DNA of 64,000 nt, from NCBI GenBank assembly GCA_025786725.1, contig JAHLTZ010000057.1, forward strand, positions 1 to 64,000, in the 5' to 3' direction. The translations under genes and the position numbers were made by a program. The stretch is from Syncephalis fuscata S228 (Eukaryota; Fungi; Zoopagomycota). Position 1 is the stretch's first letter. Each line of letters starts with the position of its first letter. Below, in pieces: positions 1 to 64,000 of this stretch. Below the pieces are notes generated by a model, which ran no database searches, was not told where the DNA came from, and worked only from the letters and a program-made list of their open reading frames with translations.

Positions 1-3000
1 TACTTAACTAATTACTTAACTTTTAATTAACTTTTAGTCTATATTTTATTAACAAAATAGCAAGGATACCCTTACATTTCTAGTCAAATATTACTTAACT
101 TTTACTTAACTTTAGTTAACTTTTAATTAACTTTTTTAGCCGTATATTTGGTCGATTTTTGTTGGATTTTTGTCGGATTTTTTTGGGAAAAACGGCCCAA
201 CTCCCCGTATTTTTAATTCCACGGATACTTGTCCTAAAAATACACGGTGCCACTTGTTCGAACCGCAAGAAGCAGGCGCGTCGATCCTGATATGCTAAAA
301 AATCGCCAAAAATCGTGGGAATGCGTGAAAAATACGCGGAGTTGGCCTCCATACAAAAACGGCACTTTTTGCATGTTTTGATTTTTAATTCATTGGATAA
401 ATTTTTGGCGATTTTTTCAATATATAGATCGACGCATCATATTATTGCGGTTCGAACGAGTGGTCCTGTGTATTTTTAGAGCAAGTATCCGTAGAATTAA
501 AAATACGGGAGTTTGATGACTAGTTTATAGTGGCATATTTCACGAAATCCTAAGATATCCCCCTATAACCAGCAAACTAGAACTTCGCGTATTTTTAACT
601 CTACGGATATTGCTCTAAAAATACACAGGACCACTCGTTCGGACCGCAATAATATGATGCGTCGATCTATATATTGAAAAAATCGCCAAAAATTTATCCA
701 ATGAATTAAAAATCAAAACATGCAAAAAGTGCCGTTTTTTGTATGGAGGCCCAACTCCGCGTATTTTTCACGCATTCCCACGATTTTTGGCGATTTTTTA
801 GCATATTAGGATCGACGCGCCTGCTTCTTGCGGTTCGAACAAGTGGCACCGTGTATTTTTAGGACAAGTATCCGTGGAATTAAAAATACGGGGAGTTGGG
901 CCGTTTTTCCCAAAAAATCCGACAAAAATCCAACAAAAATCGACCAAATATACGGCTAAAAAAGTTAACTAAAAGTTAACTAAAGTTAAGTAAAAAGTTA
1001 AGTAATATTTGACTAGAAATGTAAGGGTATCCCTTGCTATTTTGCAATAAAATATAGACTAAAAGTTAACTAAAAGTTAAGTAATTGGTTAGCTAATTAG
1101 TAATTAACTAATGGTAATGATAACCGTTTAACAACTTAGTTAACTTGTTAATTACTTAACTAATTACTTAACTTTTAATTAACTTTTAGTCTATATTTTA
1201 TTAACAAAATAGCAAGGGATACCCTTACATTTCTAGTCAAATATTACTTAACTTTTTACTTAACTTTAGTTAACTTTTAGTTAACTTTTTTAGCCGTATA
1301 TTTGGTCGATTTTTGTTGGATTTTTGTCGGATTTTTTTGGGAAAAACGGCCCAACTCCCCGTATTTTTAATTCCACGGATACTTGACCTAAAAATACACA
1401 GTGCCACTTGTTCGAACCGCAAGAAGCAGGCGCGTCGATCCTAATATGCTAAAAAATCGCCAAAAATCGTGGGAATGCGTGAAAAATACGCGGAGTTGGC
1501 CTCCATACAAAAAACGGCACTTTTTGCATGTTTTGATTTTTAATTCATTGGATAAATTTTTGGCGATTTTTTCAATATATAGATCGACGCATCATGTTAT
1601 TGCGGTCGAACGAGTGGTCCTGTGTATTTTTAGAGCAATTATCCGTAGAATTAAAAATACGCGAAGTTCTAGTTTGCTGGTTATAGGGGATATCTTAGGA
1701 TTTCGTGAAATATGCCACTATAAACTAGTCATCAAACTTCACGTATTTTTAACTCTACGGATACTTGCTCTAAAAATACACAGGACCACTCGTTCGACCG
1801 CAATAACATGATGCGTCGATCTATATATTCGAAAAAATCGCCAAAAATTTATCCAATGAATTAAAAATCAAAACATGCAAAAAGTGCCGTTTTTTGTATG
1901 GAGGCCCAACTCCGCGTATTTTTCACGCATTCCCACGATTTTTGGCGATTTTTTAGCATATCAGGATCGACGCGCCTGCTTCTTGCGGTTCGAACAAGTG
2001 GCACCGTGTATTTTTAGGTCAAGTATCCGTGGAATTAAAAATACGGGGAGTTGGGCCGTTTTTCCCAAAAAATCCGACAAAAATCCAACAAAAATCGACC
2101 AAATATACGGCTAAAAAAGTTAACTAAAAGTTAACTAAAGTTAAGTAAAAAGTTAAGTAATATTTGACTAGAAATGTAAGGGTATCCCTTGCTATTTTTG
2201 TTAATAAAATATAGACTAAAAGTTAATAAAAGTTAAGTAATTAGTTAAGTAATTAACAAGTTAACTAAGTTGTTAAACGGTTATCATTACCATTAGTTAA
2301 TTAACTAATTACTAACAATTACTTAACTTTTAGTTAACTTTTAGTCTATATTTTATGTCAAAATAGCAAGGGATACCCTTACATTTCTAGTCAATATTAC
2401 TTAACTTTTTACTTAACTTTAGTTAACTTTTAGTTAACTTTTTTAGCCGTATATTTGGTCGATTTTTGTTGGATTTTTGTCGGATTTTTTGGGAAAAACG
2501 GCCCAACTCCCCGTATTTTTAATTCCACGGATACTTGACCTAAAAATACACAGTGCCACTTGTTCGAACCGCAAGAAGCAGGCGCGTCGATCCTGATATG
2601 CTAAAAATCGCCAAAAATCGTGGGAATGCGTGAAAAATACGCGGAGTTGGCCTCCATACAAAAACGGCACTTTTTGCATGTTTTGATTTTTAATTCATTG
2701 GATAAATTTTTGGCGATTTTTTCAATATATAGATCGACGCATCATATTATTGCGGTCCGAACGAGTGGTCCTGTGTATTTTTAGAGCAAGTATCCGTAGA
2801 GTTAAAAATACGCGAGTTCTAGTTTGCTGGTTATAGGGGATATTCTTAGGATTCGTGAAATATGCCACTATAAACTAGTCATCAAACTTCACGTATTTTT
2901 AATTCTACGGATACTTGCTCTAAAAATACACAGGACCACTCGTTCGACCGCAATAATATGCGTCGACCTATATATTGAAAAAATCGCCAAAAATTTATCC

Positions 3001-4500
3001 AATGAATTAAAAATCAAAACATGCAAAAAGTGCCGTTTTTTGTATGGAGGTCCAACTCCGCGTATTTTTCACGCATTCCCACGATTTTTGGCGATTTTTT
3101 AGCATATCAGGATCGACGCGCCTGCTTCTTGCGGTTCGAACAAGTGGCACCGTGTATTTTTAGGACAAGTATCCGTGGAATTAAAAATACGGGGAGTTGG
3201 GCCGTTTTTCCCAAAAAATCCACAAAAATCCAACAAAAATCGACCAAATATACGGCTAAAAAAAAGTTAACTAAAGTTAAGTAAAAAGTTAAGTAATATT
3301 TGACTAAAATGTAAGGGTATCCTTGCTATTTTGTTAATAAATATAGACTAAAAGTTAACTAAAAGTTAAGTAATAGTTAATGATTATTAAGTAATTAACT
3401 AATGTATATAACGTTTAACCATTAGTTAATTAACTAACTAATTACTTAACTTTTAGTTAACTTTTAGTCTATATTTATTAACAAAATAGCAAGGGATACC
3501 CTTACATTTTAGTCAAATATTACTTAACTTTTTACTTAACTTTAGTTAACTTTTAGTTAACTTTTTTAGCCGTATATTTGGTCGATTTTTGTTGGATTTT
3601 TGTTGGATTTTTTTGGGAAAAACGGCCCAACTCCCCGTATTTTTAATTCCACGGATACTTGTCCTAAAAATACACGGTGCCACTTGTTCGAACCGCAAGA
3701 AGCAGGCGCGTCGATCCTGATATGCTAAAAAATCGCCAAAAATCGTGGGAATGCGTGAAAAATACGCGGAGTTGGACCTCCATACAAAAAACGGCACTTT
3801 TTGCATGTTTTGATTTTTAATTCATTGGATAAATTTTTGGCGATTTTTTCGAATATATAGATCGACGCACCATATTATTGCGGTCGAACGAGTGGTCCTG
3901 TGTATTTTTAGAGCAATTATCCGTAGAGTTAAAAATACGGGAGTTTGATGACTAGTTTATAGTGGCATATTTCACGAAATCCTAAATATCCCCTATAACC
4001 AGCAAACTAGAACTTCCGTATTTTTAACTCTACGGATACTTGCTCTAAAAATACACAGGACCACTCGTTCGGACCGCAATAATATGATGCGTCGATCTAT
4101 ATATTGAAAAAATCGCCAAAAATTTATCCAATGAATTAAAAATCAAAACATGCAAAAAGTGCCGTTTTTTGTATGGAGGTCCAACTCCGCGTATTTTTCA
4201 CGCATTCCCACGATTTTTGGCGATTTTTTAGCATATCAGGATCGACGCGCCTGCTTCTTGCGGTTCGAACAAGTGGCACTGTGTATTTTTAGGTCAAGTA
4301 TCCGTGGAATTAAAAATACGGGGAGTTGGGCCGTTTTTCCCAAAAAAATCCGACAAAAATCCAACAAAAATCGACCAAATATACGGCTAAAAAAGTTAAC
4401 TAAAAGTTAACTAAAGTTAAGTAAAAAGTTAAGTAATATTAACTAAAATGTAAGGGTATCCTTGCTTTTTGACAATAAAATATAACTAAAAGTTAACTAA
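1..4500. repeat. Alternating-orientation (palindromic) tandem array: 8 arms of ~500 bp, period ~1.15 kb, two spacer types
   Basis: The start motif tacttaactaattacttaacttttaattaac recurs at 1153. Arms 1-510, 1156-1663, 2320-2815 and 3440-3941 are reverse complements of 585-1085, 1741-2250, 2891-3375 and 4016-4500. The ORF track gives the same spurious peptide on both strands. Confidence 0.97.
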
Positions 4501-5150
4501 AAATTAATAAATATCTAAGTACTCTTTGCTATTTTGATAATAAAATAGACTAAAAATAGTTAAAAAGTTAATTAAAAGAATTAAAATTTATTTGAAAATG
4601 TAAAAGTGTCCCTTGTCATTTAATAATAGAATATAGACTAAAAAGTTAATTAAAATTGTGTTAATTAATAAATAATGCTTGGTGTTTGATACTTGTCATT
4701 TAGTTAATTAGTCAAAGCAATGGTTTTTTAATATTAGCTAATTAATTAGCCTAGTTAATCGATAGTAATAGCCAGCTAATATTAGTCAATCAACTGGTTA
4801 GTTAATGATTAGTTAATTGGTTTAGTTAAGTTAATAACAATTGTTGTTTAACAGTTAATCAATTAATTAATAATGATTGTTGTTTAATAATGACTGCTAT
4901 TTAATACCCGTCAATTAGTTTAACTAATAATGATCGTTGTCTAACACTAGTTAATTAACTGATGTAGTTAGTTAGTAGTAATAGCAACTGTATTGGCCAA
5001 TCAGCTAGTTAGTTAATTAATAATGATTACTGGTTAACAATTAATTATTATTTAAGCAGGGAACATTAATTTGTTTAATAATTAAGTAGTTAGTTGGTTA
5101 ATAATGCTGTGTCTAACAATTAGTCTACTGATTAATTGTCAATGATTACT
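4500..5150. repeat. Degenerate tail of the array, rich in tagttaatt/ttaact motifs
   Basis: 4520-4650 is a decayed copy of the arm end (ttgctatttt..ataaaatagactaaaa..aaaatgtaa..cccttg), followed by low-complexity AT-rich sequence. Confidence 0.7.
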
Positions 5151-6514
5151 ACACTCATTTGCTTATAATGGTTAATAATGGTGCTGTTAGATATTGCATA
5201 ATCATAGCAACTGTGTCAACTGCTAACATTGTGTGTACACTTGCATATTTATCAATAATTGTATATTGGTGTATACTATACTTAAAATTTAGGATATACA
5301 AACTACACAATTGTATAGTACTAACTGCTATGGCTGGACCAGAGTAGAACAATAAAGGCAAATAAATGTTTGATAAAATAATGATCTTTTATTTAATGTG
5401 ATAATTACTGTTGTATTTATAGCAATGCTGGATATAAAAGAGAAAAGTAAACCAATTAGTAAGTATTTGTAAAGTTGTGCTAAAAGTTGTAGAGTGCTTA
5501 TTGATGCCATAAGCATAACAAATATTAGTAAACCTGTTTACATGTGTAGTAGTTAGAGTTAGGTAATATTAATTGTGTATATTTGAGAGTATAATGATTT
5601 TTAAATATAATCATCATCATATAGTGGGTTGTATAGATGTATAAATAAAATTCAACAAATTTTTATTTTCTATTTTATTTTAATCTAACTATATAAGTGG
5701 CGGATACAACACACGATAATATTATGTATTGGTATGTGCTTGCAGCATGCTGCAGTACATAATTATTGTAATGTACTAGGTTATAAACTTGTTGTAATAC
5801 ATATCTGTTGTAATAACAAACAAACCAAATATTAAGTCTACTAATAGTAAACTAAAACCAATGCTATTAAACAAAGCTGATTATACATATATTTATACGA
5901 ATAAACATCATTTGTAATGTAAAAATATAGCAATATCGTATATATATTTAGATATAATCAGTTAGATTTTTAGGTTCAATGCACAGTAATATGGCACACA
6001 TTTATTTAATACATAATTGCCACGATTGTTTATTTTACACATATTCGGCTTACAGCACAATTATACAGCCGTTTAAAGCTGTCATAGCATATACGTCACA
6101 AAATATTTAGAAAAACATGGGAGTTTTTCAAGCCATTCTTTAGACATTTGCAACAGTACTCGCAATAGTTAGAATAAGTCTACAATAATTGTGTAAAATG
6201 TACTCAAAACATTGACATGATCAAACATTATGTCAACTCATTACTGGCACTTGCATAAGCTATAATCAAGCTTATCTGAAAGTTTTGAACAATTAATAGC
6301 TAATAACGCACCCACAAATAGATAAAATGTGTGTTTGACGCCATGGTGACATTGTTTTGTTTATAGTTAATGAATGGTATCAAATTTATTAATCTCGTTT
6401 GTTATCATTTGATGTTCAAATGATTAAATTTAGTCTCATTCAAGCAATTAAAATACATATTCATTTTATTGAATATGACGCTGTGTTAAATGGCATCGGC
6501 TATCAAAGTGTTCA

Positions 6515-7310
6515 TTTCGTATATTTATTATCCAGTATGCATATATGCTTTATTTAATTATATTATTTCCATTTTGTCCCACACTACTGTATATCATTCT
6601 ATGCCATAGTAGATACATTTTATTGATCATATACACCAACACACGTCACCCTACTCATTACACTATATGCTCTATAACCTCAGCACCGCCTATCACCCTC
6701 TTTCTGTCGTATGCTTATTCTACATCACCTTATACTTATCTAGTGCTTCTATATCCAAAACTGTTTTTATTTCTGTTCTAGCTTTACTATTCATAAAAAT
6801 CAATTAACGTTGCCCATCTGTTCATGCATCATCTCAATGAACAGAATAGAGCAAATGTTGTAAATAGCATAAATAGCAATAAGAAACAGCACTTTTGAAT
6901 AGCACATACTAATATACAATAAAGTGATACACAATAGAGTGAGTATACAAATAAAGTAGTACACACAATAGCTGGCATACATGTAATACGGCTAGTTGCA
7001 CGTCGATAACAACATAGTTTGTTGTCTGGCATTAGTATGGTATCAATCGTTAGCATGTTAATTTAATTTCTCAAATTACACAATGCGGACATTGCTGCTG
7101 TCAGCAATAGTCATGAAAATATACATTGTTTTAATTATGCAATGTGCAAGTTTTGGTTCATTGATTGATTGGTGTTATTAACAGCACCAATGCTGTAGAT
7201 ATAGCTGGTGTCATTGAGTATGCTGCGCGTGTGTACTAATCGTACAAAATATTACTGGCATGATTTGCTAAATGCAGTCCACAGCTGTGAATCCATATGC
7301 ACTTTCAGCT
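6515..7310 (+). mobile_element. Old, diverged relic of the 2.75-kb repeat family
   Basis: aataaagtagtacacacaatagctggcatac..cggctagttgca (~6950) aligns with ~52044. ttaacagcaccaatgctgtagatatagctgg (~7178) aligns with ~52268. tttattatccagtatgcatata (~6524) matches the family terminal module. Confidence 0.65.
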
Positions 7311-7514
7311 ACTTGATGCATCATGCCGTCAGTTAAATTGATATAGCAATTATCGCAGCACTATCATGAGTATTGGTATATTAATTAATCACATTTGATA
7401 TAGCTACGCACGTACTACCAATCCCAATAAAATGTCAGTGATTGATTTAGTTAATCATTTTTAGTATTACTAGTAGTAGTGATCTATACATTTATTAACA
7501 ATTGATTATAATTG

Positions 7515-8045
7515 GTGGCTCAAGTGACTAAAACTAATAACATTCGCGCAACCGAACTGGACATTCGTTCTATTTAACATAGGGCCGGGTGGTAATGAAT
7601 ATTAAATAAAAAATTGTTTAATTATAATTTGACTTGGGATCAAGTGGCTAGATCTAATAACAGTTGTCTTGTTGAACTAGATATCCGTTCTATTGAACAC
7701 AAACTAAGTGATAAATGGCATTAGTCATTAAAACACTTGTAGCATAGATTTATTATCCGGCATGCATATACCCAGTACACACATATCCTCTATCCATTTC
7801 TATCATTTATATTCTATCCACACTAATATATATCGTTCTATAATATACTAGACACACCTATTGTTTATATGTTTCAATGCACTTTGCTCAGTTTACTCAT
7901 TGCGCCATATGCACTACAACTTTAACGCCATTTTTATGATTTCTTACCATATATTTATATTTTATATATAAATCTATACTCACCTAGCCTTCCTCTATTC
8001 AAAGTTGTTTTTTGTTCTAGCTTTATTATTAATAAAAGCTGACTA
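7515..8045 (+). repeat. Dispersed repeat module (caagtgactaa..taataac..ttctattgaac..atagatttattatcc), head duplicated in tandem
   Basis: Two head copies at ~7520 and ~7640, then a body matching 51181-51430 and the reverse complement of 30960-31225. Confidence 0.7.
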
Positions 8046-10718
8046 GTGTCGATCATCGGCGCATGCATATATGCTCAATAGCTTCAACGCAGCTAATCGT
8101 CACCTCACACTATATATTCATTATGTTATATAAATTTGGTGTCAAATTACAGCTATCATTTGATACATGCTCTATTATAATAAATGTTTTTTGGTGGTAG
8201 TGACTTTATTATATTTAATTATTTTGCTATAGCTAATCACTATTTACTGATAACACATTCTATGATAATGAGTAGCTTTGTGTCAAATGGCATCAGTATT
8301 CTAATGCGCAAATATTGACAACATACAATCTACGTCATCGCACTTTTCTTTCTCTTTTTCACACTTGATAGCATATATCCATTGCATGCACCTCTACACT
8401 CCATATATGCTACCTTAATAGTGCCAGTAGTTGGCTGACTACTAGTTAAGTTTAACACCTTCTACACTATGTCTTTGCATTGCTCTTCTTTAATCTGAGC
8501 TTTTTTACAAAGCATCCTTTCACTCCAATCATTGGTATTGGCAGCCTATTTGACACGATAAGCGCATTTCCGGCTTGTTTCTATGCTATGTTGAATATAT
8601 GCTATATTTTGCTATAGATTACCACTACAGGTCAGCTGGCAACAGCTTTACCATTCAACAGTGGCAGTGTGATCTACTACTGTCGAGACGGTACAGGCTG
8701 CTGTCAGTATGATCTGCGGCGGCAATCTATAGCAACGCAGTGTATATAGTGATTCTGGCAGCATATAGCCAGTATAGTCGCCATGTATAGCTGCTGTATG
8801 TATACACCACCAATATTAGTATATTGAACTGCTAGTATAGTTGCTAAGTAAGTCTTTAGTGCCAGTGCGACAATGCAAGCTGCTACTGTCGCTATTACTG
8901 TATGTGCACAGCTGTCGGTACGATGACTGTGGTAACTATATGCGCTGTTACTTCTCTACCAAGTCCCTTCTCTGTTTTATTTTACTACCTGAACATTTCG
9001 CTCAACACTACTTCTTTCTAAACATCAGTGTTTTCAAATGCAACAACTACTGCAAGACCTAACACGCTAACTTTGTAGACTGTAGTATATTTGAGCAAAT
9101 GTTGCTACTTGATCATTGTCACCAACGGCTACAGACTCTGTAATCTATGAACAAACATTGGTGTATATGCTGTCGTTTGATCAACAGCGTCTTCCATAGC
9201 ATCCTGCTTAGTATGTAGTCAGTGGTGCTTGTGCAGTGCTGCTTTATTTACATTCTAATTATTGCATTAGTTGTCCTGAGCCGGTACTGTAACTGGTGTC
9301 AATGTTTATGACAGGTTGCCGTTTGACAGTCTCTGACTATGTCTTATCAGTCTACATCTGAAGCATTTACCGTTTCTTTGAAGTTACAGGTAAGTATTGT
9401 TATGTTTTATTAAACTATGCATTATTGTGCGGACAAAGACGGTATAGCACAAATAGCCATGTACGCTTTTATAATCGGCTGTTTATTATGGCAAGACAAC
9501 TGGCGCTGCTACATAATAAAATTTGCTTATTTTTACTTCAAACTACTTACCATTTAATCAACTGTTATTTTTACATAGATATTTAGGTATGCAGTGTTAG
9601 TGTTGCTGTTTGCATTCATGCACTGTGTTTTGTTTTCAAATAATACTAGCTTTTAAAAAGATCACAAGCCTTCTTCCTTGCCGTGTTATAATATGGAATA
9701 ATATATATTCAAATGAATGGTCAAATAAAGTGTAAAACACTAGTAATAAAGGTATAGTATGCGTATTGCACAAGCAATCAAGTAAAATATACAAACAATA
9801 CGGCGAGTAACAAATAAACAAGTTTTATCAATAAGACATGATGAGTAGAGTATAGTTTAAAATAGAATGAATAGATAAAATAATAGTGAAAATATACATA
9901 GACAATTAAGTAAGTACGATGAATTGAAACTATAGCAATAAAGCTAGCGGCAATAAAACGCCTGCTGTAAATAGGTTTGCTCATTATATGATCAATCAAT
10001 ATACAATATAATACTGAGTATTTCAATAACTAATGCCACTCGCCGCCCTGTCCCATTTTCATTGACATGAATGGGTAGTTTGATTGTGTGAGTACTATCA
10101 AATATGATAATTTGTCGCTTTAATCATACTGAATTTTTAATAAATAATTTAATTTTAGTACAATAAACTTAGCACAAATAAAACAACTAAATGTCAATGG
10201 TGTTATTAAAATGGTTAGTGTGGATGTAAGTATATTGGATATAACTAATTGTAACATGCTATATATAATATCATTCAGATAACTTAATGATGTACCGAAG
10301 CTACTGAATATTCTATTTTTATTACTTTTATAATAAAGTTATTTATTTAAAGTGTGCTAAAAGGTAAAGCATTTATAAAAAGTGGTATTATTTACCAATA
10401 CTTATAATCAAGGTAGGTCTGCTACCACGATGAAATCAACATTGCGGTATAAATTTTATCCTAAATGGTCGGCGTCCATATAGATACACATTCAGCGATA
10501 CATAAAAGCAACAGCAATACTGATGCCCATTACCAAGTGTAAATACAACAGCTGCTACTTGTCATACTTGTAAAACTATCGATAGCATTCAACTGGTATG
10601 GATGATGTTTAATTTCAATATACGTCAGCAAGATGCGCACATTAGATTCAGTGTTAATAAGCAATATATTTAAGCAATATATAGTGTATAGCCTTTAAAG
10701 TGTATGTTAGTATGTACT

Positions 10719-11205
10719 TAATACATTTTTGATTAGTATTTATGTGTGTGTTTATTACTAAAATGGCAAAGGAAATTATTGTGGACTTTTTTAATTAACC
10801 AAGCAATGTTTGCCGATGTTTAATTTTATTAATAATGTAGCTAGAACTACGCAATGCCATTTATCATAACCGCATAGTTTTGACGCATAGACACATATAT
10901 ATTATGTATTTTTATGAGATTATGGAAAGTGCTAACAACTAAAAGGTACTTAAAGTACCATTTTATAATAATATTGTTGCTTCTATTTATAGCACCTTTT
11001 CATTATTTTTAAAAAAATACATAACTTATATGTGTCTATGCGTCAAAACCATGCAATCATAATGAATAGCATTACGTATTTCTAACTACATTACTGATGG
11101 AATTAAAAATCGGTGAAAATCACTTGATTAATCAAAAAAGCACATAGTTTTTCTTTACCATTTGGTAATAAACACACACACACACATACTAATAAAAATG
11201 TATTA
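10719..11205. mobile_element. Foldback/MITE-like element, ~220-bp imperfect inverted arms with a short spacer
   Basis: gttttgacgcatagacacatata (~10878) pairs with tatatgtgtctatgcgtcaaaac (~11027). taatacattttt (10719) pairs with aaaaatgtatta (ends 11205). No ORF. Confidence 0.75.
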
Positions 11206-11385
11206 GCTATTTAATGCATAGTCAATTATATATTGTTAGCGTTAATTCATATAGTAATAATTGGTCGTTTTTAGTTAATTTATTTATATTAACACCCATT
11301 ATTAATATTGATTGTGTATTTATGTCGCCTGATCAGCATGATTAATGATATAACTAATTTATTAATTATTATCATCGGTAGTAAT

Positions 11386-14300
11386 TTACTCATTCTTTGT
11401 AACGACAGGTCCCCATCCACCACCACCTGGTGTGCATATACAGACACGGTCACCTTTGTTGACCATTAGGGTGTTTTTACCGCCTACGTTTAGTGTAACA
11501 CCTTTTGAGGTGCGTTTCCATAGATTAAGACCTGGTTGACCTGGTTCACCACCCGCTAAACCATAGGGCCGATAGACGCGCCGTTCAGTTAGCAGGGATA
11601 CTTGTAATTGATCTTCAAGGAATTCCAGTTCACGAACTACACCATCACCACCTTGATATTGTCCATGGCCGCCCGAGTCTATATATACATACATACATAT
11701 ATATACACACGTAATACATATTAATAGTAGTTAGGTAAATGTAATAATATTATAGAATAATAGACCTACTTTTACGTAATGAGAATTCGTGTAAAATAAC
11801 TGGATATCGCTGTTCTAATACTTCTGGATCTGTAATACGTGTATTGGTCATATGCTATATCATATTAATTATTAAACAAAATATATTATTGAATTAAATA
11901 ATACTTACTGTATGAACACCGCCTATTCATTTTAATCATAGTATTAATAAATCAATAACTAATTAATGTAATTGTAGTTAATATCTACTTTTTCCGTTCC
12001 AAGTAGGACCCTAATAATCAATCAATATTAATTATATAATTATATAATTATATAATCATATAACTTACTGCGCCACTTCCTATTAAATAGAGATATTTAA
12101 ATAATTAATAATTAATAATTAATACATCTAATTGCTTACCTCCAGCAATTGTTTCATAATAGCCCCAACCAGCTTCAATTACTTTATCGTCAGTAGTTGA
12201 TTTACCACCCGTACCAAATGTAAAGTTGTTACAGTCACCTTGCGATGCTGCACAAGCATTAAAGGCCCGTAGAATAACATCCACTACACGTTGACTGGTC
12301 AATACATTGCCACCAACAACAGCGGCATCTTTATCAGGTGCTAGTAGACTGCCCGGTGGAATGTGTACTTCAACAGGTGCTAAACAGCCTTGATTCAATG
12401 GGATATCCTGCTGTACAAGACAGCGCAAACAATAAATGATAGCACTATGAGCTACCTAATAATATTAACTAGTTAGAACATTATTGCTATTATTATTATT
12501 ATTATGCATAGTGTTACCGATGGAGGAGCATTCCAGTTGCCTATATTCTATTATATAAGTATCTATATATATATATATGACAGCTTTAACTGACCATAAA
12601 CTTGATAGGCAGTACCGGTGAAATCAAATAGCGCCGATCCCTTTTCTTCGTCAATTGTAATACGTAGACAGATGGGAGAACCGTCATCCATATAATCAAC
12701 AGCCTCTAGCGCATGTCCCTTATAACGTTGACTTGTTTGACGCAGTAGATCCCGTACAGCCATTTCTGCATTATCTCTTATATGATACATATAGGCATGC
12801 ACTATATCTAGACTATACTCAGCCACTAATGCATGCATCAATAAAATGCCTTTATGATTGGCTGCCACTTGAGCCTTTAGATCCGATAAGTTATCTCTAT
12901 TCCAACTATAAGCAATTGCGGCTACAAACACCTATGATAATACTGTACCGAAGACAACGAGTACCACTACATCCTGAATATTTAGCTGGATCATCTTGTA
13001 ATATACGAATGATGTCATCAGTTTGGAATACACCTCGATTAACCAATTTAAATGAAATAATAGCTGCACCTTCTTGATAGAGTTCTTTGGAATGCGGTGG
13101 CATAGAACCTATTTACAATATAATTAGTAATAAATAAATAATATAGATCTCGTTAATTACCAGGTAGAATACCGCCAATATCTGCATGGTGAGCACGTGA
13201 AGCCACAAAGAATATAATCTTGTTATCATCAAATACCGGTGTAATAATTGTAATATCTAAATACTAGTTAATAACACCAATACTAATACTAATTAATAGA
13301 TCTAGTCTATTTGTATTTACCTGGTAAATGAGAGCCACCAGCTTGTGGATGATTGGTTACAATAACATCGCCTTCGTACAAATCATCTTTGTGATAGTCC
13401 ATTTGAAACTTGACCGCATGACTTAGACTGCCCAAGTGAACAGGAATATGAGGTGCTGTAGATCATAGATTATACATATATTAGTCAATAGATAGTATGA
13501 ATATGTCTATTCATATTACCATTAGCTACTAATCCACCATCAGGTCCAAATATAGCACAGGAAAAGTCTAGTCGCTCTTTAACATTAGTGGACACGGCCG
13601 TTTTACGTAATGTTTCGCCCATCTGTTCAGCAATACCCATAAATCGATGGCCGAATACTGCTAGCATGGCCGGATCCTTTTCAGTGCCAATCATTTTACG
13701 CCAACTCAGTCCACTCTCCTTAGTATTACTGCTACTACTACTATCATCGTCTACTTTAAGAATAACATGTTCAGGTAGTATGAGGGCAGTGCAGCCTGGT
13801 TCAACCACAATGGTATGATGTTGATCAATAATCAGTGCGGGGCCATTCAATTTTGCACCGACTGGTTGATCGGCTACTAAATAAATGGGTGTCTTGTGTC
13901 GATCTGTACCATCAAAGTAAACGGGCACAGTCTGGTTGAAATAGCTGCAGGTGAATCGGTGGCACCGGCTAATTGGTGGGCCAATTTAAATGGTGACACT
14001 GCAGATCGGTATGCAGTTTTACCAATGGCCCGTACACGTACATCATCCACTAGAATAGTACGATCGGGTAACGTGAAGCCAAATTCTCGTTGATGTACAT
14101 CGATAAATTGCTGTTTAAACTCCCAATTGGTACTTGTCGTCATCATCGATGTATCGGTGCCTTGGTAGCGCAGATTAAGAAATAGCTGGATTTCTATGCT
14201 GTCCTCAGTAAATCCTCTCGCTTTTAGTGCTTGTTCACAGCGATTAGACAGTTGGCGGGTGCGTTCCTGTAGATCGGGTATAATACGGTCAGTTAGCGGG

Positions 14301-16587
14301 GCCGAGAATGGTTCGCGTTCCTCGTGGACGACATCCGCCAACGATAGGCCGTAGGCAGAAAGAACAGAGGCGTGTCGATGTAGCAGTACAGTCTCAATGC
14401 CCAGTGAACGAGCAATGGCACAGGCATGCTGTCCACCTGCACCACCAAAACACGCCAATGCATGATGTGATGCAGGATGGCCTTTAGCTTCAGTCAGTGC
14501 TCTAATAGGGCGACACATAGCTTCATTGGCCACCTGTAAAAATCTAATGGCCATCTAATTAGTAATAGTGTTAACATCAATATTAAGTAATTATTTACCC
14601 AAGTGCTACTTGATCAACAGTCAGTGCTGATCGGCCATCTTCTTTCAGCTTTATATTAATCTCTTTAGTTAATTCTTCAAATTTACTATATGCAGCATCC
14701 ACATCGAGGGGCAGATCTTCATTGGGGCCGAATATTTTGGGGAAATAAGCAGGCAATAAACGGCCCGTAATAAGATTGGCATCAGAAATGGTAAGCGGCC
14801 CTCCTTTCCTATAACAAGCCGGACCTGGATGAGCACCGGCACTCTATTCATATGATTAATATAGTTTAAATGATGTTATATCTATTTACCTCAGGTCCCA
14901 CGTCAAATAGTCCATTTCTAAAGAATAGACGAGATCCACCACCGGCTGCCACCTAGTTGCATCATATGAATATAATGGCTATGTGGCTATAACGTGTTTA
15001 TATGACTTACAGTGTGGATGTCAAGTTGTGGTGCTTGTAATGTTACTCCGGCCACTTGTGCCTCAAATACATGTTCATAATTGCCGTCATAACGAGAAAC
15101 ATCTAATAAACATTAGTAAATAGATTGCTACTGGCATGAGTGTTACTATAGACACTTACCTGTGCTTGTACCGCCCATGTCAAAACCAATAATGGGCACG
15201 CCTTCCTTTTTATCCCAGCTCGTCATAGCATAGCCTATTATGACATATTAATATTGCTATAACAATATTAATATTGAATAACGTACCTACAACACCACCG
15301 GCGGGACCACTAACTACTGCACCGGCTCCCTTGGCCTCAGTAATTTCACACAGACCACCGTCACTACGCATAAATAGTACACGGTTGGCAAATTCACGCG
15401 AATCACCGGTAAATCCATTTAGAAATCCATTAACATAATCTTGTAGTACAGGTGTAAGGTAAGCATTGGCTACTGTAGAGTGAGCCCGTGGTACAAAGTG
15501 CTGTACCGCTTCTGATGTAAATATTCGATCAAAGCCAATACTAGTAGCTAATTTGGCCATTTCCTGTTCATGATCTATTCAATTAATAGTAATTAACATC
15601 GTAGTTATTAATAGTAATCACGGTACTTACCAGGGAATGTATAGGCGTGGAGAAAACAAATGGCCAAACTTTTAATGCCTTTGGCGTAAATAGTGCGCAG
15701 TTCTTGTTCGGCTGCCTTCAAATCTTAATCATGTCAAGTATTAATGACTAATGACTAATTATGTGCTTTAACTTACCAGGCCGACGAATAATACGAACAT
15801 ATTCGCCTGATAGACCTTTTACTACATTAGGCTGTTCAATATCTTCTTTATGTGGATCTGGTAGATGTGTAGCGGCAGCACCTAATAGTGTCACTCTAAT
15901 GACTGATTAGTTATGCACTATTACTGTCAAGTCTTACCGTTCATCCACCTCAATAACATGTGTATATAACTGATCAGGTACGGTAATCGATAGATCAAAT
16001 ATATCTGGACGGGATTGATTGCCTAAATAACATGAATTGTTATTGTTGTAGATCAATATACATATTTATTTAATATTTCTATTCATGTTACCAATAACTA
16101 ATAAATCCTAATAATACGATGATGATGATGATTGCTATGATGAGTATATAACAAGTACACGTAGTAAATATCTTACTTTAAATCCTTTGGTAATAAACAA
16201 TGCACACGGCTCTCCTTTACGTTCGAGTAAAGCATTGGTGGCCACTGTAGTGCCCATACGGATTGATTCTATAGACAAGTATTAGTAGCTATATCTATAT
16301 TATGGCATATCTATATCTGTATTACCGATATCATTGATACTCAATAACTCATCCTTGGGATGGGCTCGGCCAGTAATACGTTCGAGTAGACGCCTAATAC
16401 CTTCTCGAGGTGCGTCTGGATAGTTACTGGGGTCGACACTTAGTAGTTTTTCTACGGCTGTGGCCACACCCTTAGGATAAGTATTATTCACCGCAACTGG
16501 ATAATGAGCCACACAGTCAGTGAATGTGCCTCCCCGGTCAATAGAGAAGCGAATATTGCACCCTGGTTGATTACGAAGGTCAGACAT
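11386..16587 (-). CDS. OXP1: 5-oxoprolinase (ATP-hydrolysing; fused hydantoinase A/B), about 23 exons
   Basis: [73 protein letters not shown] and TPGGGGWG motifs across GT-AG exons. ATG at 16587. One apparent frameshift at ~13930. Confidence 0.96.
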
Positions 16588-16773
16588 ACTGGGAAGTGGA
16601 AAAGAGTCAGTAACTAGGCCTGACGCCACTAAAAAGTCTATTCAATAAATAGACCAACTATGACGTAGTCAACATATTTATTAGTCATTGACATTATAAT
16701 CGATATATTTAGTATTTTTATTCTATTTATTTATCGTTATATTTAAACCAACTACTTTATGTAATTACAGACT
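16588..16773. promoter_or_regulatory. Putative bidirectional promoter (186 bp) between OXP1 and DFG10
   Basis: Divergent start codons 186 bp apart. Contains TGAC-gta-GTCA at ~16661. Confidence 0.45.
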
Positions 16774-17622
16774 ATGGATCTGACACATATTGACTTGTCT
16801 AGTTGGATAAGTGCCTACTATTTGGGCATGTCTGTTGCTGTTATATTAGCAACAATGACAACAGCATTCCAACAGCAATTCCTATTTTATGGTAAATTAC
16901 GTACATCAAATAGCACTTTTACTTCTTCTTCATGGATACACTGGCTTTATTTAACGGTGCCCAAACATCGATTTAAAGATTTCTATCTTATTGGTGCCTT
17001 ATGGAATGCGTATCTACTATTTGGCATATTGACTGACCACTTGTGGAGTCCATTACGTGCTGTAATGACACTATCATTTGAACAGATACTAGTGGCCTGT
17101 CTACTACAGTGTCAACTATTAAGACGCTACTATGAATGTGTATTTGTAGAGAAGCCGTCTCTTACAGCACGTATGCATGTTGGTCATTATATTGTAGGGG
17201 TTAGTTACTATATAGTTACCTGTACAGCCACTTGGTGCTATTTCTCTATGAATCCATCCACTAGTATTGGTCTACGTCATCTATTAAGCGTTTGTTTATT
17301 TACATATGCTTCATTACATCAATATCGCTGTCATTCTATCTTGGCTCAATTACGTTCTACTAGTTCTGCTAGTAATAGCTCTTCTTATAGCATACCTTAT
17401 GGCGATTGGTTTCACTGGGTATCATCACCACATTATTTTGCCGAATTACTAATTTACGTAGCATTGTCGGCTATTCTACACTTTCCACTTGTTTGGTGCT
17501 GTTTATTAGTGTGGGTCGTCATCAATCTAGGCACCACGGCTCATATGACGCATGAATGGTATCGTCGCCACTTTAATTGCTACCCAATAGAACGCGCAGC
17601 TTTTATTCCAAGACTGTACTAG
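16774..17622 (+). CDS. DFG10: Polyprenal/polyprenol reductase (steroid 5-alpha-reductase family, SRD5A3-like), intronless
   Basis: YGKL, VPKHRFKDFY, RRYYEC, MHVGHYIVG, HQYRCHSILAQLR, PYGDWFHWVSSPHYFAELLIY, THEWY, RAAFIP. Confidence 0.92.
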   Translation: MDLTHIDLSSWISAYYLGMSVAVILATMTTAFQQQFLFYGKLRTSNSTFTSSSWIHWLYLTVPKHRFKDFYLIGALWNAYLLFGILTDHLWSPLRAVMTLSFEQILVACLLQCQLLRRYYECVFVEKPSLTARMHVGHYIVGVSYYIVTCTATWCYFSMNPSTSIGLRHLLSVCLFTYASLHQYRCHSILAQLRSTSSASNSSSYSIPYGDWFHWVSSPHYFAELLIYVALSAILHFPLVWCCLLVWVVINLGTTAHMTHEWYRRHFNCYPIERAAFIPRLY

Positions 17623-17886
17623 AATAACCTTGAACAGTTTCAGTTTAAATCCTATGTGAAACCGATGTTTCAATGACATCACTATAACGCCATTTACATA
17701 TATTCTAGCAGTAACCAAGTAGTTAGCTTGTTGCTGTATTGATTTAATCGATTGCGTTTATCCATCTTTGAAATAGTCGATGTCTATTTTCTATTACTTA
17801 TATAAGCACATTTAATATAGCATCGAATAACCTTCTCTTTATTCCATCACTTTACTACTTCTATCTCTGCCTCTATTGCTACAAAC

Positions 17887-20485
17887 ATGTCAAAGCCAGA
17901 TGTTGACGTAGATCTACAGGTGCATCATTTTGATGCATCTGAAGTTGCTAATAAAGCAGCCGAGCTACTGCCCTCTCTATTGTCACCTCGTTCTAGCGTA
18001 GTGGGTGAACATAAGCTGCACTTTCCACTGTCACCAAGCATCCGTCCGATAACACTTGATCATGCCCAATCTAGAGCCAATGTAGAGATGTGCTATCTAC
18101 CACAGTCCGTCTATGTCGGTATTCAAGTGGCAAATTATGAAGCTGGCGACGAAGCAGTGCTATGTCTGTGTTCGCATGATGGTACCTACCCACTTGACTA
18201 TCATGAGGACACAATTGATTTGCGCCAGTTTAAAGATGATCCAGATCGTGTCTATAAGAAGGTGGTTCATATAGCCAAGAGCGTGTTAAATGCATTGAAA
18301 GATTACATGCACTCACAGCACTACAAGGTACATGCATTGGCCATTGGAAGGCTATCGATTGGTGGACCGCCACTAGCGGCAGAGATTGAACTGGCCACTA
18401 GAGCTTGGCTTGACTTTGACGCCGTACCCGTTCTACTCTATGCTCGTCCAGGTGATGTTGATGAACGAGCGAGTTCAGTAGTACGTAAACTAGTAGCACG
18501 GTAGGTTCTAGTACTTGTATTAGCCTGTGTAATAGTCTAATATGATTTAATTTATGTAATAGCATTAGTCCACAGTTTCCAGGCAGTATATTCCGTATAC
18601 CTGTCACCCATCGACACGAGGTAATATTGATATATATATATAAATATAGTCTAATTTATCAATGTGTAGGTTGAAGTGGATAATGGAGATGAAATATTTC
18701 TATGTTCACTGCCTGATTATCAGCGTATCTGTAATCCACAAATATTTAAAGCATTGATGGATTTGGGTGAAATAACTCGTAGTAAGAAATTACGTATTTC
18801 ATTCTTCAGTTCGACTCCTCAAGGAGGTGGTGTAGCATTAATGCGACATGCTTTATTACGCCTAGCCAAACTACTAGGTATTGATATGCATTGGTATGTG
18901 GCTAAACCAAAACCAGATGTATTCGATATTACAAAGCGTAAATTCCATAATATACTCCAAGGTGTGGCTCCACCCGATACCCGTCTTACTAAAGAGGATC
19001 AAGATTTGTGGTATGACTGGGTAATCAATAATGCCAAACGATCATGGATTGATGCCAAAGGACCGATTATACGATCAGATATCATTGTCATTGATGATCC
19101 ACAACGTAAGCATAATAATAATAAGCTAAGTAGATATACCCGTCATATTAATACATTTCTTGTTCAGTGTGTGCAATTATTCCAATTATTCGACAATTGA
19201 ATTCACGATGCAGGATTATTTATCGATCGCATATTGAATTGCGATCTGATTTAATACGCATTAAAGGATCGCCACAACAGGAAGTATGGTCATTCATTTA
19301 TCAATTTATACAGGAGGCAGATGTATTTGTATCGCATCCTATTGCCAATTTTATACCGGATGAAGTACCACGCGAGAAAGTGCTTCTCATGCCAGCCTGT
19401 ACCGATAAACTAGATGGTCTAAATAAGCCGCTAATGGATTGGGCCATGGGCTATAACCGACTCATCTTTAACCGAGTGTGCTGGGATCAGTCTGGCACCA
19501 CTCTTAACGGTAGACGTCCCTATATCGTACAAGTGGCTCGATTCGATCCATCTAAAGGTAAGTTGTGGTTATTTAATAGTAATGTTGGTGGTGTATTTAT
19601 TGTAATGGTATAGGTATTCCAGATGTTATTGAATCCTATAGTCTATTCCGTCGTATGGCTGAAGATACCATGGCTCCTTTGAAGACACCCCAACTAGTGA
19701 TATGTGGACATGGCAGTATAGATGATCCAGGTAAGATGAATATATATAATATCAACTAGTATATTTATTAATATATTTACCTATTGATATAGATGCTACA
19801 ATGATGTATGAGGATACTATTCGTCGGTTACAACAACCAGAATATGAACATATTCGCGATGATGTTTGTGTAGCTCGATTGCCACCCAGTGATCAATTAT
19901 TGAATGCCGTATTACGTGGATCTCATGTGGCACTACAACTATCACACCGTGAAGGTATATACACACACATATATATATATATATAGCAATACATGTTTAT
20001 TACAGCATTGACAAATTGTTTAATAGGATTTGAAATTAAAGTAACTGAAGCATTAGTTAAAGGTATGTCATTTTAACATATACTATATATACAATACAAC
20101 TATTTATTGATACACACATATATATGTATATGTATATGGCCTATTAATAGGTGTACCAGTAATTGCTTATGCAGCAGGTGGTATTCCACATCAAATCATT
20201 CATGGCCAAACGGGCTTTTTAGTGCCAGTTGGTGATTGTGTTAAAGTGGCTAAACATTTATATCGGCTATTTACCGATCATAGTCTCTATGAGAATATGA
20301 GTAAGAATGCCAAATGCGAAGTGAGTTCTGACTATTTCACAGCCGCCAATTTAGTGTCATGGCTTTGGTTATTCAACGAACTTGACGAAGGCCGTCAACC
20401 TGGCCATGAACAATGGGTACGGGATCTATGGCGTCAATGGCATAAAAGAGTCGATAAGAACGAGAAGACTTCAGTGAAGCACTAG
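17887..20485 (+). CDS. Fungal trehalose phosphorylase/trehalose synthase (GT4, ccg-9-like), multi-exon
   Basis: FFSSTPQGGGVALMRHAL, FHNILQGVA, IDDPQ, QVARFDPSKGIPDV, GHGSIDDP, LQLSHREGFEIKVTEA. Confidence 0.92.
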
Positions 20486-20968
20486 TAAATAGGCAATAGT
20501 GTAAATGGTAGTCATATAATAAAGAGTTTGTTTATTTTAAAAAGTAATAGTCTTGATGATATGCTATAGCAGGTTGTTACCTAAATGATACAATAAAGCA
20601 TGGTTAGCACTAGTATTCGTTAATAGCAATAGTAATAAGCATATATCAATGTGCATATATCAATATATGTATAGAGTTCCTCAGAGATCTTGGTGATAAT
20701 ATCGATCGTCATTAATTGCTTCCGAAGTAGCGAATAGTTTATAATCATTGGAACCATATACATATATAGTACATATAGATACAAGATTGACCCAATATAA
20801 TACTCACCTTGTATGTTTACTAAACAATGGATCTATGAAATGTATTAAAAGAAAGAAAAAGCATAAAGAAAATAAATAGCAATTTACATTGGTGCACCAT
20901 TTATATCGATTATGGCACAGGGGATATTTTGAACAGGGGTAGACGTAATTCTCTTGTCTTTTATTACT

Positions 20969-21439
20969 ATGTTTTCACCAAATCAACTTTGGAATATTGG
21001 CTGTGTTATGGGTTAGTATTTACAACATGTCTATAGACAGTGTTGTATACACGTATATATCTATGTCTAGGTATTGACTGACTGTTTTATCTTTATTATC
21101 GCTATTTAATGTCTATTGATGTATTGAATAGGTGCATCGGGTGTTGCATTAGGGGCATTCGGTGCCCATGGCCTACGTAAATATACAAATAATGAACAAC
21201 AATTAAAGAACTGGGAAATGGCGGCCCATTATCAAATAATGCACTCACTGGCTATTCTATTTGCTTCAGTGCGAGGTCATCGTATGGCAGGCACGGCATT
21301 AACTGCTGGTACATTGTTATTTAGTGGCAGTATCTATGCCCTCATACTGAATCGTGATCGATTCCGTTTTCTCGGTCCAGTAACGCCACTAGGTGGTGCT
21401 GCGCTCATTACAGGCTGGTTAGCCTTGATTGCTGTTTAA
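20969..21439 (+). CDS. TMEM256/DUF423 small membrane protein, 2 exons
   Basis: MFSPNQLWNIGCVMG|ASGVALGAFGAHGL..WEMAAHYQ..GTLLFSGSIY..LGPVTPLGG. Intron ~21012-21131. Confidence 0.9.
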
Positions 21440-21625
21440 TAACCATAATAATAAACTGAATCTATACCATTATCAACAATATAGTATTTATTTAAATAGA
21501 AATAGTTATAGTGTGTGTATTAAGAGGTGTAAGTTGAAAAAACGCGATTCCTTCTCCTAATCTACCTTCTTCAATTGACTGATTCCTATAACACACACAC
21601 ACACAGGTATATACGTAAAGACACT

Positions 21626-22157
21626 ATGTTTGCTACGCGTCGTTTATTCCAAGCCATTAAACAGGTAACATACAATATATAATAGCCATAGATTACAATA
21701 ATCTATGTACTTACTTGTTGATTCATTCATTCAACTAGTCTACTTCGATACATGGCTTGCCAGTCCATCCAAATCCACGTCCGCATCTTATTGAAGTCTA
21801 CCAAAAGACACTGGAAGCACTTAAGCCAATTCCATCATCGGCAGTCTACCGTCAAGCAACAGAGGCCCTTACTAAACAGCGACTCAATGTTATTGAACGC
21901 GTAGAAAGTGTTGAAGAGATTGAACGTACACTCGATGCAGGTCAAATCGAAGAAGTCATCGAACAAGCAGAAGACGAGCTTAATCTTATCCCTAAAATGA
22001 TTGAATGGAAGGCGTAAGTAGCCTATTCATGGTTCTATATAATTATGTTGATATATTTATCTATAGATGGGAGTCGCTTGAAGTACCGGCACCAGAAGGG
22101 CAATGGAAGCAGTACAAGGCGTGCACCACCACAAAACCACCATCCACGACGCAATAA
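21626..22157 (+). CDS. NDUFA5: Complex I accessory subunit NDUFA5 (B13), 3 exons
   Basis: GLPVHPNPRPHLIEVY..IPSSAVYRQATEALTKQRL..GQIEEVIEQAEDEL..EWKAWESLEVPAPEGQW. Confidence 0.93.
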
Positions 22158-22345
22158 ACAGAACAAGAACACCAAAGACCAGAAAGAAAGAAAGATTGCT
22201 TATTATTTGTGTTTGTAAATCGTGCATCGTTATTAGTAAACACATAATTGAAGCTTATTAAATGTTTTAATTATTAAAAGTGTCAAGTGGCCACGTCACT
22301 TATTCTTTTACACTATTGTTGTTGTTACGGTTGTTACTTTTCATC

Positions 22346-23491
22346 ATGACAGCGGCTCGTCATTTTATTACTGCTGGACGCAAGATTGTTGCTATTGGAC
22401 GCAATTATAGGTAAGCCATAGTTTGAAGCCATTATAACAACTATTGGTGCTTATTGGACTATAAATAGCGATCACGCTAAAGAACTTGGTAATGCTATTC
22501 CAAAAGCGCCATTTTTCTTTTTAAAGCCTACATCGTCGTATGTAGCTTCACCGGGCAAGATTGAGATTCCAACAGGCTGTGTTGTCCACCATGAAGGTAA
22601 CGCTACTACTATTTATCATAATAGGCATATTGGCTTATAGTAAATGATAGTTGAATTGGGCGTGGTTATTGGCCAGGCAGGACGTGATATACGCGCCTCT
22701 GAAGCAGATAAATATGTAGCTGGTAATTGGTTAATTAAATGCATTTAAACTATAAATCTATAATATATATATATGTATTTATTAGGTTATGTATTGGCGG
22801 TTGATTTAACTGCTAGAAACCTTCAAGTAATTAAAATAGTTAATTAATAACCACATCTAATTAATATGAATGTATCTATTACTAGGATATTGTTAAGAAG
22901 AAGGGATTACCATGGTCAGCCGCTAAAGGATTTGACACATTTACACCTGTGGGGTAAGTATTTAATAAATAGTAATTACTATTAATTAATTATGAAATTA
23001 GTGATTTTATTCCACGAGAAAAGATTCCTGATCCTCATAATGTTAATTTATGGCTTAAGGTAAATTGAGTATTGCATTATTTGTATTATTAATATCAATT
23101 AATTATTATAGGTGGATAAAGAAACACGTCAAAATGGCAATACACAGGATATGATGTTCAAGTAAGTAATTCATAATAATACAGTTAGATGATCATTAAT
23201 TCAATATTAATAGAATACCTCAATTGGTGGAACATGTCAGTGGTATTATGCGTTTGGAACCTGGTGATCTTATTCTTACAGGTAATTAGATGGTATACTT
23301 TTATTCAAATCTACCATTCCTATTGACACTACTATGTTCATGGTAAAGGTACACCTAAAGGTGTTGGACCAGTGAAACCAGGACAGATACTAACTGCTGG
23401 ACTACAACTGTCCAATGGATCATCACTAAGTGAACTGCGATTTGAAGCAGTTGAACGAGAGGGCGTCTTTGAACTTGAACATCATTTGTAG
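22346..23491 (+). CDS. FAHD1: Fumarylacetoacetate-hydrolase-domain protein (FAHD1/Fmp41-like), about 9 short exons, missed by the ORF track
   Basis: KIVAIGRNYS|DHAKELGN..FFLKPTSS..HHE|VELGVVIG..DLTARNLQ..GLPWSAAKGFDTFTPV..LEPGDLILTG|TPKGVG. Confidence 0.93.
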
Positions 23492-23555
23492 ATCGTTTAC
23501 TTTATATATAAATGATATCATGAAAGATGACAATGATAGCGATAGTGATGGCCAC

Positions 23556-24561
23556 TCAATACAATACTTGTGCCTTTAAAGGGAACTTTTCTCCAGTTTC
23601 ACGTCCGATAAACGCACGACCATGAACGTGGCGGGCAAATCGATGCGCTTTTTCTTCGTTTTCCAACTGAATAATAAATCGATGAGAAAGAGATCCATTG
23701 GAACTAACAGCAATTGTGTTTTATGTTTTAGTTACTTCGTATGGTGATTATTAACTAGTTACTTACACAGGTAGCGCGAATATTGCTGGTTCAAATGTAT
23801 CAGCGGTATCACGGTCTCGTTGTAAACGTTTAGCATCCTCAATATTAGTATACCATGGCATGCCTGTAATAAGTACCGATCGACCTGAAGCACCGGCGAT
23901 ATGTGGGCTTTCTTTGAATGGTACATAATTAATCTACAATCAAATTAGTGTTATGGGGCTATTAATGAAATATCCATTTAATAAATGGCTTACAAATTTG
24001 CCTTTAATTTGACGGCCACCCATAAAAGTGCTATTGGCAGTGGCCATGAATAAAATGGCCGCCTCAGGATGAGTGAATTTAATACACACACGATAAACTA
24101 CTTGTGGTCTATTTGGATCACGTTCAAATGTAACTGTTGTTCATTAGTAGATGATTACTATTTAATTAATAGACTTACTTGATTCTGCCTCATCGATAGG
24201 AACTTGCGCTTTTTGTATCAAGTGTAGAAAATCGCGTTTGGTTAGTGTTGGATTCACCTTTTCTAATAAAACGCGATCGGTAGGTGATTCAGTTCGACCC
24301 GTCACTAGCCATTATCGATTAATAAGTATATTGTATATAGCTACGCTATTAAATACTTACGTTGGACTAATTGGTGTTCAGTGATTTTAAGAGGTAGACG
24401 CGTATCTTGCTTCTCCCAGTTATTTTGAAGTTTAGATGGATCAGGGATCGGTGTTTTGTTGTTGTTTAGTACCAATCCTTGATGAACATACGCACACCAA
24501 CTAGACGTGAGCTAGATAGCCCGGATATTAAAGTGCGTCGAGCAATCATACGAGCCACCAT
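23556..24561 (-). CDS. Uncharacterised protein with two degenerate RRM-like repeats and a mitochondrial-presequence-like N-terminus, 5 exons
   Basis: GT-AG exons join in frame (RVLLEKVNPTLTKRDF..VCIKF..MGGRQIKGKF; GRSVLITGMP..FIIQLENEEKAHRFARHVH..LKAQVLY*). Exon 1 needs one extra base near 24490. Confidence 0.7.
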
Positions 24562-25018
24562 AGTGTATAATCGTCAGTGTAAAAGATTTGCAAAAAAGAA
24601 AAAAGTAAAGCTTTTAATGATCTAATGTGCATGTGAATAGTAATTAATTAATTAATTAATTAAAATTTATATTTGTAGAGTTCAATGATGATAATAATGA
24701 TGGGATCAATTAAAGACAAAGCTTATTTGTGTATAGATATAGATATATATTTACTTGTTGCCGCGTTATTATAATTAACAGATTGAAATAACGCTACAAT
24801 AGCAAATACAACATTAAATAAATGATCTTTTAATAATAAAAGCAAGTTAATTATTTGTTCTAAAAAGTGTTTAGGACATCGCCTATTTATACAGAAAAGG
24901 CAGGCAATGTGGAGTGTTATCGCATCACGCGGCCTGTATCTACCGCAACGCCTGTTCTCTATCTAATTTTCAATATTTAGTAGCTCTACACAAGTACATA
25001 GTTGTACACGTCGACAGT

Positions 25019-26258
25019 ATGAAATTAGTATACGCGTTGGGTCTTGGTGTCGGGATGGCGCTTGACTCGGTCAGAAAGAGGCGGCTTACGACTTCTGGTG
25101 CTGTTGCAGCGATGATAATTGGTATTGGAACGGCATTCAACCCGTCCAATATGTTTACTGCACTGCTATTTGGCTTCTTTCTTTCTTCGTCTCAATTGAC
25201 TAAGGTAGGTTACAGTGAAGACAATAACAGCCTGGCTTAAACGTATCGAATGTTAGTGGAGTGCTAAACGAAAAGCACGCGTCGAGGAACACGATATAAA
25301 AGAAGGTAGGCAGGCAGGCAGTTGTTTGTGATGTTTAGTCTAAACAAAAGTGTAAATGGCTATGTAGCAAAACAAGGACGCAATTATATTCAAGTGATCT
25401 GCAATAGTTTAACTGGCACAGCACTGGCTATATTTTATGCCTATCAACACTGGCATGAGTGGGATAAAGCACCAACGTTTGGTTATCATTCTATTGATAC
25501 CAAAATAATACTTGGATTTATTGGGTAAATAATTGGCTAGATGTAGAGTGCTAATAATGCTAATGGCTATGAATTACAGTTTTTATGCTTGTTGTTGCGG
25601 AGATACTGTAAGTGGCATTAAATGGTAGTAGTAGTAGTAGTAATAATAAATACTGATGGATATTATAGTGGGCCAGCGAATTGGGCGTGTTAAGTGAATC
25701 GGATCCACTATTAATTACTACGTTAAAACCAGTAAGTCAATTGACACACTAATTAGATATTTATATTCATTTACGCTTTATAATTTAGGTGCCAACTGGT
25801 ACGAATGGTGGCGTAAGTCTTATGGGACTGATTGCCTCATTTTCAGCTGGAAAGTTGATGGCTCTACTGGCTGGTGTTAGCTTGTACTTGGAAGGCTGTA
25901 CCACGATTCCATGGATGCGTCTTGTATTCTTTGGTGGCATGGCAGGACTGGGTGGATCACTGGTAGGTAGTAACAACAACAACAATAACAATCAGTAATG
26001 GCGTTTATTAATTCAATGTAGATTGATTCATTATTGGGAGCTACACCTCAACCATCCTATCGTACAAGTCGTAATGGGGTATCAGAGCATGCTGAACCTG
26101 GATCTAAGCACATCTCCGGTCTTGCTCTGCTAACTAATAATGAGGTAAGTATGGATCGCTGAATTGCGTTGCTACTAACTTTTAAATAGGTTAATTTCAT
26201 CTCTTCTTTATTAACCACGGCAATTACTTTTTCGTTCGGCCATTTAATATTTACTTGA
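25019..26258 (+). CDS. TMEM19/DUF92 integral membrane protein, multi-exon
   Basis: LTTSGAVAA, FFLSSSQLTK, GRNYIQVICN, CCGDT|WASELG, VPTGTNGGVSLMG, GSL|IDSLLGATPQ, LTNNE|VNF. Confidence 0.92.
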
Positions 26259-26749
26259 TTTGATTCATCAATAAATTAATAATATTCATTTATTGACCAT
26301 GTATTATATAACAAATAGTGTCTGTATCTTGCTTATGTTTAGTATTATGAATAGCTATATTATACATTTTGTTAATTATAATAAAGTAATTGCTCAACAG
26401 TATATATTATACCAAGCATTTATATAATTTCTTAATAACGATTATTGTATATAATTATTTGTCATAAAAACTATAGATACAGTGTATTATTGTGACACCA
26501 TCGGTTACTCATTTGTGCGGTTGCAAATGTCTGCTTCATAGAGCTTGCCGCAATTTAGTACATAGAACAAGACAATGAAACCACTTGCTGCGTGTTGTAG
26601 CAGAGTAAATACAAATAAGGCAATCCACAATGCTATTAACTTGATTTTCTGGCCATAAATACCCCGTGTCACGCCGTTGCAAGATCACACGGTGTGGATA
26701 TTATGGATTTTCCATGAACCGGATGCAAGGCTATTAGCAGACTACATAA

Positions 26750-27850
26750 ATGACACATGGATCAATTATGGCTAGGCATTCTTTGTATTTTATCCTCCAG
26801 TCTGTACTATTAGCATTCCTAATTAATTGTTGCACTTTATATCAAACATCTGCTGGATCAGATATGCCGGCCATTAGTCTTGCCGATATAGCAAACGCCG
26901 AGTGGACAAAAAATGCTACTACCTTTTGGGGCATTCTACTTCATCCGCTTGGAGAGATGAATATACTTGATTATTATATGCAGCCTGCTGGTAGTTTGAA
27001 TGAACAGCGAGGACGGCTATTTGGCAACCAGTTACAAACAATAATTGTTGTGCTAACGGGCAGTTTTGCCATACGCAATATGCTAATTGCTATTAAAATA
27101 ATCATACGGCAACCAAGATCATTAGTTTCATGGTGTTGTGCAATTCCTTCTCTTATAGGCATTTTAACTAGCTGCATATACATAATGGCCCAATTAGGAT
27201 GCTATTTTAATTGTCGTCACATTATCTGGTCAGTTACTACCGGTATATCCTTTGCAACCTTTGCAAATAGTCTTATATTGCTTCGGAAAGCCTATTTGGT
27301 CATAAATCGAAAAAAATGGGTGATTTATATTGGTCTACCATTTATGCTACTACAACATGCCAATACCGTACTTGTTGTGCTATATTGCTACTACACACTG
27401 GATCCAATAGTTGGCTGTGTTTTCAACTATCCACACTTTATAGTCTGGCATTGGTTTAGCGCTGTGGTTCCCCTTAATGTATTGTTTTCGGTTATTTTTA
27501 TCCGGGTTGCACTAAATCAATACCGACTATTTGGCTCGGATGCATGGAGAAGATTGGCGCGTGATGGTATTCAAACGATGTGTTTGACCGTACTATGCAA
27601 CATCGTTTCCTGTATTTTTATAGTGTTTGAAGTAGGCGGAGCTGGTTCCGATATATTTTTTTCTCTAGATTGGTAGGTACTAATTAGTGAATAAGTAGAA
27701 GTCTAAATGTAGATATTTAGGGTAATTGTCAGCACTATATTGATCAATCATTGTCAAAACATGCGAAAAAGCTTTGGTTATTCATATCGCCCCAAAACGC
27801 ATTTTATAGATAATATTTCGCAGATTGCCACAGCAAAGTCTTTAAATTAG
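26750..27850 (+). CDS. Lineage-type multi-pass (about 7 TM, GPCR-like) membrane protein with hydrophobic leader, 2 exons
   Basis: 308-aa ORF with several hydrophobic spans and extracellular Cys, plus a short second exon (27721-27850). Family assignment is by recollection only. Confidence 0.7.
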
Positions 27851-28464
27851 TATAGTATATTATTTTTATTTATATAAACCTGTAAAGCTTAACATTTAAT
27901 GAAATAAAGAGAATTAAAAAACTTTATCTTCTATTAGTAATAATAATAAACTGGCTATATAACTATTTTTTACGTAACCAAAAAATAGTACTTGGAGTAT
28001 AGCGTAAAAGCGTATAAATAGTAATTCTAAGTGTAGGAAAAATTAAATAATTACAATTAAATAATATAATAATAGCTTTAGAATTTAATTTTGTTTTAAT
28101 GCAATTAATGAAGTGGATAAATAAACTTTACATATAATAAAGCAAATTACCTGATATTTTGCCCAAGTATACATGTGACATATAGATAGCTATTGGCAAA
28201 GTATATTGTTATTGTATTGCATGATAATGCAATAGTTGCGATAGTACGCTAATAAATGTGCAAAAATAGCAGTTTTTAGTCATTTATGACTTGTATAAAC
28301 AAAATACAGCAAAATGATTGCCAGATTCTAGTTCTCCGTGCCTAGTTATAAAAATTGGTATAAGAATTAGAACAACGATTTTTGCAAAAAAATGTTAATT
28401 GAAAATGCAATTTACGTATGTTGGTTAATATTTACGTTATATGTAGATATATAGCATAAACTGC

Positions 28465-31214
28465 CAATGTGCATCGATATTTTTTTATAGTAAATTGCTA
28501 CCATGCTTGCCTTAACGCTGTTGATTGCTTTGGATTTACTTTATGCCAACTTTTGTCTTTAGTATTAAATTTCTAAAATCATAAAACTTAATTGTTTTTT
28601 ATTAACCAATTTACACGTAAATACTTTCATAGCGTTAATGAGGCATTTTACATTTGAAATTCAAACTGTATTTTGTCAGTATTTAAAACAGTTCAACTAA
28701 AAAATGGTGTTTTTTGCTGCAGCCATAGCTATTGGAAATAAAAATATATTTTACAATGAATGCGTATTAAAAGCATTGAATATTGTGCATTGGTGGTAAA
28801 ACGTTCATGCAACTATCCTGACTATACGCGAACAAGCAGATATCTGCATGATAGTCATAGCTAATCACAAGTAAGACATTACTGTAAACACAGTGTTTAT
28901 AGTCGATGGCAATTTTATGAATTAAAGAAAGCATTTAGACTGATATTCTAGCTATAAAAATAAACCAGCACTTTGAACAATGTCATAGCTGATTAAAAAT
29001 GAGACACTTGTGCAACTAAAATATTTATCAAAAGCAACAATTATCATTAGATGTATACTGCATCGACGACTATTGGCATTGCCAATACCATGTTGGAAAC
29101 TAATCATGGCTGTATAGTAACCAGCAACAATATCTCATAGCATGGTCCACCAATGATGCTGGTTATGCTTAATACACAACACCATTAATGCTAATAAAAT
29201 AGTCAATCTGAATGACGAATACACCGTTCATAACATGTGTAGCCATCAAGTTATCAGTGTATGTTATTGCACTATTGTACAGACATTGCAACTATATGTA
29301 ATAGCTACCGCCAATGTATTTACTAGTTGATAGACTATTAGCTATTATGTTAGCTGTCCAATATAGCTGACAAGCTGACAGCAAATACTAATCAAAAGTG
29401 TATCAATTATAACTAACAAATAGTTAAATTTAGCTTTTGTTAATATTTATTACTTGGCTATAATGCCTAATTAGTCTTGCTAATGCAATGGCTGGTTTAT
29501 TAATATTTATTAATAGCATACGACCATGTATTACAATATTGATACTAATTAACATACAATGACTATTGACACGTATTTGATTACAATGAATAGTAACAAT
29601 AATGCCAGCTATTGCATAGCTATACAAATAGTATTGATTGTTGTTACTATGTGTGCATTGATATACATGTTGATGGATGTATATTGTTGTATATTGTTTG
29701 AGTATATATATTTCTAATAAAGCAGCCAATATGTGCTACTTGTTAGCGCGTATTAGCATTGATCATCAGTAATGCCAACTGGCTGCTACCGGCAATATTG
29801 TAAGCGTACTAGGCAGCAATTGCTATACGCATGCTTATTACTGACCAATACTTGTGTTGCTTTTCTGTGTATCATTAGATGCGCATGTATAAGGATGTCA
29901 GTTGTCGGATATGGCATTTATATTGTGATATTGATAACAACGCTAGTAGTGACGACTAAACTAATGCAATTGACAATGTAATGCGCCAATAGTCGTTAGT
30001 GCGTACGAATATACGGCTATTGATTACAGCTAGCAAGCCATGCACTTTTGTTAAATATAGTTAGCGCGCATGTGCATTATGTCTAATGAAGCCAACTATA
30101 TCTACAGTTGCTGATGCTGTTAAAACAGTCATATATAAGTAAATAACAACTTACATATTAGCTGATTACAATAATATATCTGCTCACTCGAATGTATAGC
30201 AATGGTGTATCAACAGGCAAATATATACAGTTGGTGATTGTTGCTAGCAATACTGATATCAGCACTATGTTAATTGGCAAATCAGCCGGCATATTATGCA
30301 ACAAGCCGCACTAGACGCATACCAATTATTATGTATACTACTTTATTGGTATGTCGTATCATGGGCAGCGTGTTGCTATGTTGATTTTGATCGTGCTATT
30401 GTATCTATTTTTATCATAAGCATTAGCAAGCACAGCCACTTTCTTATAAATGCCTACTATTTAACATAACTTTAAACAAATAGCTTCTATAGCAACAATA
30501 ACAATATGGTATTCAGTAGCTTTGGTATGTCGTCTAGTTGCTTGAGCTGTATTACATTATCAACATATTGCAATTAGTTAAGAGCAATGTAACTATACTC
30601 GCGTTGGCTATTTGAACAACAATATCATTGCATTATATTACTTGCTTGTATTGTTTGCCTTAAATTCAGCACACCAATATTAAACAATTGATTAACAAAT
30701 ATTAGCGTGATTTGGCGATCGAGTACCTAATTTAACAGTATTTGTTCTATTGAACATGGGACTGGATGGCGAGTGACATCAATCAGAAAAATATCCATTA
30801 TTGTAGATTTATTATCCAGTATGTACATATTCTCTATTCACCTATATCATTCCTACTCTACTCACATTACTATATATCACTCTATAATATACCAAGTACA
30901 TTATATACATATTACAGGTTTCAAGTTATATAGCCTAATGAATAAGATGAGCGAAATTGACTAAACTTTATTAATAATAAAGATAGCGACAATCAAACAA
31001 CAGTATTGAGCAGCGAGTAATTAGTATACAATAAAATGTGTCTAGTGTATTTTAGAATGATATATAGTAGTATGGAATAAAATGATATATGATATAGGTA
31101 AATGGTGGATATATGTGTACTGAATAATAAATCTATGATGATGAGTATTTGATGCTTGATGTCACTCACCACCCATCATCACGTTCAATAGATTGGATGT
31201 TATTAAATTTAGTC
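28465..31214 (-). repeat. 2.75-kb non-coding segment, copy 1 (inverted relative to 51178-53926)
   Basis: End-to-end reverse-complement match with few SNPs. The ORF track repeats three identical spurious peptides on opposite strands. Confidence 0.97.
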
Positions 31215-31347
31215 ACTTGGTCACCAGACAAACAATATGATGATGTAATGATTAAATAAAACTTGTCACTTGTTTCCATGTTCAAAAGATTGGATATATA
31301 ATTTATAATAGATTATTCAAAAAAAATAATTCATACTTTTCAGTTTA

Positions 31348-32968
31348 TTATACTTGCTTAATTGACCAGGGCAGCAATAATAGTCCACCGTTAGATGAGT
31401 AAGTGTTATTAGCATTTCGCTCTGTTGTTTTAACATCTGATTTGGCTCGGTCATAGAGCCAGAGACCGTAAAATGTTAGTAGAATACCTATGGCCTGTAT
31501 ACTTGATACTGGTTGTTGGAACCATACCAAGGCGGCCATAATAACCACTACGCGTTTCATTAGTGATGCAATACTGTAGGATACAGCGGTACAGGTGGCT
31601 AGTACATTAATCGCTAATAATGCTTGACAAAAATGGGCGGTGGCATTTAAGAAAAAGTAGTAGCCAATAAGATAAATGGGTGTTTCATCGGCAATGCCTG
31701 TATAGACACGGCCGTTAATCTCGCCATGGCCAAATAGTAGTTGGGCCCCTTCGGCGTAGAACCATCCAGGTGATAGACATACAAATGCACTACAGGCTGA
31801 CCATATAAGCATATTTAACTTGTCCATACGTGGTTTAGAATTGGCCACATTATCGCCAGTGTCGCGGAACATAACCCGTTTGCTAAAAACGTTCTGCGCT
31901 ACATAGACCATACTTGATCCTAATGCGCACAATAGTCCTACAAACTGTAATTTTAGTTCAGACATACATGCCAGCATGACGCCCAATGTTAATGGTATTA
32001 ATGCCAAATAAACACGGGGTGAATAGCGTGCACCATACAATAGTCGATAAACGATAACTGTAAATAATGGCGATAGTGCCTATATAAATAAATAAACAAG
32101 TTTTATTAATATTATTAGTGTTATAGGTTACTGACATACCTTGACGGTGTGTACCGAACTGATAGGTACACGTGATGTTGCTACACTCGTAAGTACTTGA
32201 GATCCAATTTGAAACCCACACAGTGGCACGACAGTCTTTAGTAAGTCTATACTTGGACCTTGTAAACGTGACAGACCAAGGCCCTTGGCCGCAATAATGC
32301 CATAGACGGCAATAAATGCAAATTGAACCCAGCTTACAGTCACTGGATAATGGAATATATTAAGGAGCTGCTTGCCCACGTTGTTAGCAACAGCGGATGA
32401 AGCATACCATGCGAGACAAAGCATTATTAAATAAGCAGAGTCACCGCCTAAATGTTCTATCCATCGACGAGCCTGCGTCGACACATAGCCTACTAGAGGA
32501 TGTTGTACCAAATTCGACTTTTCTTCATGCGTATACATCCCGTAATCACGATAATCATTGGGCACTGTGGCATTATGGTGATTATAACTAGTAGTGGGAT
32601 AATTGAAAGTGGCAGTATTAGGAGATACAGATGGTATATTGTTAAGTACTGGACTGTGAGGCGTATACGGTGGTGGCGGGTCTTCCTGAAAAGCCAGCGG
32701 TGATGCCGACTCAATAAAACGCTTCTCAGTCAAGCTAAAAGCCGGTGCTGGTTGTCTTTCATCGTGTATTTGTTTATTTGTAATAGAGCTAGTTGCTACG
32801 GTAGCGCTATTATACGCAGCTGTCGAGCGAGATTGTAATCGCGACTGTGGTCCGGTAAACGGAAGTGCAGTGGCGGTAGCCGACTGTTCATATAGATACA
32901 TATACATTTAATATACAATATAGTGCGTCAATAACACTAATATTACGCTCATTGACACTACTTACCAT
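31348..32968 (-). CDS. Triose-phosphate/nucleotide-sugar transporter family (SLC35E1/Sly41-like), 3 coding exons
   Basis: LCLAWYASS..KQLLNIFHYPVTVSWVQF, SVHTVK|ALSPLFTV, QNVFSK, SYSIASLMKRVVVI. First coding exon is ATG alone (32966-32968). Confidence 0.9.
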
Positions 32969-33935
32969 CACAAACTCTGACAGTGGCAACCGTAATAATG
33001 ATGAAAGATTACGCCAAGTCACAAGCAACTCCAAACAATATACTATTAGTTTGCTGCAAAAAGAAAGGAAAGCAAAAAGAAAAGGAGAAATGCTATTGTT
33101 ATTGCTGCTGCTGTTTCTACTACCACTGTTGTTGAAGTGGACAAGACGATAAAGAGTTTAAGTTGAAGTGGGACAAGGATAGAAGACTATCATTGAGTGA
33201 TAATCACTCGGACTACTTTAGGGATCGTTGGGGGAGTCTAAACTTGGTATAGACCGTGTATGAGAAATAACTTGCATCCAACTGCATAATTACAATGGGC
33301 CTATATTTAGTAACAACAATATCGGTGCCATTTAATAAATTATTTGAAAATTATTTGTAAAACTAATTAGATACTAATTAGCTAGTAAAGTAATAAGTAA
33401 TGATTTAATAATTAAAAAGATTTAAAAAATCTAATAATGTGTACAACAATAATGTACATACCAACAAGTACTAATTGCCCGCAAATACCGAATTTGTTTA
33501 ACAATAAACGGCTTGCTATTCTGTCGTTATACATGACTAAAAATAACAAGTCCTGTTGATCAATTTATAGATAGTAAAACAGCAAGGAGCTATTTACCCA
33601 GGATACAGAATGTTGGAATTATCGTCATTGTGTTATCGCATGTTAAAACACCGCCGATGTGTTACCATCGATATTATGCTCATGATGTATTGAACCAAAC
33701 ACCACGGGAAGAATTGTTCATCCACTTACTAATCCACACATTTCATGTTTCCATACTGCACCCCTTGCGGTTTTTCTTCTTTTTAAGCAACATTTTTTGT
33801 TTTTGAAGAATTAGCTTATCACGCTTTTTACGAATATTTGATAATTGCAATTGTTTTTTCTATACAAACTTAATTTATTGCATTTGTTTGTATACTATTT
33901 GCGCAACATTTCAAAAATAGCATCGTATCGATATA

Positions 33936-35971
33936 ATGTCAAAATCGCCTACCAATGGTGCCACTACTAGTGGCGACAATAGCCATACTACCGATGTCGA
34001 TAGCAGTAGTATGAGTAGTAGCAGTAGTAACAGTAGCGATGGCATCGATTTAGCTATTAGTGCCAATGCTACTGAAGTAATACTACCTAGGGAAAGTACG
34101 CCTTTACCAACACGACAGCTTATTGTCATATGTTGTGCTCGTTTTGGTGAACCAGTTTCTTTTACCATGCTATTTCCATTTGTATATTTTGTAAGTAGTT
34201 ATATTAATGTCAATGTCAATCAAAACTAATTATGGTAACAACTTTTAATAATTTAATCAACTAGATGGTAAGATATTAATACTTTACTGAAAATAACAAC
34301 AGCGTACTAATAATCGCTAGATAAGAGACTTCATATGACCGATGACCAAAAGGAGATTGGTTACTATGTTGGCTTTCTAGCTTCATCATTTGCGGTTGCT
34401 CAATTCTTTAGCGGTAAGTTGCTGTTGTACATTTGTATTTAATAAGGGGTGGACTTGCAGATGGGTGCTTATGCATATTGAATAGGTCTCCCTTGGGGCT
34501 ACTTGTCCGACCAGATTGGCCGTCGTCCGGTTATTATGGCTGGCCTACTTGGGACTACAATATGCTCATTGTTATTTGGTCTAAGCACGTCGTTTGCTTG
34601 GGCCATAACAGTGCGTATTATGGCCGGTCTATTAAACGGCAATATCGGTGTTGTTAAAAGTATGGTGGGCGAAATTACTGATGCAACAAATCAAGGTAAA
34701 TAGCACTATGCGCAGGTATACAAAGACTAACTGTCCATTTAGCGCGTGCATTTAGTTTTTTGCCTATGGTCTATGGCATGGGATGTATTGTCGGACCAAC
34801 TATTGGCGGACTGCTTTCCTATCCAGCCGACAAGTATCCAGAGCTATTTGGCGATAGTGCTTTCCTACATAACTACCCATTCTTTTTGCCTTGTGCTATT
34901 TGTGCATGTTTCACATTCATTGGCTTTTTACTTACTTTGTTTTGCTTGGAAGAAACGCTAAATTCCGAAAAATATGCCGAAAAGACCGGTACACGTACTC
35001 GAAAACACTCTACCGCAGCAAGTCTGTGCCCATCAACCGATGCTGGCATAGCTAGTGAAATTAGCCCATTGCTTGGCACGTCTCCTACTCCAAACTATAC
35101 TGGCAATAGTGGCACAGGATTAATAAATTACAAGCCTATGATCCATGGTCTATCGAAAAATAACAGAAACACACCACGAACATTGGAAAGCAACAGTACT
35201 AACAACCACCATCCTAATGCAAGCAAGAAGTTTATTCCGAGTCAATGCTGGGCACCTATCGTTGCTGGCGGCGCCCTTGCGTTTCAATCAATTATATTTG
35301 ATGAAATATTTCCTATATGGGCTGCAACACCTATCATACTAGGTGGTCTTAATTTCTCATCCAACAACATTGGTGCTACGTTGTCAGCAGCTGGTGTATT
35401 CACGCTATTTGTCCAGTTATTCCTATTTCCCTCGCTAGAAAGACGGTTTGGTCCACACCGCTTGTTTTATTTGTCTATGTTTGCATACTCAGTTGTTTTG
35501 TTTATTTTCCCTTCGCTTTCACTACTTGTTGGTGTGTCATATGGTGAAATTGATCCACGTATATTGCTCTGGACATGTTTAATTCTATGTATGGGATGGC
35601 GTATTACATGCAGTGTTCTAAGCTTTACCTCATATAACTTATTGGTAAGTTGATGGCTAGTCTATGCGTACTAGTTATGCTAATTTATAGTTCAATAGAT
35701 CCTTGAATCGGCTCGCGGTACTGGCACGCTTGGTACGGTCAATGGAGCGGCTATGTGTGCCCAATCGTTGGCGCGTGCTATAGGACCCGCACTAGGTGGC
35801 ATTTTATGGAGTTGGTCTTTGCAGGCCAAATGTGACTATCCGTTTAATTACTCACTTACCTGGAACATCGCCGGGTGTGCCAGTCTTATCACAGCCATCT
35901 GGATGATGCGCACCATTCCAAAAAAACCAAATAACGCTGCTGAAACGGTATTTGATAGTAGTCGTGCTTAA
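33936..35971 (+). CDS. MFS transporter (DHA1/ZIFL-like), paralog 1
   Basis: TPLPTRQL, FPFVYF|M|IRDF, WGYLSDQIGRRPV (motif A), GLLNGNIGVVKSMVGEITD, GPTIGG, LGTVNG..ARAIGPALGG. Confidence 0.93.
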
Positions 35972-36569
35972 TTGGTTGTTTCCGTATCCAAACATATCAT
36001 TTACTATTCTTATTGCTCTATTATTACTGGTACCATGTTATTATTAATAACTATTTTAGTTTAGCTTATTAGATGTTTTATTTATTTGTGCTAAAGCTGT
36101 TAGATTAATTGTTCTTTTCATAATGTCATCATAATTTAGTGGCAATTCAATGTAATTTAGTGTTAAATGACCAAACTTATAACATTTGCGCAATTGAACT
36201 AAATATTTGCTTTATTAAGCATGGTATTGGATGATGAGTAGCATTAAATATTAAATTATAATGTTTTGATTTGCCATAAAGCGTCACTGAACAGATTTTC
36301 AGTATCATACAGTGTGATCTGCAATTGCAATCAATAGCAAAAAAAACAAAATGCATGCCAATAATTAGCGGTATATATCCAATATAGCATAAAAACAAGG
36401 TAGAAATGCGCTTATCGTGCCAAAGAAGCTGTCAACAGCAATGATTAAAGTGATGAAAATGATTTGTAACAAAAGGTCAAATTAAAGAAGAGTAGTGCAG
36501 GGAGGTGATGTAGAGATTGTTGATGCTTAACTGATAGCCAATCAACTACTGAGATTATCTAAATGGCAT

Positions 36570-36665
36570 ATACGGAATGTAGTAGTGTATGTTATAGAAT
36601 GATATATAATAGTATGGAATGATATATGCATACTGGATAACAATCTATAATGATGAGTATTTGAT
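36570..36665 (-). repeat. Fragment of the dispersed repeat module between the MFS paralogs
   Basis: tagaatgatatataatagtatggaat..tactggataacaatctataatgatgagtatttgatg matches 31050-31155. Confidence 0.7.
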
Positions 36666-37329
36666 GTTAATTTAAATGTGTAAATATTTATAAATACAGT
36701 CATTTAACTCCACATCACAGTTATTATTTAATAAACTCTTTAATAATGGCAAGTTTGCTTATTAAAAGAAAGACGTATACTTTGCTTCAATTAGTTGGAT
36801 ACAACGGGTATTTATATTAGTATTTAAAACACAGTATTCGAGATATAATTATGCCAAGAGTCCCCTAGTTACCGTTAAAGCATTTCCGCTTTTCAGCCTT
36901 TAAATGTATTCTTCACCAGCTCAATATACCTTTCTGGTATTGCGATGAGTGAACATTTTAAGCTTATTCACGACACTGAATTGTCTACACTTTTGATGTT
37001 CAGCAGTAACATCTCCAGACCGTGACCGCATCATATTGAGTCATTTGTCATTCACCGAAAAAACTTGTACAAAGTCCACCGTAACTGCTATGTTGTCCCA
37101 CCTTCTTGCATCCATTGAGACGGCATTAGCACCGCCACTTCTATGTTATCAGTTGGTGCTACATTATTGGTTAATAATAGCATGTTTTTCAAGATAATGA
37201 TTTTTTTACAAGTTCTATTATTAATGCTGTTTTCGGCTAAAATTATTGCCATATGTGAATGATGAAATACTCCTGAATCGCCGTCCTAAAAATTCCACGC
37301 TCTTTTTTCTATTTCATTAGTTTTACGAA

Positions 37330-39165
37330 ATGAGAAATATCGAGAATCAGCCAGAAGTTACGCCACTTCCACGTTTGCAACTCTTCATTATTTGCTGTGC
37401 AAGGTTTGGCGAACCAGTGGCACTAACTGTACTGTTTCCATTTGTGTATTTTGTAAGCTACAAGTGTAATAGCCAATAGTAAAATGTTGACTAATAGCGA
37501 CTATCATATATCCGTTTGCTACCCATCGTTGCTATTAGATGGTAAGTAATACAAGATTAACTAGATTAAGCTTATATTGTTGTAGGTAAAAGATTTCCAT
37601 TTATCAGACGATCCAAAAGAGACTGGCTATTATGTTGGGCTTTTAGCATCAGCCTTTAGCATTGCCCAATGTATCAGTGGTAAGTTGGCGTAGCTTTACT
37701 TATCATTAGCTTATTAGCGTTTATTAGGCATTCCCTGGGGCTGGCTATCTGATCGAATTGGTCGACGGCCGGTAGTGCTTGTTGGCCTGCTTACCACAAC
37801 GACTTGTACAATTGCCTTTGGATTTAGTAAATCGTATCACTGGGCATTAACTACCCGAGTGTTAGCAGGTCTTGGTAATGGCAATGTAGCCGTACTTAAA
37901 AGTATGGTAGCTGAAATATCAGACAAAACAAACCAAGGCAAGTATTACATTCATATTACAATGTATTATTGAAGCTAATGTAACGATATTCAGCCCGTGC
38001 CTTTAGCTTTATTCCTTTATCCTTTGTGATGGGCAGTATTTTTGGTCCGCTTATTGGTGGTATACTTGCAGATCCAGCACACCAGTATCCAGATACTATT
38101 GGTAAAATTCCTATATTACGTCAATATCCTTATTTATTACCCTGTATTGTTTGCGCAAGTATTGCTTTTGTTGGTTTTATAATGGCATTTTTATTTCTAG
38201 AAGAAACGCTTCATCTATCTAAAGAAGAACTGGTTGTAGCATCAAATAACAGTCACCAAGCTGTAAAACCCAACGAACAAAGTTCATTACTACGCACTGA
38301 ACAATCTGGACAAAGTATTAATTATTTATCTAATACAGTTGAAGATGGCTCATCGGAAGATTTACTACCAATACCAGCAATGCAATCCACTTTAATGCCA
38401 TTAAGAACAAATGATCACCAAAAAAACAAATTTATTATTCCAACTAATTGTTGGCCACCCATTCTATTTTACGCACTGCTCTCCTTCCAGTCTATCATTT
38501 GTGATGAGCTTACACCATTGTGGCTAGCCACGCCTATTATTGATGGTGGACTTGATTTTAACAGCTTCAAAATCGGTGCAGTACTATCGATTTGCGCGGT
38601 TGTTACCTTAACGACTCAGCTCCTTGGATTTGCTCCCTTACAATATCGACTTGGTTCATGGCGTCTATTCCGCTGGTCAATGCTACTTGCCGTCCCTGCG
38701 TTCCTGCTACTACCTTACACCAACTTACTGGTCCGTACTGACAACGATGACGAACACCAGCTATCCAGAATGCTCATGTGGCCGGCAGTACTGTTGGGTG
38801 TTGGTTGGCGATTGGGGCTTGGCGTTCTTTCGTTTACCAGCGTGAATCTCATTGTAATCGATGCCGCCCGACAGGCTCACACACTCGGAACGGTCAACGC
38901 GGTCGCACAATGTTCTAGCTATCTGATGCGTAGCATAGGGCCTATCATCTGTGGTACTCTCTGGAGTTGGTCTTTAACCAACGAACTGAACTGGCCTTTC
39001 GATACACGATTTGTGTGGCTGTTGCTGGGACTAGCATCGTTTCTCACGTATGTGGCCGCCGGTCGTTGGCTTGTGGCGGACACTGCTCCTTGCAATTTAA
39101 TTCGATGGGAAAATGATAATGCGCTGACGACAGCAAGTGAAGACACCGATGACGCAGACAATTAA
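37330..39165 (+). CDS. MFS transporter, paralog 2 (tandem duplicate)
   Basis: TPLPRLQL, FPFVYF|M|VKDF, WGWLSDRIGRRPV, GNVAVLKSMVAEISD. Same 5' intron positions as paralog 1. GC-AG intron at 37938-37993. Confidence 0.93.
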
Positions 39166-40012
39166 CACACGTATTCTGTGCTGCTGCTACACTATAGCAG
39201 TCAAGTAAATGCTACTAATGGCTGTATTGATATTCAACGTATTGAAGTAGAAAAGAGGCGATGCCAATGATCTCATCTAGTTCGCTGTTACACTTATTGA
39301 GTTATAGAAAAATAAAAGCTGGTTTCATATCGTTCGATTAGTCCAGTCTTTTCCTGTTGAAGGAAGCAGATAGAAAATGGATACATTAGCGGTATGTATA
39401 CGTTCAGTCTACCTATCAATCAAGTCGCTCCGCTCAAATAACCGATTGTAAAAGTATGCTTGTCCCAATATGGTAAATGACACATGGATATCCAATAAAC
39501 TACATCATAGAAATATCATTTCTGTAACAGTAGTCATTCATATGCCTGCACTGAATGTACGCAGTGCATACATTGTTTTATTTTTTGTAAACACAGGCAG
39601 AAAACAGGCTACTTCTGTATCTGCGTTACTGTGCTGGTCATGCTCGACAAACAAGGCTTGGTCTAAATAAATACACGATTCTCGAGAGTTCCCACGGCCA
39701 TCGATGTACTACTCCGTTGTGTTCCGTTCCTCTTTATTTCGTTTCTATTTTAACACTATCCTCTTGCCATCATTGACCAACCCATTACTACTGCAACTAC
39801 TGCAACTGCAACTACTACGGCTACTTGTTTTCCCTTATTATCATTGTTTTCTGCTATTGACCACCCTTTAACTTTGCTTTAACCATAGCCTGATCATCGC
39901 ATTTGCTGCTTTTTCCAACTCGATTTACTGCATTACAAATATTATATATACATTCTCAGCTTTCGTCTTTATTTCTACTGTGCGTGTGATTCGTGTTTCT
40001 ATTATTGCTACC

Positions 40013-40791
40013 ATGTCAAAATCATCGACTGCTGTTCCAGTTCCAAAAGATCTTGACGATCTGGTCCGTCTCCTCCGCCTGGAGCTGGGAGAACATGGCC
40101 TTGATTCAAAGGATATTGATGTAGCACGTATCCAACAGTTGATGGCCAATTATGCTTCTTGTGACGACGATTGGAAGAAGTATGCCATGTTTGACCCGTA
40201 CCGCTACACGCGCAATTTGGTCGACGACGGCAACGGCAAGTTCAATCTACTTATTCTTGCTTGGGGCGAGCAGCATCAGAGTGCCATTCATGACCATAGC
40301 GACTCGCATTGTATAATGAAGATCTTGGACGGCGAGCTGCAGGAGGAGCAGTTTGAGTGGCCAGAGACAGGCTGCGACGAACCGAACTGCCCAACTATGA
40401 TGACGCCGGACGCAGAGGATGATCAAGGAGCCATGTCGCTAATAAAGTGTTCAAATTACAAACGCGATCAAGTCACCTACATTCATGGTAAGTGGACAGT
40501 TAATTTATTAATATTAAGGAAATGTTGTTGTAGTAATAGGCTGCCATGCATTGGCTATAATATTCATTCATATACTAATTTGTGTGTACGTATTGTTAAT
40601 TAGATCAAATTGGTCTGCATCGTGTAGGCAATGTAGCATCGGGTAAAGGTGCGGTATCACTCCACCTTTACACACCACCCTTCGATATGTGTCGTACATT
40701 CTGCGAAGGAACTGGCAAGGCACGTGCTAGTGGCTGCACCACTTTCTACTCTGTCCATGGCAAGCGAGTACATCATAACCAGAAGGTGTAA
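40013..40791 (+). CDS. CDO1: Cysteine dioxygenase type I, 2 exons
   Basis: YTRNLVD, SAIHDHSDSHCIMKIL (His-x-His plus crosslink Cys), GLHRV, SLHLYTPP. Confidence 0.95.
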
Positions 40792-43700
40792 GCATCACGT
40801 AGTGCTTTTGCTTTCTTGTTTATGTTCTTCTAAGCCATCATCGGCAGGATTAGAGCTTGCTGGTGATGTGCAACGTATTTTGCAATTGCGTAATACATCC
40901 ATTATTTTTCATTTTTTCATTATTCGGTTATATGACTATTTTTATCAACAACAAAGCTTATTGTATGATATATTTCGAGTCATTTAGTTGCTTTAAAAGT
41001 GCAATCTTGGCAAATTAATCATGTGTTCAATAATAGTAATAATACTGCCATGTTGGCGCGTGTATTTCTGTTCAGCTACATGGTCTAGCTACAGATGGGC
41101 GATCCATCATAGTTTACCTGTTTAATTATAATAGCCGATGCATCTTTATGCATTTTGGCTTTGTACTGCGAGAGAGAATCGGAACAACCTATGATATTTA
41201 TTAGAATTAAAGCGTTGAAAGACATACAATCTATATTTATTTGATATTATTTTTACTTCATTGTGTATAGTTTGCCAAATCAATTTAAGGCTTATTAATT
41301 AACGCTTCATTGTTGCTGTCAAAGCTACGCCAAGAATACCCGCTGCATGGTGCGTACAAAGTGATTTAAAAAGCCGAGATATTCTTTGTAGTAGCCTCGC
41401 CTATCTCCTTTGCATTGTAGTGATGCTGAACTGCTGATACGCGTCACGTCAGATCATTATATTGTTACCTGCCCCTGCCATGACATACTGCCAATGAACA
41501 GTAGTGCCATCGCCTATCATTCTACTACACGTAGCCCCTTCTGTTGTCCTTGCCTTGAACGGCATCGACACGCACAGTCAGTGAATAAAAATATGCCTGA
41601 ATGGGTCACCATACTTTTAACTGGTCTATATCTGTTCTTTGGTCTACCCCTTTAAAAGCGCCTTTGCATCGCTGGACAGCTACCACCAGTGTCTTGCCTT
41701 CCTGAGCAATTAACGACTTGAGCCCGCACATTTCTCCATCCGTCTATTGCTTATCTTTTTTAGCCCATCTATCTGGTATATTTTAGCACGTCCAGTTGCC
41801 TAAATTGATTCCACGTGTTGCCTATACATTATATTGATTACATGACTGTTTAGCGTCGAATATCCACAGAATTGGATACTCAGACAATCACCCACTGGTA
41901 GGTAACATTTTCTGCACTTAATAATAGCAATTGTCTATGCTACTCGTCCAACGTTCGTATTACTGGCATTAAATACGTCGTGGAATCATTCAAGCTGTTG
42001 TAGATGACTGCGATAATGATTGTGTATTTTCCACCTATCTTTTTTACTTATACATTTTTGTACATTCTGTGTTACAAAGCCGAGATAGTCTTTCCAATAC
42101 TATTGGTGCTAATCCGCCTTGAATATGCATTTGCCTGCACATATAAACTATTTCTCGTTTCAATCGTATTTACTACATGAAACGTGTTCTATATGAGCCA
42201 GTCGCGATTTAATACTATTTTAATTAGCTTGCTATTTTTATGGCGGGCGGAGTAACATTTGCACTATCTTGCGTATTAAAACTCCGGAAAGCGCAAAACC
42301 ATTAATTTATTGAACACTTTTCGCGTCGACTTTCTATGTTAACATGCATGTGGCATGTGTGCTTTTCATGGCTTCTACTGCACATTGCGCCATGTTATGT
42401 GAATGTCGCACTGGCCGATAGATGCAACGGGGATAATAACAGGCTTATTCAGGTATTTTGAACTTCATACGTTCAGCCGTCGCATATGTGTTTACTTTTA
42501 TGGTATGGTGTTGTGCGTATTTGTGTAGCCAATATGTCACTGCTATTGTTCTGGCTATTGCCATTATTATCGTGCCATCATCGCCACACAGTTGACAGGC
42601 AGATTGTTAAGGGGACAAGGCTTTGTCTGAATCATCCATCTCATTGTCGATGTTATTATAGGTTCCTTAATCATGCAGAGCGGTCATTCAGCGTTCCTTT
42701 TCCAACTGCTATAAACCCCATGTATAATTGCACGTGCATTAGTTGATCTCCGCCTTGAACTTTATAACAGACAAGAAAATCTCTTCTCTTCTCTATTCTC
42801 CAGACTATTTACGCTCGCAGTTTTGATATTTGTGCACATCCAACATCATTATACCTTGCTACGATACACGTGTTTCTTCAACGTAGACCTACCGTGTCAC
42901 CAGTTGATATCGATTTCCAATCCATGCCACAGCCATAGACCATACAGCACGGTAAGTACACGCCACTCTTTGTCGGCTTTCGAGCGATAGAGTATATTGC
43001 CATGGTCGATATTATGCAAATCGCAACATCACATGGCCTATAACTACCTGATTTTACACTCATAATAATTCATTGGAGTCGATTAAATATTTACTCTCAC
43101 GCATGCCGTTATCGAAACATGTGATGTTTTGCAATGGCACTAGAAATACTACGTGGTGCGCAGTGCTATTTTTTATTACGTAGTATGGATGACAGACTCT
43201 CACGCAACAGTTGCACTTATGTTCGCATGTATCTGCTCGCTTATCTTGTTCTATTAGCGACCATATGAAATGTGCAGCGCTCCTCTCTACTGTCTGGTTG
43301 TACAATGTGGAGTGGAGTTCGGCAATTGAAAGCAGCAGTAGTGATGATGATACTACTACTACTACTGTATCATTACGTAGCATGTGTTGTTGTCACCTTT
43401 GCATACCTGTATTTTGCATACCTATTGAATAGTGAGACAAATAGATGGACAGACAGACAGACAGACATATGGATAGACACACGAATCTGCAAGTATACAC
43501 ATGCATATCTAGTCGCTCGTCGTTACATCATAATTCATTAGATGTTATTATTGACATTGGCTAAGCATTGCGATAGCGAACATCAGCGTAATTTGATATA
43601 ACGTGAGATGCTATTTTACTATATGAAGCTGCCGTTTCAACACATGTAATTTTACTACTTTACTTTATTCCTAATATTCATTCACACAACTATCAGTAGC

Positions 43701-43971
43701 GAACTTTTTAGACACTTCTTTGTAAGACAGTGCTCTATCAAATCGTTTATCTTGTTTTTTTTTGCGTTTGTAAAGGCTTTTTTTGCCAAGGTTCAAGGAC
43801 TCGATCATCCTATTAATTAGGCCTTGATACTTTACAATCATATTATAATAATCGATTGGCCATTTAACACGCATTAATACCATTAGCTTACACACTATTT
43901 TCATAGGTTTATTGATACACAGTTTAATTATTTCTATTAAACCATCGATCAGTGATTTGTTTTTGTATACA

Positions 43972-45534
43972 ATGCCATGCGGTAAACTCTTTTCCCAGAA
44001 AGATACAATGACTACAGCAATTACAGAAGTGTCTGCCAAGTCTAGCATGCTATCAATGTCTACAGCGGTCACATCCGCCAATGCATCACAATTTTCTCTG
44101 CCGCGCACTACAAGATCGTCAATGGCGCATACATTTATCGGCATGCATGAGCGATCACAACCATTGTCAGAACCTACACCGACCCGCCAGCGAAGTGGCA
44201 AGAAATCACGCGTAGGTGCTACTCTTCGTTCGGCCGCAGGCTTGTTTAAAAAGTTTTGTGCACCTATTATTTCAATTTCAACATCAAAATCATCCAAAAA
44301 CAAAAGCACATCACCTCAGTTAAAACGGAATGTCCGAAATAGCCAGCACTTTGTCTACAAGCCAAATCATCGCCACCAAAGACGCTCATCGGTATTCATA
44401 AACGATACTACTGCATCTGCGCCTGTTATGCTCCCATCTAACGATGACACAACAGATACAGCAGCAGAGGTCTCGTGCTTTTGCGCGTTACACGGCGCAG
44501 TTTCCACGGCATTTGAACATCATCCTTGCTGTCCGCTGATCAATGACTCACCACTAGCCAGTTTAGCCGCTAACTGGCCAGTACATACATCCGCTTTAGA
44601 ATTACCTGAAGCAATCCATCTTAGCACTCGTCGAAGCATTTCTGCCACTGGTTTGGCTGAACGTTTACGTTCATGGAAGCCGCGTGGCCATCGCTCTCAT
44701 GTACGATCTCAGTCCCAGCCGTTTTCGCAGTCCCGATGGAGAAATGCCCAGTTTTTAACGGCATGCTACAACGATCCAACGGGCCCAAAGGTCTGGACTG
44801 ACGATGTTGCGACCGTTGAGCCCACGCCTCGACGCGGTGGATCGTTAGACTTGCCCAGAACAGCCGAATTGTTCTACACTTTGCCACCCAAGGCGCAACG
44901 CCAGCTATTTTCGCCCGAAGAACGTCTAGTACTTACAGGACGACCAGACAACGCTCCACTCCGCAGGCGTACAAGTCAGCATTGTCTTGCTGAGCTATAT
45001 CAGCTATCAAATCAGCACTCATCCAACACTGCTTTGCACTATTCGTGCAGTGACTCATCAGCTTTAGAGCTTGAACTCAACGATGACGCCGAGTCCACTC
45101 GATCATTTTCAGCCGATTCGTACTTTTGTTCATCATCTATTGCAATTTCAAGGCATTCATCTGAAGAAATCTACTCCATAAGTAACTCGACTGACGAAGA
45201 TGCATTTTATTATACAGGCCATTATAGTCGAGAAGATGCAGTACCTGTAAATATTGCACCATTACATCAAAGAAATATTTCAACATCAGCATCATTCAAT
45301 CCAAGCAATACCCGTAGCGTGGCGTTATCCTCTAGCCAGGAACAAACAAGCAGTCTGTCGGACCGACACTATCACTATAATGATAGTCGAGTGCGTCGTA
45401 TGCTACGACGGTTTCGATCGCGCCAGCGATTTGACGAAATGCTTTGGTTTGGCTTTGCTGGCGAAGAGGAAGGAGAAGGACGTACGCTAACGGTACGCGT
45501 AACTCTTACGCCCGATATGCTTCAGGCTGAGTAG
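43972..45534 (+). CDS. Uncharacterised Ser/Arg-rich, largely disordered protein with short conserved-looking blocks, intronless
   Basis: 520-codon ORF at elevated GC. Blocks LPPKAQRQLFSPEE, YNDSRVRRMLR..RFDEMLWFGF and RTLTVRVTLTP resemble an unnamed fungal family (recollection). Confidence 0.8.
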   Translation: MPCGKLFSQKDTMTTAITEVSAKSSMLSMSTAVTSANASQFSLPRTTRSSMAHTFIGMHERSQPLSEPTPTRQRSGKKSRVGATLRSAAGLFKKFCAPIISISTSKSSKNKSTSPQLKRNVRNSQHFVYKPNHRHQRRSSVFINDTTASAPVMLPSNDDTTDTAAEVSCFCALHGAVSTAFEHHPCCPLINDSPLASLAANWPVHTSALELPEAIHLSTRRSISATGLAERLRSWKPRGHRSHVRSQSQPFSQSRWRNAQFLTACYNDPTGPKVWTDDVATVEPTPRRGGSLDLPRTAELFYTLPPKAQRQLFSPEERLVLTGRPDNAPLRRRTSQHCLAELYQLSNQHSSNTALHYSCSDSSALELELNDDAESTRSFSADSYFCSSSIAISRHSSEEIYSISNSTDEDAFYYTGHYSREDAVPVNIAPLHQRNISTSASFNPSNTRSVALSSSQEQTSSLSDRHYHYNDSRVRRMLRRFRSRQRFDEMLWFGFAGEEEGEGRTLTVRVTLTPDMLQAE

Positions 45535-45907
45535 TCGCTTAACAACATTTCGCTTTTTTTACTATTAATATTATCCAAATACCGCCTACAATCTCCCTTT
45601 CCGCGATACGTACTGTAGAGTTTTTTCTGTATTTTTTGTTATGATTTCCGTTAACGTTCAATTCGATTTATTAAATAAATTTGCAAATATTACACGTAGT
45701 TTATTGATGCTTTTATTTTTTCTATAAATAGAATTGATCAAGCGTAGTAACAAATGGCACATTTAGTATTTTACAAGTCGCTACAGTCTTACTAATGCTT
45801 TTTTTACCTTTATTAAATAAGAGATAAAAATAAGCTGCTTTATTTATTTGACATCATTACAATTTTAGTCATATATGTCTATTAAATAAAGCATATTTTA
45901 GTTTTTA

Positions 45908-46567
45908 TCATTTATCATTATTTTGTTGATTCAATGCTTGAGCCTCTGCATCTTTTTTGATACGTTGGCGCGCATCATCAAGTATTTGTCGAAGTTGCGC
46001 CACATCTTCGGCGGGTATTTCAACCAGTGGTTCTTCAGTTGCTGTACCATCTTCTATGTTGTTTTCTTGCTTTTCTGCCAAATCACTGGACTGTAGCCAT
46101 GTTACTGACTCGCCTTTTTCTTTCATTAAATCTTCTACAGTAACTCCTTTGTCGCGGAACCAGTCGAGATGGTCGGCGATAAGATGCTTTGATTTGCACC
46201 CATCGCACTGAATAATTACAACGCCAGAATAATAAGCCTTTTTTGATAAATGGCAGGCTTGACGGTGTCCACATCGATTACATGTAAACGCAAGAAGTAG
46301 ACGGCCCTCTAATGACTTTCCAGAGTCTGTTTCAGCAATGTTTAATTCGCTATTTGCTGGTACTTTGTTCGTCAATACTGCATGTTGGCTAAAAAAGCGT
46401 ATTGGTATTTGAATGTGGTTTTTTAAGCATTGGTTACAAAGTGGTTTCATTACGGCCAAGTGCTGTAGATGACGTATAGGCATTTGCTTGCCTAGTGCAG
46501 GCAGCGTTCGTCTAATACTGCCCGAAAGTGCAGCCGCGCGAATGACATTGTGTAGTTTAAGCAACAT
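45908..46567 (-). CDS. ZIM17: Mitochondrial DNL-type zinc-finger Hsp70 escort (Zim17/Tim15/Hep1)
   Basis: FTCNRC..SKKAYYSGVVIIQCDGCKSKHLIADHLDWF. Basic presequence-like N-terminus. Confidence 0.94.
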   Translation of the reverse strand: MLLKLHNVIRAAALSGSIRRTLPALGKQMPIRHLQHLAVMKPLCNQCLKNHIQIPIRFFSQHAVLTNKVPANSELNIAETDSGKSLEGRLLLAFTCNRCGHRQACHLSKKAYYSGVVIIQCDGCKSKHLIADHLDWFRDKGVTVEDLMKEKGESVTWLQSSDLAEKQENNIEDGTATEEPLVEIPAEDVAQLRQILDDARQRIKKDAEAQALNQQNNDK

Positions 46568-46891
46568 ATTGGAACAATAACAAGCTACTGGTCAAATATT
46601 AAATTGTTTCTAGCTTAGTGATGCTTTGAAATGGTGCAAAATATTTTATTTGCAATTAGCTGAGTCTTTTCATACCGAAAATTATAGCTTTATAGTTTAT
46701 TAAAATACATAATAATAGCTTTATGATCTAATATGATCATCGTCAGATATTTGGTTTAATTCATATTGCACGCTTGACTCGTTACTCTTTATCTTGTCCT
46801 CATATTGATATCAATGCAACTATCAGTGTAGCATCTAGAAAGAAACGGTATAATATTTAGTATTTAAACTTTATTTGTTTAAATTATTCCA

Positions 46892-48095
46892 TTACAGTGA
46901 TGAATAGAAAACGGGTTGTTTAGTTTTGTTAGACGTTTTTTGAAAATGTTCAAGTAGCATCTTATTGTACAGCTCTGGCTCTTGAATGTTAATAAAATGT
47001 CCACAACCTTTAAATGTCTTCAATGGCACACGCAATATTCTGGCCATATGTTCAGAATTTGCCGGAATGATCAGGCCATCCCTATCGCCTGTGCAGATTA
47101 AGACAGCAACATGAGTATTGCGAATGGTAATCAACTCTTCTTTAGATACGAAATGATTTGCTGCTGCTTTGGTTTGATGGACTATTCTGCTTTTATCGAG
47201 TTCTTGAGTACGTAGCAGATACTGTAATTACGTATTAGTTACGATAATATTGCTGACGGTATTTCTCACCTTATGCACCCATTCTGAATTTAGAATGTTT
47301 GGGTCCTGTTTGGACGGTGCATTTAACCATTCCTAACAAATATTAATTAGTAATCATTAAAATATAAACTAGTTTTAACTCAACTTACTTCAGGAAATAA
47401 CAATTTCGTAATTCCTGGCGCTTTCTTAGCGCAAAAAATATTACGTGAAAATACATTCTATTTGTAATCATTTACTATTAGTACATGTTCAACTAAAATA
47501 CACCAACTTACATATTCAGCATGCGAGTTTATCGCCGTGCTTGTAAAGCAGACTGAGACAAAATACTGAGGATAATGAATCACTAACAATTGGGCAATCA
47601 TGCCACCCATACTCATACCAACAAGATGGACATTTGATTTCCATCCCAAATGGTTCAAAAGCTCAATAACGTCTAGCCCCATATCCATAATGCTAAAAGC
47701 AATCCTTATCAGTTGATAGTAAACACTAATCAACAAGGTACTAACCTGCATTCTCCGTCTACTCGATCTATTATACCCATAATAATTAGCACTCTAGTCA
47801 TCGATTACTTATTTTGTTCATTTACCTGATTGTCCTATACCACGGCTGTCAAATACACATACTTGATATCCTCTTTTAGCAAAGAAATCGGCCTGGTTTA
47901 AACAGTTTTCAATTTTATTGCCACGACCTAGACATTGTTAGTACAGCTAAGGCGCTATTTTGTATTATAAATACCCTGGATAAATATAACATGCTGCGAG
48001 CCAGTACCGTGTAGTTGATATACAATGTTAAATGGCTTTGTGCCACGGGTTGTAGAGACCTGGCAAACGCCTTGGATTAACCTAGTAGTGGACAT
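46892..48095 (-). CDS. Alpha/beta-fold hydrolase, multi-exon
   Basis: VFDSRGIGQS, HLVGMSMGGMIAQ (GxSxG), TGDRDGLI, GCGHFINIQEPE. Confidence 0.88.
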
Positions 48096-49506
48096 GTGTG
48101 TAAAATAGATATTTATAAACAATAAAAAGTGCTACTATTGAATCCATTTTATCAAGACAGATGCCTACATTTATATCCTAGGAAATGGACAACTGAACAG
48201 ACAATAAGCATGCGATATGAAAATGTGCAAATTTCCTCATACCCAGCAGCAAGTAGAATCTGCATTGAGTTTGGTTGGTATAAACACTGCAATGCAGTAA
48301 CTACAAGGCAGCTTGCAGATAATAGTCATGGATGCATGTAGCTTCCGAACAAATAGTTTGGGCGGACTGCTAATTGCATCAAACTGCATATTTCCTACTT
48401 TTGCCTATATTTTGTATATTTCTCTTGTTGATACATTGACCAAGCATGCACTACAGATGACTTGATATAAAATAGAAACAGAGATATGGCTTTATTTAAG
48501 TAATGGCTTTTTGGATATTTACTAGCTAAATCGCCATTATGTGGTGGAAATGCTAGTTCACCACATTTACATATGCATATCGGTACAAACAATGCATAAT
48601 AAACCAGAATTAATCCATAATCATGTGGATAAACTATACATGTGTTTTCAGAATTTAGCTATGCAATTAACACCCGGATGTATTCGGTAGATTTATTGAA
48701 ATGAAATGTTATCATTCGGTTAGTTGGTCACATTAAATGCATTTTAAAGCACAGTGCAACTCAATAAAACATATACTGTAAATTATAATGGAAAGCTAGA
48801 TATTATGAAGGTTCATTCAAACATAATGGTGTTTTATACACAAATTTAAAGGCTGCATTAAGGCTTGGTCTAGATAAGCATGTTGTGCCACATGTGATAG
48901 TTGTCAATTTTCTTTTATTCAGAATGATGCATTGATATGCAGAATAACAACACATGATTATAATTTGAGGCCGGGCTGATGTCATTGGTCTATCTATTTG
49001 TTTGCTTTTCAAGTTTATTGCACACTTTAGTTCTTAAAACTATCCACTGATTCACTGCGCATGTAGCTGTATTTAACTGATTTCTACTCAATGCTGAGGT
49101 TAAAATGCAAGTGTTGTCATAATAATTGTATTATTGTTGCTTTAGTAAATCAGTAGACCAATGCTTAATAGTACGATTTTTAAGGCAATACACCGTCATA
49201 CTCTTTCTAAGTCTTTATCTTTAAATTTGACCAAATAGTTTACACTTTACGCTTTTACAATTACCGTTAAAATGTGTCGACAAATAAACTGAATGTGCAA
49301 TAGCAGACATGGCTATACTAATTCGCTAGTTTTATTTCGGTGTAATATTAATAAAGCTTTATCTTCTTTATAACCAGTACCTAAAGGGGTCTTTGCATAT
49401 TGATGTTACCATTACCACCATTGAATCCCATCACTGCCAACAGAACAGTAGCCCTATATAATTCCATTATCTTGTTTTTTTGTTTAAACATTATTTAGTA
49501 TTAAAT

Positions 49507-51183
49507 ATGTCGATTGATAGCTTGCCAGATAATGTCATATGGCATCCGGCTCCGTTTCTTTCTTTGTATGCCTTAGTTAAATTGGCGGGAACAAGTCATC
49601 GATTTCATTATTTATTAGATAGTGATAATAGCCATCTTTGGCAAACTATATACAAAAATGAGTTTTCTATCTGGGGTCAAGAAAGTAATTTGATAATCTA
49701 TTTGAATGAAAAATTTAATGGTAATCTAGGTGCTTACTGGGCACGTCGACGTCTGAAGAACTGCTGGAAAAATGGGTTTGAAAACTGGCCACGTATATCT
49801 TGGAAATGCCCAATAACATCTAGATTTTCAATCGGTGCCTGTAGCGTGAGTATGGCGGCAGTGAGAATGGGCGGTGGTGCTATTGGTCTATTTGAATATA
49901 GCAATCCGACCTATAATTACGCATCCATAAATAACAGATTTGAACAATTTGTACCAACTAAGATTTTGACTGTTCCTGAGTTGGTTCAAGAGCTGATTGA
50001 GCTGGATGCAACCAAAAATATTAAAATAACTGTAGAAGAAAAAACAAAAGAAAGCGGACCATGGACATATCAAAGAATCGTACTTTTTAACAATTACATT
50101 GTAGAATTTGCAACTCGAGGAGCAGATCCACCATTATTATTACTGTGAGATAAAAAGACAAAAGTATTTAAACAACATTTATTTGGTGGATCTTTAAGAA
50201 ATATTCAAGTAAATAATCATATATTGATGGGACTGCGAGGAAGGGACACTTTAGCTGCTTACAATTTACTGGCACCGCCTGATCAGTGTCAAAAAGTAAT
50301 TCATTGCATTGATTATTTGATCAGCTCAAATCCACAGCAAAACAATTTGTTTTTATTATTTGATTCAAACAGTTGCTACAGTTCAAGGCTTAATACAATA
50401 AATGATAACACAGCAGATTCTGATGAGCCGTCTTTGAACGTTGAGGAATCAAACAAATATTATATTTGTTGGCAGATTTGGGATTTATCTCAAGAGCTGG
50501 CGTTGGCAGCTGATGCCGACCCGGACTTTGTTGTGGCCACTACATCAAGTTCTATAGTTGATGGCAAAACTCAGCTGCCAATAAATTCTATAGGTTGCAT
50601 TTGTGAAGGTCAGCTGATTTCTGATACTGTAGCTATTTTTTGGGGATCGAGTAATGACCAGCAACACCGGCGTGCTGAATGGATAGTTCGGTGTGAAGCA
50701 TTGACTAATCAACCGAAATGGATATATGAATGCCCATCCAACATTTATAAAGTTACTCCAATGCCCGAATATAATCTTATTGTTATATCCATGGACATAA
50801 AATGCTTTATTTTAAATCTGTTTACCGGGGGGCCAAGCGGGACAATACGGTTACAAAACAACGGTCCTTTGGTTCATCTATTAGGACCACTGTTTATTCA
50901 AAATCACGAAACAGATGAGGCAATTACACTAATAGACGTGGCTAAGCAAGCTGTGCTATGGCATAATATTTCCTACAAATCGTTATTGCAACGCAATGTC
51001 ACGGGCAATATCAATTCAAATAACTTGTCTGCCACAGTTTCAAATCGTAAAGGATTGTTGGACTTATACAGAAAACCACCAATTAGAATGGCTTTTAGTT
51101 TAACTCGGTTATTATTACAAAATCACCAAATGATACTAATGGTGTATTCACTTTGCATGCCCCAATTTAATAAAGAGGACTAA
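49507..51183 (+). pseudogene. F-box protein with probable beta-rich C-terminus; in-frame TGA at 50146 and 3' end cut by repeat insertion
   Basis: MSIDSLPDNVIWH..FLSLYALVKLAGTSHRF is an F-box. Both ORFs share a frame and the gap is open apart from one TGA. The final stop lies inside the repeat copy. Confidence 0.65.
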
Positions 51184-53926
51184 ATTTAATAACATCCAAT
51201 CTATTGAACGTGATGATGGGTGGTGAGTGACATCAAGCATCAAATACTCGTCATTATAGATTTATTATTCAGTACACATATATCCATCATTTACCTATAT
51301 CATATATCATTTTATTCCATACTACTATATATCATTCTAAAATACACTAGAACATTTTATTGTATACTAATTACTCGCTGCTCAATACTGTTGTTTGATT
51401 GTCGCTATCTTTATTATTAATAAAGTTCAGTCAATTTCGCTCATCTTATTCATTAGGCTATATAACTTGAAACCTGTAATATGTATATAATGTACTTGGT
51501 ATATTATAGAGTGATATATAGTAATGTGAGTAGAGTAGGAATGATATAGGTGAATAGAGAATATGTACATACTGGATAATAAATCTACAATAATGGATAT
51601 TTTTCTGATTGATGTCACTCGCCATCCAGTCCCATGTTCAATAGAACAAATACTGTTAAATTAGGTACTCGATCGCCAAATCACGCTAATATTTGTTAAT
51701 CAATTGTTTAATATTGGTGTGCTGAATTTAAGGCAAACAATACAAGCAAGTAATATAATGCAATGATATTGTTGTTCAAATAGCCAACGCGAGTATAGTT
51801 ACATTGCTCTTAACTAATTGCAATATGTTGATAATGTAATACAGCTCAAGCAACTAGACGACATACCAAAGCTACTGAATACCATATTGTTATTGTTGCT
51901 ATAGAAGCTATTTGTTTAAAGTTATGTTAAATAGTAGGCATTTATAAGAAAGTGGCTGTGCTTGCTAATGCTTATGATAAAAATAGATACAATAGCACGA
52001 TCAAAATCAACATAGCAACACGCTGCCCATGATACGACATACCAATAAAGTAGTATACATAATAATTGGTATGCGTCTAGTGCGGCTTGTTGCATAATAT
52101 GCCGGCTGATTTGCCAATTAACATAGTGCTGATATCAGTATTGCTAGCAACAATCACCAACTGTATATATTTGCCTGTTGATACACCATTGCTATACATT
52201 CGAGTGAGCAGATATATTATTGTAATCGGCTAATATGTAAGTTGTTATTTACTTATATATAGCTGTTTTAACAGCATCAGCAACTGTAGATATAGTTGGC
52301 TTCATTAGACATAATGCACATGCGCGCTAACTATATTTAACAAAAGTGCATGGCTTGCTAGCTGTAATCAATAGCCGTATATTCGTACGCACTAACGACT
52401 ATTGGCGCATTACATTGTCAATTGCATTAGTTTAGTCGTCACTACTAGCGTTGTTATCAATATCACAATATAAATGCCATATCCGACAACTGACATCCTT
52501 ATACATGCGCATCTAATGATACACAGAAAAGCAACACAAGTATTGGTCAGTAATAAGCATGCGTATAGCAATTGCTGCCTAGTACGCTTACAATATTGCC
52601 GGTAGCAGCCAGTTGGCATTACTGATGATCAATGCTAATACGCGCTAACAAGTAGCACATATTGGCTGCTTTATTAGAAATATATATACTCAAACAATAT
52701 ACAACAATATACATCCATCAACATGTATATCAATGCACACATAGTAACAACAATCAATACTATTTGTATAGCTATGCAATAGCTGGCATTATTGTTACTA
52801 TTCATTGTAATCAAATACGTGTCAATAGTCATTGTATGTTAATTAGTATCAATATTGTAATACATGGTCGTATGCTATTAATAAATATTAATAAACCAGC
52901 CATTGCATTAGCAAGACTAATTAGGCATTATAGCCAAGTAATAAATATTAACAAAAGCTAAATTTAACTATTTGTTAGTTATAATTGATACACTTTTGAT
53001 TAGTATTTGCTGTCAGCTTGTCAGCTATATTGGACAGCTAACATAATAGCTAATAGTCTATCAACTAGTAAATACATTGGCGGTAGCTATTACATATAGT
53101 TGCAATGTCTGTACAATAGTGCAATAACATACACTGATAACTTGATGGCTACACATGTTATGAACGGTGTATTCGTCATTCAGATTGACTATTTTATTAG
53201 CATTAATGGTGTTGTGTATTAAGCATAACCAGCATCATTGGTGGGCCATGCTATGAGATATTGTTGCTGGTTACTATACAGCCATGATTAGTTTCCAAAA
53301 TGATATTGGCAATGCCAATAGTCGTCAATGCAGTATACATCTAATGATAATTATTGCTTTTGATAAATATTTTAGTTGCATAAGTGTCTCATTTTTAATC
53401 AGCTATGACATTGTTCAAAGTGCTGGTTTATTTTTATAGCTAGAATATTAGTCTAAATGCTTTCTTTAATTCATAAAATTGCCATCGACTATAAACACTG
53501 TGTTTACAGTAATGTCTTACTTGTGATTAGCTATGACTATCATGCAGATATCTGCTTGTTCGCGTATAGTCAGGATAGTTGCATGAACGTTTTACCACCA
53601 ATGCACAATATTCAATGCTTTTAATACGCATTCATTGTAAAATATATTTTTATTTCCAATAGCTATGGCTGCAGCAAAAAACACCATTTTTTAGTTGAAC
53701 TGTTTTAAATACTGACAGAAAACAGTTTGAATTTCAAATGTAAAATGCCTTATTAACGCTATGAAAGTATTTACGTGTAAATTGGTTAATAAAAAACAAT
53801 TAAGTTTTATGATTTTAGAAATTTAATACTAAAGACAAAAGTTGGCATAAAGTAAATCCAAAGCAATCAACAGCGTTAAGGCAAGCATGGTAGCAATTTA
53901 CTATAAAAAAATATCGATGCACATTG
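51178..53926 (+). repeat. 2.75-kb non-coding segment, copy 2
   Basis: Reverse complement of 28465-31214. GACT at 51178-51181 and 53926-53929. Confidence 0.97.
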
Positions 53927-54539
53927 ACTCTATATTTTTACGTTTAAATTTGTAAACTATGCTTTATTGCCATTTAAAGATATTATAACAGTATGATATT
54001 TGTATAATGGTTCTATGTATTTAAAATAACAAATAATCCAATATTACAATGTTCATGACTATTGTGTGTCAATGGTAAAGTTTTATGCTTTGTAACTTCA
54101 GCACAGCCATTATACTATTTTATTTATCTTGTAGTAACCATGTACTACTCATGAATATTGCTCGTTTGTATCTAGTTCAATTACCAATAAATTTTGCCTA
54201 ACTTTGTTTATTGAGCCATACACACAGATAGAACAAATAATATGAGTATTTGTAAATCTATTGCTTAATTAAAAGTATGTACTTGGCTAATTATTTATGT
54301 TATTAATTACTGAACTAGCTAACGTTAAATAGATCGGTATAGAATTGAAGAAAGTTAAAAATAAAAGAGTTCAAGTATCAATATTGCAATACTACAATGA
54401 TGTAATAATATGGCGATATTTACAGTATATATCTATACAGGATAATCATCATAATAAATCTGATGACCAATATAACTCACTACCCATTTCTATGTTCAAT
54501 ACAACAAGTTGCATATTTATTAATATTATTCTAATTAAT

Positions 54540-54953
54540 TTACGTATTATTTGATGATGGTCGATGTGATATAATACCCGCCCATCCATTCAAATAACGC
54601 GTATGTTGTTCAAATGCTGCTAATAGTGCATCTACCGGTCTATCGGATGATACATCACCAGCATCCTCTGGAATCAAACCAAATACACCAACTGCTTCAA
54701 CCTATTCATACAAACAAATAGATATATATTATAATAAATAAGCTATTGCTCATAATAACATATAACAGTATTTAACTACACTATACTTGCCTGATGCATA
54801 ATTGTTTCGTGAATACCCACTAATTCATACGCCAACTGAAACTAATGGCGTCAGTAGCTGTCTATATTGAACTACTAGTATATACTAACTAACCTTTTCA
54901 AGCGCATCATTCAATAGACTCTCGCTACTATCATAACTAGTATCTGTAGACAT
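54540..54953 (-). CDS. Small (~90 aa) acidic orphan protein, 3 exons
   Basis: MSTDTSYDSSESLLNDALEK|FQLAYELVGIHETIMHQ|VEAVGVFGLIPEDAG..: one GT-AG and one GC-AG intron keep the frame. 3' end uncertain. Confidence 0.45.
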
Positions 54954-55175
54954 ACTTAGTGTCAATCAAATAGCCGTAATCTGTAGTCGCTGTATTTGTC
55001 AACATAAAATGGCTTGTGGTGACGAATAAGTGAATTGTATTTTTATATTCTCGCATCTTATTCTCTTCTATTTCCTTCAAACTGGCTGTTATACCAACAC
55101 TATTATCAACACTGTAGCCTTGTACAACTTATATAAACACGCATCGCACAGGTAACTGAAGGTAACTGATACTGA

Positions 55176-56802
55176 ATGGTGTCGGGTCACAGCTTTCTGG
55201 TGCAGAGTCCACCAGATGGTTCATTGTTGCGCAAATTAAACTATCTGCCACGACAACATGACTATGAAATCGCCGATACAAGCGAGCTATCACTACGTCA
55301 AACGTTAGAAGAAGCACTATGCGATGGTCGGGCCGATATTATTGCTCAACTATTTCCACCTGAATCAGCGCCTGAATTGAATGGTCATCCAGGCAATAGT
55401 GGTGGCAATATCGACGATACTGATGTCAACGATGAAGATTTTGGTCTTAATCATGCATCTACATCGCTTGAAGGGCTTGACGAGTATCTATCGGGGCGGG
55501 AGGCCATTTCTCAAGTGCTATCGAATCAATTAACGCATCCATCGCATCGTTCCTTGGCCATGGCCGAAGATAGCGATGCCGAAGACAGTGATGACTATGA
55601 CGGTCATAGTCTTGACTATGCAGTAGATACCGACGGTGGTGACTTTAATGATGGTGCACTAGACACAGATGGACCAGAATATACAGAAGCAATGCGTGGC
55701 AGTCCATGTGGACATGTATTCAAATCAGGTGAAAGTATTTATCGTTGTCGGTAAGTGTCAATGTATATACATATATATATATTAGTAGTTAATATTTATT
55801 TATTTAATTAGTACTTGTGGGATGGATGAGACTTGTGTATTATGTGCACCGTGCTTTAGAGCCACTAATCATGAAGGCCATGTTACATCAGTGTCTATTG
55901 CCAGTGGTAGTGGTGGATGTTGTGATTGTGGAGATACTGAAGCATGGCTTACACCACAAATCTGTACTATTCATTCAGCCGACGTTGTTAATACTGAACA
56001 TGACACAACGGGTGACAAGAAAGATCTACCCGCCATTGAACCATTACCGGAATGGTTACGTCTACGTATGCAAGTAGTTACGGCCACGGCATTGGATCAT
56101 GTACTTGATACACTATGTCGTTGCTTACGTGAACCTAAAGTGGAGAATATGGAAGAAGTAAAGAAGGATGCCGCAGTTGGACTGGCCGAGGAACAACAAG
56201 CACTATCCGATACCGATACTTCCTATATGACACCACTGCAAGCAGAAAGGGCCAATGATATGTTGTATAATGTATTGTTGTGGAATGATGAAGTGCACTC
56301 ATTTTTAGAAGTGATTGAACGGGTTGATTCAGCCACCAATTGTTCAAGACGTGTAGCGAAACAAATAGCCGAGAAAGTAGATTTGCGAGTAAGTAATTAA
56401 ATATATATTATATTAAATATATATTATACTATATTATATTATAGTAATTAATAATTACTATATCATTTATAATAGGGACGTGCTATTGTTGAAATGTCAC
56501 GCTCATTAGGTAGACTTGAACAAGTAGCTGATTACCTTAGTCAAACAAATCTTGGTGTCAGTATTCGATCAGCGCGAGATGTTTATAGAGAAGAACAGGC
56601 CGGTTGGATACTGAATTGGTTAATTGATGTGACATCAGGTCGACGTGGCCATTTTGGAAAGATTTATGGATCAGCGGGTATATCAAGCATTAAAGAAGCA
56701 GTAAGTTTGGCCTTTTGTGGTGTATGGCGTGCATCATGGTCAACTGCTTCATTAGAAGAAGAATTTGCCTTTGGACGTGAAGCAGCTATTCATGCTTTAT
56801 TA

Positions 56803-56834
<32 letters not shown>

Positions 56835-59800
56835 AGAGGAGGAAGAAGAGGATAACAAGATAGCAGTACAACGACAAGCTATTACGAATGATGAATCAAT
56901 TAATACACATCGTCATGAAAACAATATTGATAATGATGAAGAATCTGACGGTAATTCAGTCTATTTTGAAGCACCCTTATCTGAAGAAGAGTTATTGGCA
57001 TTTGATTCAGTATTACGTGGTGAAGGACTAACAGCAGCTGATATAACCACCAATACAGCTAATAATACAATTGAAATAAAGAAGAAAGAAGACACAGATA
57101 TTGAAATGGCTGATACACAATCAGATGAATTAAAAGCTGAAAAAGAAGAAGTGACGGCATTAATACGGGAAAATACACGTCGTCGATTGGATTACTTCTT
57201 ATTATTTGATCTTCGATTATGGAAAAAGGCACGGGCCTCGTTACATAATTTATTTGTGACAACAATGATGTATTCACCCAGATCCAAGATTGCCATGGGT
57301 AAATTATTATATCAACACGTTTAATATATTTAATTAATATATTTAATTAATTATTTTATTTTATTTATAGGTGCCATATTTGCTAGAAATTATACACATT
57401 TGGCAGATGCATTTTTAAGTCGTGATCGGGCACCTGAAACTTCAGTTATGCATTTTACGGTTCAACTATTAACAACACCGACGATTGCTGCTTATTTGGC
57501 CAAAGAACATCGCTTCTTTAATACAGTTATTACTCTATTACGTATTCACTTCTTACCAGAGGCTACTTCGGATGGAGATGCAGAACGCTCAATAGATGCC
57601 CATATTAGTTGTTCGTCGTCAGCCTTTACTAATCGTCGATTTATGCATATATTCCAAGATCTACGATTTATGCTCAGTTCACCTATTCCTCGACAAGTTA
57701 TTGGACATGATCCACGTAATCTACTTAATTATCTAGAACTACTTAATCTGTTTCAAGATATGAATCCACAACGTAGAGCAGTAGATCTACATGTGGAGTA
57801 TGAATCTGAGACATGGGTCAATGCCTTCCAAGTAACGATGTTACTGGCCCGTACAGTACAGCCATTAGCTCAAAGTTATGCTCAAAATACCAATATTCTG
57901 GCTGCATCACTTCAACGTGTATTACGACATATTGGTGTATGGGCTTCTGAAGAAGAGGAAGAGGAAGAGGAGGAAGAGGAAGAGGAAGAGGAGGAGGATA
58001 GCAATAATATTGAAGAACAGCCTATAAATACCAATAATGAAGATACAGTTATGATTAGTAATACAGATAATACAGCTATTAATACAACACAACAACAACA
58101 ACTCATATTACTACTTCTACTTCACATGGTCGACGTAAACCATCATTACCTTCACCGGAATTCCATACTGTTAAATTGGCCAATCAACATATCAAGTGGT
58201 ACATTATCGCGTATCACTTCAGGGTGTATCTTTCCATCATCCAATGCATTGGTTATTGGCTGAATTACTCAAATTTGTTCATTTATTGGATGAAACAAAG
58301 CTTAAAGCGGCGGGATGGCACAGTTTCCGTAGTGTTATACTTGGATTCTACCACTATCCAGGTAATTCAGTCAATCAAGTAGTTCATACAACACTAGAAC
58401 GACTATTATGTATATTCGACTATCCAATTCGAGGTAATTAGAAATACGACATATATATATAAATATATAAATAATACGTAATAATTTGTTTGTTTAGTGT
58501 GTGCTTGGATGGCCCAAATTAAATCTGGTTTATGGGTACGCAACGGATATGCTATTCGTAGTCAAGTAAGTGATATCGTTTACTAATAATGTATCAAATA
58601 CTAATAATGCATGTTAATAAATAGGCACATCATTATAGGGATTTAATGTTGAGAGATGCTGCTTATAATAATGATATATTTCTCGTTCAAACTAGTTTTA
58701 TTCTACTTGATCCAAGTTTGGTACTAGCAACTTTATTAGATCGATTTGAATTGACTGATTGGCTGGATAATCCAACCAATACCAGTCCTCATTACGACAC
58801 ATCTCAAGCAATATTTATGGTTGAAGAAATGCTTCATCTTATTATTCTTAGTGTATCTGAATTGACTCGGGCTGCTAACTATACGGAAGAAGAAGAGATT
58901 GAACGTGAAATCAGCCATGCTACAGTGAAACCAATTGCGTATTCAGAATTAATACGCCGTGTACTAGAACGTATTGGTGATCATGCTCAATTTGATCATA
59001 TACTTCAACGAGTATGTCAATTCTATCCACCAGACGGCATTAGTGATCATGGTCGATATGAGATAAAGGGTGAATATTTAATGAATATAGATCCATATTA
59101 TATTCACTATTCACGTAATCAGCGTACTGAAGCAGAAGAGGCACTTAAAGCGTATTATACTAAACAACAACAACAACAACAACAACAGCAATCGTCACCA
59201 ACTACCACCACACCCACAGTTCATTTTGCACAACCTCGTAAAATTGAACAAGGTCCATTCCGTCATATTAGCAATATACTACACACATCTGGTCTGTGTG
59301 ATGTATTATTTACCTCTATTTGGTGTGCTATGCAGAATCCACGGGCCAATACGGATACACTTGTTGATGAATCGTTACATTTAATGTTACTCGCCTTAGT
59401 AAATGTAAACACTAATATTGATAATTTAAAGGAAAATGGTTTTATTCAACACGTAACCAGTCTACGTAGAATGGTTAAACCAGTCACCGATACAGATACG
59501 GCTACAGATACGGCTACAGATACAGATACAGATACACACGAAGAACTAACAGTACTTGATCTATTATTGCGACTATCAGTAAATGAACAGTTTAAAGATC
59601 ATCACGCGAAAGCAAAGGCTGTACTTGATCGATTAGTGGCCAATGAAAGTAGTGAAGGCAAAATACAACACTCCATTAGTCAATGGCAACAACTACATGC
59701 ATCTGAACAGGCTGCACAAGATAAGGCCGATGCCGAAAAGCCTAATAAAGGAAAGCCAGATGCCAAAGCATTACAGGCCAAGATTATGGAAGACTTTGCC

Positions 59801-62584
59801 AAAGCCCAACAAGACTTTATGGCAAGATATGCGCATTTAATGGAAGAAGACGACGAAGATGAAGATGAAGCGGCTAATGAAGATGATGAAGGTCAATTAG
59901 ATACAACACAAAATACTAATGAAAATGACGAGGCTAATGAAGATGACGATGAGGATGATGCAATGGATACATCTTCTGCATCAGTTGACATCAATGTACC
60001 AGTACCACCATGGCAGTATTCAACCGGCCCATGTATGGTGTGTAAAGAAGAGACCGGTCCCGGTGATGTTTATGGCATGTTGGGATTAGTACAGCCATCT
60101 ACGCATATGAGATATACAACACTCTCAGATGCTGATCAAATGGTAGAAGCACTCTATATGCCTAATGATCTATCCAGCGATCTTAGTGAATGGCGTAATG
60201 AGCAGGCCACCGCCAATATGCGTGGTAAGCCATGGCTTGGTCGTGGTAAACCATTAAGACGACGCCCAGGCCTTGTTGTATCTACGTGTGGTCACTTTGT
60301 GCATATGAAATGCTTCGATTCCTATTGCACATCTATTCAACAACGACACCACCAACAACCAACACGTAATCATCCAGAAGATGTGAAGCGTAAAGAGTAT
60401 ATGTGTCCATTATGTAAATCATTGGGTAATCTATTTCTACCAATGATGGGTCGGAATGAACAAGATGTACTTTGTAAAGGCACGACATTTAATGCAGACC
60501 AATATGCACACTGGTTAAGTGCTAGCGTGCCCACATTTATTGATGCCATACGTGGAAATGACACGGCACCCAATACGAAGATTGTACCGCCTCGACGTCT
60601 TTATAGTCGATTTGGTAAACGTAGTCAAGATGCATCAGATAATGGTGCGGATAGTATGAGTGGTGAAGCAATGTATAACCGAGTCATGGATACAACGCGC
60701 GGTAATCCAATATCGCCACGTAATAGTCTAATTGAAGGATCGATATTCTCATTAGTTGAAGGATTTATACGTGATATATTTGCCAATTCAATTGGATCAG
60801 AAGAGAATGTACTTGAACACTTACAATCAGAACATGTGGTACAAGTGATGGGCAAGGATCCATCGAGTATTGACTTGGGGGCCATTCAACGGTCATTTGG
60901 TCGCATGACCGAGACGCTACACATTACATGGCGACATGCCGGTATTGAATGGTTTGAACAAGTGCCGTGTAGTACACACATTAGAACGGCCGATCTATGG
61001 GCTGATACGTTTGGTTATACGGTGTCATGTGCAGAGATTGCGGCGCGTGGTACATCATCGAGTGAATCGGTACTCGACACGATACCGGAGACGACACGTA
61101 ATCTACTAAGACATTTTGGTGAAGCGATGGCTACATTAACGGCGATACTAGCCAAGAACCACCAGGTAGAGGTAGCGTTGCGTGGACATGCGCTAGGACG
61201 GCTTCAACAGTTGGGCATGGTGCCTAATGAGCATGGTGCAGAACTCAAGGCACTATTACACGATGATATGTTCCTTGTGTTTACTGAACTGGCACTCTAT
61301 GCTATTCCAACGTTGAAATTGGACTGGCAGCCTATTCTATGCACACTGTATATTGCCGAATTGGTAAAAAATATACTAGCCTTGACAGAGCGAGTAAGTG
61401 ACTTGTCTGCTACTGCCACGGCCATTACAGCGCTATCGATTAGTCAGTCGACCAAGACGGCCGCATTGAATGAACTGCGTGAAGTGGTTATACCAGTAGA
61501 CGATACGCGTTGGTCAGCATGGACACACGACACTGCCGACGGTATAGACGAAGAAGAGGCTGCACTAGCAGCTATTGCTGGTATCATTGGGCAAGTGGAT
61601 ATTGATGAGCGAAGAAAGCGACTATCCGATGCACAGCTATACAAGCTAGTGTGTACATTTACACTGCCATTCCTGCGCCGCTGTCTACTACTACTTCATA
61701 CGCGATTTAATTATACACCGCCATCAGCAAATACTAATGAAGGTGAATTTGCCCAATTACGTCAACAGCTTGGATTGCCATCGTTTGTACAAGTAGCCCA
61801 TCAGTTATCTAATAGTACTACAGGTGAATTGTATCGTATGGTTCAGTATTGGTGTGAACTACATCGCGTACAGACCCATGCGGTTATTATAGCATTAGCC
61901 AATTTACTAAAAGAGAAGAGTAACGGGGAAAACCACGATGATAATAGTGTATGGGTACTGAATCAACTACAGCAACAAGCGAGTATCCAGCTAGCATCAC
62001 CGGTAGTGTATGAATTAGTACCACTACCGCATAGTATGGATCGACTATTTGAACTAACGATGCGGCGGACCTGTCGCAAATGTCGACAAATACCTGGACA
62101 GCCGGCGATCTGTCTAATCTGTGGCATTATTCTATGTAGTCAGAATTTCTGTTGCAGTTCAGATAAACACGGCGAGTGTTACTCTCATATGAAATCGTAA
62201 GTAAAATACATATACACATATATATATATTAATTAATGTTGTGGTTGTAGATGTTGTGGTGAAGTGGGTGTGTTTTTAATTCTAAAACGTTGTATTGTTT
62301 TACTACTACATCGTGAAAGTGGTTGTTTTGTTACAGCGCCTTACTTGGACGTTCATGGAGAAGCCGATATTGATTTAAAGTAAGTAAAAATACCATTAGT
62401 ATTTATTATTATAATGCCTCCTACTAATCATTATTTTATTTTATTTAGACGTGGATTGCCACAGTTCCGTAATATGAGAGCTTATGATGATTTGCGCAAG
62501 AAATGGTTAAACCAAGCAATTGCCATTAATGTGGCACGACAAATCGAACAAGCATACGATGTTGGTGGCTGGGAGACCTTTTAG
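55176..62584 (+). CDS. UBR1: N-recognin E3 ubiquitin ligase (UBR box, ClpS-like domain, RING-H2, C-terminal domain)
   Basis: CGHVFKSGESIYRCR|TCGMDETCVLCAPCF..HEGH..GGCCDCGD, LWNDEVHSF, RLWKKAR, HVEYES, WVRNG, STCGHFVHMKC..EYMCPLCK, APYLDVHGE. Frame break at ~58085-58196. Confidence 0.96.
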
Positions 62585-62858
62585 ATGTTTATATGACATA
62601 TATATATACATATATACAACTATATAATAAATCTTAAAATGAATAGGCATAAATAGTTTATTATCAACTAGTATGTGGTAAATGATTAGTGCTGATCGAT
62701 AATCGATAACAATTTAGATTCAGATCAGATTTAAATGTTAATGTGAAAGTTTTGTTATAAATAAATAAATTGTATTAGTAATCGACTATACAACTTTTAA
62801 CCATTCCCGTTGTTATTCATATCCCCTATCTTATCGTCAGTTTAGCATAGGCACCGCC

Positions 62859-63906
62859 ATGGTTCCACGCAGCAATTCTACTACTACAGCTGCCGTCTCA
62901 CCCAAGGAAATGTGGGTGTTTGGCTATGGCAGTTTAATATGGAAGGTTGACTTTCCATACGAAAAACGGTTAGTGAATGACATAGCTAGACATGAATAAT
63001 AATAATAATAAATCTATTTAACTTTTGCATTTAGTGTCCCTGGGTTTATTCGCGGTCATGTACGTCGATTCTGGCAGGCAAGTGTTATGATATAGCTATT
63101 TATTGTTAATAGTAATGGCAACAACAACACAATACGGCGTAAATGACTATTAGTCAAGTACCGATCATCGCGGTACTGAAGCGTATCCAGGCCGAGTCGT
63201 TACTCTTGTGCCGCAAGAAGAATGGTCACTAATGAACGATGTGGTATGTGCTGTACAGGACGATGGACGGGACTCAATACTAATATGATAAATAGCATGT
63301 ACAAGAAGAAGGAGAAGTTACATGGGGAGTTGCTTATAAAATAGCTGATGACAAGATTGAAGAAGTGCGGGCTCATTTAGATTATCGTGAAAAGGTAATA
63401 GTGAAATAAATTGCACACTAAATTACTGTACTAATTGATATCATAGAATGGATACACGACACATTATGTTGATGTATTTCAATCAGAGAACAGGATACCG
63501 GTGGTTGAACAGGTTCGTAATAGACATAAATAGAGGAAGGCCATTTGTTATGGATATCCATTACTTATTTATACACTTGTTTATTGTGTCTAGGCAATGA
63601 TTTACATTGGCACAACGTCCAATAGCGAGTTTTGTGGGCCAGAATCAGTGGATCAGATTGCCGAACGAATTGCCAAAGCGATTGGTAAGTTGCAAGTGGA
63701 GGGATAGAGGTTGGATATATACAATGTTTATATTGGATATCGACTACTACATAGGTCCAAGTGGTCCTAATCAAGAGTATCTTTTTAACTTATGTGGTGC
63801 ACTGCGTTTACTTGCACCTCAAGTACAAGATGTGCATCTTTTTGAGCTTGAAGCAAGAGTAAAACAATTGCAAGAGCAGCTACAGCAACAACAACAACAA
63901 CAATAA
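62859..63906 (+). CDS. CHAC: Glutathione-specific gamma-glutamylcyclotransferase (ChaC/GCG1), 7 exons
   Basis: [16 protein letters not shown]|[26 protein letters not shown]|[16 protein letters not shown]. Poly-Q tail. Confidence 0.95.
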
Positions 63907-64000
63907 ATATAGATTTTGTTATTCATTATTAACCACACGATATAACATATAACAATTAATTAGTGTTTGATGATTGATTACATAAATGACCGAATAGTTG

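What the first reader, a model, noticed from the sequence alone, without database searches (positions are those of the whole stretch)
1..4500. Head-to-head/tail-to-tail concatemer with flip/flop spacers at both junction types
Seen: eight ~500-bp arms alternate in orientation. Spacer A (~70 bp, gtttgatgactagtttatagtggcat..ccagcaaactagaac) reads forward at ~511 and ~3942 but as its reverse complement at ~1666 and ~2816. Spacer B (aatggtaatgataaccgtttaacaacttagttaacttg) is forward at ~1110, reversed at ~2255 and blurred at ~3390. Known: alternating concatemers with flip/flop imperfect hairpin ends are the signature of hairpin-ended linear replicons (poxvirus, parvovirus) and of recombination between long inverted repeats. 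Inference: this may be a palindromic satellite acting as a non-canonical chromosome end or centromere core, or an integrated concatemer of a ~0.57-kb hairpin-capped DNA. No TTAGGG array or coding capacity was seen. Amplification chimeras or unphased assembly could produce a similar picture.
Basis: partly seen in the sequence, partly recalled or inferred. Interest (0 to 1): 0.85.

Follow-up and report, generated by a model that had tools for sequence, protein, structure and literature searches.

The report
Palindromic satellite array in a fungus
The first 4.5 kb of this fungal contig is a genuine satellite whose ~500-bp units alternate in orientation, with two short spacers that lie either way round; it recurs at eight chromosomal sites, is also seen in soil DNA, and looks like a recombination-driven chromosomal repeat, not an integrated hairpin replicon or an assembly error.

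Summary
Window 1-4507 holds eight ~500-bp arms in strictly alternating orientation (93-100% alike). They are separated by spacer A (+,-,-,+) and spacer B (+,-,blurred).

The genome is a 29-Mb Zoopagomycota-type fungus; earlier scan notes call it Syncephalis fuscata. First readers had already noted the same array on other pieces of this genome.

The array sits at eight distinct loci. All are at or near contig ends, and all meet a paralogous flank (75-92% alike) through the B end of an arm.

Over 51 spacers the orientations look random and independent (A pairs 10 same:10 opposite; B 8:11; A-B 21:26).

Contigs from two unrelated soil metagenomes cross both junction types, so the palindromes are not artefacts of the source sample's amplification or assembly.

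Against a hairpin replicon or telomere substitute:
- the B-side tail of each arm is built from repeat modules of the chromosomal flank;
- there is no coding capacity, no telomere resolvase and no viral match;
- TERT is present;
- two arrays are internal.

Best reading: a chromosomal palindromic satellite, probably subtelomeric but possibly pericentromeric. It likely arose by fold-back duplication, and recombination between its arms homogenises it and inverts its spacers.

Caveat: spacer orientation rests on the long-read assembly alone. The "blurred" spacers are fwd/rev mosaics, which points to mixed reads.

The parts
11..507 (-). arm 1 (runs to the contig start; bases 1-10 are the B-side tip)
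   Evidence: 97.4% to the reference arm
511..585 (+). spacer A, forward (head-to-head turn-around; itself a decayed palindrome, 63% self-reverse identity)
586..1085 (+). arm 2 (reference arm). Contains an imperfect palindrome 588-890 (74-79%), an inner hairpin 748-902 with 21-nt ends 95% complementary, and a B-side tail of TTAACT-type repeats at 960-1085.
1086..1152 (+). spacer B, forward (tail-to-tail turn-around)
   Evidence: crossed by soil-metagenome contigs X5 record 18 and X6 record 21
1163..1663 (-). arm 3
   Evidence: 97.8%
1664..1737 (-). spacer A, reversed
   Evidence: 98.7% on the minus strand
1742..2241 (+). arm 4
   Evidence: 97.8%
2252..2316 (-). spacer B, reversed
   Evidence: 97.0% on the minus strand
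2318..2814 (-). arm 5
   Evidence: 98.0%
2815..2887 (-). spacer A, reversed
   Evidence: 96.0%
2892..3374 (+). arm 6
   Evidence: 95.0%
3375..3440 (.). spacer B, 'blurred' short form: a mosaic of the forward and reverse forms (0.79 vs 0.70)
3441..3939 (-). arm 7
   Evidence: 97.4%
3943..4015 (+). spacer A, forward
   Evidence: 97.3%; the arm-to-spacer-A stretch 3731-4016 is covered by soil-metagenome contig X5 record 20
4017..4507 (+). arm 8, the innermost arm; it meets the flank through its B end, as on every other contig
   Evidence: edge arms are the most divergent
4508..4676 (+). tandem, decaying ~85-bp modules homologous only to the B-side tail of the arm
   Evidence: D5, D7; 74-75% matches to unit positions 14-143 only; the border 4465-4607 is matched with 0 mismatches by X6 record 23
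5174..5652 (+). ~480-bp flank element shared by all array flanks at ~83% identity, in fixed orientation relative to the array

Best explanation
This is a chromosomal palindromic satellite of a Zoopagomycota fungus.

Structure (shown). The repeat is a ~1.15-kb palindrome made of two ~500-bp arms in opposite orientation. The arms are joined head-to-head by a ~75-bp asymmetric spacer A and tail-to-tail by a ~67-bp asymmetric spacer B. Arrays of at least 3-11 arms lie at eight paralogous loci. Each array is attached by the B end of an arm to a shared, older flank. Spacer orientations are random and mutually independent.

Origin (inferred). The unit arose in place by repeated fold-back (hairpin-primed) inverted duplication of flank-derived sequence. 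This would explain the palindromes nested within palindromes and the arm tail built from flank modules. The unit then spread between loci by ectopic recombination or break-induced replication.

Dynamics (inferred). Exchange between adjacent inverted arms inverts the spacer between them, producing flip/flop as in other inverted-repeat systems. Exchange between same-orientation arms changes unit number. Gene conversion keeps all arms about 98% alike in substitutions.

Location (inferred, about even odds). The arrays are probably subtelomeric, with the true telomerase-made telomeres unassembled beyond them.
For: - Structure and coordinates.
- Genome-wide census: the unit occurs only on ten contigs, at or near their ends.
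- Eight distinct flanks are colinear, have the same polarity to the array, and are 75-92% identical over 0.5-2.8 kb.
- Every array meets its flank at the B end of an arm.
- Relics in the flanks match only the B-side tail of the arm.
- Nested imperfect palindromes and a thrice-repeated motif lie inside each arm.
- Orientation statistics over 51 spacers: neighbouring A pairs 10 same: 10 opposite, B pairs 8: 11, adjacent A-B pairs 21: 26.
- Arm variants are mosaic. Mismatch at the informative columns is 0.16-0.17 within a contig and 0.21 between contigs, and the edge arms are the most divergent.
- Both junction types, and the array/flank border, are present in contigs of two unrelated soil metagenomes.
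- Summed word depth in the source-sample runs is hundreds to thousands over the array against about 8 on the flank.
- A TERT domain is present, and no telomere repeat of any tested type was found anywhere in the assembly. This fits chromosome ends hidden behind repeats that did not assemble.
Against: - No contig links an array to a telomere, so the subtelomeric placement is only an inference.
- C320 carries an eight-arm array with mirrored flanks on both sides. C201 has a flank-like segment between two arrays. Both fit internal, for example pericentromeric, arrays or end-to-end fusions as well as a false join.
- Spacer orientation is attested only by a noisy long-read assembly. A palindromic array lets reads align in either direction, so some of the orientation calls may come from the assembly and not from the DNA.
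- In soil metagenome X6 the array contigs (depth 2.6-4.7) are hardly deeper than the flank contigs (depth 2). The high copy number suggested by X1/X2 may therefore reflect library bias; the library type of X1-X4 is not on record.
Confidence: 0.6

Rival explanations
1. The arrays are a centromeric or pericentromeric satellite. They would be internal, flanked on both sides by mirrored paralogous flanks, and colonised by a dedicated retroelement.
For: - C320 shows flank, then an eight-arm array, then a mirrored flank leading into the 726-kb contig C24.
- Array 1 of C201 is also bounded on both sides by flank-type DNA.
- The only three full copies of a DIRS-like retrotransposon in the genome sit in or beside these arrays. 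I recall that DIRS-1 marks the centromeres of Dictyostelium.
- Eight flanks would pair into four arrays.
Against: - C102 carries at least 11 arms from the same flank without reaching any second flank, whereas C320 has 8. C320 may therefore be a false join through a palindromic repeat.
- Seven of the eight flanks end in the array at a contig end.
- The DIRS copies all follow the motif AGTTAAT, which is abundant in this AT-rich sequence, so target preference alone can explain their location.
- To my knowledge, satellite-based centromeres are not known in fungi.
Confidence: 0.2
2. The arrays are integrated, or still partly free, concatemers of a small hairpin-capped (dumbbell) DNA that replicates by a rolling-hairpin mechanism. 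Flip/flop spacers would then be the replicated hairpin loops.
For: - Alternating arms with two turn-around sequences, each found in both orientations at about 50:50 and independently of one another, are what rolling-hairpin replication predicts.
- Depth over the array in runs X1/X2 is very high.
Against: - The arm tail is homologous to chromosomal flank modules.
- There are eight paralogous chromosomal sites of fixed polarity.
- Arms carry mosaic substitutions and the edge arms are divergent, as in a resident satellite.
- There is no coding capacity, no ResT/TelK resolvase in the genome and no match in viral contigs.
- Soil metagenome X6 shows no excess of array over flank.
Confidence: 0.07
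3. The arrays are an artefact. Either the palindromes come from amplification chimeras or missed-adapter reads, or the palindromes are real but the mixed spacer orientations are produced by mis-oriented reads in assembly and polishing.
For: - The assembly is long-read and noisy, with homopolymer indels.
- One locus was assembled four times (C24, C102, C173, C320R).
- Blurred spacers are position-wise mosaics of the two orientations.
- Earlier notes report many contig-end palindromes in this genome.
Against: - Independent soil-metagenome contigs cross arm-A and arm-B-arm junctions and the array/flank border.
- The turn-around points are the same two sequences at all 51 junctions, unlike random chimeras.
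- Arms differ by shared substitutions.
- Most spacers are clean (94-100% to one orientation).
- Adjacent A and B orientations are uncorrelated (21:26), whereas whole-read mis-orientation of a uniform array would flip them together.
- C24 and C102 agree on the first six spacers out from the flank.
Confidence: 0.13

Closest known systems
Subtelomeric satellite or telomere-associated repeats shared between chromosome ends
   Same: It is a multi-locus repeat at contig ends with fixed polarity. Older paralogous flanks lie proximal to it, and the distal repeat is homogenised.
   Different: The units alternate in orientation instead of lying head-to-tail. No link to a telomere tract has been assembled.
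Large palindromes formed by fold-back priming or breakage-fusion-bridge cycles at eroded chromosome ends (for example palindrome-type survivors of telomere loss in budding yeast; fold-back inverted duplications, PMC3907307; inverted repeats in resected DNA, PMC10164571)
   Same: Inverted duplications turn around at short imperfect palindromes and leave an asymmetric spacer. The setting is near chromosome ends.
   Different: Here the unit is small (0.5 kb), reiterated many times, fixed in the species (it is seen in soil DNA) and present at eight loci. Telomerase is present.
Flip/flop inversion between inverted repeats (2-micron plasmid, plastid inverted repeat, herpesvirus segments, human Y-chromosome palindromes with polymorphic spacer inversions)
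   Same: A short unique segment between long, near-identical inverted arms is found in both orientations. The arms are kept alike by gene conversion.
   Different: Here there are dozens of invertible spacers in series within one array. No site-specific recombinase is evident, and isomerisation in living cells has not been shown.
Rolling-hairpin or hairpin-telomere replicons (parvovirus, poxvirus concatemer junctions, hairpin-ended fungal plasmids)
   Same: The head-to-head/tail-to-tail concatemer geometry is the same, with flip and flop forms at both junction types.
   Different: The sequence has a chromosomal origin, and it has no genes, no resolvase and no viral relatives. See the membership test.
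Satellites with inversely oriented subunits (I recall these from tenebrionid beetles such as Tribolium madens) and foldback transposons
   Same: Repeat units are built from inverted subrepeats and form strong hairpins.
   Different: In those satellites the composite unit is repeated head-to-tail, without spacer inversion. Foldback elements are dispersed with target-site duplications, whereas these arrays sit in paralogous flanks.

Membership tests
Hairpin-ended linear replicon / rolling-hairpin concatemer | Alternating head-to-head and tail-to-tail units with flip and flop forms of both turn-arounds | tested here: met
Hairpin-ended linear replicon / rolling-hairpin concatemer | A replication initiator or telomere resolvase, encoded by the element or by the host | tested here: not met
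   No credible ORF in the unit. PF16684 ResT/TelK is absent from the genome. Rep/NS1 was not searched.
Hairpin-ended linear replicon / rolling-hairpin concatemer | Sequence independent of the chromosomal insertion site | tested here: not met
   The arm tail is homologous to flank modules, and the flanks are paralogous with fixed polarity.
Hairpin-ended linear replicon / rolling-hairpin concatemer | Free unit-length molecules with covalently closed ends | not testable with these tools
   Only Logan contigs were available, and they cannot show molecule ends.
Subtelomeric repeat | Lies between unique DNA and the telomere tract | tested here: inconclusive
   Arrays run off contig ends. No telomere-type repeat was found in the assembly. 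TERT is present.
Subtelomeric repeat | Shared by several chromosome ends in the same polarity, with paralogous proximal flanks | tested here: met
   Eight distinct flanks.
Centromeric satellite | Internal, one per chromosome, flanked by chromosome arms on both sides | tested here: inconclusive
   Only C320 shows two long flanks, and it conflicts with C102 from the same flank.
Centromeric satellite | Bound by centromeric histone or kinetochore | not testable with these tools
   No ChIP or Hi-C data were available.
Foldback transposon | Dispersed insertions with target-site duplications, and sometimes a transposase | tested here: not met
   All copies lie in the same paralogous context and none lie elsewhere. 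No coding capacity.
Amplification or assembly chimera | Junctions absent from independent, differently prepared DNA | tested here: not met
   Soil metagenomes X5 and X6 hold both junction types and the flank border.

The most novel reading that the evidence does not exclude
The array is a functional chromosome-end or centromere device. On this reading, a reiterated palindrome can fold back to cap or regenerate an eroded end, acting as a natural, fixed counterpart of the palindrome-type survivors seen after telomere loss. Alternatively it serves as the first satellite-type, palindromic centromere of a fungus. In either case its spacers would actively flip between molecules in living cells.
Probability: 0.12. 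Interest if true: 0.85.

Novelty: new variant of a known kind. Interest (0 to 1): 0.5.

Why it matters
To my knowledge, long near-perfect inverted repeats with short spacers are among the most fragile sequences known in model eukaryotes. Here a fungus keeps dozens of 500-bp inverted arms, separated by only ~70 bp, at eight loci, and the same structure turns up in wild soil DNA.

That makes it a natural system for three questions: how palindromes are tolerated, how they spread and are homogenised, and whether serial inverted repeats isomerise in vivo.

There is also a practical point. The array breaks the assembly at eight places and has produced redundant, and possibly chimeric, contigs (C102, C173, C320). 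Anyone using this genome should know that.

Tried and rejected
- Telomere motif searches all failed to find a terminal array: TTAGGG x4; TTAGG with 0-2 nt gaps (covers the insect, nematode and plant types); TAGGG with 1-6 nt gaps; TTGTGG x3; TTGGG with 0-4 nt gaps. The best results were 4-5 unit runs inside C306 and C112. Twenty-three further contig ends show no telomere-like repeat.
- Rfam: the only hit was a sub-threshold miRNA-hairpin match at spacer A, which simply reflects the hairpin.
- The recurrent 78-86-aa ORF in each arm translates to a sequence that does not look like a protein. I did not pursue it.
- The metagenome-contig scan with the arm core gave 11 hits, all chance 21-mers with no array homology.
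- The viral-contig scan with spacer A gave no hit.
- Mre11 is present, so loss of the main hairpin-opening nuclease does not explain the palindrome richness. Sae2/CtIP was not tested.
- Looking for extra similarity between neighbouring arms (across A, across B, or i+2) as a signature of fold-back or unequal crossing-over gave no signal.
- Literature searches found no description of this array or of telomeres or centromeres in Zoopagomycota.
Full report
**1. The observation**

- Eight arms of ~500 bp at 11-4507 alternate -,+,-,+,-,+,-,+ and are 95-100% identical to the reference arm.
- Spacer A (75 bp) is forward at 511 and 3943 and reversed at 1664 and 2815.
- Spacer B (67 bp) is forward at 1086 and reversed at 2252. 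The copy at 3375-3440 is ambiguous (0.79 forward, 0.70 reverse).
- One 1152-nt unit folds as an almost perfect hairpin.
- There is no credible ORF, no tRNA and no Rfam family above threshold.
- The window is bases 1-64000 of contig C325, so the array runs off the assembly.

**2. The organism**

A SNORD24 snoRNA and intron-split genes show a eukaryote. A UBR1-type ORF in the window has its best relative in Thamnocephalis sphaerospora (Zoopagomycota), at only 45% identity. Earlier notes of this scan call the genome Syncephalis fuscata, a mycoparasite; I could not verify the name. The assembly is 29.4 Mb in 371 contigs and carries homopolymer indel noise typical of long reads.

**3. Genome-wide census**

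The 1.15-kb unit occurs only on ten contigs, always at or near an end: C325, C102, C34, C344, C24, C173, C320, C311, C201 and C334. Comparing flanks reduces these to eight distinct loci.
- C24, C102, C173 and the right side of C320 are 98.5-99.7% identical over 3.5 kb.
- C102, C173 and C320 stop at the very same base. They are therefore redundant assemblies of one locus.
- All eight flanks are colinear and lie in the same orientation relative to the array. They are 75-92% identical over 0.5-2.8 kb, including a ~480-bp element at ~83% (window 5174-5652).
- Every array meets its flank through the B end of an arm.
- The 'relics' next to each array match only the B-side tail of the arm (unit positions ~1-146 and 960-1119). 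In the window they are three tandem, decaying ~85-bp modules at 4459-4664 (D7).

So the arm tail is made of flank sequence. The flank is not a decayed palindromic array.

**4. Anatomy of the arm**

The motif ACTCCSCGTATTTTT occurs three times per arm: 20 times within 1-4326, where 0.2 are expected in the whole window. It marks the ends of overlapping imperfect palindromes.
- In the reference arm, 588-890 is a palindrome at 74-79%.
- An inner 155-bp hairpin at 748-902 has 21-nt ends that are 95% complementary.
- The spacers are themselves decayed palindromes, with 63-66% identity to their own reverse complement.

The hierarchy runs from old, diverged inner palindromes to young, near-perfect outer ones. 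That is what repeated fold-back duplication would leave. This last step is inference.

**5. Spacer orientation**

I oriented 29 A and 22 B spacers on all contigs.
- A is + 12 times and - 17 times. B is + 12 times and - 10 times.
- Neighbouring A spacers are 10 same : 10 opposite. Neighbouring B spacers are 8 : 11. Adjacent A-B pairs are 21 : 26.

Orientation is thus random and independent from spacer to spacer. A head-to-tail amplified 1.15-kb unit would give 'same'. A pure fold-back history would give 'opposite'. Whole-read mis-orientation of a uniform array would flip A and B together. None of these patterns is seen. Short runs with one register (for example C24 A-,B+ three times) suggest some unit-wise expansion.

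**6. Blurred spacers**

Spacers fall into two classes.
- Clean ones are 76-80 nt and about 0.94 identical to one orientation.
- Short ones are 61-72 nt and match both orientations.

Aligned, the short ones are position-wise mosaics of the forward and reverse forms, while the arms beside them stay at 96-97%. They are concentrated in the four redundant contigs of one locus. The simplest reading is a consensus made from reads of both orientations. That means either real heterogeneity among molecules at one position or multi-mapped reads from other copies. I cannot tell which.

**7. Independent reads**

Four small runs of one 2017 sample (X1-X4, library type not on record) and two soil metagenomes of other studies (X5 from 2025, X6 from 2023) hold words of the stretch. 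Laying X1, X2, X5 and X6 on window 1-6000 gave the following.
- X5 record 20 (294 nt) covers 3731-4016, from an arm through the whole of spacer A.
- X5 record 18 (251 nt) covers 1064-1326, arm-B-arm.
- X6 record 21 covers 1115-1279.
- X6 record 23 matches the array/flank border 4465-4607 without a mismatch.
- The loose end of X5 record 17 reproduces the sequence at the far end of contig C344.

The palindromic junctions therefore exist in environmental DNA and are not products of the source sample's amplification or assembly. In X1/X2 the summed word depth is 500-10,900 over most of the array against 7-9 on the flank, and 6.5% of all X1 records lie on the array. The tool warns that this is not a copy number, and in X6 array and flank contigs have similar depth. 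I take 'far more copies than the ~70 arms assembled' as likely but unproven. Short contigs cannot report spacer orientation, because the two arms beside a spacer are nearly identical.

**8. Chromosome end, centromere or replicon?**

No telomere-type repeat of any tested form is present in the assembly, nor at 23 other contig ends. Yet a telomerase RBD is encoded on C328. Telomeres therefore probably exist but were not assembled. The array is unlikely to replace them.

Two arrays have flank-type DNA on both sides.
- C320 has eight arms between mirrored flanks, with the right flank leading into the 726-kb C24.
- C201 has six arms, then a retrotransposon, then ~450 bp of reversed flank-like sequence, then another arm.

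This fits internal (pericentromeric) arrays or end-to-end fusions, but also a false join, since a palindromic array overlaps its own reverse complement. C102 carries at least 11 arms from the same flank where C320 has 8, so at least one of them is not the whole truth.

Against a foreign hairpin replicon: the arm tail is built from flank-derived sequence, the sites are paralogous, the arms carry mosaic substitutions and the edge arms are divergent, there is no resolvase, no coding capacity, and no viral match.

**9. Conclusion**

The best-supported reading is a resident palindromic satellite, kept uniform and reshuffled by recombination among its own arms (confidence 0.6). Within that reading, I put a subtelomeric location at about even odds. 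The rivals are a centromeric satellite (0.2), orientation calls that come from the assembly and not from the DNA (0.13), and a hairpin replicon (0.07).

Compared with known systems:
- It behaves like inverted-repeat flip/flop systems and like fold-back palindromes at broken ends.
- It resembles subtelomeric repeats in distribution.
- It fails two defining tests for a rolling-hairpin replicon.

I class it as a new variant of a known kind. First readers noted the same array on other pieces of this genome (s1-650186, s1-649990). Native long reads anchored in the flanks would settle both open points.

Noticed in passing
L034 (C34) 2484-6910; also C201:365588-370096 and C344:44465-48969: A 4.4-kb DIRS-like retrotransposon carrying RT, RNase H, a Dam-type methyltransferase and a tyrosine recombinase, with ~130-bp split direct repeats. 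Its only three full copies in the genome are 100% identical to one another, apart from an 80-bp indel in one copy. All three are inserted right after the motif AGTTAAT, in or beside this array. It looks recently active.
   Followed up: partly
contigs C102, C173, C320 (right part) versus C24:4460-15900: One array flank was assembled four times at 98.5-99.7% identity. Three of these contigs end at the same base. They differ in arm number and in spacer orientation. They are redundant contigs, and C320 may be chimeric.
   Followed up: partly
whole assembly G000: No canonical or common variant telomere repeat was found anywhere, although a TERT RNA-binding domain is encoded at C328:679971-680530(-). 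The telomere motif of this fungus is unknown to me. Earlier first-reader notes mention a telomere beside a 5.8-kb tandem unit and a 22-bp repeat elsewhere, which I could not read.
   Followed up: partly
window 20677-20753 (-): A SNORD24-type C/D box snoRNA scoring 55 bits (gathering threshold 41).
   Followed up: no
C24/C320R flank, about 1.35-1.87 kb and 2.27-2.79 kb from the array: A pair of ~520-bp inverted repeats (96-97% identical) lies inside the flank. Related copies at 68-74% identity are at window 6529-6822 and 7683-8132. This is a separate dispersed foldback-type repeat family.
   Followed up: no
runs X5 and X6 (soil metagenomes): Near-identical pieces of this fungus's array and flank occur in two unrelated soil metagenomes, so the species or a very close relative is present in those soils.
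   Followed up: no
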